64,000 bases of DNA from positions 48,546,001 to 48,610,000 of the forward strand of contig NC_043013.1 of NCBI RefSeq assembly GCF_006345805.1, read 5' to 3'. The position numbers and the translations under genes were made by a program. Origin of the DNA: Octopus sinensis (lineage: Eukaryota). The notes below the pieces were generated by a model. That model searched no databases, was not told the origin of the DNA, and was given only the letters and a program-made list of their open reading frames with translations. Position 1 is the first letter of the stretch. Each line of letters starts with the position of its first letter. Below are positions 1 to 64,000 of the stretch, one piece after another.

Positions 1-99
1 AGAAAGACTGCATGATGCAATAACCGGCTGATAGTAGGTCACTATGTTAGAATGCGGAACAGAACATAATCTCACTATGTTCAAACGAGGATTACATAC

Positions 100-498
100 C
101 TTTCAATTTACATGTGGGCCAGCTAAAGTTAAGGTCGTCTTCATGACTAATTAATGGCCAGTCGTTTGAAGTTCATTAATGAAGTTCATTAATTGTGACA
201 ACAACAGACAGATCTGTTTTCCAGTTGATTGTCACAGCGGGTTGTTTCAATATTCAGGACTTCATGAGAAAGGCGCGATCCAGAGAGGAGTGGACAGTGT
301 GCTGTGACCAGCGGTGTCAAATGGACGCCTGACGGACTGGTTGGTCAAGGTCAAGGTTTCAATATATCCAGTTTCTTGCGGTGATAAACTTGGAAATTGC
401 GAACTTAGTGAGTTAGGATGATGATGTTGGGGAAGTCAACCTCTTTGATTTCAGACTTTCCAGATGAAACAGGAGAGGGAGTTGGAGTTTCCCTTTCC
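100..498 (-). other. Possible non-coding (5' UTR-like) exon of a leftward gene
   Basis: Non-repetitive, CpG-containing block; on the minus strand an acceptor GAATTCAG|GG at 499/498 and a donor GAAAG|GTATGT at 100/99; all three frames contain stops. Confidence 0.25.
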
Positions 499-613
499 CT
501 GAATTCGAAAGGCATGTATTATTTTCCTTTGAAATTATTGGATATTATGCATATTGATAGTTACTTACTTTATTTGAAAAGAAGTATATAAATTAAACAT
601 TTGTTAACATATA

Positions 614-783
614 GGCGCAGGAGTGGCTGTGTGGTAAGTAGCTTCCTTACCAACCACATGGTTCCGGGTTCATTCCCACTGAATGGCATCTTGAGCAAGT
701 GTCTTCTACTACAGCCTTGGGCTGACCAAAGCCTTGTGTGTGGATTTGGTAGACGGAAACTGAAAGAAACCCATCGTATATAT
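614..783 (+). mobile_element. SINE-A (tRNA head plus CORE-like CTTGGGCAAGT), 5' half
   Basis: GGCGCAGGAGTGGCTGTGTGGTAAG head with A/B-box-like motifs. Confidence 0.85.
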
Positions 784-1325
784 GTAACCCGGAACCATGT
801 GGTTCATAAGCAAGCTACTTACCACACAGCCACTCCTAAACCTATAATAACTTATATTTGTACAACAAAGATGGCTTATTTTACAAAAAGAAATCAACAA
901 CCCAAAGGCTTAAAGCAGGTACCATTTTAAGAAGCAGTCTCTCTGACAGTTACACCAAAAAGGATCACAGACAACAATTCTAAATACTCAGTTAGTGATA
1001 AGGAATAAGAAAGCCAACTGATATGTTCCAGACACAGATGGTTTCCCTACATCAGCTAAGTCAAACAGAACTAAATTTGGTGTGCAATTTGGAATTTAAA
1101 AAAAAGGTGAAGTTGCTTAGTTCTAGACTTCAAGACTGGATTCTTCTTCAGCAAAACTGTTATTTCTTTTTTCTATTTCTGCTGTTGTTATATGAAATCA
1201 TTATTTAATTTACAAGTTAAACAAGTTTGTTTCTACAGTGTTACCAATGGTCTGATGCAAGAGAGTGGCTGTGACTATAATCTCAAAGCATGGAAGCTTT
1301 TCATTAACATATAGGTTAACATATA

Positions 1326-1525
1326 GGCGCAGGAGTGGCTGTGTGGTAAGTAGCTTGCTTACCAACCACAAGGTTCCGGGTTCAGTCCCACTGCGTGGCA
1401 TCTTGGGCAAGTGTCTTCTGTTATAGCCCCGGGCCAACCAATGCCTTGTGAGTGGATTTGGTCGACTAAAGGCGGTGCTCCAGCATGGCCGCAGTCAAAT
1501 GACTGAAACAAGTAAAAGAGTAAAA
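1326..1525 (+). mobile_element. SINE-A, internally deleted
   Basis: Head joined directly to the tail GACTAAAGGCGG...(TAAAAGAG)n. Confidence 0.85.
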
Positions 1526-2078
1526 CAGTATATGTACAGAGAATCACAAAGTTGTCTAACTGAACAAGCCACTAACCTTAATGTGACATATGAATCTATG
1601 GAACTACTGCTAAATCTTATGAAATACAATGGCCACACATGGATTAATTGTGACCACCTTAAAGTTATATCATAGCTTCTTGGTTTACAATTGGGCTACT
1701 CAAAACATATACACTTTTTTAATATCTATAGAATATGATTGGTAATCTAAAAGAAGAGATGTTGTTGGTAAATATAATGATCCACAATCAACACTGGTTG
1801 AACTTCAGAAAATATATCTCCCACCATTTCACACTAAATTTGATCTTGTGACAAATTCTGTGAATGTTATGGCTTATTCAAGAAGTAGTTTTCAGTGTTT
1901 AAGAGACACATTCACTGGAATGCTGGCAGATGCTAAATTAACATCTGGTGTCTTTGCTAAAAAGACAGATCCATAGTATTATCTGTAATTCAGATACAAT
2001 GAAACAGGACGAAGAGAATGATGAAGTTGTTAATATTTTTTGGGAAATCCAAGGGATGTATACTATGAACTGATACAC

Positions 2079-2460
2079 AGTGGCTGTGTGGTAAGTAGCT
2101 TGCTTACCAACCACATGATTCCAGGTTCAGTCTCACTGCATGGCACCTTGGGCAAGTGTCTTCGACTATAGCCTCGGGCCGACCAAAGCCTTGTGAGTCG
2201 ATTTGGTAGATGGAAACTGAAAGAAGCCCGTTGTATATATGTATATATATATATATGTGTGTGTATATGTTTGTGTGTCTGTGTTTGTGCCCCCCACCAT
2301 CGCTTGACAACTGATGCTGGTGTGTTTACGTCCCCGTAACTTAGTGGTTCGATAGAATAAGTACTGGGCTTCCAAAGAATAAGTCCTGGGGTCGATTTGC
2401 TAGACTAAAGGTGGTGCTCCAGCATGGCCACAGTCAAATGAGTGAAACAAGTAAAAGAGT
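2079..2460 (+). mobile_element. SINE-A
   Basis: Near full-length family match. Confidence 0.85.
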
Positions 2461-2786
2461 AACAAACTGAAATGTTCTGAAAGAATGTGATACGGGATGT
2501 CTCTTAAAACCCATTTTTTACATTCTCACCTTGTCTTCTTCCCGGCCACCCCTAAGCTACAAGACATGAGCATCTTTTAGCTTTTATCTGTTTCAGTCAT
2601 TAAACTGTAGCCATGCTGGGGCACTGCCTTGAATCAATCCCAGTACTCATGTTTTTTTTTAAGCCTGGTACTTATTGTATTGGTTTCTTTTTTTGCCAAA
2701 TTACTAAGTTACAAGGATGTAAACAAACCAACGTCACTTGCCAAGTGGTGATGGGGAACAATCACTAACACAAAGACACACACGTA

Positions 2787-3170
2787 CGATGGGGTGTTGA
2801 AAAGTTCCTGGTTTTAAGGGTATCACAAAAGGTCTGGTTGGAGGCCCAACATTTTGAGTTCTTGTACAGGGCTTAGAAAAACTGAAGGACTACTGCAATA
2901 AGTGTGTGAATCTGAGAGAGGAATCATCATCATCATCATCATCATCATCGTTTAACGTCTGTTCTCCATGCTAGCATGGGTTGGACGGTTCGACCGGGGA
3001 TCTGGGAAGCCAGAAGGCTGCACCAGGCTCCGGTCTTATCTGGCAATGTTTCTACAGCTGGATGCCCTTCCTAACGCCAACCACTCCGCGAGTTTTGATT
3101 AAAACCATAATTAACTGATCCTCCCGTATTTTCTTTTACCCAAAGCCAAGAACTTTTCAGCACCACCTTG
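2787..3170 (+). mobile_element. mariner-derived MITE with a family-C insertion
   Basis: TIR CGATGGGGTGTTGAAAAGTTCCTGG / AAAGCCAAGAACTTTTCAGCACCACCTTG, TA-flanked on the left. Confidence 0.7.
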
Positions 3171-3459
3171 TGTGTGTATGTGTGTCTATATATGATAGGC
3201 TTCTGTTAGTTTCTGTCTACCAAATCCATTCACAGGGCTTTGGTCAGCTTGAGGCTATAGTAGAAGACACTTGCCCAAGGTGCCACACAGTGGGACTGAA
3301 CCTGGAACCGTGTGGTTAAGAAGTAAGCTTCATACCACACAGCCACGCCTGTACCTAATGAGCCTTTCCAGTATATTTCCAAAAGCATATACTAACAGAA
3401 CTTTAATTAACATATGATAGGTATTTTATTGTTGGTTTCTGCTGAAAGGGAGCATTTCA

Positions 3460-3700
3460 TTCAATAAATGAGAAGAGAGACACCACAGGGTCATATCATC
3501 AGAAGCAGGCCTTCATTATACTTTCCAAATGGGTTCTCAAGAATGACCAAATGAAACTATGGATGTTATCCAACTATTTTGTTCTTGGTCTACCCTCAAG
3601 GTCTCCTGCTGGGCGGTTCAGCTTGAAGGGTCTGTTTCATGTCTGTTTTTTATTATGGCACTCTTAACAAAAATAATGATGGAATTTCTCTCAATCTCTG
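3460..3700 (-). mobile_element. Old RTE 3' coding fragment
   Basis: GRPRTK*LDNI remnant. Confidence 0.4.
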
Positions 3701-4171
3701 ACGAGCAACTCTTCGCAAGCAGAGTTTTAGTGTCCAAAGAAGGAAAAGGTACGCATAAATGGGCTGGTTATGCCCCTGGCATAGGCCACGAGATTATGGT
3801 CTCATTTGGCTTGCCGGGTCTTCTCACGCACGGCATATTTCCAAAAGGCTCGGTCACTACATTAGAATTCAAATTATCAATGTGTGGCACAAGCATGTTC
3901 TTTACAGTATTATCTATTTGGTGCTATGCAATTTCATTTTGGAAACATATATCTTAAAATATATCTTAAACTGGATAGTTTAAGATATCCAATTTAATGC
4001 TAACTTCTTTTTTCCTTAATTTTTTTTTCAAAATGTCTACAATTCTATTTGCTGTACATTTTTTGAAATATGTTTTTGCTATTGCTATAAATGTACATTT
4101 TAAGCATTCTCTATTATGTCAACTGATATAATTGAATTCGTCTAATGAAAGATTAATTTTCCATTTCCTAC

Positions 4172-4862
4172 ATCATCATATCATCATCGTTTAACGTCTG
4201 CTTTCCATGCTAGCATGGGTTGGACGAATGACCGAGGGCTGGCAAACCAAATGGATGCACCAGGCTTCAATCTTGATCTGGCAGAGTTTCTACAGCTGGA
4301 TGCCCTTCCTAACGCCAACCACTCCGAGAGTGTAGTGGATGCTTTTACGTGCCACCGGCATGGGGCCAGTCAGTCGGTACTGGCAACAACCTTGTTCGAA
4401 TCTTTTACACATGCCAGTAAGGTGATGCTGGTAATGATCACACTCGAATGGTGTCTTTTACGTGCCACTGGCACGGAGGCCAGATAGCCACTCTGGCAAC
4501 AATCACGCTTGGATGGTGCTCTTAATACCCTACTAGCACGGGGCTCGAGTGCCAGTAAGGTGACACTGGTAACGATCACGCTCGAATGGTGCCTTTTAAG
4601 TGCTACTGGCACTGAAGTCGGTTAGCTGTTCTGTCAATGATCACATTTGTATGGTGCTTTTTGCACCCTGTTTGCACGGACACCAGTCATCGAATTTGAT
4701 TTTGATTTCACTTGCCTCAACAGGTCTTCACAAGCAGAGTTTTAGTGTCCAAAGAAGGAAAAGGTACGCATAAGTGGGCTGGTTACACCCCTTGGCATAG
4801 GCCACGAGATTATGGTCTCATTTGGCTTGCCGGGTCTTCTCACGCACGGCATATTTCCAAAA
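4172..4862 (-). mobile_element. Family C (RTE-type 3' tail element), long copy
   Basis: Ends in GGACGTTAAACGATGATG; internal 60-65-bp subrepeats. Confidence 0.8.
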
Positions 4863-5603
4863 GTCTCGGTCACTAGTCATTCCTACATTAGAATTCAAAT
4901 TATCAAAGTGTGGAACAAGCATGTTCTTTACAGTATTATCTATTTGGTGCTATGCAATTTCATTTTGGAAACAGTTTTGCAGTTCTGTATTTTGTAAAAA
5001 TCTACTAAATATATCACTAAGTTATCTTTGAATTTTCACTAAATATTTTAATTAAAAAATTGATAATATGAATTGCTTTAAATACAACGACTATATTATG
5101 TTTTTTTTTTTGTTTACAAATGGCTTGCTGAGAGATTGGATATCTTACTATAATGTCACATCTAAAAACCTGCAGCATACTTTTGATAAATCAGCAGTGA
5201 CTTAACACAATTGCTTAAGGTTGATAATTTTTGGTGTTTATTAATCGAAATTCTTTGCTTTGTTGGAGTCCAAGTCAATATTTCCCACACTTAATATCCA
5301 ATGTGATAATTTTTAATTTAAAAAAGAAAAATTCTAAAGTGGGGCGAAATGAGTAATTACTAATTTCAATAATCTCACTTCTTTAATGGCATGGTGCATA
5401 AATATGTTAGGGAGACCGTGAAGAAGCTACAAAGGATTTTTATGTTTTTAGATTTAGTTGAGTTTCATTAATTTCATATCATGTGCCCTTTTCCTCTGAT
5501 CCTCTTTCAAATGTTCAAGATATTTAAAACTTTTGCTGCGTTTCTCATCATTCTAATGTATGAAAATGGATATCGATGTGTATGAGTCTGATTTCAAATG
5601 CAA

Positions 5604-6293
5604 GGATCTTTTTGGTTCCAATGGCAGTTTTTTAACATAATTTCTAGGTAACTAAAAAATTTTAAACTTTGTATACTGGTAGAATGTGTTTATAAAACAT
5701 CTTTTCTCTTGGCTTTATTGAGAAAATTCTATGGTTTGTAAGATATTTGTTGATTTTTTCTTCAATTTCTGCAATTTCAACCAATCAATGACGTCTATTG
5801 AGGTGAAAACATTCTGTGCCGTATGAACATGTCCCTCGTTTAAGAATCAGATTGGGTTTATTTACATTTCTGGAGAAAAAAGATACCCTTCCCCCCACCC
5901 CTAACCCTAAAACAGATTGAAATGCAATAGATTGATACTAGGGTTATAATCATGGGTGACAATTTCATATGACACCGCTAGAAAAAACTGCCGTTCAAAC
6001 CGAAAAGATCCGGGTTAGGGGTGGGGAGAAGGGTGTCTTTTTTTCTTCACAAATGTAAATAAACCCAATCTGTTTCTTTTTTTTTTACCTCAATAGACGT
6101 CATTGATTGGTTGAAATTGCAGAAATTGAAGAAAACACAAACAACAAATCTCTTACAAACTATAGACTTTTCTCAATAAAGCCAAGAGAAAAAAGATGTT
6201 TTATAAACACATTCTACCAGTATACGAAGTTTAAAAGTGTTTAGTTACGTGGAAATTATTTAAAAAAAACTGCCGTTCAAACCGAAAAGATCC
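5604..6293. mobile_element. Merlin-like MITE (5604-6011) fused to an inverted partial copy (6012-6293)
   Basis: TIR GGATCTTTTCGGTTTGAACGGCAG-type at 5604, 6011 and 6293; internal CCCTAA repeats. Confidence 0.75.
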
Positions 6294-6359
6294 TACATTA
6301 TATTTAAAAATTCATTTTCTTACTAAATTGTTTAAGAAAAAGAAAAAAAAAAAGCCGCC

Positions 6360-6472
6360 TTGTCTCACACCATTAAACTCGCGCAACGCAAGCGAAGCGG
6401 GTTGTGCTGCGCATGCGCTCTGATTGCGCCTGTCTTTTGTGAGAGACCGAATCCTTCCAGCGGAGCCGCTTC
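6360..6472 (+). promoter_or_regulatory. CpG-rich TATA-less promoter with NRF1/EWG-type site
   Basis: TGCGCATGCGC at 6408-6418 in a CpG-dense island directly upstream of a GTAAGT-terminated exon. Confidence 0.65.
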
Positions 6473-6489
6473 ATGTCTCCAGTTGCTCG
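6473..6489 (+). CDS. Exon 1 (coding part, MSPVA+CG) of a 3-exon 90-aa candidate mitochondrial single-pass microprotein
   Basis: ATG at 6473 just downstream of an NRF1-type motif; donor CTCG|GTAAGT at 6489/6490; phase 2 joins exon 2 in frame. Confidence 0.6.
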
Positions 6490-7775
6490 GTAAGTTTGTT
6501 GTGGATCTTGTTTTTAGCTTTTTACCTGCGATTTTCTATTAACGTGTTATTAGCTATTGTGTACAGAGAATGCGTGTCGCATGAAATATTCATCGATTGC
6601 CATTTATTTTAAAATTCCGTCTCTCAAGAATTATCGTTGTCAACGGTTTTTATTTCCTGCTGCCAAGATTTTCGCCCGTTTTTTTTCTCTCACTTTTTGC
6701 TCTGCTGACCTTCACCTTGCCCCCGATCGTTCCGGGCACCTCTACGGCAATCAACACACATGTTATAAACTATTCAAGCTGTTGTCCATTGATTAGTGTA
6801 TTGTAAGTCAATTTTTCAGATTGTTTCCTATCTTGAATGTATTGTATCATTTCTGATGATGTCTTTTTCTTCCCCAAATTAAATCTAAAACGGAGCTGAG
6901 GTTGTTGTTTTAAGTACAGATCATGTTTTCATGTTTCTTTATAGTACATGTCCAATCAAAACTTTCTCAGCTGTGACTGTTTTGTTCCTCTTCTTAAACA
7001 ATGTATCTAATACCTATTTCTTTATTGCCCACAAAGGGGACAAACAAGGACAGGCAAAGGGATTTAGTCGATTACATCGACCCCAGTGCGTAACTGGTAC
7101 TTATTTAATCGACCCCGAAAGAATGTAAGACAAAGTCGACCTCGGCATCTAATACCACATTATATCTCTTTCCATTTTCTTAAGACAGTAGAAGCAATTC
7201 GAAATAGATTTCTGATCAAGTAACCCAACAGAAAGGGTCTTTTCGGTCTCTTGTTGGTTCCTTAGTCGACGGGGGTCGGAGTTCGATGCTTTAATATTTT
7301 TCAATTCAAACTTCGATATTACATTTTATTCCTTTTGGGCCAATAAGATTATTCTTCGTTTTTACACCGCATTATCTTCTTTTTTGTTGTTAAATCGGCG
7401 CTTATGACGAAATAGGCTTTTCGAATTATTTACCTCTATAATGGATATTTAGAAGAATCGAAGATTTTGGTCTTGAGGAAGAAGGAAACATACCCTTGCT
7501 GGTATATTTACCTTATACCTGTTGACTAACTTACTGCTTGTTCTTCTGGGTTTTGTATGTATGCATGCATGTCTCTGTATGTAAATATACATGTGGATAT
7601 ATAACTTTCGTTATTTTTCCCTCTATACCGACCTGTAATGTTTTCGAGTATACATTGTCAGGGAGACTCTGCTTAAAGTAGAAGAAATAGCCAAATTCTT
7701 TGGCTGCTATTTCTAAAAGTTCGGTGTGTGGTAAAGCAATTTTTTTGCTGAACCTTATTATATATATATATATAT

Positions 7776-7935
7776 ATGAAAGAAAAAAAGGTGTTCAGAA
7801 TGCTGGATGGTTGTAAAAATACATATTTATTTACAAATCACGTAAATAAATATATATTTTTACAACCATCCAGCATTCTGAACACCTTTTTTTCTTTCAT
7901 ATGTATTAAATCTGTACATCACCCCCAATACTTCT

Positions 7936-7940
<5 letters not shown>
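7776..7940 (+). mobile_element. Short PLE 3' end with inverted partial copy (59-bp arms)
   Basis: Arms 7776-7834 and 7842-7900, then an unpaired tail of about 38 nt similar to the end of the large PLE; (TA)n on both sides. Confidence 0.6.
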
Positions 7941-7982
<42 letters not shown>

Positions 7983-7988
<6 letters not shown>

Positions 7989-8172
7989 GGGAAACCACTA
8001 TGTGGACACCCATGTGCTAGAAATAGATCCGCTACGGTCTCACCACCAAGAAATGTTCTCAAGAAAAATTTAGCAAAACAACCAAATTTTTCTTGAGAAC
8101 ATTTCTTGGTGGTGAGACCGTAGCGGATCTATTTCTAGCATATGGGTGTCCACATAGTGGTTTCCCTCTAAT
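7983..8172. repeat. 89-bp inverted repeat, 12-nt spacer, in (TA)n (probable inverted retroelement end)
   Basis: 7983-8071 vs 8084-8172, one mismatch. Confidence 0.8.
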
Positions 8173-9145
8173 ATATATATATTATACAGTTTTTACTGAA
8201 CCTTCAGTTTTTTTTCTTATGCTAGACCACTGGTGTGAAATCGATGTTAATTAAATTAATATCTAATTAATCATCCTTATTTTGAATTTATATATATTTA
8301 TATATATCCACATGCGTCGTTTTGTTTGAATTTACCTGTAATTATTGCCAGCTTTGGTAAAAGGGTAGAGGACTTGTTGAAACCATCGATCCCAGTTCTT
8401 GACTGGCACTTTATTCTATCGAACTGTGAGAAGGGTTTGAACATTAGCCGGGACGAAAAGAGCCGGATACATATGTATTAGCGGTTAATTCAATCAACAA
8501 CATTGTCTTTCATTTTAAAAAAAGAGAACTTTGTATCCCACAAAAATATATTCGTAGGCTATATTTCAAAATTGTGTCTGTTTTCCAATGTTTTCAGTTT
8601 ATTTCCAGTAAGTTATTAATTATATTAAGGTCACAGTCTGTAATTAGCGGTCGATTTATTTAAATTAAGTTATATAATTAAATTTGTTGTCTGCTTTTTC
8701 ATGTCATATTGGAAAAACAATTCGGCTGTGGTTTTGAAATTCAAACTTATCAGGCAGAAAGTCAATAAACAGAACATTTCCCAACTCAGATCGCATTTGT
8801 ATAATTTTAAAACGCAATTGGGACTCTGTCAGTTTTTTTGGAAAGTAGCAAATTAACGAAGACGTTGTTGTCTCCCTTTGATCGCGAAAGTAAAACGAAA
8901 TTAAGATTTATTTTTTCAGTGGCTTTGTTACAGGAAGGGTATGGTACCCTTAACTTTTTTAGGGCTCCAAGACAGATTGGGAGAATTATGGTCGAAACTT
9001 GGGTCCTAAACGCGAAACGAATTCGGTTCCGGCGTTTAGGTAGAATTTTGAACCAGATAGTGGATTAAGCCTACAATCTATGCCTTCTTTATTCACTAAC
9101 TCCAACTCCAGTAAAATCTAATCTGCTAATCTAAGTAAGATATTA

Positions 9146-9552
9146 GGATCTTTTCGGTTTGAACGGCAGTTTTTAACATAATTTCTAGGTAACTGAAAAA
9201 TTTTAAACTTCGTATACTGGTAGAATGTGTTTATAAAACATCTTTTTCTCTTGGCTTTATTGAGAAAATTCTATAGTTTGTAAGATATTTGTTGTTTTTT
9301 TTCTTCTTCAATTTCTGCAATTTCAACCAATTAGTGACGTCTATTGAGGTAAAAAAACATTTTGTGCCGTATGAATATGTCCCTCGTTTAAGAAACAGAT
9401 TGGGTTTATTTACATTTGTGAAGAAAAAAGATACCCCACCCCTAACCCTAAAACAGATTGAAATGCAATAGATCGATACTAGGGTCATAATTATGGGTGA
9501 CAATTTCATACAACACTGCTAGAAAAAACTGTCATTCAAACTGAAAAGATCC
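9146..9552 (+). mobile_element. Non-autonomous DNA transposon (Merlin-like MITE)
   Basis: About 29-bp TIRs with GG..CC termini; perfect 8-bp TSD AGATATTA (9138-9145 and 9553-9560). Superfamily inferred from GG ends plus 8-bp TSD. Confidence 0.85.
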
Positions 9553-9798
9553 AGATATTATCCTACTGGGGAATTCATTACATTGAAATTATACAATATT
9601 ATCATATTGCTGCAACTTAAAGTAGGTTTTATCACTTGAATTGTTGCCGAAACAATTATGACTAATCTACAAAATTAGATTTGGATTTAAATTAGAAGGA
9701 TATTTTCCTTGTTAATCTTAAAAGATAAGTGGAATTATCAGTTATCTGGCCATAGTTGAAGGATGAAATATGCTTTTCTCTATATATATGATAAACAC

Positions 9799-9932
9799 AA
9801 CCAAATTGGATCAAAATCAGTTATTATTGTGAAATGAGCTTGTTAACCATTCTGTCATCATCATCGATGATGATGACAGAATGGTTAACAAGCTCATTTC
9901 ACAATAATAACTGATTTTGATCCAATTTGGTT
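9799..9932. repeat. Perfect 134-bp spacerless palindrome
   Basis: 67-bp arms centred on CATCATC|GATGATG at 9865/9866. Confidence 0.9.
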
Positions 9933-10275
9933 ACTGATTTTTTAACATTGCCCCTGGTTGATCCAAGCTTTGTGGGTGAAAAAGTGAGTGGATGGAAGTT
10001 ATGGTTGTGTATCAGATGGATTCAAAGCCTTGATTCTCTGGCATGCCTGTTTCTAAGGGAGTGCACTGGACGGCACTGCGCTCTCACTATTAAATGGTGC
10101 ACCCTCAGATTTACAGTGATACACTTTACCATTATTACAAATCAGTACCCACCCAGAATATTCTGAAGCAGCCCCAGGCACCAAAGTCCGGCAATAGGCC
10201 TGCTCTCTGGGATGCTCCAGCATCCTGCCTCCACTATTGTTGTCTTTCCTTATATAATGCAGAATAGTTTTGTGT

Positions 10276-10513
10276 ATACCTATTTCTTTACTACCCACAA
10301 GGGGCTAAACACAGAGGGGACAAACAAGGACAGACAAACGGATTAAGTTGATTACATCGACCCCAGTGCATAACTGGTACTTAATTTATCGACCCCGAAA
10401 GGATGAAAGGCAAAGTCGACCTCGGCGGAATTTGAACTCAGAACGTAACGGCAGACGAAATACGGCTATGCATTTCGCCCAACGTGCTAACGTTTCTGCC
10501 AGCTCACCGCCTT
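10276..10513 (-). mobile_element. SINE-B (tRNA-like head, GACTTTGCCTTTCATCCTTTCGGGGTCGAT core)
   Basis: B-box-like GAGTTCAAATTCC; conserved central domain. Confidence 0.9.
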
Positions 10514-11144
10514 ATATATATATATCATCATCATCGTTTAACATCCGCTTTCCATGCTAGCATGGGTTGGACGATTTGACTGAGGACTGGCGAACCAGAA
10601 GGCTGCACCAGGCTCTAATCTTGATCTGGCAGAGTTTCTACAGCTGGATGACCTTCCTAACGCCAACCACTCCGGGCTTCTTTCAGTTTCCATTTACCAA
10701 ATCCACTCAATGTTTTGATTTACCAGGGGCTGTAATAGATGACACTTGCCCAAAGACATTTGGGCTTGTTCTTCCATTCCCCTCTAGCTTCTCAACACTT
10801 GATATAGAACCACCATCTCTTCTTTTAACCCCCCCCCCCAGTACCATTTAGCCGAGGAGGTTTTTTTTTTGTTTTTGCTTTCTTTTACTTTTCCCTAACT
10901 TTTTCCTTCTTGATGTTCTTTTCTTGTCTTGCCTTGCAAATTATTTGCCTGCTAGTGCACAAAAAAAAGGACCCAGTACATTCTGTAAAGGGGTTCACAT
11001 TAGGAAGGGAATCCTGACATTGGAATTTGATGTTGCCTTACCTGATCCTGTTGAACCATCTCCAACTTGAGTCAACATGGAAAATGGCTGTTAAATGATG
11101 ATGATGTATCTGTGGAATGCTCAACTACTTTTACACTAATTTGT

Positions 11145-11481
11145 TTCAGCCATTAAACTGTAGCCATACTGGGGCACCACCCTGAAGAACTAATTTTCCC
11201 CTGTACTTATATTCTTTTTTCAAGCCTGGTAGTTATTCTGTTGTTCTCTTTTGCTAAGTTACACACCACTGGTTGCCAAGTGGTGGCAGGGGTCAAACAC
11301 ATACACAGACACACATGGATATATACATATAAATATTGATTTATTTCTTTTAGTTTCCATCTACCAAATCCACTCACAAGGCTTTTCTCACCCTGAGGCT
11401 ATAGTAAAAGACACTTGCCCAAGGTGCCACGCAGTGGGACTGAACTCAGAATCATGTGGTTGGGAAGCAAACTTCTTAGCA
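11145..11481 (-). mobile_element. SINE-A (CpG-decayed)
   Basis: Family match. Confidence 0.8.
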
Positions 11482-11582
11482 CACAGCCATGCCTGCACCT
11501 ATGTTCACTATTGCTCTAAATTTATTCCTCTTGTTGAAATAAATTGTTAATATTTTTTACTTTGTTTTACTGTTTCTTTTAG

Positions 11583-11694
11583 CAGTTTATCTTCAATGGC
11601 TTCTGTGTTGGGATCCACCATTATGAGGAAAAATGGCCCCATAATTTGTCGATCTTTCTCACGAACAGCTCTGCCATTATTGAAAATATCACAG
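11583..11694 (+). CDS. Exon 2 of the microprotein gene (..SLSSMASVLGSTIMRKNGPIICRSFSRTALPLLKISQ)
   Basis: Pyrimidine tract plus TTTTAG|CAG acceptor; in-frame ATG at 11596; donor CAG|GTAATT at 11694/11695; encodes an R/K/S-rich segment with no acidic residues. Confidence 0.75.
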
Positions 11695-12436
11695 GTAATT
11701 TCTTTAAATATTTCTTCATAACGTATGATTATAATTTCTTAGAGTGGTTTCATAATCCATTCACTGTCATGTGTTCAATTCTTGTGAGTGCCCTTTCTGT
11801 GCCACCTGTTACCTCTCCCCTTCCCCTGAGACACCTCTTGTGAATGCCTTATTTCATCCTTAACACCCTTTCATACTGGTCCCTTACCTTTGTTTATCAT
11901 ATATGAGAGAGAGTGGGAGGATGTATATACCATCTTTATCATCAAATGTCTGTTTTCCATGCTGGCATGGACTGGCCAGTTTGATCTGAGCTGACAAGCA
12001 GGGAAACTACAACAGGTTCCAGTTTGATTTGGCTTGGTTTCTGTGGCTTGATGCCCTCTCTAACAACAACCACTTTCCAGAGTGTACTGGGTGCTTTTTA
12101 CATGGCACCATATATATATATATATATTTTGCAGCTCTTATTGGTCCAAATCAGATATGCAATCTAAGTGGGTGTCTGGTCTAAAAAGCCATGATGGATC
12201 TAAGGTGTAAGTACAAGAGGTAGCCAGACTCTGCATATATATACATACATACATATATATATATATATATGATGGACAATGGATACGGCTTTGTATTTTC
12301 TTGTTGAACAACCTGCATACATGATTTGTTTATTGTGATAAAATGTTTATGCTGTACGTTAGCTCACTTGCTTTATCATATCAGCTTTACCTGTACTGGC
12401 TTTTAGGGTATTCTTTTTGCTCTAATGAGTATATAT

Positions 12437-12740
12437 CACTGTCACTGTGACCGACCAGGCTATCAGATGTTGCTACACATCGCTGGTCACAATGCGCTTC
12501 GCATTGTTTTAGCCTTCAAATGATGCCACCCCGCTGGCTAAGCGGGCAGGCCAACATTAGAAAGAGTGAGAGAAAGTTGTGGCGAAAGAGTACAGCGGGG
12601 ATTGCCACCAACCCTACCGGAGCCTTGTGGAGCTTTAGGTGTTTTCACTCAATAAACACCCACAACGCCCGGTCTGGGAATCAAAGCCGCAATCCTATGA
12701 CCGTGAGTCCACTGCCCTAACCAATAGGCCATTGCGCCTC
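12437..12740 (-). mobile_element. SINE-D (tRNA-like head GGAGGCGCAATGGCCCAGTGGTTAGG), tail type 1
   Basis: 15-bp TSD CTAATGAGTATATAT. Confidence 0.9.
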
Positions 12741-12815
12741 CTAATGAGTATATATATATATATATATATGTATATAATCATCATCATTGTTTAACATCTG
12801 CTTTCCATGCTGGGA

Positions 12816-13910
12816 CCGGTGTCAAACAATTTATTTCAATTTCAAACAACAACCTTCATGGTTTCCCCTTCAAAGTAACCCCCCTTGAGTCTAATGCACT
12901 TTTCCATCCTTATCTGCCATGCTTCTGAGCACTGCTGGAAGGATTCATCTGGGATGCCCCTCAGCTCCAACATTACGGCCCTCTTGATGGCCTCCATGAC
13001 TTCTTGATGATTCTCTTGAGCTTGGGGAAAAGAAAAAGTCACACAGAGCAATGTCAGGTGAATAGGGAGGTTGTTTCAGTATAGGGGTGTTCACGACCGG
13101 TGACTGCTGGATGCTCAGGGCGTTGTGAGCAGTTGCATTGTTGTGGTGAAGTAGCCACGATTTGTCCTGCCACAATTCTTCTCGTCTCTTCTTGCACACT
13201 GAGCAAAGCAAATGCCATAAGATCCCTTTGTAGACTTTGCCGATTGACCCACTCGACATTGACCTCAGTCCTGTTCACTGAAGGCCTCCTGCTCCTGGAG
13301 TCATCTTCCACCTCCTCGCACACCTTTTGAACCTCTTGTACCACTCAAAAACACGTTTGTGTGACATAGTTATTTCTTTACTACCCACAGAGGGGACAAA
13401 CAAGGACAGACAAACGGATTAAGTCGGTTATATCAACACCAGTGCGTAACTGGTACTCAATTTATCTACCCCGAAAGGATGAAAGGTAAAGTTGACCTCG
13501 GCGGAATTTGAACTCAGAACGTAATGCCAGACGAAATACGGCTATGCTTTTCGCCTGGCGTGCTAGCATTTCTGCCAGCTCGCTGCCTTGTTTGTGTGAC
13601 ATGGTGTCAACTCCATTCACTTGCTGAAGCATTTCAAGTGCTTGTGATGGAATTCTCCCCACCTGGACCATAATTTTCAGGTTTATTCATTGCTTAGTGT
13701 TCATCATTTGTTCCTCAGTGCTCAGAGCTGAATGACCTGAAAAAGAGGTGGTGTAAACAAAAGCATGTGAAAAACTATGCAGTGGTTGCAGAAGCCTAAA
13801 ATTACAGTTATATGCTCTCAAGATATCATGTCAGATGATAACACAATCTACTCATCTCTCTTTCATCCAAAGCTCATACACCCAGTCCTGTTACTTTTCA
13901 GACAGACCTC

Positions 13911-13911
<1 letters not shown>
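12816..13911 (-). mobile_element. Decayed mariner with transposase remnants, interrupted by SINE-B
   Basis: WLLHHNNATAH, PPYSPDIALCDFF, MEKCIRLKGGYFEG; TIR CGAGGTCTGTCTGAAAAGT at 13911. Confidence 0.9.
13368..13589 (-). mobile_element. SINE-B inserted in mariner
   Basis: 13-bp TSD GTTTGTGTGACAT (13355-13367 and 13590-13602). Confidence 0.95.
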
Positions 13912-13953
<42 letters not shown>

Positions 13954-13964
13954 CAACATCAATG

Positions 13965-14237
13965 GAAATTGTAGCTGTGATACCAGTGCCGGTGGCATGT
14001 AAGCGAACCATCCGAATGTGGCCGTTGCCAGCGCCGCCCAGACGGGCCTCCATGCCGTTGGCATGTAAAAAGCATCCAAATACACTCATGGAGTGGTTGG
14101 CATTAGGAAGGGCATCCAGCCATAGAAACATTGCCAGATCAGACTGGGCCTGGCGCAGCCTTCTGGCTTCCCTGACCCCAGTTGAACCGTCTAATCCATG
14201 CTAGCATGGAAAGCAGACACTAGATGATGATGATGAT
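13965..14237 (+). mobile_element. Family C
   Basis: GTTAGGAAGGGCATCCAGC...(GAT)n tail. Confidence 0.8.
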
Positions 14238-14621
14238 ATATGTGTGTGTGTGTATATATATATATATATAGACACACACACGCAGATAGATAGATCTTGA
14301 TATGAGACTATTCTAAAATTACCAGGCCGAAAAAACCAAAAAGCAGCCAACTTCAGACAGCTTGCATTGTCAGTCAATAACTGAAATCAATAAAAGAATG
14401 TGTAATGAACAGTTTTGGTTAAACACTAAAGATATGCAGTAACTTTGCACTACCTTACTTTGAAGTTATATTTTGTAATGTTATGTTCTGCAATATCAGT
14501 ATAGAAACCAGATGAATTTTAACTTCACTCCAGTTAATCTCTCACTCTTTTCTGTCAGATTTCTTGCAATTTAAAAAAAAATTCTCATGTATGGTTAAGA
14601 TGTAATACCAAATGTCAGCTG

Positions 14622-14861
14622 AGGGGCGGCGAGCTGGCAGAAACGTTGGCATGCCGGGCGAAATGCTGAGCGGTATTTCGTCTGTCGTTACGTTCTGAGT
14701 TCAAATTCCGCCGTGGTCAACTTTGCCTTTCATCCTTTCGGGGTCGATAAATTAAGTACCAGTTATGCACTGAGATCGATATAATCGACTTAATCCGTTT
14801 GTCTGTCCTTGTTTGTCCTCTCTGTGTTTAGCCCCTTGTGGGTAGTAAAGCAATAGGTATT
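14622..14861 (+). mobile_element. SINE-B
   Basis: Full-length family match. Confidence 0.9.
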
Positions 14862-15100
14862 ATGGTTTTTCAGACCCCTCCCCTATATCCCACTAAATCT
14901 TAGTCTGCTGAGCTCAGACAATCATAAATGTTAAAAGCTAAGTCTTAAGACACCTCTTCTTTGTTTAATTGACGGGCATCAATTTCTAGAAACATACGGT
15001 TCTTACTATTTTTAGAAGAGCAAATAAAACCTGACACTATTAAACTATACAACTTTATTTAGGTGTCATATTTATTTGGGTATGTGGGTATTTTGAAAGT

Positions 15101-15281
15101 ACCTCAGTCCTGTTCACTGAAGGCCTCCTGCTCCTGGAGTCATGTTCCACCTCCTCGCACACCTTTTGAACCTCTTGTACTACTCAAAAACACGTTTGTG
15201 TGACATGGTGTCAACTCCATACACTCGCTGAAGCATATCAAGTGCTTGTGATGGAATTCTCCCCACCTGGACCATAATTTT
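15101..15281 (-). mobile_element. mariner fragment duplicating 13262-13677 without the SINE
   Basis: Near-identical sequence with a single GTTTGTGTGACAT (empty site). Confidence 0.85.
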
Positions 15282-15517
15282 GCAAGGGATAGATCCTGTT
15301 CAGCCACCCTGTCAGGATACAGTGAAGTCGTGAGACTGCAGCCTCCTGGTGGATTGTGAAGAGGTCGTGGAAGAGCTCAAATGAACCATTGATGCTGAGT
15401 GGAGAATCTCAGAGGATCAATGGTCAGGATCTCCAAGCTCTATCAAGAAAGTAACTGCAATGCATCCATAGGGGTGGTGGCCATGGTCGTGTAATCAACT
15501 AATGAAAGATTCACTAT

Positions 15518-15914
15518 ACTCTTTACTCTTTTACTTGTTTCAGTCATTTGACTGCAGCCATGCTGGAGCACCGCCTTTAGTCGAGCAAATCGACTTATTC
15601 TTTGTAAGCCCTGTACTTATTCTATTGGTCTCTTTTTGCTGAACCGCTAAGTGACGGGGACGTAAACACACCAGCATCAGTTGTCAAGCAATGCTAGGGG
15701 GACAAACACAAAACACAAACACACAAACACACACACACATACATATATATGAAAGGCTTCTTTCAGTTTCTGTCTACCAAATCCACTCACAAGGCATTGA
15801 TCGGCCCGGGGCTATAGCAGAAGACACTTACCCAAGATGCCAGGCAGTGGGACTGAACCCCGGAACCATGTGGTTGGTTAGCAAGCTACTTACCACACAG
15901 CCACTCCCACGCTT
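15518..15914 (-). mobile_element. SINE-A
   Basis: Full-length family match. Confidence 0.9.
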
Positions 15915-16097
15915 ATGACTCAAGATCCCAATTCAAATTTATAATAATGGAATTGCATGGCAACAGATAGTCTGAGAATCTGGGAAAGCAGATTTTGTTT
16001 GTTTGTCGTTAGACATTTAATTGTTCTAATTTATATACTGACAATATTAATGAACTAAATTGAGATTATTAAAAAAAATGTTATTCTTTATTTGCAG

Positions 16098-16241
16098 GCA
16101 GAGGGTTCGTCGAGCAGCAGTAAAGTCGATCAGTTCATCTTACCAGTTGCTGTTTTCTTGTCACTGTTTGGTTTTAGTGTCTCACTGTTCAGCACCAGGC
16201 AACTCTATGATAATTCTTCCAGATCACCCTTCAAGAGATAA
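16098..16241 (+). CDS. Exon 3 of the microprotein gene (AEGSSSSSKVDQFILPVAVFLSLFGFSVSLFSTRQLYDNSSRSPFKR*)
   Basis: Acceptor TTCTTTATTTGCAG|G; phase 0 matches exon 2; about 21-aa hydrophobic segment; TAA at 16239-16241; total CDS 17+112+144=273 nt. Confidence 0.75.
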   Translation, partial: AEGSSSSSKVDQFILPVAVFLSLFGFSVSLFSTRQLYDNSSRSPFKR

Positions 16242-16414
16242 TGATCTTCACACATTAGGGTTGATAAAATACGAACTTATTATCAAACTCGACATGTAAG
16301 ATAAACGTGAACTTATCAAACTCCAAAGAAATATACTCAATATATTTATAAAACATACAACTATTTTGTGAAAGAAAAACAAATTTTATTCTCAATGTTG
16401 TAGTTGTATTTATT

Positions 16415-16420
16415 AATAAA
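16415..16420 (+). terminator. Polyadenylation signal of the microprotein gene
   Basis: AATAAA about 175 nt after the stop codon, followed by a GT/T-rich stretch near 16440. Confidence 0.55.
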
Positions 16421-16907
16421 AAGCTGCAAAACACGCTAAGTGTTTTTAATCTCTTTCAAGGTTTTAATCCCGACACTTGGTAAATCTTTTGTTTCTATGG
16501 AACCCAGTGACGTGTAATGAAAGTCGCTCTCAGCAACTGCATTTAAACTGGCCACATCTGGGCCCAAATATTCTACTTGCTTTATGTTCACATTGATCAG
16601 AACCAGCCTCCTACACCTACCCTACAATATCATTCTAAGAAATCACTTCATCAAAATCTCAAAGCTATGAGATGATGCATAATAAATTCAAAGCAATGTC
16701 AATTAATAAACATTATATTCGACAGAATAATCTGAACGCTACAGGGTTAATTTGGTAAACCATCATTGAATATCTTTGCTTTACTCTAGCCTTACTTGCT
16801 CATAGCATAATGACAAGATATATATTTAGTCTTCTGCTAAGATACTGCTCTCCTTGCAACACTTTTGAGGATTTATGAACATGCATTAAAACTATCATAA
16901 CTGATTG

Positions 16908-17145
16908 ATCATCATCATCATCGTTTAACGTCCGCTCTCCATGCTAGCATGGGTTGGACGGTTCAGCTGGGGTCTGGGAAGCCAGAAGGCTGCACCAGGC
17001 CCAGTCTGATCTGGCAGTGTTTCTACAGCTGGATGCCCTTCCTAATGCCAACCACTCTGTGAGTGTAGTGGGTGCTTTTTACGTGCTACCGGCACAGGTG
17101 CCAGGCGAGGCTGGCAAATGGCCACGATTGGACGGTGCTTTTTTA
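16908..17145 (-). mobile_element. Family C
   Basis: Same tail. Confidence 0.8.
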
Positions 17146-18174
17146 GCCAAATTTCTTTCTGTCTGTTTCTAAGGTTGCCACAGTTTGTTAGGGGGAGCAA
17201 CTTGCTGGTTTTCAACTAGAATTATATGAAGTACACTTGAAACTACCCACCACCATTCTACAATTGCACAATTTACAAAATCTTTAAAAAAAAAAAAACA
17301 ACTGTTAGAAGTAGTCTGATAACCATCCATTTGTTTAAGCATTAAAAATTTTTTTTTTATAGATAGGTAATTGTTGGAAAATTATTTAATCATAAAATTA
17401 AAGATTTTGTTTCAAAATAAAACTTTTACGGGCTACTAGTCTACCCTTGATCCGTTGGGTCACTGATTGTTCAGGTTATAAAACATTGAAGCTGATTTCA
17501 ACATTGCATTGAAATGTAAGTTAATTTTATGATGATTCAGTTAAATATTCCAATTTGTCCCAGTCATCATAGGTCTGGTTTACAAGTTCATGCTTAAAGT
17601 TTTATTGGTTATTTACAGCATCTGATAGAAATAGAACTTCCGGGATAAACTTGAACTCCAATAACTGCATTTATTTATGGCATATGGGCACACTTCAACA
17701 AAAATGCAAAAAGAATTGTTATATAATGGAAACAATTTTCACAGTATTATATATTCCCATTTTGGGGTTATGTTACTTTTAGAGTATTTTCCCATTATGT
17801 GCTATTTTGGCTATTTATGAAGGTACTCCCAAAAAACCGCGTATCTCTGGAATCTGTGGTCCGATTTACATGAAACTTGTTTTATTCCATTTGTATTCAC
17901 ATTTCAGGGGTACCTTACTTTCAGAGTATTTTCCCATTATGTGCTGGTTTGGCTGTATTAAATTACACACAAGCAAGCAATCACAGAGTTTTGATAGTAT
18001 ATGGATCTGTAAGAGCAAAATATAGTTTAACTATTAAAACATTAAAATTTATTTTAAGATATTTAGAATCGAAAAGGAACATTTATATCTGCTTAAAAAC
18101 AACGGTAAAAAAGAACTACAATTTTGTCTTGCATCACAAATCTGAAATAAATCACTGTTATTTTTTAAATTGGA

Positions 18175-18432
18175 AATTGTAGTTGTGATACCAGTGCCGG
18201 TGGCACGTAAAAGGATCCATCCGAATGTGGCTGTTGCCAGTGCCACCTCACCTGACACGTAAAAAGCACCCACTACACTCATGGAGTGGTTGGCGTTAGG
18301 AAGGGTATCCAACTGTAGAAACATTGCCAGATCAGACTGGTGCAGCCTCCTGGCTTCCCTGACCCTGGTCGAACTGTCCAACCCATGCTAGCATGGAAAA
18401 TGGACGTTAAACAATGAAGATGATGTTGATGT
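18175..18432 (+). mobile_element. Family C
   Basis: Same tail. Confidence 0.8.
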
Positions 18433-18439
18433 CTTAAAA

Positions 18440-18790
18440 AATGTGAATGAGGAGCGCTAACTATCATTTCTAGAGATAATGGGGCAAAGTGTTCTGTGCT
18501 GGAGTTGGCAAGTAAAACAACAGGCAATGAAAAAATAAATGACTCTGTTTGAAAGTCTGAGGAGTAGAGGTTATTATGGTAGAAATAGAAGAGGCAGATA
18601 GCAGGACAGTAAATTTGTAAGCTAGAGGTTGTAGCATTTGTGAGGGTAACCTTTTCCAGTCAACAAGAAGGCTGTCTTTTGGATGTTGTCTAGGATGCTT
18701 TTTAGTGTAGCAACAGTTCCTTCCCATGTGTGTGAGCAGTATTTCAATTTGGATTTTACTGGAATTGGAGCTTTGTAAAGGATTAGAAAC
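18440..18790 (-). mobile_element. CR1/L2/Jockey-group LINE RT C-terminal fragment
   Basis: LYKA...KYCSHTWEG...LDNIQK remnant. Confidence 0.6.
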
Positions 18791-19044
18791 AAATTAGCAT
18801 TGAAGATGCAGTTTTCCTACATACACATATCTTTCATCTTTTACTTGTTTCAATCATTTGACTGTGACCATGCTGGGGCACTGCTTTGAAGAGTTTCTAG
18901 TTGAACAAATCGACCTCCAGACCCTTTTTTTTTTAAACCTGGTACTTATTCTCTCGGTGTCTTTTGCTGAACTGCTAAGTTATGATGACATAAGCATTGG
19001 TGGGGGACAAACACAGACATAAAGACACACACACACACACATGT

Positions 19045-19278
19045 ATGTATATATATATATATATAGTCAATCCAAACATGAACAAGTAAGAAAAAACAAC
19101 GTGACGACGTGGAATGAGTACAATGTTATTGGACGTTCAGGAAAGGAAAGGAAATAAAAGAAAGAGGATTTCATGTTTCGAGCGGAGTTCTTCATCAGAA
19201 ATATAGAAAAAGTCCAAAGAAGGGAAGATGGAGAAAGAAAATCGACAACGAAACTCATGTGGTCACATATTGAAATAT
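19045..19278 (-). mobile_element. PLE 3' end fragment with degenerate hammerhead core
   Basis: Minus strand CTGATGA-agaactccgctc-GAAAC at 19198-19175; abuts (TA)n. Confidence 0.5.
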
Positions 19279-19329
19279 ATAGCAGGACAGTAAATTTGTA
19301 ATCTAGAGGTTGTAGCATTTGTGAGGGTA

Positions 19330-19334
<5 letters not shown>

Positions 19335-19416
<82 letters not shown>

Positions 19417-19598
19417 TATATATATATATATATATTATATATACTTATATTATATATATATATATAACTTATATATATATATATATAACTTATATATATA
19501 CTTATATATATACTTATATATATATATATATATATATATATACTTATATATATATATATATATATATATACTTATATATATATATATATATATATACT

Positions 19599-19630
<32 letters not shown>

Positions 19631-19667
19631 ATATATATACTTATATATATATATATATATATATACT

Positions 19668-19700
<33 letters not shown>

Positions 19701-19806
19701 CTTATATATTATATATATATATATACTTATATATATATATATATATATTATATATACTTATATATATTATATATATTATATATACTTATATATATATATA
19801 TATATA

Positions 19807-19847
<41 letters not shown>

Positions 19848-19908
19848 TTATATATATATATATATATATACTTATATATATATATATATACTTATATATA
19901 TATATATA

Positions 19909-19954
<46 letters not shown>

Positions 19955-19958
19955 TATA

Positions 19959-19991
<33 letters not shown>

Positions 19992-20003
19992 TTATATATA
20001 TAT

Positions 20004-20039
<36 letters not shown>

Positions 20040-20596
20040 CTTATATATATATATATATATATACTATATATATATATATATATATACTTATATATATATA
20101 TACTTATATATATATATATATATACTTATTATATATATTATATATACTTATAATATATATATATATATATACTCTTATATATATATATATTATATATATA
20201 CTTATATATTATATATATACTTATATATATATATATATATATAATAATATATATACTTATATATATATATATATATATATCTATATATATATATATATAC
20301 TTATATATATATATATATATATATATAACTTATATATATATATCTATATATATATACTTATATATATATATATATATAACTTATATATATATATATATAT
20401 ATACTTATATATATATATATAATATATACTTATATATATATATATATATATATACTTATAATATATATATATATATATATACTTATATATATATATATAT
20501 ATATATACTTATATATATATATATATATATATACTTATATATTATATATATATATACTTATATATATATATATATACTTATATATATATATATATA

Positions 20597-20642
<46 letters not shown>

Positions 20643-20709
20643 ACTTATATATATTATATACTTATATATATATAATATATATATATATACTTATATATTT
20701 ATATATATT

Positions 20710-20745
<36 letters not shown>

Positions 20746-20746
20746 C
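19335..20746. repeat. About 1.4-kb (TA)n microsatellite with recurrent CT interruptions
   Basis: Direct reading. Confidence 0.95.
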
Positions 20747-20962
20747 TTATCTGTAAAATAATATGTGACAATTATTCGGTAGCCATCGGATGCTGAGGTG
20801 GAAATCCACACCACCATCTCTCGGTTATCTGGCATCCGAAACTCAGAGTTTTATCTTGGCTACCGAATAATTCTCACATATTATTTTACAGATAAATTTC
20901 CTCTATTTACATAATATTGAGGTCTCTTTCTTTCTTTTGTTATCTTACCGTTTTTACCAATA
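20747..20962 (+). mobile_element. Short PLE-type end with 39-bp inverted copy
   Basis: Arms 20747-20785 and 20857-20895, about 67-nt unpaired tail, (TA)n flanks. Confidence 0.5.
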
Positions 20963-20999
20963 TATATATATATAATGTATATCTACGGCAAAACTGATG

Positions 21000-21365
21000 C
21001 AGTGAAAACAGAAATTGAAGGAGATCCATATCAAAGTGTCAGAGACTTATCCTGGAGGATTAAAAAACTTTGGTCCTCTACAAGATCTTCTCAAGAAGAT
21101 TGGGAAAGTGTATAGAAAAGGGAAATGGGTGCCTCATGAGCTGTTCCCTGAGAATAAAGCAGTATGTACAATAATTTGCCAATTAAGAATGAGCAAATGC
21201 CTTTTCTTATTTGAATTGTAACAGGGGACAGGAAAGGGATTTTCTCTGCTGACAATAAATCTAAGCAGCAGTGGCCATCACCAAATGGAAATCTGGTTTC
21301 GTCTGAACCAAATCTACTCCCAAAGAAGTTTTTGCTGTGTTCATGGTAGAATACCTTAGGTACTA
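21000..21365 (+). mobile_element. mariner transposase fragment
   Basis: GKWVPHEL, VTGD, QW and PKKFLLCSW motifs with frameshift and stop. Confidence 0.8.
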
Positions 21366-21544
21366 TTCTTTTACTTGCTTCAGTCATTAGACTACGGCCA
21401 TGCTGGATCATCACCTTGAAGAATTTTAGTCAAGCAAATTGACTCCAGTACTTATTTTTAAGCCTGTTAAGTTACAGGGATGTAAACACACCAACATTGG
21501 ATGTCAATCAGCAGTGGGGGACAAACAGACAGATACATGTGTAT

Positions 21545-22300
21545 TTCATCATCATTTAACTCCCACTTTCCATGGTGGCATGGGTTAGACGGTTAGACTG
21601 GAACTGGTAAGCAGGAGTACTGCACCAAGTTCCCGTCTGATTTTGACTTGGTTTCTTTGGCCAGATGCCCTTACTAACGCCAACCACCCCAAGAACGTAA
21701 TGGGTGCTTCTTATGTTCCACCAGCCTGGATGCCATTCACATGACTCTGGCAATGGCCCCAACTATGATTCCACTTGGCTTGATGGGTCTTCTCAAGCAC
21801 CACGTATCACCAAAGGTCTTGGGCCACTTGCCATCGCACCTGTGAGACTCAAAATTCAAAGACCATGCTACTGGTAATGGCCCCGACTATGATTTCATGG
21901 GTGTCGTTTACATGACACTGGCACCAGCCATGGCTATGAATACGTTTGGCTTGATGCGTCTTCTCCGGCACCACATATCGCCAAAAGTCTCGGTCACATG
22001 CCATCACCTCTGTGAGGCTCAAAATTCAAAGATCATGCTCCAAGACCTTGTCCCATGTCTTCCTTGCTTTACCTCTTTCATAGGTTCCCTCTGGTATTAG
22101 AGATTGGTACTGCTTTACACAGCTGTCCTTGTCCATACGTATCACGTGACCATACCAGTGCATTCATTTCTCTTGCACACCAAATCTGATGCCTCTTATA
22201 CCCTGTTCTTCTCCCAAGATACTTATACTCCGTCATAACCATTGATATTGCACATCCAGCGAAGCATACCAGCTTCATTTCATTCAAACCTTCACATGTC
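21545..22300 (-). mobile_element. RTE LINE 3' end continuous with family-C tail
   Basis: MLRWMCNI...HWYGHVIRM remnant, then 3' UTR ending (GAT)n. Confidence 0.7.
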
Positions 22301-22557
22301 CACATTTTAATCATTTGAATCCTTTACTTATTTCAGTTATTAGACTGTGGCCATGCTGGGGCACCACCTTGAATAAGTTTAGTCAAACAAATAGATCCCA
22401 GTACTTATTTTTTTTTAACCTGGTACTTATTCTATCAGTCTCTTTTGCCAAACTGCTAAGTTACGGAGACACAAGCACATCAACACCAGTTCTTAATTGA
22501 TGGTGGGAGACAAATACAGACACACACACACACATATATATATATATGTATATATAT

Positions 22558-23230
22558 ATCATCTTCATTTAACGTCCATTTGTCCATGCTGGCATGGGTT
22601 GGGCGATTTGACCAGAGCTGGCAAGCTGGGGAGCTGTGTCAGACACCAGTTTGATTTGGCATGGTTTCTATAGCTGGATGCCCTTTCTAATGTCAACCAC
22701 TTTACAGAGAGTGCTGGTTACTTTTACATGGCACCACATGGTGCTTTCATGTGGCACCACATGGGTGTATTTACATGGTACTGCATGGACGCTTTTATGT
22801 GGTACTGCACAGGTGCTTATATGTGCTTTTCACCACCAGAAGGACCAGTCTTAACACTTTTGCTGTGGAGTATGGATCTTCTTGAGTACAACAAGGCACC
22901 AGGCATCTCAGTCCTCTGACATCTTTCCTGAAGATGCACCTTGAGGTAGGTATTCAGTATTTCATCCCATGTATTCCTGGGTCTCCTACTTACCCATATT
23001 CCATCTTCTTTGAGAGATCAGAACCGTCGGCATCCATCTGCATCACATGACCAGCACTGTCTTCTCTCTTGCACACAGCAACTAATTCCTTTTATGTCTA
23101 ACTTCTCTCTCAAAACATTGGAAATTTGTAGAACATGTACACCTACATTACACATCCAGTGAAGCATACTAGCTCATTTCTTTCTAACCTCTGCATTTAG
23201 GTTTAATCACAGTTGAAACACTTCTGTCAC
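22558..23230 (-). mobile_element. RTE LINE 3' end continuous with family-C tail
   Basis: RNELSMLHWMCNV...RPRNTWDE remnant, then the same tail. Confidence 0.7.
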
Positions 23231-23597
23231 AACCTGGGACCTTGAAGACTGCTATAACACATGAAAATATACTAGTCCCCTGATATTTTATATTCAACAT
23301 TTCATCTGTTCAATAAGACAATCAATACTTCATTTCGTTTTACTATATATATATTATTTATACTATATATTCTATATTCTACATTAATATTATAAAGAAT
23401 ATAAATAAAACATAAAAAGCAGAGTTGGAATTTCTTTGAATAATATATATCCCTCTATACCAATCATACAACCCCCTTTTTATTTATATATATATTTGCA
23501 TGCATGTATGTATATATATATACATGCATGCATGATACATATATATATATATTTATATATACATATACATATACATATATATATATATATATATATA

Positions 23598-24165
23598 TCA
23601 TCATCATCATCATCATCATCATTTAACGTCCGCTTTCCATGCTAGCATGGGTTGGACGGTTCAACTGGGGTCTGGGGAGCCCGAAAGCTGCACCAGTCCA
23701 GTCAGATCTGGCAGTGTTTCTACAGCTGGATGCCCTTCCTAACGCCAACCACTCCGAGAGTGTAGTGGGTGATTTTATGTGCCACCGACACAGGTGCCAG
23801 ACGAGGCTGACAAACGGCCACGCTCGGATGGTGTTTTTTATGTGCCACCAACACAGGTGCCAGACGAGGCTGGCAGACGGCCACGCTCGGATGGTGTTTT
23901 TATGTGCCACCGACACAGGTGCCAGACGAGGCTGGCAGACGGCCACGCTCGGATGGTGTTTTTATGTGCCACCGACACAGGTGCCAGACGAGGCTGGCAG
24001 ACGGCCACGCTCGGATGGTGTTTTTTATGTGCCACCACCGACACAGGTGCCAGATGAGGCTGGCAACGGCCACGATCGGATGGTGCTTGTTACGTGCCCA
24101 CAGCACGGAGGCCAGTCGATGCGGTACTGGCTACGGCCACGTTCGGATGGTTTTCTTATGTGCCA
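23598..24165 (-). mobile_element. Family C with expanded 62-bp internal tandem
   Basis: Five units starting at 23779, 23842, 23904, 23966 and 24029. Confidence 0.85.
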
Positions 24166-24180
24166 TATATATATATATAT

Positions 24181-24219
<39 letters not shown>

Positions 24220-24739
24220 TTTTATAAATAAATAATTAGAAAATGGAGCAAACCATAGATTAACTCACACATCGATTGGAGCACATTTATATCTTATTTA
24301 TGGATACAAAGCATGACATAACAAATCTTACAGCCATTTCCAATCAGCTTTCCAGAATGAGACTACAGGTTAGGGGTTAAGGGGAGGCAAGAGGTACTGA
24401 TAAATCAGTGGCACTACGAAAAGTAGGGAAAGAAATAGGGCTAAACCTTGTATATAGCGAATTGTAGTAATAATTGGGTATGTACAGGTATGTAAGAAAC
24501 ATGTATCCTATAGGTGTTCTGCAGTGCATAAATAAAATGGCACTAACAGTTAGGCAGATAATATTTAAGGCCAAGTCATGTGCTGAAATAATATCAAATA
24601 ATGAAACTACCTCGTTAACAACAGTGTTCTAAGGAAGCTTCATAAGCATTACATAAAACATAAAAGTATATAGTTCCTACTATTAATAAACCAATTTAAA
24701 ACAATATAAAATCAGAATCAAAATGAAAATCGATCAACA

Positions 24740-25158
24740 TGAATGGAAATTGCAGCTGTGATACTAGTGCCGGTGGCACATAAGAGAACCATCCGAACAT
24801 GGCCGTTGCCAGTGCCACCCCGACTGGCCTCCGTGCCGGTGGCACGTAAAAAAAGCACCATCCGTGGCCATTGCCAGCCTCGCCTGGCCTCCGTGCCAGT
24901 GGTACGTAAAAAGCACAGTCCAACCGTGGCTGTTTGCCAGCCTCGTCTGGCACCTGTGCCGGTGGCATGTAAAAAGCACTCGCTACACTCTCAGAGTGGT
25001 TGGTGTTAAGAAGGGCATCCAGCTGTAGAAACTCTGCCAGATCAAGACTGGAGCCTGGTGCAGCCTTCTGGCTTCCCAGACCCCAGATGAACCGTCCAAT
25101 GCATGCTAGCATGGAAAGCGGATGCTAAACGACGACGACGATGATGATGATGATGATT
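24740..25158 (+). mobile_element. Family C
   Basis: Same tail; about three internal subrepeats. Confidence 0.8.
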
Positions 25159-26139
25159 ATGGCACTCATGGGTGCCAAATCCATTCACAAGGCTGAAGGC
25201 TATAGCTGAAGACACTTGCCTAAAGTGTCATGCAGTGGAACTGAACATGGAACCATGTGGTTGAGAAGCATTTATAATTAATGAAAGATCATTGATACAC
25301 CAGTTGCCTATATCTTGGTGAGCCTGGAAAGACTATGGGGTGCCTAGATTTTCTTGAATTAGATTATAAAATGAACAAATGAAGGTGCCTCAATGTAGTG
25401 CTTCACTTTCTATAAACAGTTGCCATTCTATCGTTTTACAAACGAAAGATATGTTGGACAATGTGATACTAGATTCACAGATATGTCAGGATGATCAAAC
25501 TGGAATACTTTTGGTCAGAGCTCAGTTGGATTAGGATTGTCCAGAGTTTATATATATATATAGAGAGAGAATGAAGACAAAAGAGATTTTCTATTTATAG
25601 AAATAGGGATGAAATAAATGTCAGAAGTTCTTCCTAAAGAAATCAAAGTAGAAAGGGGTTATAATGCCCTAGATGATGTTTACTTCTATTTGACAAACAG
25701 ATTTTGTATCAAGAAAACTAGGCCAATGCTAGATGGTCACAATGACCACCTATATACCAAAAAGTTATAGAGAATACAGAGATTCCTTTACACTTATATA
25801 CATCAGCTTTATACTTATCTAGTAGTTGTTGATAATCTTGTTTAAGAGGAGCCCCCAAAAAATCATAACAAAATGGAAAACAATTTTTTTTATTCTAATG
25901 ATTTGGTCTCAAGGGGTTTGTAACACAGGTCCTCATGCTCAATTGTTTTTCTTTATCTTTTTCAGTTGTTTCAGCCATGAATTCCACACATGCTGGAGAA
26001 TCACCTTGAATGGCTATTGACTGTATCAACCCAAGTCCTTTGGGTTTTGGGGTTTTAATTATTTTAATAAAATTTAACATTCCTCCTGTTTACCTCCATT
26101 TGTTCTAAAACCACTTTGTTGTGGGACATATTTTTTATC

Positions 26140-26538
26140 TTTTATCTGTTTGTTTGTTTCAATCATTAAGCTGTGGCCATGCTGAAGCACTGCCTTGAAG
26201 ACTTTTTAGCCAGATGAATTGACCACAGTACTTATTTCTTTTTTCTGTAAGCTTGATACTTATTCTATCAGTTACTTTTGCCAAACTGCTAAGTTACAGG
26301 GACGTAAACACACCAACACTGGTTGTCAAGTGGTGAAGGGGCAGAAACACAGACACAAAGACACATATTTATATATGATGGGCTTCTTTCAATTTCTATT
26401 GACCATGTCCACTGACAAGGCTTTGGTAGGTCTGGGGCTATAATAGAAAACACTTGCCTAAGGTGTCACACAGGGGGATTAAACCTTGGGTTATGTGGTT
26501 AGGAAGCAAGCTTCTTACCACACAGCCATGTGTGCACT
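26140..26538 (-). mobile_element. SINE-A (CpG-decayed)
   Basis: Family match. Confidence 0.8.
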
Positions 26539-26633
26539 TATAACCCAGAGCACTATTTTTCAACTGGTGTCAATATTATGACAGACAGATAAAAATGCAT
26601 GCATAAATTACACACGTGCAAACACACACACGT

Positions 26634-26668
<35 letters not shown>

Positions 26669-26804
26669 AATGCACACTCACACACTGATGTAGACACATA
26701 AGAGAAGCAATTTTTATCAACCAACCAACCGACCAACCAACTGACCATTTAGCCAACCAGTTTTACTCACAAGCTATTGGGCATTAGGAAATCTGATAGG
26801 CACG

Positions 26805-27063
26805 TAAAAAGCATGGATGGGCACGTAAAAAGCACCATCCAATCATGGCTGTTGCCAGCCTCGTCTGGCACCTGTGCCGGTGGCATGTAGAAAGCACCCA
26901 CTACACTCACGGAGTGGTTGGCATTAGGAAGGGCATCCAACTGTAGAAACACTGCCAGATCAGACTGGAGCCTGGTGCAGCCTCCTGGCTTCCCAGACCC
27001 CAGTTGAACCGTCCAACCTATGCTAGCATAGAAAGTGGACGTTAAACGATGATGATGATGATG
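26805..27063 (+). mobile_element. Family C
   Basis: Same tail. Confidence 0.8.
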
Positions 27064-27494
27064 ATTCTGTTTGTGGAAGACACTAAACACAAGACGTCAT
27101 GCAGTGAGATTGAACTTGAAGCCACATGGATGTGCTATTAATATATTAATATATTGATATCGACTCCATTATCTGTACTTTTAACATTAACACTTCGACT
27201 TAAGCTCTTACTGCTGTAGTTTTGATACAACTACGCAGAAATATGTATTTATATATACACATATTTACACAATATTGCTATTGATCTCCAGTAATGCATC
27301 CATCTATTTTTCTTGTTAACATACACATTTATGGTATATCATCGTCAGCATCATCATCATCATTTAAGGTCTGTTCTCTATGTTGGCATGGGTTTAGACA
27401 GTTGAAAGGAGCTGTCTGTGTTGGGCTTGGTTTCTACTGCTGGATGCCCTTCCTAATGCCAACCACTTTATAGAGTGGACTCTCTTTCTCTTTC

Positions 27495-27880
27495 TCTTTT
27501 ACTTGTTTCAGTCATTTGACTGCGGCCATGCTGGAGCACCGCCTTTAATCGAGCAAGTCGACCCCGGGACTTATTCTTTTGCAAGCCCAGTACTTATTCT
27601 ATCAGTCTCTTTTGCCGAACCGCTAAGTAACGGGGACATAAACACACCAGCATCGGTTGTCAAGCAATGCTAGGGGGACAAATACAGACACACAAACACA
27701 CACATATACATATAAACGACGGGCTTATTTCAGTTTCCATCTACCAAATCCACTCACAAGGCTTTGGTCGGCCCGAGGCTATAGTAGAAGACACTTACCC
27801 AAGGTGCCACGCTGTGGGACTGAACCCGGAACCATGTGGTTGGTAAACAAGCTACTTACCACACAGCTACACCTGCGCCT
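27495..27880 (-). mobile_element. SINE-A
   Basis: Full-length family match. Confidence 0.9.
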
Positions 27881-28328
27881 GGGTGTCTTTTATGAGTAAC
27901 CAGCATGGGTGACTTTTACATGTCACTGGTATGAGTGGTTTTTGCAATTAGCTTGACTGTGTCTTCTCAAGCGTAGCAAATTGCCAGAAGTCTCAGTCAC
28001 CTGTCATCGCCTTTGGTTGTCAAGTCTCACAGACATGATAACAAGTGACTGAGACTTCTGGTGATTTGCTGTGCTTGAGAAGACACAGTCAAGCTAAGTG
28101 AAATAGTGATCATAGCCAATGTTGATGGATTAACTGAAAAGTATATCTTTGCTCACTACATTAGGTAGAGTAGCCTGCACTTAACTATATATTCTTCAAG
28201 CAGAGAACACTAATCCTTGAATTATTTTCACACAAAGAATCTATATCTACTGTTATAAGGTCTTCAAAACTGCAAATTGACTGCAGAGGTCTAATAAGGC
28301 TGTAATATATATATGTATGTATTTATAA

Positions 28329-28396
<68 letters not shown>

Positions 28397-28398
<2 letters not shown>

Positions 28399-31300
28399 TA
28401 GAAGGTTTGGAGGTGATGTGCAGGTATTATATATTAGAAGAAATAAGGTACTCAGAAATCTGGATGGTTTTATATTTACAGATTTTTATTAATACGTCAC
28501 ATGTTTTTTATAAATCATATATTAGCATTTGCATCCACTCTAGTGGATTCTTCAGATTGAATTTTTTGAAGAGATTTGCCTCTTTTTATAGTATTATTGA
28601 GTGTGTAGGGGTGGAGAGAGATATAGGATAGTAAAAGAGGGTGAGGAATGGGAAGAAAGTGAGAGAGAGTGCACGGGTGTGTGTCAGTGTGCCTTTGCAT
28701 CTTAGATGAGTGTCAGTGGAAAAGAGATGGAAAAGAGAAGGAAGAGAGAAAGAAGAAAAAGTGTATTTACTTCTATACAGCTGGTCAGTTCTTTCAATAG
28801 AAAGTGATTCTTGGCCTTTAAAAATGGCAAAACCAGGTGGCTACTCCAAGGGGTGTCTTGTTTTGATAAATACTATTTTTCAAAAAATTGTCTGGATTTC
28901 TTTTCATCATTGTCCAGTGAGAGAGAGAGAGAGAGTATGTTTTTTGTGTGTGTGTGTATATGTGTGCATGTGTGTGTGTGGAAAAGAAGTGTCAATGGAA
29001 AAGAGAAGGAAAGAAAGAAGGAAGATAGGAAGAAGAAAAAATTGTGTTGACATCTATACTGCTGTTCAGTTCTTTCAATCCAATGTTTGATTGCTGGTAT
29101 GAGTTGGAGAATCTGGATGTAAGATTGTTTCTATTTATGTATATTCACACATATGTGTGTGTTTTCAATACAATTTACTTTACAAAATTGGTACTTCATC
29201 CAGTATAAATCATTTTCAGCCATCCAGTTTGGAGGAGAACTTTGTTATGAAGTATTTTTCCATATTTTTCCTGAAGAAGGTGTCATTCCTTGGGCATTTA
29301 TAGAAGGGAAAGATCTCCAATTTTCCTTCTCCACATGTATCTAAGTGTTAACTCCGTGGAATCTTTCGCAATTCCTCCTTTCGGACATGTTGTCCGTGAA
29401 TTCTGGCTCGTTGGCATAAAGAATTTCCAGTTTCACCTATATAATTCTCCTTGCATGTGGGGCAGGTTATGCAGTATATTACGTTCTGCATCTTGCAACT
29501 CATGTCTGCATTTACTTTGAATGTGTGACTACTTTTAAATTTTATTTGTTTGTTTCCCTCTATATATTTGTAGATGGGGTTACTGCAGATCCCACATCTA
29601 CCATTTCCACACTCTTTTACAAAGTCTCTGATGAGAATTTCGCTCTTGTTAGTTGTTTCTTCAGGTTCTTGTCTTGTCGTTTACTGTTTTTTATGCAATA
29701 CTTGTTTAATATGTTTCCCATTTTTGGGCTTTGTAGGACTATTGGTAAGTTTGAATGTATGATTTGAAACATGTTGGTAACTCTAGGGTTGTGTGTGTTT
29801 ATGAAAGGGATGAAGTCTTCTTTGTTTTTCGTTTTTGGAGTTCTGAGTTGTGTGATGACCAGTTTCATTGCTCTTGAGATTTCGTTTTTTATTAATTTGA
29901 GTGGGTATTTTTGTTCTAGTAGAAAGTTTTTAAGTTAATTTAGTCTTATTTGGCGTGTTTGTGAGTCGGTTACTATGCTGCATATGTGTCTTGCCATACT
30001 ATATGGAATATTTCTTTTTATGTGGGATGGGTGGCAGGAGTAGAAATTTAAATATTGGTGTGTGTCGGTTTTTGTAGATGTCTGTTGCAACGATGGAGTT
30101 GTGTATCTTGATGTTGATGTCTAGAAAGGGAAGTTCGTTGTGGCTGGTATCTATCGTGAAGTTGATAGATGGGTGCCGTGTGTTGAGGATGTTGTGGAAT
30201 GTTCGTAGAATCTTCTGATCTGTTCCAAAAGATGAAACAGTTATCGAGGTAGCGTTTCCACTTTTTCTTAATGTCTTCTCTGAAGTCGTGTTCGAAGACT
30301 TTCCCTATTTCATTGTATAGTTTGTTCTCAAGGAAACCCATCACCAGGTTGGCATATGAAGGTGCGAATTTCGTACCCATAGCCGTGTCCTTTATCTGTC
30401 GGTATGTTTTGTTGTTAAATGAGAATGTGTTTTCTTCAAATATTAATTGGGTGGCTTTGGTGATAAAGTCTGTTTTGAAACGTTTATCTATGAGTTCCCT
30501 GTATTTTTCTACCCATTGTTTTATCGCTTCCAGACCCAGGGTGTGTAGTATTTTCGTGTATAAGTTTGTGACATCGAAGCTTGCAAGTATGGTGTTTTCC
30601 GGAACCGTATTTGGAATGTGTGTGAGGAAGTCTATGTCATCCCTTATGTAGCTTGGTATCAGTGGGCATAAAGGTTTGAGGAGTACATCTATGAAGTTAG
30701 TTGTTGTGTTGGTGCCTGGGGCCCTGCCACTATTGGTCTCATTGTGAGGTCTGCGGGCCTTTGTATTCTTATATAATGGTTCCTCTGTTCCTTTATAGCT
30801 CTCTGTATTTCAGAGCTTTTATGAACTTTAGGTAATCCATAAAAGTTGCTTTCTTTGGTTCTTGAGTTGCATAAATAATCTTTCTCCTTATCTGTAAAGG
30901 AGTCCTGGTAATCATTGACTAATGTTCCAACTTCTTTAATGTTGCTTTCTCCGGTGGCGTTGGTTCCTCTTTACAGTATGTATGGTTGTTAAGCATCTTC
31001 AGTATCTTTTCTTTGTAGTAAGCTGTATCCATAATTACTATTGCCCCACCTTTGTCAGCTTCTTTTATAATGATCGACTTGTCATTCCTTAGTTTTTGTA
31101 AGGCTTGTTTTTCTCCTCTGCAGAGTTTCTGTCTGCATTTATGTGTGTTGAGAGGAATTTGGAGATTGTCTCTATGAATGCGTCTAGGTGTTTGTCACTT
31201 TCCTTGTAAGGGATGAAATGGGATTTTTTTCTTATGATTGAGTTGTCTTCTGTTTCGTTATTTCCAAAGAATTCCATAAGGCGGAGGCGGCGGCTAAAGT

Positions 31301-31968
31301 TATCAATATCAGTTTTTCCAGTTTTCCCAGCACGTGAATCAAACATTGGATTGAAAGAACGGAACAGCGATATAAATGTCAACACAATTTTTTCTTCTTC
31401 CTATCTTCCTTCTTTCTTTCTTTCTCTTTCCCATTGACACTCCTTTCAGATACACAGGCAATCCCCCTCCAAAAAAACACACACACACACTCTCTCTCTC
31501 TCTCTCACTGGACAATGATAAAAAGAAAGCCAGTCAATGTCTTGAAAAATAACATTTATCAAAACAAGCCACATCGTTTTGCCAAAGGTCAAGAATCACT
31601 TTCTATTGAAAGAACTGACCAGCTGTATAGACGTAAACACACTTTTTCTTCTTTCTCTCTTCCTTCTTCCTTTCCTTCTCTTTTCCATTGACACTCATTT
31701 AAGATGCAAAGGCACACTCACACACACGCGCGCACTCTCTCTCACTTTCTCCCAATTCCTCACCCTATTTTACTATCCTATATCTCTCTCCACCCCTACA
31801 TACACAATGATACTATAAAAAGAGACGAATCTCCTCAAAAATTCAATCTGAAGAATCCACCAGAGTGGATGCAAGCGCTAATATATGATTTATAAAAACA
31901 TGTGATATATTAATAAAAATCTGTGAATATAAAACCATCCAGATTTCTGAGTACCTTATTTTTTCTAA
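28397..31968 (-). mobile_element. Penelope-like element (GIY-YIG type), 5'-truncated, with inverted pseudo-LTRs
   Basis: Minus-strand RT and GIY-YIG remnants flanked by about 650-bp inverted repeats (28434-29100 vs 31326-31968); inserted at (TA)n. Confidence 0.9.
29216..31330 (-). pseudogene. Disrupted PLE reverse transcriptase and GIY-YIG endonuclease ORF
   Basis: Translations: DNFSRRLRLMEFF; MRPIVAGP; ASFDVTNLYT; AMGTKFAPSYANLVMG; WKRYLDN; NVIYCITCPTCKENYIGETG; EKYFITKF. Contains frameshifts and stops. Confidence 0.9.
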
Positions 31969-32160
31969 CACACACACACACATACATATATCACCTTCAT
32001 CGTCGTCATCATCCGTTTTCCATGCTGGCATGGGTTAGATGGTTCGACTGGGTTTTGGGAAGCCAGGAGGCTACACCAGGCTCCAGTCTGATCTAGCAGT
32101 GTGTCTACATCTGGATGCCCTTCCTAATGCCATCCACTCCGAATATATATATATAATATA

Positions 32161-32203
<43 letters not shown>

Positions 32204-32220
32204 ATATATATACATATGTA

Positions 32221-32339
32221 GAAGAGCGTAGGTTCGAAACGTAAAAGACTTTTTCTATTCCTGAGCGTTATACTAATACATTTGTTTGTTTTGTACACCA
32301 CCTGTCTTCGTCTTTTGTTTTTTTTTCGTAAACTCTCCC

Positions 32340-32340
<1 letters not shown>
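32221..32340 (+). mobile_element. PLE 3' end fragment starting inside a hammerhead-like core
   Basis: GAAGAGCGTAGGTTCGAAACGT... between (TA)n tracts; similar to 62050-62196. Confidence 0.45.
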
Positions 32341-32387
<47 letters not shown>

Positions 32388-32444
32388 GGCGGTGCCCCAG
32401 CATGGCCACAGCTCATAAGCTGAAACTGGAAAATCAAAATCATA

Positions 32445-33185
32445 CTAGCTAAAGGTGACCCGCTCTACGCGCGGGTAAGAGTGTGGTTGTTACTTTCTGT
32501 TGCTTCCTTTCGGCACGTAAAAAGTGGTGTTGTAGCAGATATCTGCTACAACACCACTATCTGTTTTTTTGACATCTACCCATCCACATACACATTCACG
32601 CACACACATAGGTATTAATACAGTTATATTCATTCACTCACACAGACACTCATTCACAAAAGAATTTAACAAAACCCACCATACATACGACCTGTTCCAA
32701 ATCACCTTACTTTTCTCTCCCCCTACTTCGTTTGAACTCTTGAACCTTTAGAATCTTCTAGAATTTTCTACATTCAACCAGTTTGACGTCACTCCTTATA
32801 AAGGAATATTAAAGAGACACTCATTATCGCTATGCGCTCCGTGAGAGCAGTCATCTAAAAGTTTTTGTGAATCTTGATGTTGACATAAATTCCTTGTTTT
32901 TCCTGATGAGAAAGCGGCATAATGTACCCCTTATTCCTTCACAATTAGGAATATGCAGCCTTCGAAACATATTTCGAAAATAAAGGAAATTTGTTAATTT
33001 GTCGTTCAACTCCATTCTTTCATTTATTCATAAATTTTATAAAAATACACACAAATTTCCACACGAAAACACGTAGTCTCTGCCCTAGGCACGTAATTTC
33101 AACCGTGTTATTTCTGATGTGAATTTGCTACCCAGGTAACGGTTAAACGAATTATCCATAAAAAGATATTTCATTTTTCTACTCA
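32445..33185 (-). mobile_element. Helitron-like element
   Basis: Minus-strand end CCCGCGCGTAGAGCGGG hairpin plus CTAG at 32445-32448; 5' boundary uncertain. Confidence 0.5.
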
Positions 33186-33224
33186 AATATATATATATAT
33201 ATATATAATATATATATATATATA

Positions 33225-33660
33225 TGAAAAAACAAGTAAAAAATAGAAAATGCTAAAATAATTTTATAGTGAACATTTCAGTACCGGTTTCGGTCATTTT
33301 GAGACCTTTTCAACTGTAACGATTAAATAATTAAATTTAGAAAAATTAGAAGAAAAGTTTTCTTAAAAGAATATTTCTATAGTAGTGTTCAGATTTAAGT
33401 GGCATTCTGCCTTTCTCTGACTCCCTTGTTTGCACTTGTGTGTTCGAAGTAGTTGTGAGTTTTTGGTAGGGTAGTAGAGGGAAGGCTGGTGAGGAAAGGG
33501 GGGTGGGAGAATCTGGGAGTGCCCTGATGGTCGTATTCAAAATACGTAAAATATGTAAAAAATGTAATATATAAATAAATATCTACAAATATGAACCATC
33601 TGATCTGATTACCTCAATTTTTCTAATATATATACCTGTACATCATCTCCAAACCTTCCG
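33225..33660. mobile_element. PLE terminal fragment(s) in (TA)n
   Basis: Contains the hammerhead motif; its right end (TACCTGTACATCATCTCCAAACCTTCC) resembles the 3' tail of the large PLE. Confidence 0.55.
33274..33321 (-). ncRNA. Minimal type-I hammerhead ribozyme motif (C3U/G8A variant) in a PLE fragment
   Basis: Minus strand: CGTTACAG-TTGAAAA-GGTC(tcaaaat)GACC-GAA-ACCGGT-A-CTGAAATG; stems I and II pair; palindromic helix III; GUA cleavage triplet. Confidence 0.65.
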
Positions 33661-33672
33661 ATATATATATAA

Positions 33673-33735
<63 letters not shown>

Positions 33736-33824
33736 CATACACACGTAGCATACATAACGACCCCTCCCCAATGTGTATGTGAATGTGTTTATGTATGTGT
33801 GTATGTGTATATATATGTATATGT

Positions 33825-34410
33825 GTCCGACCGTTCGACCGTGGTCGAGACAATAGAATTTACTATGTTACGCCAGACTTCACGGTCCATCATAGCATTA
33901 TGTAGGTCCTGTTTCTGGATGCCTGTATCTCTGGAGATTACATCAGGGTAGGAGAGTGTGCGCCCTCTGGTATCGCGAGCAGATGGCTTCCAGAGAAGAG
34001 TAGAAATTACCTCGTTTTCAGCTCTACAACAATGTCCAGCAAACTGGACTCTTCTACCTTTCACAAGAGATGATACAGGTGTCCACTCACACACGCACAC
34101 TACTTTCCCACTCTCCTTCTTTGTATCGTCCACTTTCCTTTCACACTGTTACGAATCCCCTGCACAGGGGTTTTGTTCAGTTGTCTGTACCATTTCTTAT
34201 ATTATTCACCTCCATGTACCTTGAGGGTGGATATGTTCTGACACATTTTCATTGTCATCTCTCTCTCTCCCCTGACTGGAGTAGCTATGTGCCTGCCCTC
34301 AACAGCATGACACCCGTTTCTATCCTTCTGTCGTAGTTCCACCTCTCATTACCAGGCACAAAAGTCACCTCCCATAATACTACACCCTCTCGTTGTGGGA
34401 TCTTTGTCTA
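33825..34410 (-). mobile_element. RTE-clade LINE 3' fragment
   Basis: RRVQFAGHCCRA...LLWKP...RGR...MMDREVWR. Confidence 0.8.
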
Positions 34411-34413
34411 GTA

Positions 34414-34631
34414 CAGTGGTTTTTAACCAGGGTTCTGCGGAACCTTAGGGTTCCGCCAGTACAGTCCAGGGGTTCCGCAAGGAGTTACAAAACTGCTAAA
34501 ATCGGCAGTAATTTTTAATTCTCCTGTGCAGATATGTGTGCATAAGACTATTAAATTATTGCACAGGGGTTCCTCGAGCCAGTGGAATGTTTCCTTGGGG
34601 TTCCGCTCTGGCAAAAGGTTGAAAAGCACTG
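34414..34631 (+). mobile_element. hAT (Charlie-like) MITE
   Basis: TIR CAGTG(G/C)TTTTYAACC; imperfect TSD GTCTAGTA/GCCTAGCA. Confidence 0.8.
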
Positions 34632-34844
34632 GCCTAGCAAGTCACTTGGTGACCTTATTGGTGCTGGTGCCACGTAAAATGGCACTTTGTACAATCTGTA
34701 AAGAGGTTGGTGTTAGGAAAGACATCCAGCCATAGAAAGCTCTACTGCCAAAGCTGACAGTAGAGCTTGATGTAGTCCTCTGGCCAACGGACTTTAAATG
34801 ATGATGACCATGGTGATGATGATGATGTGTGTGCGCGTGTGTTT

Positions 34845-34895
<51 letters not shown>

Positions 34896-35041
34896 ATACA
34901 GCTTTGAAAGAACACAGTATGATGATAAAGGTGTTAATTTAATGATAAAAGATACCTTCAATGTTTCAAAACAATTCATCTTTTTTGAGAACAAAAAGGA
35001 AAAGATGGGAAATACACACACACACAAACACACACACACAA

Positions 35042-35108
<67 letters not shown>

Positions 35109-35248
35109 AACACGCACACACATATGGAGAGCAAGAGAGATTTATTTACGAAGTGGTGATGAAAGAAAAAAAAAAATGGTCTTTGCCTGGGATGACGCCA
35201 TCCTATAAAAGGGCATAAAACAAGTGTGGTGTTGGAAAGTGTATAGGG

Positions 35249-35467
35249 CAGTTGTTTTCAACCAGATTTCCACGGAACCTTAGGGTTCCGCCAGTACAGT
35301 CCAGGGGTTCCGCAAGAAGTTACAAAACTGCTAAAATCGGCAGTAATTTTTAATTCTCCTGTGCAGATATATGTGCATAAGACTATTAAATTATTGCACA
35401 GGGGTTCCTCGAGCCAGTGGAATGTTTCCTTGGGGTTCCGCTCCAGCAAAAAGGTTGAAAAGCACTG
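35249..35467 (+). mobile_element. hAT MITE, second copy
   Basis: Near-identical to 34414-34631; perfect 8-bp TSD GTATAGGG. Confidence 0.85.
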
Positions 35468-36024
35468 GTATAGGGGCTTGTTTAAAGATGTGTGTGTATG
35501 CATGCGTGTGTATGTGTGTAGAGAACATGCAGCAGGGTGTGTTTTTTTTTAATGTGTGTAGAAGTGACATGGTATGTTTGTACATGTGGGGAGGTATGTG
35601 TGTTTGTATGCATAGTGCATGCATATATGGACAACGTCGCTAAGTGCTACGTGTATGAGGGTGCTTTGGGTGTGTGCACCGTGCGTGTGTGTACATGTCC
35701 GTGTGTCCGTGTGTCCGTGTGAGGCCAGGCGTACATTTTTATGAGACTCATGTGGGTTTCTGTAATGAATATTGGTACATATCGCAGGAATGTGGAAGGC
35801 TTTTGCGTTGTTTCGTGGAGCGCGTGAATGCAATTTAAATTACGTTCTTTGATCGAAGAATGCCTACGTTTGCGTGAGATTAAAACAGGAACATGTATTG
35901 GTTGTGATATAATGCCGGGAGTTTGCCTGCAACTGTTTCGTGAATGTACAAAGTAAATTAAATTTTTGTGTGTGAACAAGCGTTGTGATTATCTAAGAAA
36001 GAGGAAAAGACTTTCCTTACTATT

Positions 36025-36231
36025 TTACTCTTTTACTTGTTTCAGTCATTTGACTGCGGCCATGCTGGAGCACCGCCTTTAATCGAGCATCTCGACCCCG
36101 GGACTTATTCTTTTTGTAAGCCCAGTACTTATTCTATCGGTCTTTTTTTGCCGAACCGCTAAGTGACGGGGACGTAAACACACCAGCATCGGTTGTCAAG
36201 CAATGCTAGGAGAACAAACACAGACACATAA

Positions 36232-36284
<53 letters not shown>

Positions 36285-36442
36285 CGACAGGCTTCTTTTC
36301 AGTTTCCGTCTACCAAATCCACTCACAAGGCATTGGTCGGCCCGGGGCTATAGCAGAAGACACTTGCCCAAGAGGCCACGCAGTGGGACTGAACCCGGAA
36401 CCATGTGGTTGGTTAGCAAGCTACTTACCACACAGCCACTCC
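36025..36442 (-). mobile_element. SINE-A
   Basis: Full-length family match. Confidence 0.9.
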
Positions 36443-36699
36443 TGAGCCTTGAGGAACAAAAATGAAATATTGTAATGAGATACAATCCAGGAAGATTGCG
36501 TGTTACTGTGGCTGGTTGGCGTTTTAAAAGAGGAAGAGGTCAACGTTAAAGTATTTTTTTTTTTAATGAAAAGGTCAATCAGAGGACAGAATGGCCGAAG
36601 GGTGAGCGTAAATAGGTGTGTGCTTAGTAGACGGAGGAGATGAATAATAGACAGGTGTGTATTTATATGCATTGTCTATAAAGTAGTACGTAAACTTGC

Positions 36700-37100
36700 G
36701 AGCGTCTGTGAGGTGTGTGTTGTGTTTGTAGTGATATTATAACGCGCGCTCGCGCACCGCCCATTTGTATTTAACGCGTGTTGGTGCCTTTACCAAGGCA
36801 CAGAAAGGAAGGCCCCTCTCGCGCATGCGCGAACCACCGGTAGCACGACCCTATTGCCTACGTAGCAGTTAGCGAGGCAAGGGGGTCGTAGAACGTTTGA
36901 CCGCTAGCAGCAGCAGCCAATGACTTGGGACCCAGCGATTGACGGCGACGGTCACGCATATATTCTCTCCGTCAGGATTAGATTCTAGCAGTCCTTTAGC
37001 CGAAGACTTTTAACCAAAATTGTTGCAGACCAACATCGTCTCCATTGTTCGACGCCATCTTGGACCCTTTCTGTTTTCATCGGCTGGACATTGTAAATAT
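36700..37100. promoter_or_regulatory. CpG-island-like promoter (NRF1, NF-Y and YY1-type motifs), orientation unresolved
   Basis: CGCGCATGCGCG at 36820-36831, AGCCAATGA around 36917, CGCCATCTT (AAGATGGCG on minus) at 37053-37061. Confidence 0.6.
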
Positions 37101-37787
37101 TACAATCTATGAACTTTCAGCCTTGCGCGCCCAGAATCAAGGACATCAGATAACACACTTATTGTTATTGTCAACAAGAAAGAGAATAAAGTAGTTATAT
37201 ATATTTCACGTCTGCGTCTTGTTGTTTCTGACTTGTAGAATTCTGGATTATTAAAGTAACGGCTAGTGAGAGATTGCTTTGTGCACCCCAAAAGTCCACG
37301 AGGATATTCACCTCACACGTTAAGTTCGTTTCATGTTTCTGTGAGTGATGGCTGCATATAAATTTATTTGCGTGTTGCAAACAGCGATGTCTGTATGTGC
37401 GTGTGTGTGTGTGTGTGTGTGTAATGCGTGCACATTTGCGCGTGTATATATGTGAGAGATCGTATGCGATAATCAGCGTGTGTGAAATATGCGTGAGTGA
37501 AAGAGTAGAAATTTATGTTTGGTGTGCTTGGCACATAATTGTTTCCCGTGATGCTGCGCTGTGTGTCGTGGGTTATTTTCGTACGCTTGTGCGTGCAAAC
37601 AGTTGATGAGGGAATGCGTTTCGTTGTGTCGGAGAATACTATAAGGTGCATAAGTGCTGGCGTAATTTTGCGAGTGTGTGTGCATTTGTCGATGCGTTGT
37701 GCATGTGTGTCTGCAACGGAGAGTGTGAGTAAGTGGGTTTATGTGCGTGGTAGTAGATGCTTAGTATATAGACTGCTATGTGCATAT

Positions 37788-38358
37788 CAGTGGATCTCAA
37801 CCGGGGTCCACATAGGATTTTGCTGTTAAAATTTATCTGCAATAATTTGGTTATACTGCTATTTTAACAATTTTTAAAATATAGAATTCCTAATAATATC
37901 TCTCTCTATATAAACGGCAGTTTGTCTGTGCGTGTTTCTGTGTGTCTGTTTGCTTGTACCCTCACCCTGACCACGGCTTTCAACCGACTCTGATGAAACT
38001 TGACACACACATAGCCCAATGTCATAATTCAAAACTAACGCAGCGAAAATTTTGAAAAGTTCCCCCAGTTCTGAAAAAAATCGATAAATTCGACATGGGG
38101 TCGAGAATCAGAAACACAAACCGCAAACTGTCTAGGGGACGCAACTCCACCTATTTTCATAGCTATTTTTTGGCTATAACTCTCTAAAAATGCTTTATAG
38201 TTATTTCCCTTACAAACCTGAGCAACGACGGGCGATACTGCTAGTTTAATTATAAAAATATAATGGGATTTTTAAAAACTTGGAATGGCTAGGAGGGTCC
38301 ATCTGAGTAAAATAGGAACCAAAAGGGTTCATACGTGAACAATGATTGAGAAACACTG
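37788..38358 (+). mobile_element. hAT-type MITE interrupted by a Helitron
   Basis: CAGTGGATCTCAACC ... GATTGAGAAACACTG ends. Confidence 0.6.
37899..38244 (+). mobile_element. Non-autonomous Helitron
   Basis: A|TC start, subterminal GC hairpin, CTAG|T end at 38241-38244. Confidence 0.75.
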
Positions 38359-38382
38359 GTGTGTGTTTATATATATATATAT

Positions 38383-38767
38383 ACTCTTTACTCTTTTACT
38401 TGTTTCAGTCATTTGACTGTGGCTATGCTGGAGCACCACCTTTAGTCGAGCAAATCGACCCCGGGACTTATTCTTTGTAAGCTAAGTCTCTTTTGCCAAA
38501 CCGCTAAGTTACGAGGACGTAAACACACCAGCATCGGTTGTCAAGCAATGCTAGGGGGACAAACACAGACACACAAACACACACACATACACATACATAT
38601 ATACGACGGGTTTCTTTCAGTTTCCGTCTACCAAATCCACTCACAAGGCATTGGTCGGCCCGGGGCTATAGCAAAAGACATTTGCCCAAGATGCCACGCA
38701 GTGGGACTGAACCCGGAGCCATGTGGTTGGTAAGCAAGCTACTTATCACACAGCCACTCCTGCGCCT
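38383..38767 (-). mobile_element. SINE-A
   Basis: Full-length family match. Confidence 0.9.
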
Positions 38768-38778
38768 ATATATATATA

Positions 38779-38831
<53 letters not shown>

Positions 38832-39075
38832 ATATTATATAATATATATATGCGTGTTATTAAGATGTAAGGTGTGTACGTACATTTGTGGATGGTGGGT
38901 GTATATGTATATGTGTGGATACTGCGTGTGAATAAATTACGCAGGTGTTGTGTTCTCTGTATCTATATATGTGTTATCTGCATGTATATGTGTGTGTGTG
39001 TTATCTGCATGTATATGTGTGTTTGTTGGCTGTATGTATATGTAAGTATCTGTAAACGTATTATTTCTTTTCTAT

Positions 39076-39380
39076 TCTTTTACTTGTTTTAGTCATGTGA
39101 CTGTGGCCATGCTGGAGCCCCGCCTTTAGTCGAGCAAATCGACCCCGGGACTTATTCTTTGTAAGCCTAGTACTTTTTCTATCGATCTGTTTTGCCGAAC
39201 CGCTAAGTTACGGGGATGTAAACACATCAACATCGGTTGTCAAGCGATGGTAGGGGACAAACGCAGACACAAATACACACGCGCGCGCGCCTGAGTGTAC
39301 GATGGGGCTTCTTTCAGTTTCCGTCTACTAAATCCACTCACAAGGCTTTGGTCGACCCGAGGCTATCGTAGAAGACACTT
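39076..39380 (-). mobile_element. SINE-A, 5'-truncated
   Basis: Family match. Confidence 0.85.
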
Positions 39381-39606
39381 GGGATTTTTTTCTGCGTATG
39401 TATGCTTTTATGCATGTATGTATGTGTGTGTGTGAAATTGTATCTTTATTTGTCGGTCTGGGTGCGTTGTTATGTGTGGGTGGGCGGATGGTGGTCCTCT
39501 CTGTGTTTTTTCTCGTCCTGTTTTCCATTTTTTTCTCGTTTGTTTACGTATTTCATGTTATTTGCGCCGTTGGTGACATCCTGTACCCATATACGCATGT
39601 ATATAT

Positions 39607-39773
39607 AGGCGCAGGAGTGACTGTGTGGTAAATAGCTTGCTTACCAACCACATGGTTCCGAGTTCAGCTCCACTGTGCAGCACCTTGGGCAAGTGTCTTC
39701 TACTATAGCCTCGGGCCAACCAAAGCCTTGTTAGTGTTATTGGTAGACGGAAACTGAAAGAAGCCCGTCGTAT

Positions 39774-39844
<71 letters not shown>

Positions 39845-40050
39845 GTGTGTATATGTTTGTGAGCCTGTGTTTGTCCCCGCAACATCGCTTGACAACTGAT
39901 GCTGGTGTGTTTACGTCCCCGTAACTTAGCGGTTCGGCAAAAGAGCCCAATAGAATAAGTACTATGCTTATAAAGAATAAGTTCTGGGGTCGACTTACTT
40001 GACTAAAGGCGGTGCTCCAGCATGGCCACAGTGAAATGACTAAAACATAA
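39607..40050 (+). mobile_element. SINE-A
   Basis: Full-length family match. Confidence 0.9.
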
Positions 40051-42218
40051 ATAAATAATTTAATTGAACGCGACGCATCCATTTCCAAGTAAGTTTATCT
40101 TCGCCTCTACTCTATACTGTTTGCTTTCTCCAAGGTGTTTCCATTATTTTGTCCACCCCAATACACACACACACACACACACACACACGAACGCACACAC
40201 ACACACATGTATACAAGTATTTATATAATATACATGCATATATATATGTGTATAAACATATATATATATATATAACTAATGTTGTGACATCCTGTAGGTG
40301 CCCCAGCATGGCCACAGCTCATTAGCTGAAACTGGAAAAATCAAAATCAAAATCAAATCAATGTAGGATAAAACTTTTTTCGGGAAAGAAATTTTATCAA
40401 TGCCCAGCATATCAAAAATACCTTTAATGGTTAAATTTATAAATAATTTACAAAATTAGAGCGAAAGAAAAATTCTAATGCCAAATATGCCGAAAAAAAG
40501 ACAAAAATTGTCAATAACCATTATAATTTATGCGTCTCGAAACAAACCGATAGAAATTTCTAAAAAATCCGTTATTACCGTATTGGTCCCAATTTCGGGG
40601 TTAATTCATAAGAATTTTCCCTTCTTCAGCGATAAATACGTGAAATATAAGTGAAATACTTACTCATACCCATGGAAAAAGCAAGCACTAAGTCCTGAGC
40701 AGACCTAAGTACCCCAAATATATCCAAAATAGAAAAACTTCAGCACATCTCGAGACACGTGTGATTCGAACTAGAAACTTTCACAGAGTGAGAGAATCCG
40801 GAAGTGAACACTATTCAATTTATAACTAATGTAGGATAAAACTTTTTGCGGGAAAGAAATTTTATCAATGGCCAGCATATCAAAAAATACCTAAGACTCT
40901 TTACGAATGTGTCTGATATAAATGGATTTGTAGAGGTTAATAGAGGGCAATAGAAAGATTCCCTAATGAAGTACGGTGGCTGGGTCCTGTAAGAGTGGTG
41001 GTGATAGAAAAGAAAGAAAGAAGGGATCCATGTAGGGGACATAAGAGGTTATGGAGGTTGCGAGTGCACTTAATGGACGAGGGAAGAGTAAAAGAGTGGG
41101 AAATGGCAACATCTAATTGGAGGAAGAGACTGTTGCGTTGGATTCGAACACGTATTTTGTTACATACGAATTTCAAATCGCAATTCAATCACGCTTTGAT
41201 TATGTGCGCAACCGCTATCTTGTCCAATCAATGTGTTATGCATTGTTTCGTTCGTGATGGGATGATAGACAACTCGATGAAGGCATTGTTATTGTTTTAC
41301 GTTTTTATTCTGCTTAACCTGTTTACGAACTGTCAATATACAGCGGAGCGATGCACATTGTGCCTATCTGTCTTAGACGCAGTTCATACTGTTTACTAAC
41401 AAATAGTGCCAATAATGGGGATGCACTCCTACATACGCATACCTACGTATACACATAGATATGAATATGTAACACAATGGCTGTTGTTATGTGATAGCGC
41501 GTCTGGAACCTTCTGTGAGCCAAGCCGATAAATACAGTTAATAAAGGCACCAATTTCGCAGACGTTCTCCATTCTCTCCAAATTTAGAGTGTCTTGGGTC
41601 GAACTTCGAATTACGCTCTCTCTATGACTGTTTTAACAGATGCACATTCCATTGATGATATCAAAGGGGAAGACACGACACGAACAGACAGTTTCCTTGC
41701 ATGTCATATTATGCTATTTCTACATTACTGTTTCCATTAATTGCCATGCATGAACATCTTTTCATATTAATGCAACACAATAAACTATGTTCAAATGCTT
41801 TGTGAGATTACTACACGAATTTTCCTGTCAATTTGGTTTTATATGGCAACAACACGCAGCCTAAGCATTATCCAATTACCTATCAAACCTCGTTATAAGA
41901 GGAAGGAGGGCTCGTTAAATGGTCAAGATAAAGGGGTTGGTAGAAAAGGAAAAAAGTAGTAGTGGTAGGTTGGATCTCAGATGCGGAGTGTGAAGAGGGT
42001 TGTTGCGGTTAATTTCCCAGACACAAGCGAAACTAGCCCGAACCAGGTTAGGTGAGTCTACTCTCTGGATAAACAGCTTGATCATGCGTTGAGTTTGAGT
42101 CTCAAAATTATCATTATGTCTACAGAGACAGCCGAGACAGAGGAATTATGTATAGGGTCTGCATACGTACATACATAAAACAATACAAACGTTTACTATC
42201 TCCTAAAACTACCTCTTT

Positions 42219-42515
42219 GGAGGTACATGTCCTAGTGGTGAGAGCAGCGGACTCGCGGTCGAGGGATCGCGGGTTCGAATTTCAGACCGGGCGATGTGTG
42301 TGTTTATGAGCGAAACACCTAAGCTCCACGCGGCTCCGGCAGAAGTTCATGGCGAAACTTTTGCGGACTCTTTCGCCACAACTTTCTCTCCCTTTTTCCT
42401 CCCGCATCTTGCAGCTCACCTGCGACGGACCGGCGTCCCGCCCACGTGGGTAACCTATACACCAAGGAGACCGGGAAACCGGCCCTTATGAGCCAGGCAT
42501 GGCTCGAGAAGAAGG
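42219..42515 (+). mobile_element. SINE-D, tail type 2
   Basis: Head and body match; tail ...GGAAACCGGCCCTTATGAGCC...GAAGAAG. Confidence 0.8.
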
Positions 42516-42535
42516 AAACATCTCCAAAACACAGC

Positions 42536-42569
<34 letters not shown>

Positions 42570-42571
42570 AA

Positions 42572-42790
42572 TATTCGTTTCTACTCTAGGCACAAAACCC
42601 GAAATTTTTGGGGAGGGGGCCAGTCGATTAGATCGGCTCCTGTATGCAACTGGTACTTAATTTATCGACCCCAAAAGGATTAAAAACAAAGCCGACCTCA
42701 GTGGAATTTGAACTCAGAACGTAAAAGCAAACGAAAAACCACTAAGCATTTCGCTCGGTGTGCTAACGTTTCTGCTAACGTTTCGCCGAC
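42572..42790 (-). mobile_element. SINE-B with alternative tail
   Basis: Core match; tail ...TTGTGCCTAGAGTAGAAACGAATATT. Confidence 0.8.
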
Positions 42791-43023
42791 TTAGACACAT
42801 ACTAAACCTTTCAAATTACACAATCCCAAAACAACACAAAAACATACGACGCCCGCGGCATATACCAACACAACAACAACTCACTCACACACACACACAC
42901 ACACACAAACTATTATTTGTCACAAGAGTGGAGAAGAATTGATTATTGTTGTTCTAGTGGGGGTTGGTTGGTTGTTACTAAAATGAAGTCCTGTAAGGTC
43001 ATGTGTGCACGCGTGCGCGGATA

Positions 43024-43455
43024 TGTATTATATGCGTGTATATAGGCGCAGACGTGGTTGTGTAGTAAGAAGCTTGCTTCCCAACCACATGATTCCGGGT
43101 TCGGTCCCACCGCATGACACCTCGGGCAAGTGTCTTCTAAGTATAGCCTCGGGACGACCAAAGCCTTGTGAGTGGATTTGGCAAACGGAAACTGGAAGAA
43201 ACCCGTCCTATATATATATATATATATATATATTCATGTGTGTGTGTGTCTTTGTGTTTGTGATTGTCCCACAGCAGCGCTTGACAATCGGTGTTGGTTT
43301 GCTTGCGTCCCTGCAACTTAGCAGTTTGGCTAAGAGACTGATCGAATAAGTACCAGGCTTTAAAAAAAATAAGTTCTGGGTTCGATTCATTCGACTAAAA
43401 GTTCTTCAAGCGGTGCGCCAGTATGGCCACGGCCTTATGACTGAAACAGATAGAA
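43024..43455 (+). mobile_element. SINE-A
   Basis: Full-length family match. Confidence 0.85.
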
Positions 43456-43839
43456 GCTAAGAAATAAAGAGATGTACATGCACACAAGGGAGACAATTCC
43501 CAAATCCAGCTTTGAATTGGGAATGCAGCAGGAAGTGAGCCTAACTTGGTAAGTCCGGTGAGGTGACTGAGGCGGTGCAAATAGTATTGAGGCATATCTG
43601 GTGTAAATCAGTTTCACTACGTTCTCATTCGATTTTTAAGCAATTTAAACTTCAGAGTTGTCTCCCTCGTTTCTTTTTTCCACAAGAAATTATCATTGAC
43701 GCTTTGAAGAGGTTGGCCGAGTAGTTAGACTGTTGGATTCCCGATTGTTAGGTTGTGTGCTCGATTCTCGAATGGGGCAAAGCATTTATGGAAGTTGTTT
43801 TTCCAACTCCATTTCCGATTAAGTGCAAATTGCGTGTTT

Positions 43840-44155
43840 ATCATGCGCGCAGATCCCATTTCAGCCAATCAGAACGTATTGTCCACGTGATAAGTTCTAG
43901 AATATTCTATCAACGAAGGCCTGAAATACAGAGGCTCTTGGCGCAAGAAAGCAGAAGGAATTGGGACTTGGTTCGCTACGGTCCCAATTCCTCCTTCAAA
44001 GTCGTTTTCATAGCTTTATGCTCAACCCAGCGCGATTCTTCTAATAACTGTTTTCACATTCTGTACCCAACTCGGAAATGGATGAAGAATCAAGGCGGCC
44101 ATACGTTATTGCAGCAATGTAAAGGATCAGTCAACTTATCAATTATCTGTTGAAG
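43840..44155 (+). promoter_or_regulatory. Promoter-like island and possible first exon
   Basis: CCAAT at 43865-43869, CACGTG at 43884-43889, an 11-bp hairpin, a 14-aa ORF, and donor GAAG|GTATCC at 44155. Confidence 0.35.
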
Positions 44156-44770
44156 GTATCCAGCACCAGTAAAGCATGATGTTCATATAAGATTGACTCA
44201 GTATTACAAGAACCCTTGTAAAAAGAGTGACAATAAATGTTGTATATGAACTGACATCAACCAACACTATACATTGTATCCTTGAGCAAAGAACTTCATC
44301 TCACACTCTTCAAATCTACTCAGCTACAGTGACGCCCCACCTACTAATTGCCCCAAATCTTGTACATGCAACATGCCAACGGCCCTTGATAGCTAGGTTA
44401 TGCTAGATAATGATGGTCAGTAACGCTAATGATTTTCCTTTTCATGACGGGTGCCATTTTAATTGATTAAATTTTATTTGCTTCACTAAACGTAGCTGAA
44501 GTGAATTATATTTTTTATCCCTTTTGGGGGTCAATAGAATGTATAGCAAGCTTTTATAGTTGTTGTTTGAATCCGAGCTCCGTTTGAAAATTTGTTTTTT
44601 TCTGTCATTATAATAACTCGATATTATCAATTAAGGATACGAAAAAGAAAATTTCTCAGCCGCGTGCACTAATGAGGGAATATCTAGATGGTTGCTCGAC
44701 CTACTAGAAATAGCAGTTAAATCTCCCAAAAATCACACTCCACCATTTAAGATGGAAGAGCACATTAGAC

Positions 44771-45811
44771 CAGTGCTTTTCAATCATTTTTTCCTATGGA
44801 ACGCCTTGATTTCTGTTTCACTCGAATGGAATCTCATAATCATTAGGTGTTTAAAAAATCCTATTATACTTTTATTTATTCATTTACTTGTTTCAGTCAT
44901 TTGACTGTGGCCATGCTAGAGCACCACCTTTAGTCGAGGAAATCGACCCCAGGACTTATTCTTTGTAAGCCCAGTACTTATTCTATCAGTCTCTTTTACC
45001 GAACCGCTAAGTTACAGGGACGTAAACACACCAGCATCGGTTGTCAAGCGATGTTGGGGGAGGGGGGCAAACAGAACACACAAACATACACACACATATA
45101 TATATATATACATATATACGACGGGCTTCTTTCAGTTTCCGTCTACCAAATCCACTTACAAGGCATTGGTCGACCCGGGGCTATAGCAGAAGACACTTGC
45201 CCAAGGTGCCACGCAGGGGTACTGAACCCGGAACCATGTGGTTGGTAAGCAAGCTACTTACCACACAGCCACTCCAACGCCTATAATTAAATATTATTAG
45301 GAATTCTTTTATTCTTTTATTTGCTTCAGTCATTTGATTGCGCCCATGCTGGAGCACCGCCTTAAAGGATTTTGGTCGAAGAAATCGACCTCAGGACTTA
45401 TTCTTTGTAAGCCTAATACTTATTCTATCGGTCTCTTGTTATCGAACCGCTAAAATTCGAGGACATAAACACATCAGCATCAGTTGTCAAGCGATGGTGG
45501 TGGGGGGACAAAGACAGACAGTCAGTCAGTCAGACACACACGCGACGGGCTTCTTTCAGTTTCCGTCAACCAAATCCACTGACAAGGGAGTCATTTGCCC
45601 AAGGTGTCACGCTGTGGAGCTGAACTCGGAACCATGTGGCGGGGAAGTAAACTTCTTACCACACAGCCACACCTGCGCCTATAAAAAAAAAGAAATGTGA
45701 AAATATTTTGTGCATTGTAGAAGTATGATAAGTTTATTACAGATAAATGTCTACATGAAAATCTTATATGGACCCCCAAGGGCCACATGGGGATCCGGTT
45801 GAGAAGCACTG
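44771..45811 (+). mobile_element. hAT-type MITE carrying two nested SINE-A copies
   Basis: CAGTGCTTTTCAATC ... GGTTGAGAAGCACTG; TSD CATTAGAC/CTTTAGAC (7 of 8). Confidence 0.7.
44885..45680 (-). mobile_element. Two tandem SINE-A copies (44885-45283, 45310-45680)
   Basis: Family match; nested in a hAT MITE. Confidence 0.9.
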
Positions 45812-45917
45812 CTTTAGACAAGGAAGTCATGTTAACAGCTGAAATACAATAACAAAAATCTGCAAAGCACGTTCTCTCAATATTATTTGAAAAATCAACA
45901 GCATTGTCAGTACAGAA

Positions 45918-46069
<152 letters not shown>

Positions 46070-46560
46070 ATGGCTCTCGTTGCTTCTGATCTTAACTGAT
46101 TGGAAGTGTTATCATGTACATTGCTTTGTCTTGATATAAAAGATGGGCTACAGCAAATATTCTGCTCAATACCACAGATTTGCTTGTCAGTTGTTTGACC
46201 TTTACCAGTTGAGAATGTGTCTTTGTGGCTGACGATATGTGCATCTCTGATCACGAGCAGAAGTGGTGGGGGAGAATCATAGCCATGTGTTTGGAGAAAT
46301 TCTTTGGGGTTTGGATATTTCACCATTGAAACACATGGGTGTTTCATTCAACATCCTTAAACAACCCTAATTCAAGGACCTTTTGAGCGGGATGGGTTAC
46401 TCGACCAGAAGAAAATTCTTACTGGGCCCCACCTGCAAGGTCATTTGCTGTTTATCTTGATATGAGATCACCATGTCTCGCACATATAGTTGTGATGCAT
46501 GTGCCTGGTGTACCCTTATCAGACAGGTAGTCATGATGGGTATACTAGCATGCACTGCTC
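46070..46560. mobile_element. Unclassified interspersed repeat between (TAA)n tracts
   Basis: About 490-bp mixed-sequence block bounded by simple repeats; no ORF; class not determinable from sequence. Confidence 0.3.
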
Positions 46561-46589
46561 CCTCACTCAATAGTAATAATAATAATATA

Positions 46590-46626
<37 letters not shown>

Positions 46627-46635
46627 TATAATAAT

Positions 46636-46665
<30 letters not shown>

Positions 46666-46667
<2 letters not shown>

Positions 46668-46949
46668 GGGAACCGAAAATTATATGAGAATGATCCCTGG
46701 CTTACCATCCCTGCAAGAAGTGCAAAAGATTGTCTTAACTGGTACATCACACGTATTGAGAAGAGCATTGTTGATGTGAGAACTATTACTACCCATATAT
46801 TTTAATTTAACTTAAAAAAATAAAAAAAAAAAATGAACGAACTAGTGAGTTTAGTTTAATGGCCTACCAATGTATACTATGAGTTTCTTTGCCCTAGGAG
46901 TCGGGAAGACACTCGGCAAGAAATGGAAGCAAATTTGAAAGAAAAAGAA

Positions 46950-46950
<1 letters not shown>
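46666..46950 (+). mobile_element. 5'-truncated R4/Dong-like non-LTR retrotransposon in (TAA)n
   Basis: IPGLPSLQEVQKIVLTGTSHVLRRAL* resembles the RLE-type C-terminus; (TAA)n on both flanks. Confidence 0.65.
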
Positions 46951-47017
<67 letters not shown>

Positions 47018-47775
47018 TAACAATAATAATAATATCAAATAAATAAATAAAATAAATAAAAGAGAATCATAGTAGAGCACTGGGTTATGTGAAGTTCTAA
47101 CTTTTGATATTGGAAATTCTGTTAATAAGCGGATGCGCAATCCTTCTCAACGGTGGTGTTGTCTTTTTACAAACTTCAAATACATATGTGTGTGTATGTG
47201 TGTGTATGTGTGTGTGTGTGTGTGTGAGAGTGCGTGCGCATATGTGAGTGTATGTTTGTATGTATGTATGTATGTATGTATGTATGTATGTATGTATGTA
47301 TGTATGTATGTATGTATGTATTATGTATGTATGATGTGAATATGTATGTGTGTGCGTGTGTATGTATACACTCATATGTATATGTACACACATAATGAAT
47401 ATGAAAGTAAAATATATCTCAAACAAAAAATTTGAAATAAATTTACAAAATCATATCAATATTCCGGTATCACCAATGTGCAGAGTCTCTCTAAAGAAGA
47501 GATACTTAACATATAAATAACTTTATATTCCCTTCACGTTCGTTTTTATCTAAAATTACGAAACCAACATTCTAATCGCAAAAATAAATTGCTCACACGA
47601 CAGAGCGTATATGGAATTGGGAAAAAACGTGATCTCAGGACAAATGACAGAGCCATATCTATTGCCACATCATAAATGTACAAGTCGATTGGCTAAAACA
47701 GTAATGACTATCCCGTCCTTTTCTCGAGTAAGTTTATTGTGTTGAGTCAAAGGATTGGCAATATTTTGGTCACTT

Positions 47776-48912
47776 GGAAGGCGGCGAGCTGGCAGAAGCG
47801 TTAGCACGCCGGGCGAAATGCGCGGCCGTATTTCGTCTGCCGTTACGATCTGAGTTCAAATTCCGCCGAGGTCGACTTTGCCTTTCATCCTTTCGGGGTC
47901 GATTAAATAAGTACCAGTTATGCACTGGGGTCGATGTAATCGACTTAATCCATTTGTCTGTCCTTGTTTGTCCTCTCTGTGTTTAGCCCCTTGTGGGTAG
48001 TAAAGAAATAGGTATTTCGTTTGCTGTTACGTTCTGAGTTCAAATTCCGCCGAGGTCGACTTTGCCTTTCATCCTTTCGGGGTCGATTAAATAAGTACCA
48101 GTTACGCACTGGGGTCGATGTAATCGACTTAATCCGTTTTCTGTCCTTGTTTGTCCTCTCTGTGTTTAGCCCCTTGTGGGTAGTAAAGAAATAGGTATTT
48201 CGTTTGCCGTTACGTTCTGAGTTCAAATTCCGCCGAGGTCGACTTTGCCTTTCATCCTTTCGGGGTCGATTAAATAAGAACCAGTTACGCACTGGGGTCG
48301 ATGTAATCGACTTAATCCGTTTTCTGTCCTTGTTTGTTCTCTCTGTGTTCAGTCCCTTGTGGATAGTAAAGAAATAGGCATTTCATCAGCCGCTACGTTC
48401 TGAGTTCAAATTCCGCCGAGGTCGACTTTGCCTTTCATCCTTTCGGGGTCGATTAAATAAGTACCAGTTACGCACTGGGGTCGATGTAATCGACTTAATC
48501 CGTTTTCTGTCCTTGTTTGTTCTCTCTGTGTTCAGTCCCTTGTGGGTAGTAAAGAAATCGGTATTTCATCAGCCGCTACGTTCTGAGTTCAAATTCCGCC
48601 GAGGTCGACTTGCCTTTCATCCTTTCGGGGTCGATTAAATAAGTACCAGTTACGCACTGGGGTCGATGTAATCGACTTAATCCGCTTTCTGTCCTTGTTT
48701 GTTCTCTCTGTGTTCAGTCCCTTGTGGGTAGTAAAGAAATAGGTATTTCATCAGCCGCTACGTTCTGAGTTCAAATTCCGCCGAGGTCGTCTTTGCCTTT
48801 CATCCTTTCGGGGTCGATAAATTAAGTACCAGTTGTGTACTGGGGTCGATCTAATCGATTGGCTCCCTCCCCCCAAATTTTGGCCTTGTGCCTAGAGTAT
48901 AAAAGAATATTT
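47776..48912 (+). repeat. Head-to-tail array of six SINE-B units (about 183-bp period)
   Basis: Unit starts at 47829, 48013, 48196, 48379, 48562 and 48744; only the first carries the 5' head. Confidence 0.95.
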
Positions 48913-49039
48913 TGGTAACTTATTTGTTTCATTTGCCAAGTTACAACAAAAGCAGCCACCTTTCTGCCAGGGGAAAGAACTCCTTCACTGTAGTTTCCAC
49001 CTCCTCTTGGAAGCGAACCATGGGTCGGAGCAAATAGTA

Positions 49040-49640
49040 ATCCGAGCGAGATATTTTTCTGCAATGATAACGCGCATGTGCAGTGGTTAAGTAAGAGCCA
49101 ACTTCCGGAACCTGTCACCAAACATGGGCGATTCGAACACAAGATGGTACTCAGCATCTGGTGGAATTATAAGAGGATAATTCACTTCGAGTTCGTTCCT
49201 GACAGTAGAACCATCGATGTTAACTTGCACTCCAAAGAGCTGGAGCACATGTATGCCATTTTGAGGTAAAAATACCCGGTTTTATTAAACAGAAAGCGAA
49301 GTCTTCAGCAGTAAGACAACGCAAGATATCGTGCTGCTCGAACGATCCGGAATGAACTCCATGGAAATTGAGGGAATCGAACTGTCACACCCAGCATATA
49401 GTCCGGTCCTAGCTCCATGGGATTATTATTTGTTCCGATCCTTGGCTCACTTCCTGCACTTGCAACGTTTTATCATGAAGTGGAAGTTTCCGTGAAGGAC
49501 AAGCGTGGGATCAAAGAACTGGCAAAAAGATGGCTTCAGTCGATGCAACATGATAGCTTCTACTTTGGATAATAAGCTGCATTCAAATAACTTATCAAAG
49601 GATTGCAAAACTTTTGACTCAACACAATACAACTATGATT
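49040..49640 (+). mobile_element. mariner transposase fragment
   Basis: KMVLSIWWNYKRIIHFE, DNAR, HPAYSPVLAPWDYYLFRSL. Confidence 0.85.
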
Positions 49641-49838
49641 ACATTGTCTTCAGGAAAAAAATCCCCCCATTCCACACCCCTCTAAACATTAGCTGCCTCT
49701 GGGAATTTTTCCTGGCGAAAGTTTATCCTTAGTATATCTAGGATACTATCTCAAAGACTGGTCTTTCTCTTTGGAATCAGAGGATATTTCAACTTCCAAC
49801 AGCTCAACTAATTGATATTCAGTCACTAACGAACACAC

Positions 49839-50040
49839 GTCTGAGCCACAGGTGTGTCTGAGCCACAGGTGTGTCTGAGCCACAGGTGTGTCTGAGCCAC
49901 AGGTGTGTCTGAGCCACAGGTGTGTCTGACTCACAGGTGTGTCTGACCCACAGGTGTGTCTGACCTACAGGTGTGTCTGACCCACAGGTGTGTCTGATCC
50001 ACAGATGTGCCTGACCCACACACGTCTGACCCGCAGCTGT
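49839..50040. repeat. 17-bp minisatellite GTCTGAGCCACAGGTGT, about 12 units
   Basis: Period 17 from 49839; first five units identical, later ones drift. Confidence 0.95.
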
Positions 50041-51412
50041 GCTGACTCCTCGGTCTGTCTTTTCTCTCGCTACCGTAATGGCTGATATCCTACCGCCACC
50101 GCCACCACCACCACCACCACCACCACCGCTCCACTTGTCTCTCTACCCTTCTTCACTCTTGTTGCATCCAGCCCCATTATCCCAACCCTTTTCCCCAGGA
50201 CATCGTTCCTCTGAAATCTTCTTGCTCATGTCTTTCCTGCAAGTGTTAACTTGCAGTGATAAGCGGAACATTAACGAATCACTCTCACCAGTTTGGGAGG
50301 ACCTTCAAGGGACATGGTCTCTGCACTTTCCCTCAGACTCAGCAAGTAAATTAAAAACTGAGCCATAGCACTCTTTGGAGAGGGATGTAAATTTGCAAAG
50401 AGGCGGCAACTGTCCAGGAGGGGGTGGGTTTATTAAGGGATCGTCATTTTTCTTCGGAATAAAGTACTATACCAGATACAAACGCATTTCCGAAAAAATC
50501 TGTGTCGTGATTAAAGTATGAAGAGGATAATGTTTAATGAGTGATGAGTGAGTAGAAAACATGGCATCATGAGCTAATATAATTTCGCTATGTGAATTCT
50601 CACCTCCTTCGGTAATTTCCATAAATTTTTTACTTATGAGGAGACTAGTCCACTCAAACATGTAGAAAGTGGGACATGCTAGATAGGATAATATAAGTAA
50701 ATAGGGATAATAAGCCATAGGGCAAAAATTGGGTTCTCCTTAATTAAGATACTCTCATTTTGTGCTCCTACAAAAGACGAGAAGGAGCAGAATGAGGAGG
50801 GGTTTGTAAAACGCCATGCAGTGAAAGGGTGGTGGCGCTGAGCAACAAAAAAGGCTGAGAAACTGACGTAATTGCGTCGTTGTTGCTCGCCTCAATTAGT
50901 CGTAGATTTACGTGTTGATGAGATGCTTAATTGACGAACTTGGTTCGTCAGTGGCGAGGCAACGTCTTCATAGATCTCTTCGTATTCACTTTGTTCTGAC
51001 TGTTGTCGTTGTCAACTCTAATTGAACAAAACTATGATCACAGATGTTCCACCTTTGAGCATGCCATCTTTTTTTTTTCAGGTACAATGTCTGAAAATAA
51101 TTACGTTGTCTTCTAATGATTTCTATTTGTATTTACCTGCTGAAATTTCTTTCTCTGTTGTTTTCATGCTCTGAGATCATGATTACAACAAGCAATAGAG
51201 CCGCCACATCTCGCAAAGGCTTTAGCCTTCTTTTAAACGCATAATTAAAGAGGAAACTAACAACTTTATTAACTGGACAATGTATGCTGGATTGATTATA
51301 ATTGCTTATTCCAAGGAAATGAATTGGGAAATAAATACGAGACTGGCGCCTTGCATTTAGTTTCAGTCAAAAGGAAATCTTGAATTTTAATATTTCCGAC
51401 AGTTAATAAGTC

Positions 51413-51595
51413 GGTGACCTGGCCGAATCGTTGGCGCGTCTTTACGTTCTGAGTTCAAATTCCGCCGAGGTCGACTTTACTTTTCATCCTTTTGGGGTCG
51501 ATTAAATAAGTACCAATTGAACACCGGGGTCGCTGTAACCGACTTACTCCTTCCCCTGAAATTACTGGTCTTCTGCCAAAATTTGAAATCGATAT
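51413..51595 (+). mobile_element. SINE-B with third tail type
   Basis: Core match; tail ...GCCAAAATTTGAAATCGATATT. Confidence 0.8.
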
Positions 51596-52007
51596 TTCTG
51601 TCAGTTAATGGCTATGCTATCTGAATGTGTTGTAGACCATCACAACTCTTATACGTGCATGTATACACCCCTATCACCACCACACATACGAAAGCTTTAA
51701 ATATGTAGATTTCTTCATACTATTGACCACAAATATAAACAATCTATCTTCCATTTCCTATTCTTATCTGCAGCTTTAATGCCGCAAAACCAAAATTAAT
51801 TTAGGCATAATGCGATTCTATATTTATATTGACTTATCACACGAAGCAATAACAATATTTATTTGCCATTTCATATACTGTTATTTTATTTATATCTTAA
51901 TGATAAATAGATTGATAAGGACATCATTGATATTGTGGGCGTAGTTAGATCAATAATCTATAAAGAATTTGACCTCTCAATCAGTAAAATTCATTTACTG
52001 TCAAGTA

Positions 52008-52394
52008 GGGAAGCACTCCGTCGGTTACGACGATGAGGGTTCCGGTTGATCCGAATCAACGGAACAGCCTGCTCGTGAAATTAACGTGTAAGTGGCTGAG
52101 CACTCCACAGACACGTGTACCCTTAACGTAGTTCTCGGGGATATTCAGCGTGACACAGAGAGTGACAAGGCCGGCCCCTTGAAACACAGGTACAACAGAA
52201 ACAGGAAGTAAGAGTGAGAGAAAGTTGTGGTGAAAGAGTACAGTAGGGATCACCACCATCCCCTGCCGGAGCCTCGTGGAGCTTTTAGGTGTTTTCGCTC
52301 AATAAACACTCACAACGCCCGGTCTGGGAATCGAAACCGCGATCCTATGACCGCGAGTCCGCTGCCCTAGCCACTGGGCCATTGCGCCTCCACA
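52008..52394 (-). mobile_element. SINE-D, tail type 3
   Basis: 11-bp TSD ACTGTCAAGTA. Confidence 0.9.
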
Positions 52395-52873
52395 ACTGTC
52401 AAGTAAAGCTATAAGAAAGAAGGGCATTTGTACACGATTTAAAACCACGTTTATTTCAAACTGAAATGCGTAAATCATGGGACGCTCGCAGAACAGCGAG
52501 ACACCAACAATCTGTTTATTCATTCGTAATATGTTCTGGTAGATTCGATCATGAATATCTGTCTTATCACTGTGCTTTCCGTCAACGAGAGAACAACTTC
52601 CTCCTTTTAGACAATGAGGGTTCATAACAGACGTGATTCACTGGTGTAAAGGGACTTTGAGACATCACGTTTTTTCGACCTCGTTATGCGCCTCATCCGT
52701 CAAAGCCATCCCTCGGACTGATCGTCGAAAGGGAGGATGTGCCGTTCTCCACTGATGAAAAATAACAGCCATCAGAGATGTTCAGATTCATTTCTGCAAG
52801 AACGTATTAAAAACGGATACGTTATTCTTAGGAATCCACTGCTTTGTCAATTAAAATTTTAACCGCTTTCTTG

Positions 52874-52916
<43 letters not shown>

Positions 52917-52950
52917 CACACACCACACACACACCACACACTCACACACT

Positions 52951-52981
<31 letters not shown>

Positions 52982-53379
52982 ACGCAAACATACACGCACA
53001 CACACGTACACATATGAATATATTTTCTTTGGTTTCGCAAAATGGATGTTGCAGATAAACACATTATTTATTATACAAAACTCATAACATTTAGCTCTAG
53101 CCTCATTACTTTCTCTTAATCCATATTTCTGTCCAGCAACGTTCAATTCTACATTTTTCTCTCCAACGTTTCCACCACTGATTGTCGCTTTGAGCTTCTT
53201 CGGATTTTCTTGGGCTCGGTCGCACCACCCAGTCAATCCCGTATAGCATTTGTAAAGGTAACAACTCTTATTCATACAGAACTGGTGGATGAAGAATTTT
53301 GTAGGATGACTGACCTGTGTACAAACATGCTAGAGTTTCCATAGGAGCGTACGGAGTGTAACAAGATGCTTTACTTCCC

Positions 53380-53606
53380 GGCGAGCTGGCAGAAACATTA
53401 GCACGCCGGACGAAAGGCTTAGCGTATTTCGTCTGCCGATACGTTCTGAGTTCAAATTCAGCCGAGGTTGACTTTGCCTTTCATCCTTTCGGGGTCGATA
53501 AATTAAGTACCAGTTACGCACTGGGGGTCGATGTAATCGACTTAATCCGTTTGTCTGTCCTTGTTTGTCCCCTCTATGTTTAGCCCCTTGTGGGCAATAA
53601 AGAAAT
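53380..53606 (+). mobile_element. SINE-B
   Basis: 20-bp TSD AAGATGCTTTACTTCCCGGC. Confidence 0.95.
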
Positions 53607-53949
53607 AAGATGCTTTACTTCCCGGCAATGCTCTGAAAAGCATATACGTTTCTCCAATCACATGAATGATTGAAAGAAGATTACTGTTGTTTGGTCAGAT
53701 GATTTTTTCATCCCGTGAATGTCAAGAACACCTCGTAACATGCAGGTGCAAGCACCGTCAAGCCTTGCTTCCAAGAATTTAGAAAATATTCAAGCAGTTG
53801 AAGCCATACCGTAGCTCTGTTTTTTCTATAAGATTGTCTGACGACGGTGACTTTCATATGACAATGGAGCTTTGAAGAACAGCCCATGATCTCATGATTT
53901 TTGTAGCCTTTTCTGTGGATACGATGCTACTTTCTAAATATGTGAAGGA

Positions 53950-54340
53950 ATCTACAGATTTTTAGAAGACGTTGTTTTGATTGTACATATCGATCACTAC
54001 TGATTGTGAAAGGTTGCAACAGTCATTGAGGTATTGACATAAAGATCAAAACTTTCAGCCAATTTTTCCATGTCAGTGTGGCAGCTCCTAATATGATGCT
54101 TGTGAAAAGTGCGATATTATCGGCATAATCTGCATCTGTTATGGTTGTGGCTGGGTGACGAAGGGAGGGGGAGGTTGTTAGATTGAAGCCAAGTTTTACA
54201 ATGTTGTTAATTGAAATGCGAAGGACATAGTCAAGTTGGACGATATGTAAGAATTGTGCAAACATATCGCTTTGAAAGACATCTGCATTGATGTTTTAGA
54301 AATCGATGTATCCCTAAGTGGCGATTTGCTTTCAGTTCTT
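53950..54340 (-). mobile_element. RTE-type RT fragment
   Basis: TDADYADNIALF (YADD box relic). Confidence 0.65.
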
Positions 54341-54387
54341 CTGTTCTGGTTAAGCATGATTACTGCTGCCACTACTTTTTGAAGAGT

Positions 54388-54546
54388 AGAGTGGCTGTGT
54401 GGTAAGCAGCTTGTTTATCAACCACATGGTTCCGGGTTCAGTCCCATTGCGTGGCATCTTGGGCAAGTGTCTTCTGCTATAGCCCTGGGCCGACCAATGC
54501 CTTGTGAGTGGATTTGGTAGACGGAAACTGAAAGAAGCCTGTCATA

Positions 54547-54613
<67 letters not shown>

Positions 54614-54748
54614 TGTGTGTTTGTGTGTCTGTGTTTGTCCCCCTAGCATTGCTTGACAACCGATGCTGGTGTGTTTAGGTCCCCGTAACTTAGCGGTTCA
54701 GCATGGCCGCAGTCAAATGACTGAAACAAGTAAAAGAGTAAAAGAGTA
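54388..54748 (+). mobile_element. SINE-A with 3' internal deletion
   Basis: Family match. Confidence 0.85.
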
Positions 54749-55610
54749 AGGAGAATTTGTTTTATTTCGTCTCGGTGGAACAGTGTCAAAAACTTTTGAG
54801 AAGTCTACAAACAATAAGGCTACCTTCAGGACAATATCTTACCACCAGTTTCAATTAGAACCCTAAAAATCGCTATTAAACACGATCTTGACATCAGACG
54901 AAATGATTTTGAATTCGATTAGTGGTTCTCAGCCTTTCCTTGTTCGGTGCCCACTCCTACCGTATTGCATTTTACAAACATCCCTCTCCATGTTTTGTTC
55001 CTATCCCTCCCCCACAAAAAACAAAAAAACAGCAGATTATTTTAATGAAACAGAAGCTACTTTAGCACAGTATTTATTATCCATGTTTTCTTATCCAATC
55101 CCACCCTACATGTGCCACTTTGTAAGTATTTGCGTTGACTAGTACTTTCTATGTAACATTTTAACGATGATTACTATAGAAGGTGAGAACCTTCAAAATA
55201 AAATCATATTTAGATTTATCATTAGAGCATTCAAATAAAGCAACTTAAAAGAACAATAGAGACTAATCTTAAATAGAATCTTATTAGCTTTATTACTGCT
55301 ATTAGCCATCAAACACATATTATTAGTATTTGGATAATTTTATGGTAAAACAAACAATTGTAAAATATTTAAAAATATTCAGTAACTAATTAAGTTTCAA
55401 AATCAATATCCATTAATTGAAGAATAACTAATGGTGTTTGATGAGGTTTTACTACTTTAGAAATAATAAATTCAATATTTGCGAGTCAGAGCTTCAAGTC
55501 GCTTCTTTAACGTATTTTAAATCTACTTTGCTGTTAAGCTAACAGTTCATCTACTATGCTGAACACTTTCTCAACCAGGTACAAGGGAGAAACTACCAAC
55601 AGCAGCTACC

Positions 55611-56105
55611 GTGGAGGCGCAATGGCCCAGTGGTTAGGGAAGCGGACTCGCAGTCGTAAGAACGCGGTTTCGATTCCCAGACCGGGCATTGTGAGTGTTT
55701 ATTGAGCAAAAACACCTAAGCTCCACGAGGCTCCGGCGGTGGGATGGGTGAACCTCGCTGTACTCTTTAATCACAACTTTCTCTCACTCTTTCTTCCTAC
55801 TTCTGCCACAAAGCAGAGGAACCATGGTGTAACCCACTATGGTGTGGTAAACTTTCAGACCCTAGTCTAGATTGCGAATCCTCTGTACCCCTGGATGGTT
55901 CAGCTTTCCACCCGTTAAAATCCACCGTTTACGGAATGAGGATAACAACGTAGCTTTCGCGTCCGTGCAACCGCCAGTCTATCGCGTGTGGTGGTTGGAT
56001 CTTCAAGTTGCCGCACGCATTCTTAGTAGCCTAGAGTAGGCGCGAATTAGAGATTATTTTTTGTGACTAATGGCGGGAGTCCTGATTGGAAGAAGAAGAA
56101 GAAGA
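55611..56105 (+). mobile_element. SINE-D, tail type 4 ending (GAA)n
   Basis: 8-bp TSD CAGCTACC. Confidence 0.8.
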
Positions 56106-56451
56106 CAGCTACCTCTCTTATTTCCCCAAGCAAGGATAACTGTTATATCACTGATAACACAACGTCTTGTAAATATTTGAATCTCAACCATGATTCATCG
56201 AAAATGTTTTAAAAATATAAGTATTGTACAAATTTTTAAATGTTTTATTTCTAAGAAAAATCATGACCATCAAAAATATCAAGCGTCCTCTTGATACTTT
56301 CCTTCCCCCCAGTAACCAAAATAGGTAGCTCCCCTAGTGAACGCCATCATAATGAAATTGGTTACGTACTTTGCAATAAGAGATGAACGAATTCAGTTTA
56401 GATCGCCAAAATTATACCATGGGATAATTGTGGTAGGGATAATCAATTGTT

Positions 56452-56906
56452 GGATCTTTTCGGTTTGACCGGCAGTTTTTAACATAATTTCCACGTAACT
56501 AAGCACTTTTAAACTTCGTATACTGGTAGAATGTGTTTATAAAACATCTTTTTCTCTTGGCTTTATTGAGAAGATTCTATAGTTTGTAAGACATTTGTTG
56601 TTTTTTTCTTCAATTTCTGCAATTTCAACCAATCAACGACGTGTATTGAGGTAAAAAAACATTCTGTGCCATATGAAAATGTCCCTCGTTTAAGAAACAG
56701 ATTGGGTTTATTTACATTTGTGAATAAAAAAAGATACCCTTCCCCCCACCCCTAACCCTAACTAACCCTAACCCTAACCCTAACTAACCCTAACCCTAAC
56801 CCTAAAACAAATTGAAATGCAATAGATCGATACTAGGGTCATAATTATGGGTGACAATTTCATATGACACCGATAGAAAAAACTGCCGGTCAAACCGAAA
56901 AGATTC
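56452..56906 (+). mobile_element. Merlin-like MITE
   Basis: Same family; 8-bp TSD CAATTGTT; expanded (CCCTAA)n. Confidence 0.85.
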
Positions 56907-56999
56907 CAATTGTTTATATTTAGGATCAAATTTCGATTGAAGAAAATAAAAAGCAAGTGTCAGGCCCAAGAGGTGCAATCTTTAAGACTTATTAGAAAG

Positions 57000-57350
57000 T
57001 TATGTCGTGTATATCAAGAATCGATTTGCAGCTGTTAATGGTTGACAGTTATTCAGAGGAGCTACAACAAGAATTGAATGACATTGTTCAAGAAGTAGCA
57101 AGAAATCATCTGAACAGAAGGCAAAAAGCAAGAAAGTCTAAATGGATTTTAGTAGTAGCAATAGAAATTGCAGAAGACTGCAGCAGGCAAAATCAATGGG
57201 AAGTGGTAAGAAATGTACAAAACTGAATGGAAAATTCCAGACAGCAACAAAGAACGAAAAGATACTTATTTGAAGAAGGTATGTATATCGACAAAAAGGA
57301 AAAAAACCAGAAACTTCTGGAAGGAAATTAAAAAGGGGAATAAATAATGT
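57000..57350 (+). mobile_element. RTE/BovB-like LINE internal fragment
   Basis: RRQKARKSKWI...IAE...FQ resembles the EN-RT linker region. Confidence 0.5.
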
Positions 57351-57532
57351 ATCAAATCTTACAAAATATACAAGGCTTAATCTTAATTAGTTTATCTGAA
57401 AGCTGATGCCACGTGAGTTCCCAATATGTTAAGATTGAAAAGAATTTTTTTAAATGTGAACAATTTAAAATTTTGATAAACTGGAAACAACAGAATCTAT
57501 GTTTAGATATTTCAATATTTATACATATGAAG

Positions 57533-57730
57533 GTGGCGAGGTGGTAGAATTGTTAGCACGCCGGACAAAATGCTTAGCGGCATCTCGTCCGGTTTTGCGT
57601 TCGGAGTTTAAATTTCGCCGAAGCCGACTTTGCTTCGAGATCGATAAAGTAAGTATCAGTTGAGCAATGGGGTCGATGTAATTGACTTACCCAGAATTGC
57701 TGGGCTTTTGCCAAAATTATAAATCAATAT
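57533..57730 (+). mobile_element. SINE-B, diverged
   Basis: Head, core and third-type tail. Confidence 0.75.
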
Positions 57731-57797
57731 TAAGGAGATGTACTTGCATAGCAAGTGACCTGATCTGAGATCGTGTGCTGGAACGAAAACAATAGCA

Positions 57798-58477
57798 GAC
57801 CTCCATTTAGGTAAACAACATTCCGTGCTGTATGAATATGTCCCTTGTTTAAGAAACAGATTGGGTTTATTTACATTTGCGAAGAAAAAAAGATACCCTT
57901 CCCCCATCCCTAACCCTAACCCTAACCCTAACCCTAACTCTCCCTAACTCTAACCCTAAATCTAAAATAGATTGAAATGCAATAGATCGATACTAGGGTT
58001 ATAATTACGGGTAACATTTTCATTTGACACCGCTAGAAAAAATCCCATTTTCCATAGCGGTGTCGTATGAAATTGTCACCCATAATTATAACTCTAGTAT
58101 CGATCTATTGCATTTCAATCTATTTTAGATTTAGGGTTAGAGTTAGGATGAGTTAGGGTTAGTTAGGGTTAGGGTTAGGGTTAGGGGTGGGGGAAGGGTA
58201 TCTTTTTTTCTTCGCAAATGTAAATAAACCCAATCTGTTTCTTAAACAAGGGACATATTCATACGGCACGGAATGTTGTTTACGTCAATGGAGGTCAGCG
58301 ATTGGTTAAAATTGCTGAAATGCTTGAAATTAAAGTTGAAATATGTTACAACCTATAGAATTTTCTCAATAAAGCCAAGAGAAAAAGATGTTTTATAAAC
58401 ACATTCTACCAGTATACGAAGTTTAAAAGTTAACTAGAAATTGTGTTGACATTGTGCCGTTCAAAAGGAAAAGATCC
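57798..58477. mobile_element. Foldback form of the Merlin-like element
   Basis: Arms 57798-58035 and 58055-58296, 19-nt spacer; right arm continues to the TIR ending at 58477. Confidence 0.8.
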
Positions 58478-59559
58478 GCGTTTAAATCAATAGATTCTGT
58501 TGATTTCAGTTTATTTGAATGTTTAACAAATATCCGTATAAGATCTAATATTCTTCTTAGATCAGAAGGTTTTATGTATTACATGCATAATCACTTGTGT
58601 AAATAGGGATTTTATAATCCAGTTACATAAATACATCCTCATTAACATATATATTTACAACATAGCACATTGCAATATAGAACACAAAGCAAAACTATAT
58701 AGAAAAAGCATTAGTTTGCTGAGAATGATCCATTCTAACCAACATAAATAATTATGCGTGATAATAACAAGAATAAGTTTAATCGCCTGATTTACTTGTT
58801 GATAAATAAAAGTAATTGCGACTAGCTATATCGATCACGATAAAAATATACAAATAATACGAGGTTTTATTTTCGACTTCAAAGATAATACATAAGAGAG
58901 ATTTATGTTATAGATACATAGTTAAAAGGATATATGTTGCATCTTTGTATCTATAGCAACAATATCACGATACTCCGTAACTGATTTGCTGACTATCGCT
59001 ACTTTGTTAAAATATTTCATAGCTATGTTTGCTCTGATTGTCCATCGAGCAATGCGATCGGCACTGTGCCTCTGGGCTGCATCGACCGGCCCTGCCCTGT
59101 CACACAGAGCTGGTCGGACTGCTCTTCAACCACAGTTAACAATTCCAGCTAGTATGCTCCTCTACAATAGTTCTTCTTAGCAGTCATACTCATTAAATAT
59201 AGTTTCAATTGATATGAGGAACTGATTAATTAGAAAAATGATTATGTAAGCTCAGTTGCTGTCTCCAATTTGTTTGAGTAGATGAAATGATGGTAACAGT
59301 GTTTCCATTTTGCATTTGGTTATGTGAGATTTCACGAGACTTGGAAAGCTATTTAATTGTTAAAATGGGTGACTCATAAAATACCCACTTTCCGCACACA
59401 CTAAGATATCATACGGTCTTTATTAGTGACACAATGTTTGACTGCATAAGATTTGTAGCGGACGCTTAAGGGAAAATCCTTCCTCTCTGTTACATATACA
59501 TGAGTATGGACGTAGTAGATAACAACTGGCCTTCGGCCGCTCTTTTGGACCCTGTTGTG

Positions 59560-59745
59560 TCCACTACTCTGATTGGTTGGTATTGGCGCAATTTGTCTCT
59601 TGCTCTATTGCGCACCAATATGCAACCCAACCAGTCGCAGCCTTCTGATGAGGTCACGTGAGACAGTCTCTTCTAAACCCCAGTTTGCGCCGACTGGTCC
59701 CTATAAAATTTCAGTGATTCACTGAGTCGAGGTCAGTCGGTTTCA
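59560..59745 (+). promoter_or_regulatory. TATA/Inr Pol II promoter with CCAAT boxes and E-box
   Basis: TATAAAA at 59702-59708; Inr TCAGTC at 59733-59738 (+1 A about 33 nt downstream of the TATA); AGGTCACGTG at 59651-59660; ATTGG/CCAAT at 59572, 59582 and 59615. Confidence 0.65.
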
Positions 59746-60399
59746 AACCTTTTTTAGGTCTAGCCGCTGACCACACAACACACAGCCAGTTCCAGTGACA
59801 AAAACCACCGCAGCCACATGAAGACGCAGCAACATTCGTCCAACAGCATACGGCAGTCTCTTTCTCTGTTACCTCCGTCTTAACGTCGTCAATAACATCT
59901 CTCTACGTACACAGCAACCAGTAACCCTCGCACAGGTTCTATCTCAACACTGTTTGTGTATTACTTCACCATGGTTAACAGCAAATACAACCTGTGAGAT
60001 CCCCTGTATCAAGTGACCGGCAGCAGCATAGTAGCCACAACTTCTTACGCAACATGTGTCTCAACCGGCTCTGCTTCTTCGCCTCAACTTCTCGTTACAG
60101 TTCTTCAACTATCGTGTACCTTGACTACGAACTGGTATTTATCATCCTTGTGTCTGAATATTCTTCTAACGTCATATTATAGACTCTTTCAAAGCTCTGT
60201 ACTTAATGCACGCACATACACACTTTGTATAGATGACGGCCTGTCTATTATTATGCATATATGACGCACACACAGACACACTTGTTAACCTATCAATAAA
60301 ATCTTCTCTTAACATTCTACTGGTTGTGTCTGTCTCTCTTCCTTCTGGCAATTGTACTCATTTAACCTTTTTGATATTTATTGTAATCGACCATGTGGT

Positions 60400-60701
60400 G
60401 TACTAAAGGAGTCATTCATCATCACCTCTCCTTCGCACGGTCGTTCTACAGACTATACATTACACCCCTCTGTATTGGATTACTATGTGGTTTATAGCCT
60501 GGTCTACTAAAGGAAAAACGTACTCAACACTAGAGCTGAGGACACCCCCGAAAGTGTGTGTGTGGTGGGGAATCAGGTCAAAAAAGGAAAAGAAGTTGGA
60601 GCTGAAACCGGACGTGGTTCTTCCTGATGATGTCTTTAGCCAATGGATCCTATAAAGGAGCTGCTGAGGTAGAGAACGACGAAACATGGTTGGAATTTCT
60701 C

Positions 60702-60702
<1 letters not shown>
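60400..60702 (+). mobile_element. Probable PLE end with hammerhead-like motif
   Basis: CTGATGA at 60624 ... GAC-GAAAC at 60681; runs into (TA)n. Confidence 0.4.
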
Positions 60703-60764
<62 letters not shown>

Positions 60765-60768
<4 letters not shown>

Positions 60769-61871
60769 ACGGGTTTAACTAGTGCAGTATTGCTGACCCA
60801 CATCGTGGGTGTGGCGCCGGCATGTCTGGTAAAGGAACTGACAGGTTCTTTGTTTAGTGGGAGACTGATGAGTTTTGGAAGGACCTGTGACCTCGTGCGG
60901 TTGAGAAAAGGGTCAGTGAGAATGTGAAAGAGGAAGACAGATTAAGGGAATCTAAGAGCAGATGGAGAGGGTATTGACAGTAAGAGAGAAGGACAGGCAG
61001 AGAGTATGGTAGAGCTGTCATGAGAGAGATAGAGTATAAGACTAAGGGACAGTTAGAGAGGGTATGAGCGGTACAGAGGGAGATGAGGGAGTGGAAGAAG
61101 CACAGAGACGAAGTGAGGTCTTGGCAGTCGTTGAGCGGTCGTCGAAGAACACAGACGGATCTTGCAGTCGCTGGCCGGTCCTCGAAGAAGATTCTGGAGG
61201 TCAGAGCGAGTAGATGGAATCTTAGAAGCGTTGGAATTTTAGGAGCAAGTTGGATGCGAGAACGCTTGGCGGCACAGAAGGGAATTAGCAGTATTCAGAG
61301 GATTTAGCAGTATTGAGAGGAATGGGACACTGGCAGATTCAATTAGGAATTGAGGTATGTGTTGTGCATTGATATGTGTCACGGTGTATTGAACAGTGAA
61401 GAGAACAGTCAAGGACTCTGTCGATATGTCGATTATCGAGTTGTGGTATTTATGTTCAGAATTGAGTAAAGGACTTGTTGATGTGACTTTATCTGTGATG
61501 TTTAGGAAGAGACTTTAGAGAACTGTTGTCTTCGGACGTGAACTTTAAATTGTACTCTTGAATTGCTGTTGTATTATGCCTTGATCTGTTGTATGATGTA
61601 TTGAGTAGTCACGTGCATGTCTTCCTTTAAATGTCTGCCTTAAATGTATTTGATGTTGTAACCATTGATTGTCGTATAAACTGTTGTTAAATATAAGCCA
61701 GTGTTGCCAGTTGTTGCCTTGCCTCTTTTGGTGTCTCTCTCGAGTTGTGCCTCTGTATCTCTGTGCTGCTGCGGTTGTTGTTGTTGTTGTTGTATCTCTC
61801 CTCTCTCCTCTTTGGGTTCCGTGGCGAACTTGTTGCCGTTCGGGCGAGCGACGACGGGTGATTCCGTAACA
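60765..61871 (+). mobile_element. Solo LTR (Gypsy-like)
   Basis: TGTTACGG...CCGTAACA termini; ATAT on both sides (TSD ambiguous next to (TA)n); 1107 bp. Confidence 0.75.
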
Positions 61872-61926
61872 ATATACACATATATGTATATGTATGTATA
61901 TGTATATCTATATCTAACTATACCTA

Positions 61927-62023
<97 letters not shown>

Positions 62024-62049
62024 CTCCGCCATGTTGGACTGCTGAAATC

Positions 62050-62189
62050 TGCAATTTTATTTTTCATTCTCTCTCTGTTTATTTTCTCTTATTCCTTTCT
62101 GAAACGTTAAAGATTTTTCACTTTTCCCGACTCTCAAATCTACACGCTTGATATTTATACACCTGTCTTCGTCCTGTATTTTTCTATAA

Positions 62190-62196
<7 letters not shown>
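62050..62196 (+). mobile_element. PLE 3' end fragment
   Basis: GAAACGTTAAAGA...ACACCTGTCTTCGTC shared with 32221-32340; ends in (TA)n. Confidence 0.4.
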
Positions 62197-62267
<71 letters not shown>

Positions 62268-62889
62268 CATACATATATACACATATACATAATACATACG
62301 TATATACAAATATGTCCACATGATTTCCCGCTTGCTTTTAACTTGGTTGAAAATATTTCAATCAAATTCTATTCACATTGTAACTGATTATGTCTTAAAC
62401 TGATGTTAAGTGAAAAATTACAATTTTTTTTTCTTTCAATTAGTCTAGTTAACGGTGAAATTATTCAAGTAAATGTTTTCACGTAAACGAAAAAAACAGA
62501 AATTCAAACACATAAAACAATAGAAAATTCTTAATTACTTTAGAGAAACAAACTTGATAGATTATGAATTGATGAGAAAATGAAAATGCTTAAGAGGACA
62601 CACTGTATACACGCCGCTTTTGTTTATATTTTATAGTTCGAGGCATTCATTGCTCTTAATATCAATTTGATGTCTCGGAATTCTTGATGTCGTTCAGTTA
62701 AAACTTCCAATTATGTTGCATTTAATGTTCCTTGATGTTTTAAATGCGTAACTGACTTCATTATCTCAGTGATAAAGTTAACACTTAGCAATCAGTAAAT
62801 GAAATATATCGAAATTTTAAATTGTTGTTGGTTTCGTTGATTCGTGCCGCGTCTATGTACACACACATCGCGTGTTGTTTGCACGCCAT

Positions 62890-63288
62890 ATATATATATA
62901 TATATATAAAACTGTAGTTGTGTGAGTGTCTGTCCCCTTCGATTTAGATTCCTAACTACTCCCACATTTTGCGGTGCAGTTTAACCAAAACCGGGTATCT
63001 TATAGTCGTGATTTATATCGAGCCCTTCTGGGTATTAGCGCGCGTCTACGATGAGTCAACGATTTAAAAAAAAAATTACCATCATTTTTTTCCATTTTCA
63101 TGCATATTTTTTTAAAGGGAAGTAACTCTCTAAAAATGTCTACGATGAGTCAACGATTAAAAAAAATTTACCATCATTTTTTTTCCATTTTTAATGCATT
63201 TTTTTGCTATTTTTTGGCTATAACTCTCTAAAAATGCTGTATAGTTATTTCCCTTACAAACCCGAGCAACGCCGGGCGATACTGCTAG
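62890..63288 (+). mobile_element. Non-autonomous Helitron
   Basis: 3' about 90 bp shared with 37899-38244; CCCGAGCAACGCCGGG hairpin, CTAG|T at 63285-63288; internal direct repeat. Confidence 0.75.
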
Positions 63289-63299
63289 TATATATATAA

Positions 63300-63945
63300 G
63301 TCGTTCTCCGATACGGTACTCTCAACGAAGAGTCGTTTTACGGTCCCAGTGAGCAGGAAACGTGGTCAGAATGGATATTTCGATTCTCGCCGTTTTGTGA
63401 TACAGTAATCACTCGACCATTCTGTGCCCTCAGTACAGATCCATTAACGAATGAAGATCTGATGACGGAGATGACGAAGTCAGCAAGCGAAGAGGAGAAG
63501 GAGGAGGAAGAGGAGGTGGAGGAAGAAGAAGAAGAAGAAGAAGGAAGAGGAGAAGAAGAAGAAAAAGGAGAAGAAGAAGGAAAAGGAGACGAAGAAGAAG
63601 GAGAAGAAGAAGGAAAAGGAGAAGGAGAAGAAGAAGGAGAAGAAGGAGGAGGAGGAGGAGAAGAAGAAGGAGAAGAAGGAGAAGAAGAAGAAGAAGGAGA
63701 AGAAGAAGATCTAGAGGAAGAAGAAGAAGTCGGCCTACCACTAGAACGTCTCCCAACTCTAACAAAAACGGCAAAAGAACTTCAGACAATGGCGGACAAT
63801 TGGGACCTCCTGATGATTCGTGCGTTGCAGGTCAGGAATGCAATCGACGGAGCCATGGAAGTTTATAAAAACCTCCTTACACAGAAGGAAAGGCAGCACT
63901 AGCAACTGCTCATCACTATGTCCCTCACTGGCAGCAAAAAATAAA
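63300..63945 (+). mobile_element. pogo/Tigger transposase C-terminal relic with (GAA/GGA)n expansion
   Basis: DPLTNEDL...LERL...YKNLLTQKERQH*QLLITM matches the Tigger/TIGD1-type C-terminus as recalled; in-frame stop. Confidence 0.65.
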
Positions 63946-64000
63946 AAAATAAATAAATAAAAAAAGAGAAGACACGGGTACTCTTAAGAGTATGGGGAAA

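What the first reader, a model, noticed from the sequence alone, without database searches (positions are those of the whole stretch)
6473..16420. Hidden 3-exon gene for a 90-aa candidate mitochondrial inner-membrane microprotein
Splicing 6473-6489, 11583-11694 and 16098-16241 at canonical sites gives MSPVARSLSSMASVLGSTIMRKNGPIICRSFSRTALPLLKISQAEGSSSSSKVDQFILPVAVFLSLFGFSVSLFSTRQLYDNSSRSPFKR. The first 43 aa have 4 R, 2 K, no D/E and an RSFS motif (presequence-like), followed by one TM helix (about 56-76) and a short basic tail. An NRF1-type promoter motif and an AATAAA fit a nuclear-encoded mitochondrial gene. The D-x9-L-x3-G spacing of the TM matches COX7A-type subunits as recalled, but the usual KQxxFQ..LKGG motif is absent, so it may be a divergent COX7A-like or lineage-specific subunit (inference). 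It is invisible to six-frame ORF calling.
Basis: partly seen in the sequence, partly recalled or inferred. Interest (0 to 1): 0.8.

Follow-up and report, generated by a model that had tools for sequence, protein, structure and literature searches.

The report
Conserved octopus single-pass membrane microprotein gene
The three short exons form a real, expressed gene under purifying selection for an 89/90-residue single-pass membrane protein, but it is already annotated as "uncharacterized" in two sister octopus species, it may be mitochondrial (untested), and it is not demonstrably COX7A-like.

Summary
Exons 6473-6489, 11583-11694 and 16098-16241 join in frame at GT..AG sites and give the quoted 90-aa protein.

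The gene is real:
- The exon 2/exon 3 junction is present in contigs of four runs from four studies.
- Exon 3 is single-copy in the 2.72-Gb assembly, so the spliced contigs are most simply read as RNA-derived.
- Against Octopus bimaculoides, 13 of 17 coding differences are synonymous (dN/dS 0.086). The other two frames show no such bias.

It is not "hidden". The same gene is annotated as O. bimaculoides LOC106875771 (isoforms X1 and X2) and as O. vulgaris CAI9734966.1 (89 aa). The 89- and 90-aa forms differ by a TAG|CAG tandem acceptor.

A 49%-identical homologue occurs in transcript contigs of two closely related organisms that I could not identify.

Function is unknown. Pfam, NCBIfam and PDB sequence searches are blank. 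The COX7A idea fails every sequence test, and a better COX7A-like exon lies elsewhere in the genome.

In both lineages the N-terminus has no acidic residue for 34-44 residues and ends in a conserved R-x-F|S-R-T-A-L-P motif. The TM helix is highly conserved. This fits an imported mitochondrial membrane protein (about 0.5). A tail-anchored protein is the main rival.

Language-model features point to a family that includes vertebrate ZNF593OS. That is an untested lead.

The parts
6409..6418 (.). Palindromic NRF1-type motif GCGCATGCGC in the promoter/5' region. Its internal ATG (6413) is in frame with the CDS but is closed by TGA at 6440-6442.
   Evidence: The motif is identical in O. vulgaris and O. 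bimaculoides, while the flanks carry indels.
6473..6489 (+). Coding part of exon 1 (MSPVA + 2 nt), followed by donor gtaagt. The 5' UTR extends upstream for an unknown distance.
   Evidence: The ATG and donor are conserved in three Octopus species, with one synonymous and one R>H change. The sister-species gene models start with MSPVA.
6490..11582 (+). Intron 1 (GT..AG), rich in repeats.
11583..11694 (+). Exon 2, the presequence-like region up to ...LKISQ. The tandem acceptor TAG|CAG| (11583 or 11586) gives the 90- or 89-aa form.
   Evidence: Contig pieces start at 11582/11583 and end at the junction. The O. vulgaris model lacks Ser7. O. bimaculoides X1/X2 differ by that Ser.
11695..16097 (+). 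Intron 2 (GT..AG), full of highly represented repeats.
   Evidence: joint 11691->16095, 'cut +3', GT..AG, in X1, X5, X7 and X15.
16098..16241 (+). Exon 3 coding part: Ser-rich linker, TM helix (residues ~56-76), basic tail, TAA.
   Evidence: Single copy in the genome. AlphaFold predicts one helix over residues 8-40 of this piece.
16242..16434 (+). 3' UTR with AATAAA at 16415-16420. Contig ends lie at 16424-16434.
   Evidence: 92% identical to O. bimaculoides, against 84-91% for introns.

Best explanation
This is the window species' orthologue of an annotated but uncharacterized cephalopod gene (O. bimaculoides LOC106875771; O. vulgaris CAI9734966.1). It has three exons and is spliced and polyadenylated. 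It encodes an 89/90-aa protein, the two forms arising from a NAGNAG acceptor. Shown here: transcription and splicing of exons 2-3, single-copy status, purifying selection on this reading frame, and conservation of a 79-80-aa core in a distant relative. Inferred: the first ~31 residues act as a mitochondrial matrix-targeting presequence. They are basic and hydroxylated, contain no acidic residue, and vary in sequence while keeping their composition. The presequence would be cut by the processing peptidase after the conserved Arg-x-Phe (R29-S-F|S-R-T-A-L-P, an R-3 type site). That leaves a ~59-aa protein with one TM helix in a mitochondrial membrane, probably the inner one. The helix has a strongly conserved face of small residues (FG-x-SVSLFST), which would pack against a partner as a small accessory subunit or assembly factor. 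Orientation and partner are unknown.
For: Gene reality:
- The 11694|16098 junction is in one contig in each of 4 runs from 4 studies. The contigs end 4-14 nt after AATAAA.
- Exon 3 occurs once in the 2.72-Gb assembly, so no retrocopy in this assembly explains the spliced contigs.
- Against O. bimaculoides there are 17 differences in 273 nt, 12 of them at third codon positions: 13 synonymous and 4 non-synonymous, dN/dS 0.086, binomial P = 9e-6. Counted as changed codons, the ratio of synonymous to non-synonymous is 12:4 in this frame and 3:13 in each of the other two.
- The second homologue pair, L002/L004, has dN/dS 0.065.

Orthologues: P0001, P0005 and P0006 are 96-100% identical and syntenic, with the same splice sites.

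Targeting inference:
- The first acidic residue is at position 45 in octopus and 35 in the distant homologue, each preceded by 6 basic residues.
- R-x-F|S is conserved in both.
- The N-terminal 20 residues are not conserved in sequence, whereas FSRTALP and the TM are invariant.
- There is no N-terminal hydrophobic core, so it is not a signal peptide.
Against: - No localisation data of any kind.
- No mitochondrial-targeting predictor was available.
- No family assignment: Pfam, NCBIfam and PDB sequence searches are all blank.
- The TM lies 14 residues from the C-terminus, which also fits a tail-anchored protein.
- The flank charges (N side -1, C side +3) do not fit a simple matrix-N/IMS-C stop-transfer topology under the positive-inside rule.
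- The most conserved N-terminal stretch (FSRTALP-L--SQ) is better conserved than presequences usually are. It may belong to the mature protein or do something else.
- The start codon is uncertain. Met1 is known only from Octopus, and only Met11 aligns with the Met of the distant homologue.
- NRF1-type motifs occur at many housekeeping promoters.
Confidence: 0.5

Rival explanations
1. It is a tail-anchored membrane protein of the ER or the mitochondrial outer membrane. The C-terminal TM is inserted post-translationally. The basic, Ser-rich N-terminal 55 residues face the cytosol, and the conserved FSRTALP motif is a binding or regulatory site.
For: There is a single TM at residues 56-76 of 90, with only 14 residues after it. 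The C-terminal flank has net charge +3, typical of outer-membrane tail anchors (general knowledge of TA proteins). The N-terminal region is predicted disordered. FSRTALP is unusually well conserved for a presequence.
Against: In two lineages that share only 49% identity, acidic residues are completely absent over 34-44 N-terminal residues and there are 6 basic residues. Together with a conserved R-x-F|S site, this is the signature of a cleavable presequence. The TM sequence is more conserved than tail anchors that serve only for anchoring usually are.
Confidence: 0.25
2. It is a very divergent COX7A-type subunit of cytochrome c oxidase.
For: The architecture is the same: presequence, short matrix segment, one TM. 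The D-x9-L-x3-G spacing is present in the sequence. Atlas language-model features list COX7a clusters, but only at 0.79-0.83, as the 4th listed set or lower, below the tool's own 0.9 threshold.
Against: There is no PF02238 hit at E<=10 for the exon peptides or for the orthologues P0001:24-112 and P0002:56-134. A profile of the family finds no PDB chain at E<=10, although COX7A chains are abundant there. hhalign against the genome's own COX7A-like exon gives probability 0.3%. The KQxxFQ and LKGG motifs are absent. A separate exon on contig C6 (L006:1501-1626) does match PF02238 above its cut-off in bit score (25.4 against 22.1; genome-wide E 0.06), and its best seven PDB hits are all COX7A1.
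Confidence: 0.06
3. It is a non-coding transcript, and the 90-codon frame is fortuitous.
For: The ORF is short, no known domain is found, and no peptide or ribosome data were available.
Against: The synonymous bias is specific to this frame (12:4 against 3:13 and 3:13), P = 9e-6, dN/dS 0.086 and 0.065 in two independent species pairs. The frame stays open with 49% identity in a distant relative whose dS is about 1.
Confidence: 0.02

Closest known systems
Octopus bimaculoides LOC106875771 (XP_014779518.1 / XP_014779519.1, 'uncharacterized protein') and Octopus vulgaris CAI9734966.1 ('Hypothetical predicted protein', 89 aa)
   Same: Same gene. They are 96-100% identical over 89-90 aa, with the same three exons, the same donor and tandem acceptor, syntenic introns and the same GCGCATGCGC motif.
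   Different: The RefSeq O. bimaculoides models start 23 codons further upstream, at the ATG inside the NRF1 motif. In the window that frame is closed by TGA at 6440, and the 5' region carries indels. The extension is therefore not conserved and is probably not translated (and my reading). The window product with Ser7 corresponds to isoform X1. The O. vulgaris model corresponds to X2.
Cytochrome c oxidase subunit 7A (Pfam PF02238)
   Same: Small nuclear-encoded protein with a presequence-like N-terminus and one TM helix. An Asp precedes the TM and a Gly lies inside it at similar spacing.
   Different: No detectable sequence or profile similarity. It lacks KQxxFQ and LKGG. The genome holds a better COX7A-like exon elsewhere.
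'ZNF593 opposite strand' (ZNF593OS) family of chordates, plus an unnamed 79-aa arthropod cluster (ESM Atlas clusters)
   Same: These are the nearest clusters by language-model features for three queries: exon 3 alone, full-length octopus, and the 49%-identical homologue. Scores are 0.87-0.92 (arthropod cluster) and 0.88-0.89 (ZNF593OS), with 190-213 of 256 features shared. The proteins are of similar length (63-79 aa).
   Different: No alignment or E-value exists. HMMER and word searches did not reach them. I could not fetch their sequences. Only one paper in the library mentions ZNF593OS, in a biomarker study, so the link gives no function even if true.

Membership tests
Cephalopod LOC106875771 / CAI9734966.1 uncharacterized-protein family | Full-length sequence identity with annotated members | tested here: met
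   Exon 3 matches P0001 at E 5e-20 with 96% identity. P0005 equals the window product minus Ser7.
Cephalopod LOC106875771 / CAI9734966.1 uncharacterized-protein family | Same exon-intron structure and synteny | tested here: met
   The window is colinear with L013 and L014. The splice sites are identical.
COX7A (PF02238) | Match to the family HMM | tested here: not met
   No Pfam family at E<=10 for the exon 2 and exon 3 peptides, P0001:24-112 or P0002:56-134. The locus is absent from the genome-wide PF02238 hits.
COX7A (PF02238) | Conserved KQxxFQ and (L)KGG motifs before the TM | tested here: not met
   Read from the sequence...LKISQAEGSSSSSKVDQF.... Both motifs are also absent in the distant homologue.
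COX7A (PF02238) | Similarity to solved COX7A chains or to the genome's own COX7A | tested here: not met
   The A1 profile against PDB finds 0 hits at E<=10. hhalign of A1 against L006:1498-1641 gives probability 0.3%.
COX7A (PF02238) | Association with complex IV | not testable with these tools
   Needs complexome profiling or a structure.
MPP-cleaved mitochondrial presequence proteins | N-terminus basic and hydroxylated, without acidic residues, with an R-2/R-3 cleavage motif | tested here: met
   There are 0 D/E before residue 45 (octopus) or 35 (homologue), with 6 R/K in each. R-x-F|S is conserved. The maximum 11-residue helical hydrophobic moment is 0.63 and 0.52. These figures are descriptive only, with no trained predictor.
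MPP-cleaved mitochondrial presequence proteins | Actual import and cleavage | not testable with these tools
   Needs import assays, localisation or N-terminomics.
Tail-anchored proteins | Single TM within about 30 residues of the C-terminus and no N-terminal targeting signal | tested here: inconclusive
   The TM at 56-76 of 90 meets the first part. The presequence-like N-terminus argues against the second.
ZNF593OS family | Alignable sequence homology | tested here: inconclusive
   Only Atlas feature scores of 0.88-0.89. HMMER and word searches did not find members. Their sequences could not be fetched for alignment.

The most novel reading that the evidence does not exclude
The cephalopod protein, the unnamed 79-aa arthropod cluster and the vertebrate ZNF593OS family are one ancient, metazoan-wide microprotein family that has never been characterized. 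It would be a presequence-bearing single-pass mitochondrial membrane protein, for example an unrecognised accessory subunit or assembly factor of a respiratory or transport complex.
Probability: 0.2. Interest if true: 0.6.

Novelty: new member of a known kind. Interest (0 to 1): 0.3.

Why it matters
The finding shows that a tiny three-exon gene, invisible to ORF lists, is genuine and under constraint. Its existence is not new, because genome annotation pipelines already model it in sister species. What remains open is its function. It belongs to a conserved single-pass membrane protein family with no Pfam or PDB relatives. If it is mitochondrial and related to vertebrate ZNF593OS, it would be an uncharacterized conserved component of animal mitochondria. 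That would be of moderate interest and easy to test.

Tried and rejected
- Word-index protein search with exon 3 (stop-free 60-aa reference, region 14-60): no candidate. The profile of A1 found only the same proteins.
- Pfam, NCBIfam and PDB sequence searches with the exon peptides, the orthologues and the profile: all blank.
- Genome-wide PF02238 scan: noisy, best E 0.06, and our locus is not listed. Word search with the COX7A-like exon L006 to build a COX7A alignment found nothing, so only a profile-against-single-sequence hhalign could be run.
- AlphaFold. Exon 3 alone gives one helix (pLDDT 77). Full length with the 4-sequence alignment gives pLDDT 51. That is too poor for a fold search, so none was run.
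- Literature: ZNF593OS occurs in one unrelated paper. LOC106875771 and the three run accessions are not found.
- The search of earlier findings near the window returned nothing.
- The species of the Logan contigs L002-L004 could not be identified.
- The spliced 90-aa string has no single reference, so I did not type it into any tool. I used the exon references and the identical orthologue P0005 instead.
- Signal peptide rejected: no N-terminal hydrophobic core (maximum 19-residue Kyte-Doolittle 0.84 in the first 40 residues).
- The upstream extension of the O. bimaculoides RefSeq model is rejected as not conserved (TGA at 6440 in the window; indels).
Full report
**Observation**

Joined, they give 273 nt, that is 90 codons plus TAA, and exactly the quoted peptide.

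- All introns are GT..AG. Exon 1 has a gtaagt donor, and long pyrimidine tracts precede both acceptors.
- GCGCATGCGC lies at 6409-6418. With up to one mismatch the window holds 4 matches against 0.26 expected from shuffles.
- AATAAA lies at 16415-16420.
- The hydrophobic maximum is at residues 56-74 (Kyte-Doolittle 2.3). The N-terminus has no hydrophobic core.

**Is it transcribed and spliced?**

Twenty public runs from nine studies hold exon 3 plus the 3' UTR. Their contig sets are 8-116 Mb, with one run of 1,036 Mb, against a 2.72-Gb genome. The tool only guesses that they are RNA.

I laid four runs from four studies on window:11400-16450. Each has one contig that skips 11695-16097. The tool reports this as 11691->16095, 'cut +3', GT..AG. 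The contigs cover exon 2 and exon 3 with no differences in the coding part and end at 16424-16434, just after AATAAA.

Exon 3 occurs once in the assembly. There is therefore no intronless copy in this assembly, and the spliced contigs are most simply read as RNA-derived.

The pieces stop exactly at 11582/11583. The contigs carry further letters upstream that do not lie on the adjacent intron: 17 in X15 and 252 in X5. For X1 the figure is about 353, which is inferred by assuming its contig contains all of exon 2, whose piece was not listed. The acceptor at 11583 is therefore used.

I could not read those upstream letters. The exon 1/exon 2 junction is not shown directly here.

**Relatives**

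The exhaustive HMMER search with exon 3 found four proteins.

- P0001 (96% identical) is O. bimaculoides XP_014779519.1, 'uncharacterized protein LOC106875771 isoform X2'.
- Its cluster also holds isoform X1 (P0006) and O. vulgaris CAI9734966.1, 'Hypothetical predicted protein', 89 aa (P0005).
- P0005 is identical to the window product except that it lacks Ser7. X1 and X2 differ by the same Ser.
- This is the tandem acceptor TAG|CAG| at 11580-11585, which is conserved in all three species.

The window most likely comes from a close relative of O. vulgaris. The three 3' UTR differences of 'organism C' are exactly those of the O. vulgaris locus L014.

P0002 and P0003 are ORFs on Logan transcript contigs from three other runs.

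- Their last 79 residues are 49% identical to the octopus protein.
- The N-terminal ~20 residues differ in sequence but are again basic and free of acidic residues.
- R-(S/F)-F-S-R-T-A-L-P-x-L-x-x-S-Q, most of the TM helix (notably F-I-L-P at its start and S-V-S-L-F-S-T at its end) and parts of the tail are conserved.
- L002 and L003 retain the end of intron 1 (pyrimidine tract, then tag|GTTGTTC).

I could not identify the source organisms. Judging by L002 versus L004, they are two closely related species or strains.

**Selection**

| Comparison | Result |
|---|---|
| Window vs O. bimaculoides, coding differences | 17 in 273 nt, 12 at third codon positions |
| Nei-Gojobori | 13 synonymous, 4 non-synonymous; dS 0.23, dN 0.02, dN/dS 0.086 |
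| Binomial test | P = 9e-6 |
| Changed codons, this frame (synonymous:non-synonymous) | 12:4 |
| Changed codons, the other two frames | 3:13 each, and both contain stops |
| L002 vs L004 | dN/dS 0.065 |
| Octopus vs L002 | dN/dS 0.41, with dS about 1 (saturated) |

The ORF is translated and constrained.

**Start codon and promoter**

The RefSeq O. bimaculoides models start 23 codons upstream, at the ATG inside GCGCATGCGC. In the window that frame ends at TGA 6440, and the 5' regions differ by indels. The extension is therefore not conserved.

Met1 (MSPVA...) is conserved in three Octopus species. Only Met11 aligns with the Met of the distant homologue. Either Met gives a presequence-like N-terminus.

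The NRF1-type motif is identical in the three octopuses, although the surrounding 146 bp are only 79% identical.

**Family**

Pfam, NCBIfam and PDB sequence searches are blank for the exon peptides, the full-length orthologues and the family profile.

COX7A was tested specifically.

- There is no PF02238 hit, and the KQxxFQ and LKGG motifs are absent.
- hhalign against the genome's own COX7A-like exon gives probability 0.3%.
- That exon is at G000:C6:88895710-88895835 and reads DDGLLVWQKRGTRDRFMYYFSLALMASGG.... It matches PF02238 at 25.4 bits, above the 22.1-bit cut-off, though the genome-wide E-value is only 0.06. Its seven best PDB hits are all COX7A1, at E 0.2-0.7.

I therefore do not file the protein under COX7A.

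ESM-Atlas features give the same four listed cluster sets for three different queries:

- an unnamed 79-aa arthropod cluster (0.87-0.92);
- the 'ZNF593 opposite strand' family of chordates (0.88-0.89);
- a 63-aa chordate cluster (0.84-0.87);
- COX7a clusters, listed last (0.79-0.83).

The two full-length queries list them in that order. With exon 3 alone, ZNF593OS comes first. This is one kind of evidence, without any alignment. I treat it as a lead. The literature on ZNF593OS is essentially empty.

**Mechanism (inference)**

In both lineages the N-terminus has no acidic residue for 34-44 residues and six basic ones. It is followed by a conserved R-x-F|S site of the R-3 type.

The N-terminal sequence is variable while its composition is kept. 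That is what presequences look like (established knowledge of mitochondrial import).

The TM has a conserved face of small residues, which suggests packing against another helix.

I therefore favour an imported, processed, single-pass mitochondrial membrane protein of about 59 residues, at a probability of about 0.5.

The main rival is a tail-anchored protein, at about 0.25. The TM ends 14 residues from the C-terminus, and the C-flank has charge +3. The flank charges (-1 on the N side, +3 on the C side) also leave the orientation open.

**Verdict**

This is a correct and careful observation of a real gene, but the gene is already annotated as uncharacterized elsewhere. The mitochondrial reading is plausible and untested. 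The COX7A link is not supported.

Noticed in passing
window 5603-6294: A ~690-bp near-palindrome (arms 82-94% complementary) lies 115 bp upstream of the NRF1 motif. It is built from a ~410-bp repeat with thousands of candidate copies in the genome (4836 first-look candidates, copies 92-95% identical). It is present at this site in O. vulgaris, but no inverted repeat is found at the matching place in O. bimaculoides. This looks like a young MITE- or foldback-like insertion next to a promoter.
   Followed up: partly
L004:91-426 (Logan contig of SRR25158130); G000:C17:43892896-43893156 and G000:C17:44066921-44067013 (both minus strand): In one transcript contig of the distant homologue, a 112-codon open upstream exon is joined in frame exactly at the exon 2 acceptor. 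That upstream part is 73% identical to exons of a different gene, which in this genome lies 4.6 Mb away on the same chromosome and on the opposite strand. It could be a conjoined or read-through transcript, an alternative 5' exon, or an assembly chimera.
   Followed up: partly
window 36700-37100: A second exact GCGCATGCGC (36821-36830) sits in a CpG-rich, promoter-like stretch with a CCAAT box (about 36918) and a YY1-like GCCATCTTG (about 37056). This is probably the promoter of another gene in the window.
   Followed up: no
window 11400-15960 (introns): Intron 2 and the end of intron 1 hold several short repeats whose summed contig depth in the laid runs is 100 to 1000 times that of the gene's exons. 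Many chimeric joints occur among them. They look like highly transcribed SINE-like elements.
   Followed up: no
window 6413-6442: The ATG inside the NRF1 palindrome opens a 9-codon frame closed by TGA 6440. In O. bimaculoides the same ATG is annotated as the start codon of LOC106875771. If transcription starts upstream of the motif, this would be a short upstream ORF in the window species.
   Followed up: partly
G000:C6:88895710-88895835 (L006:1501-1626): A probable exon of the canonical COX7A gene of this genome. It scores PF02238 25.4 bits (genome-wide E 0.06), and its seven best PDB hits are all COX7A1 at E 0.2-0.7.
   Followed up: partly
window 19361-20015: A long imperfect (TA/TATATA-C)n-type microsatellite that reads as YIYIYI in ORF lists.
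   Followed up: no
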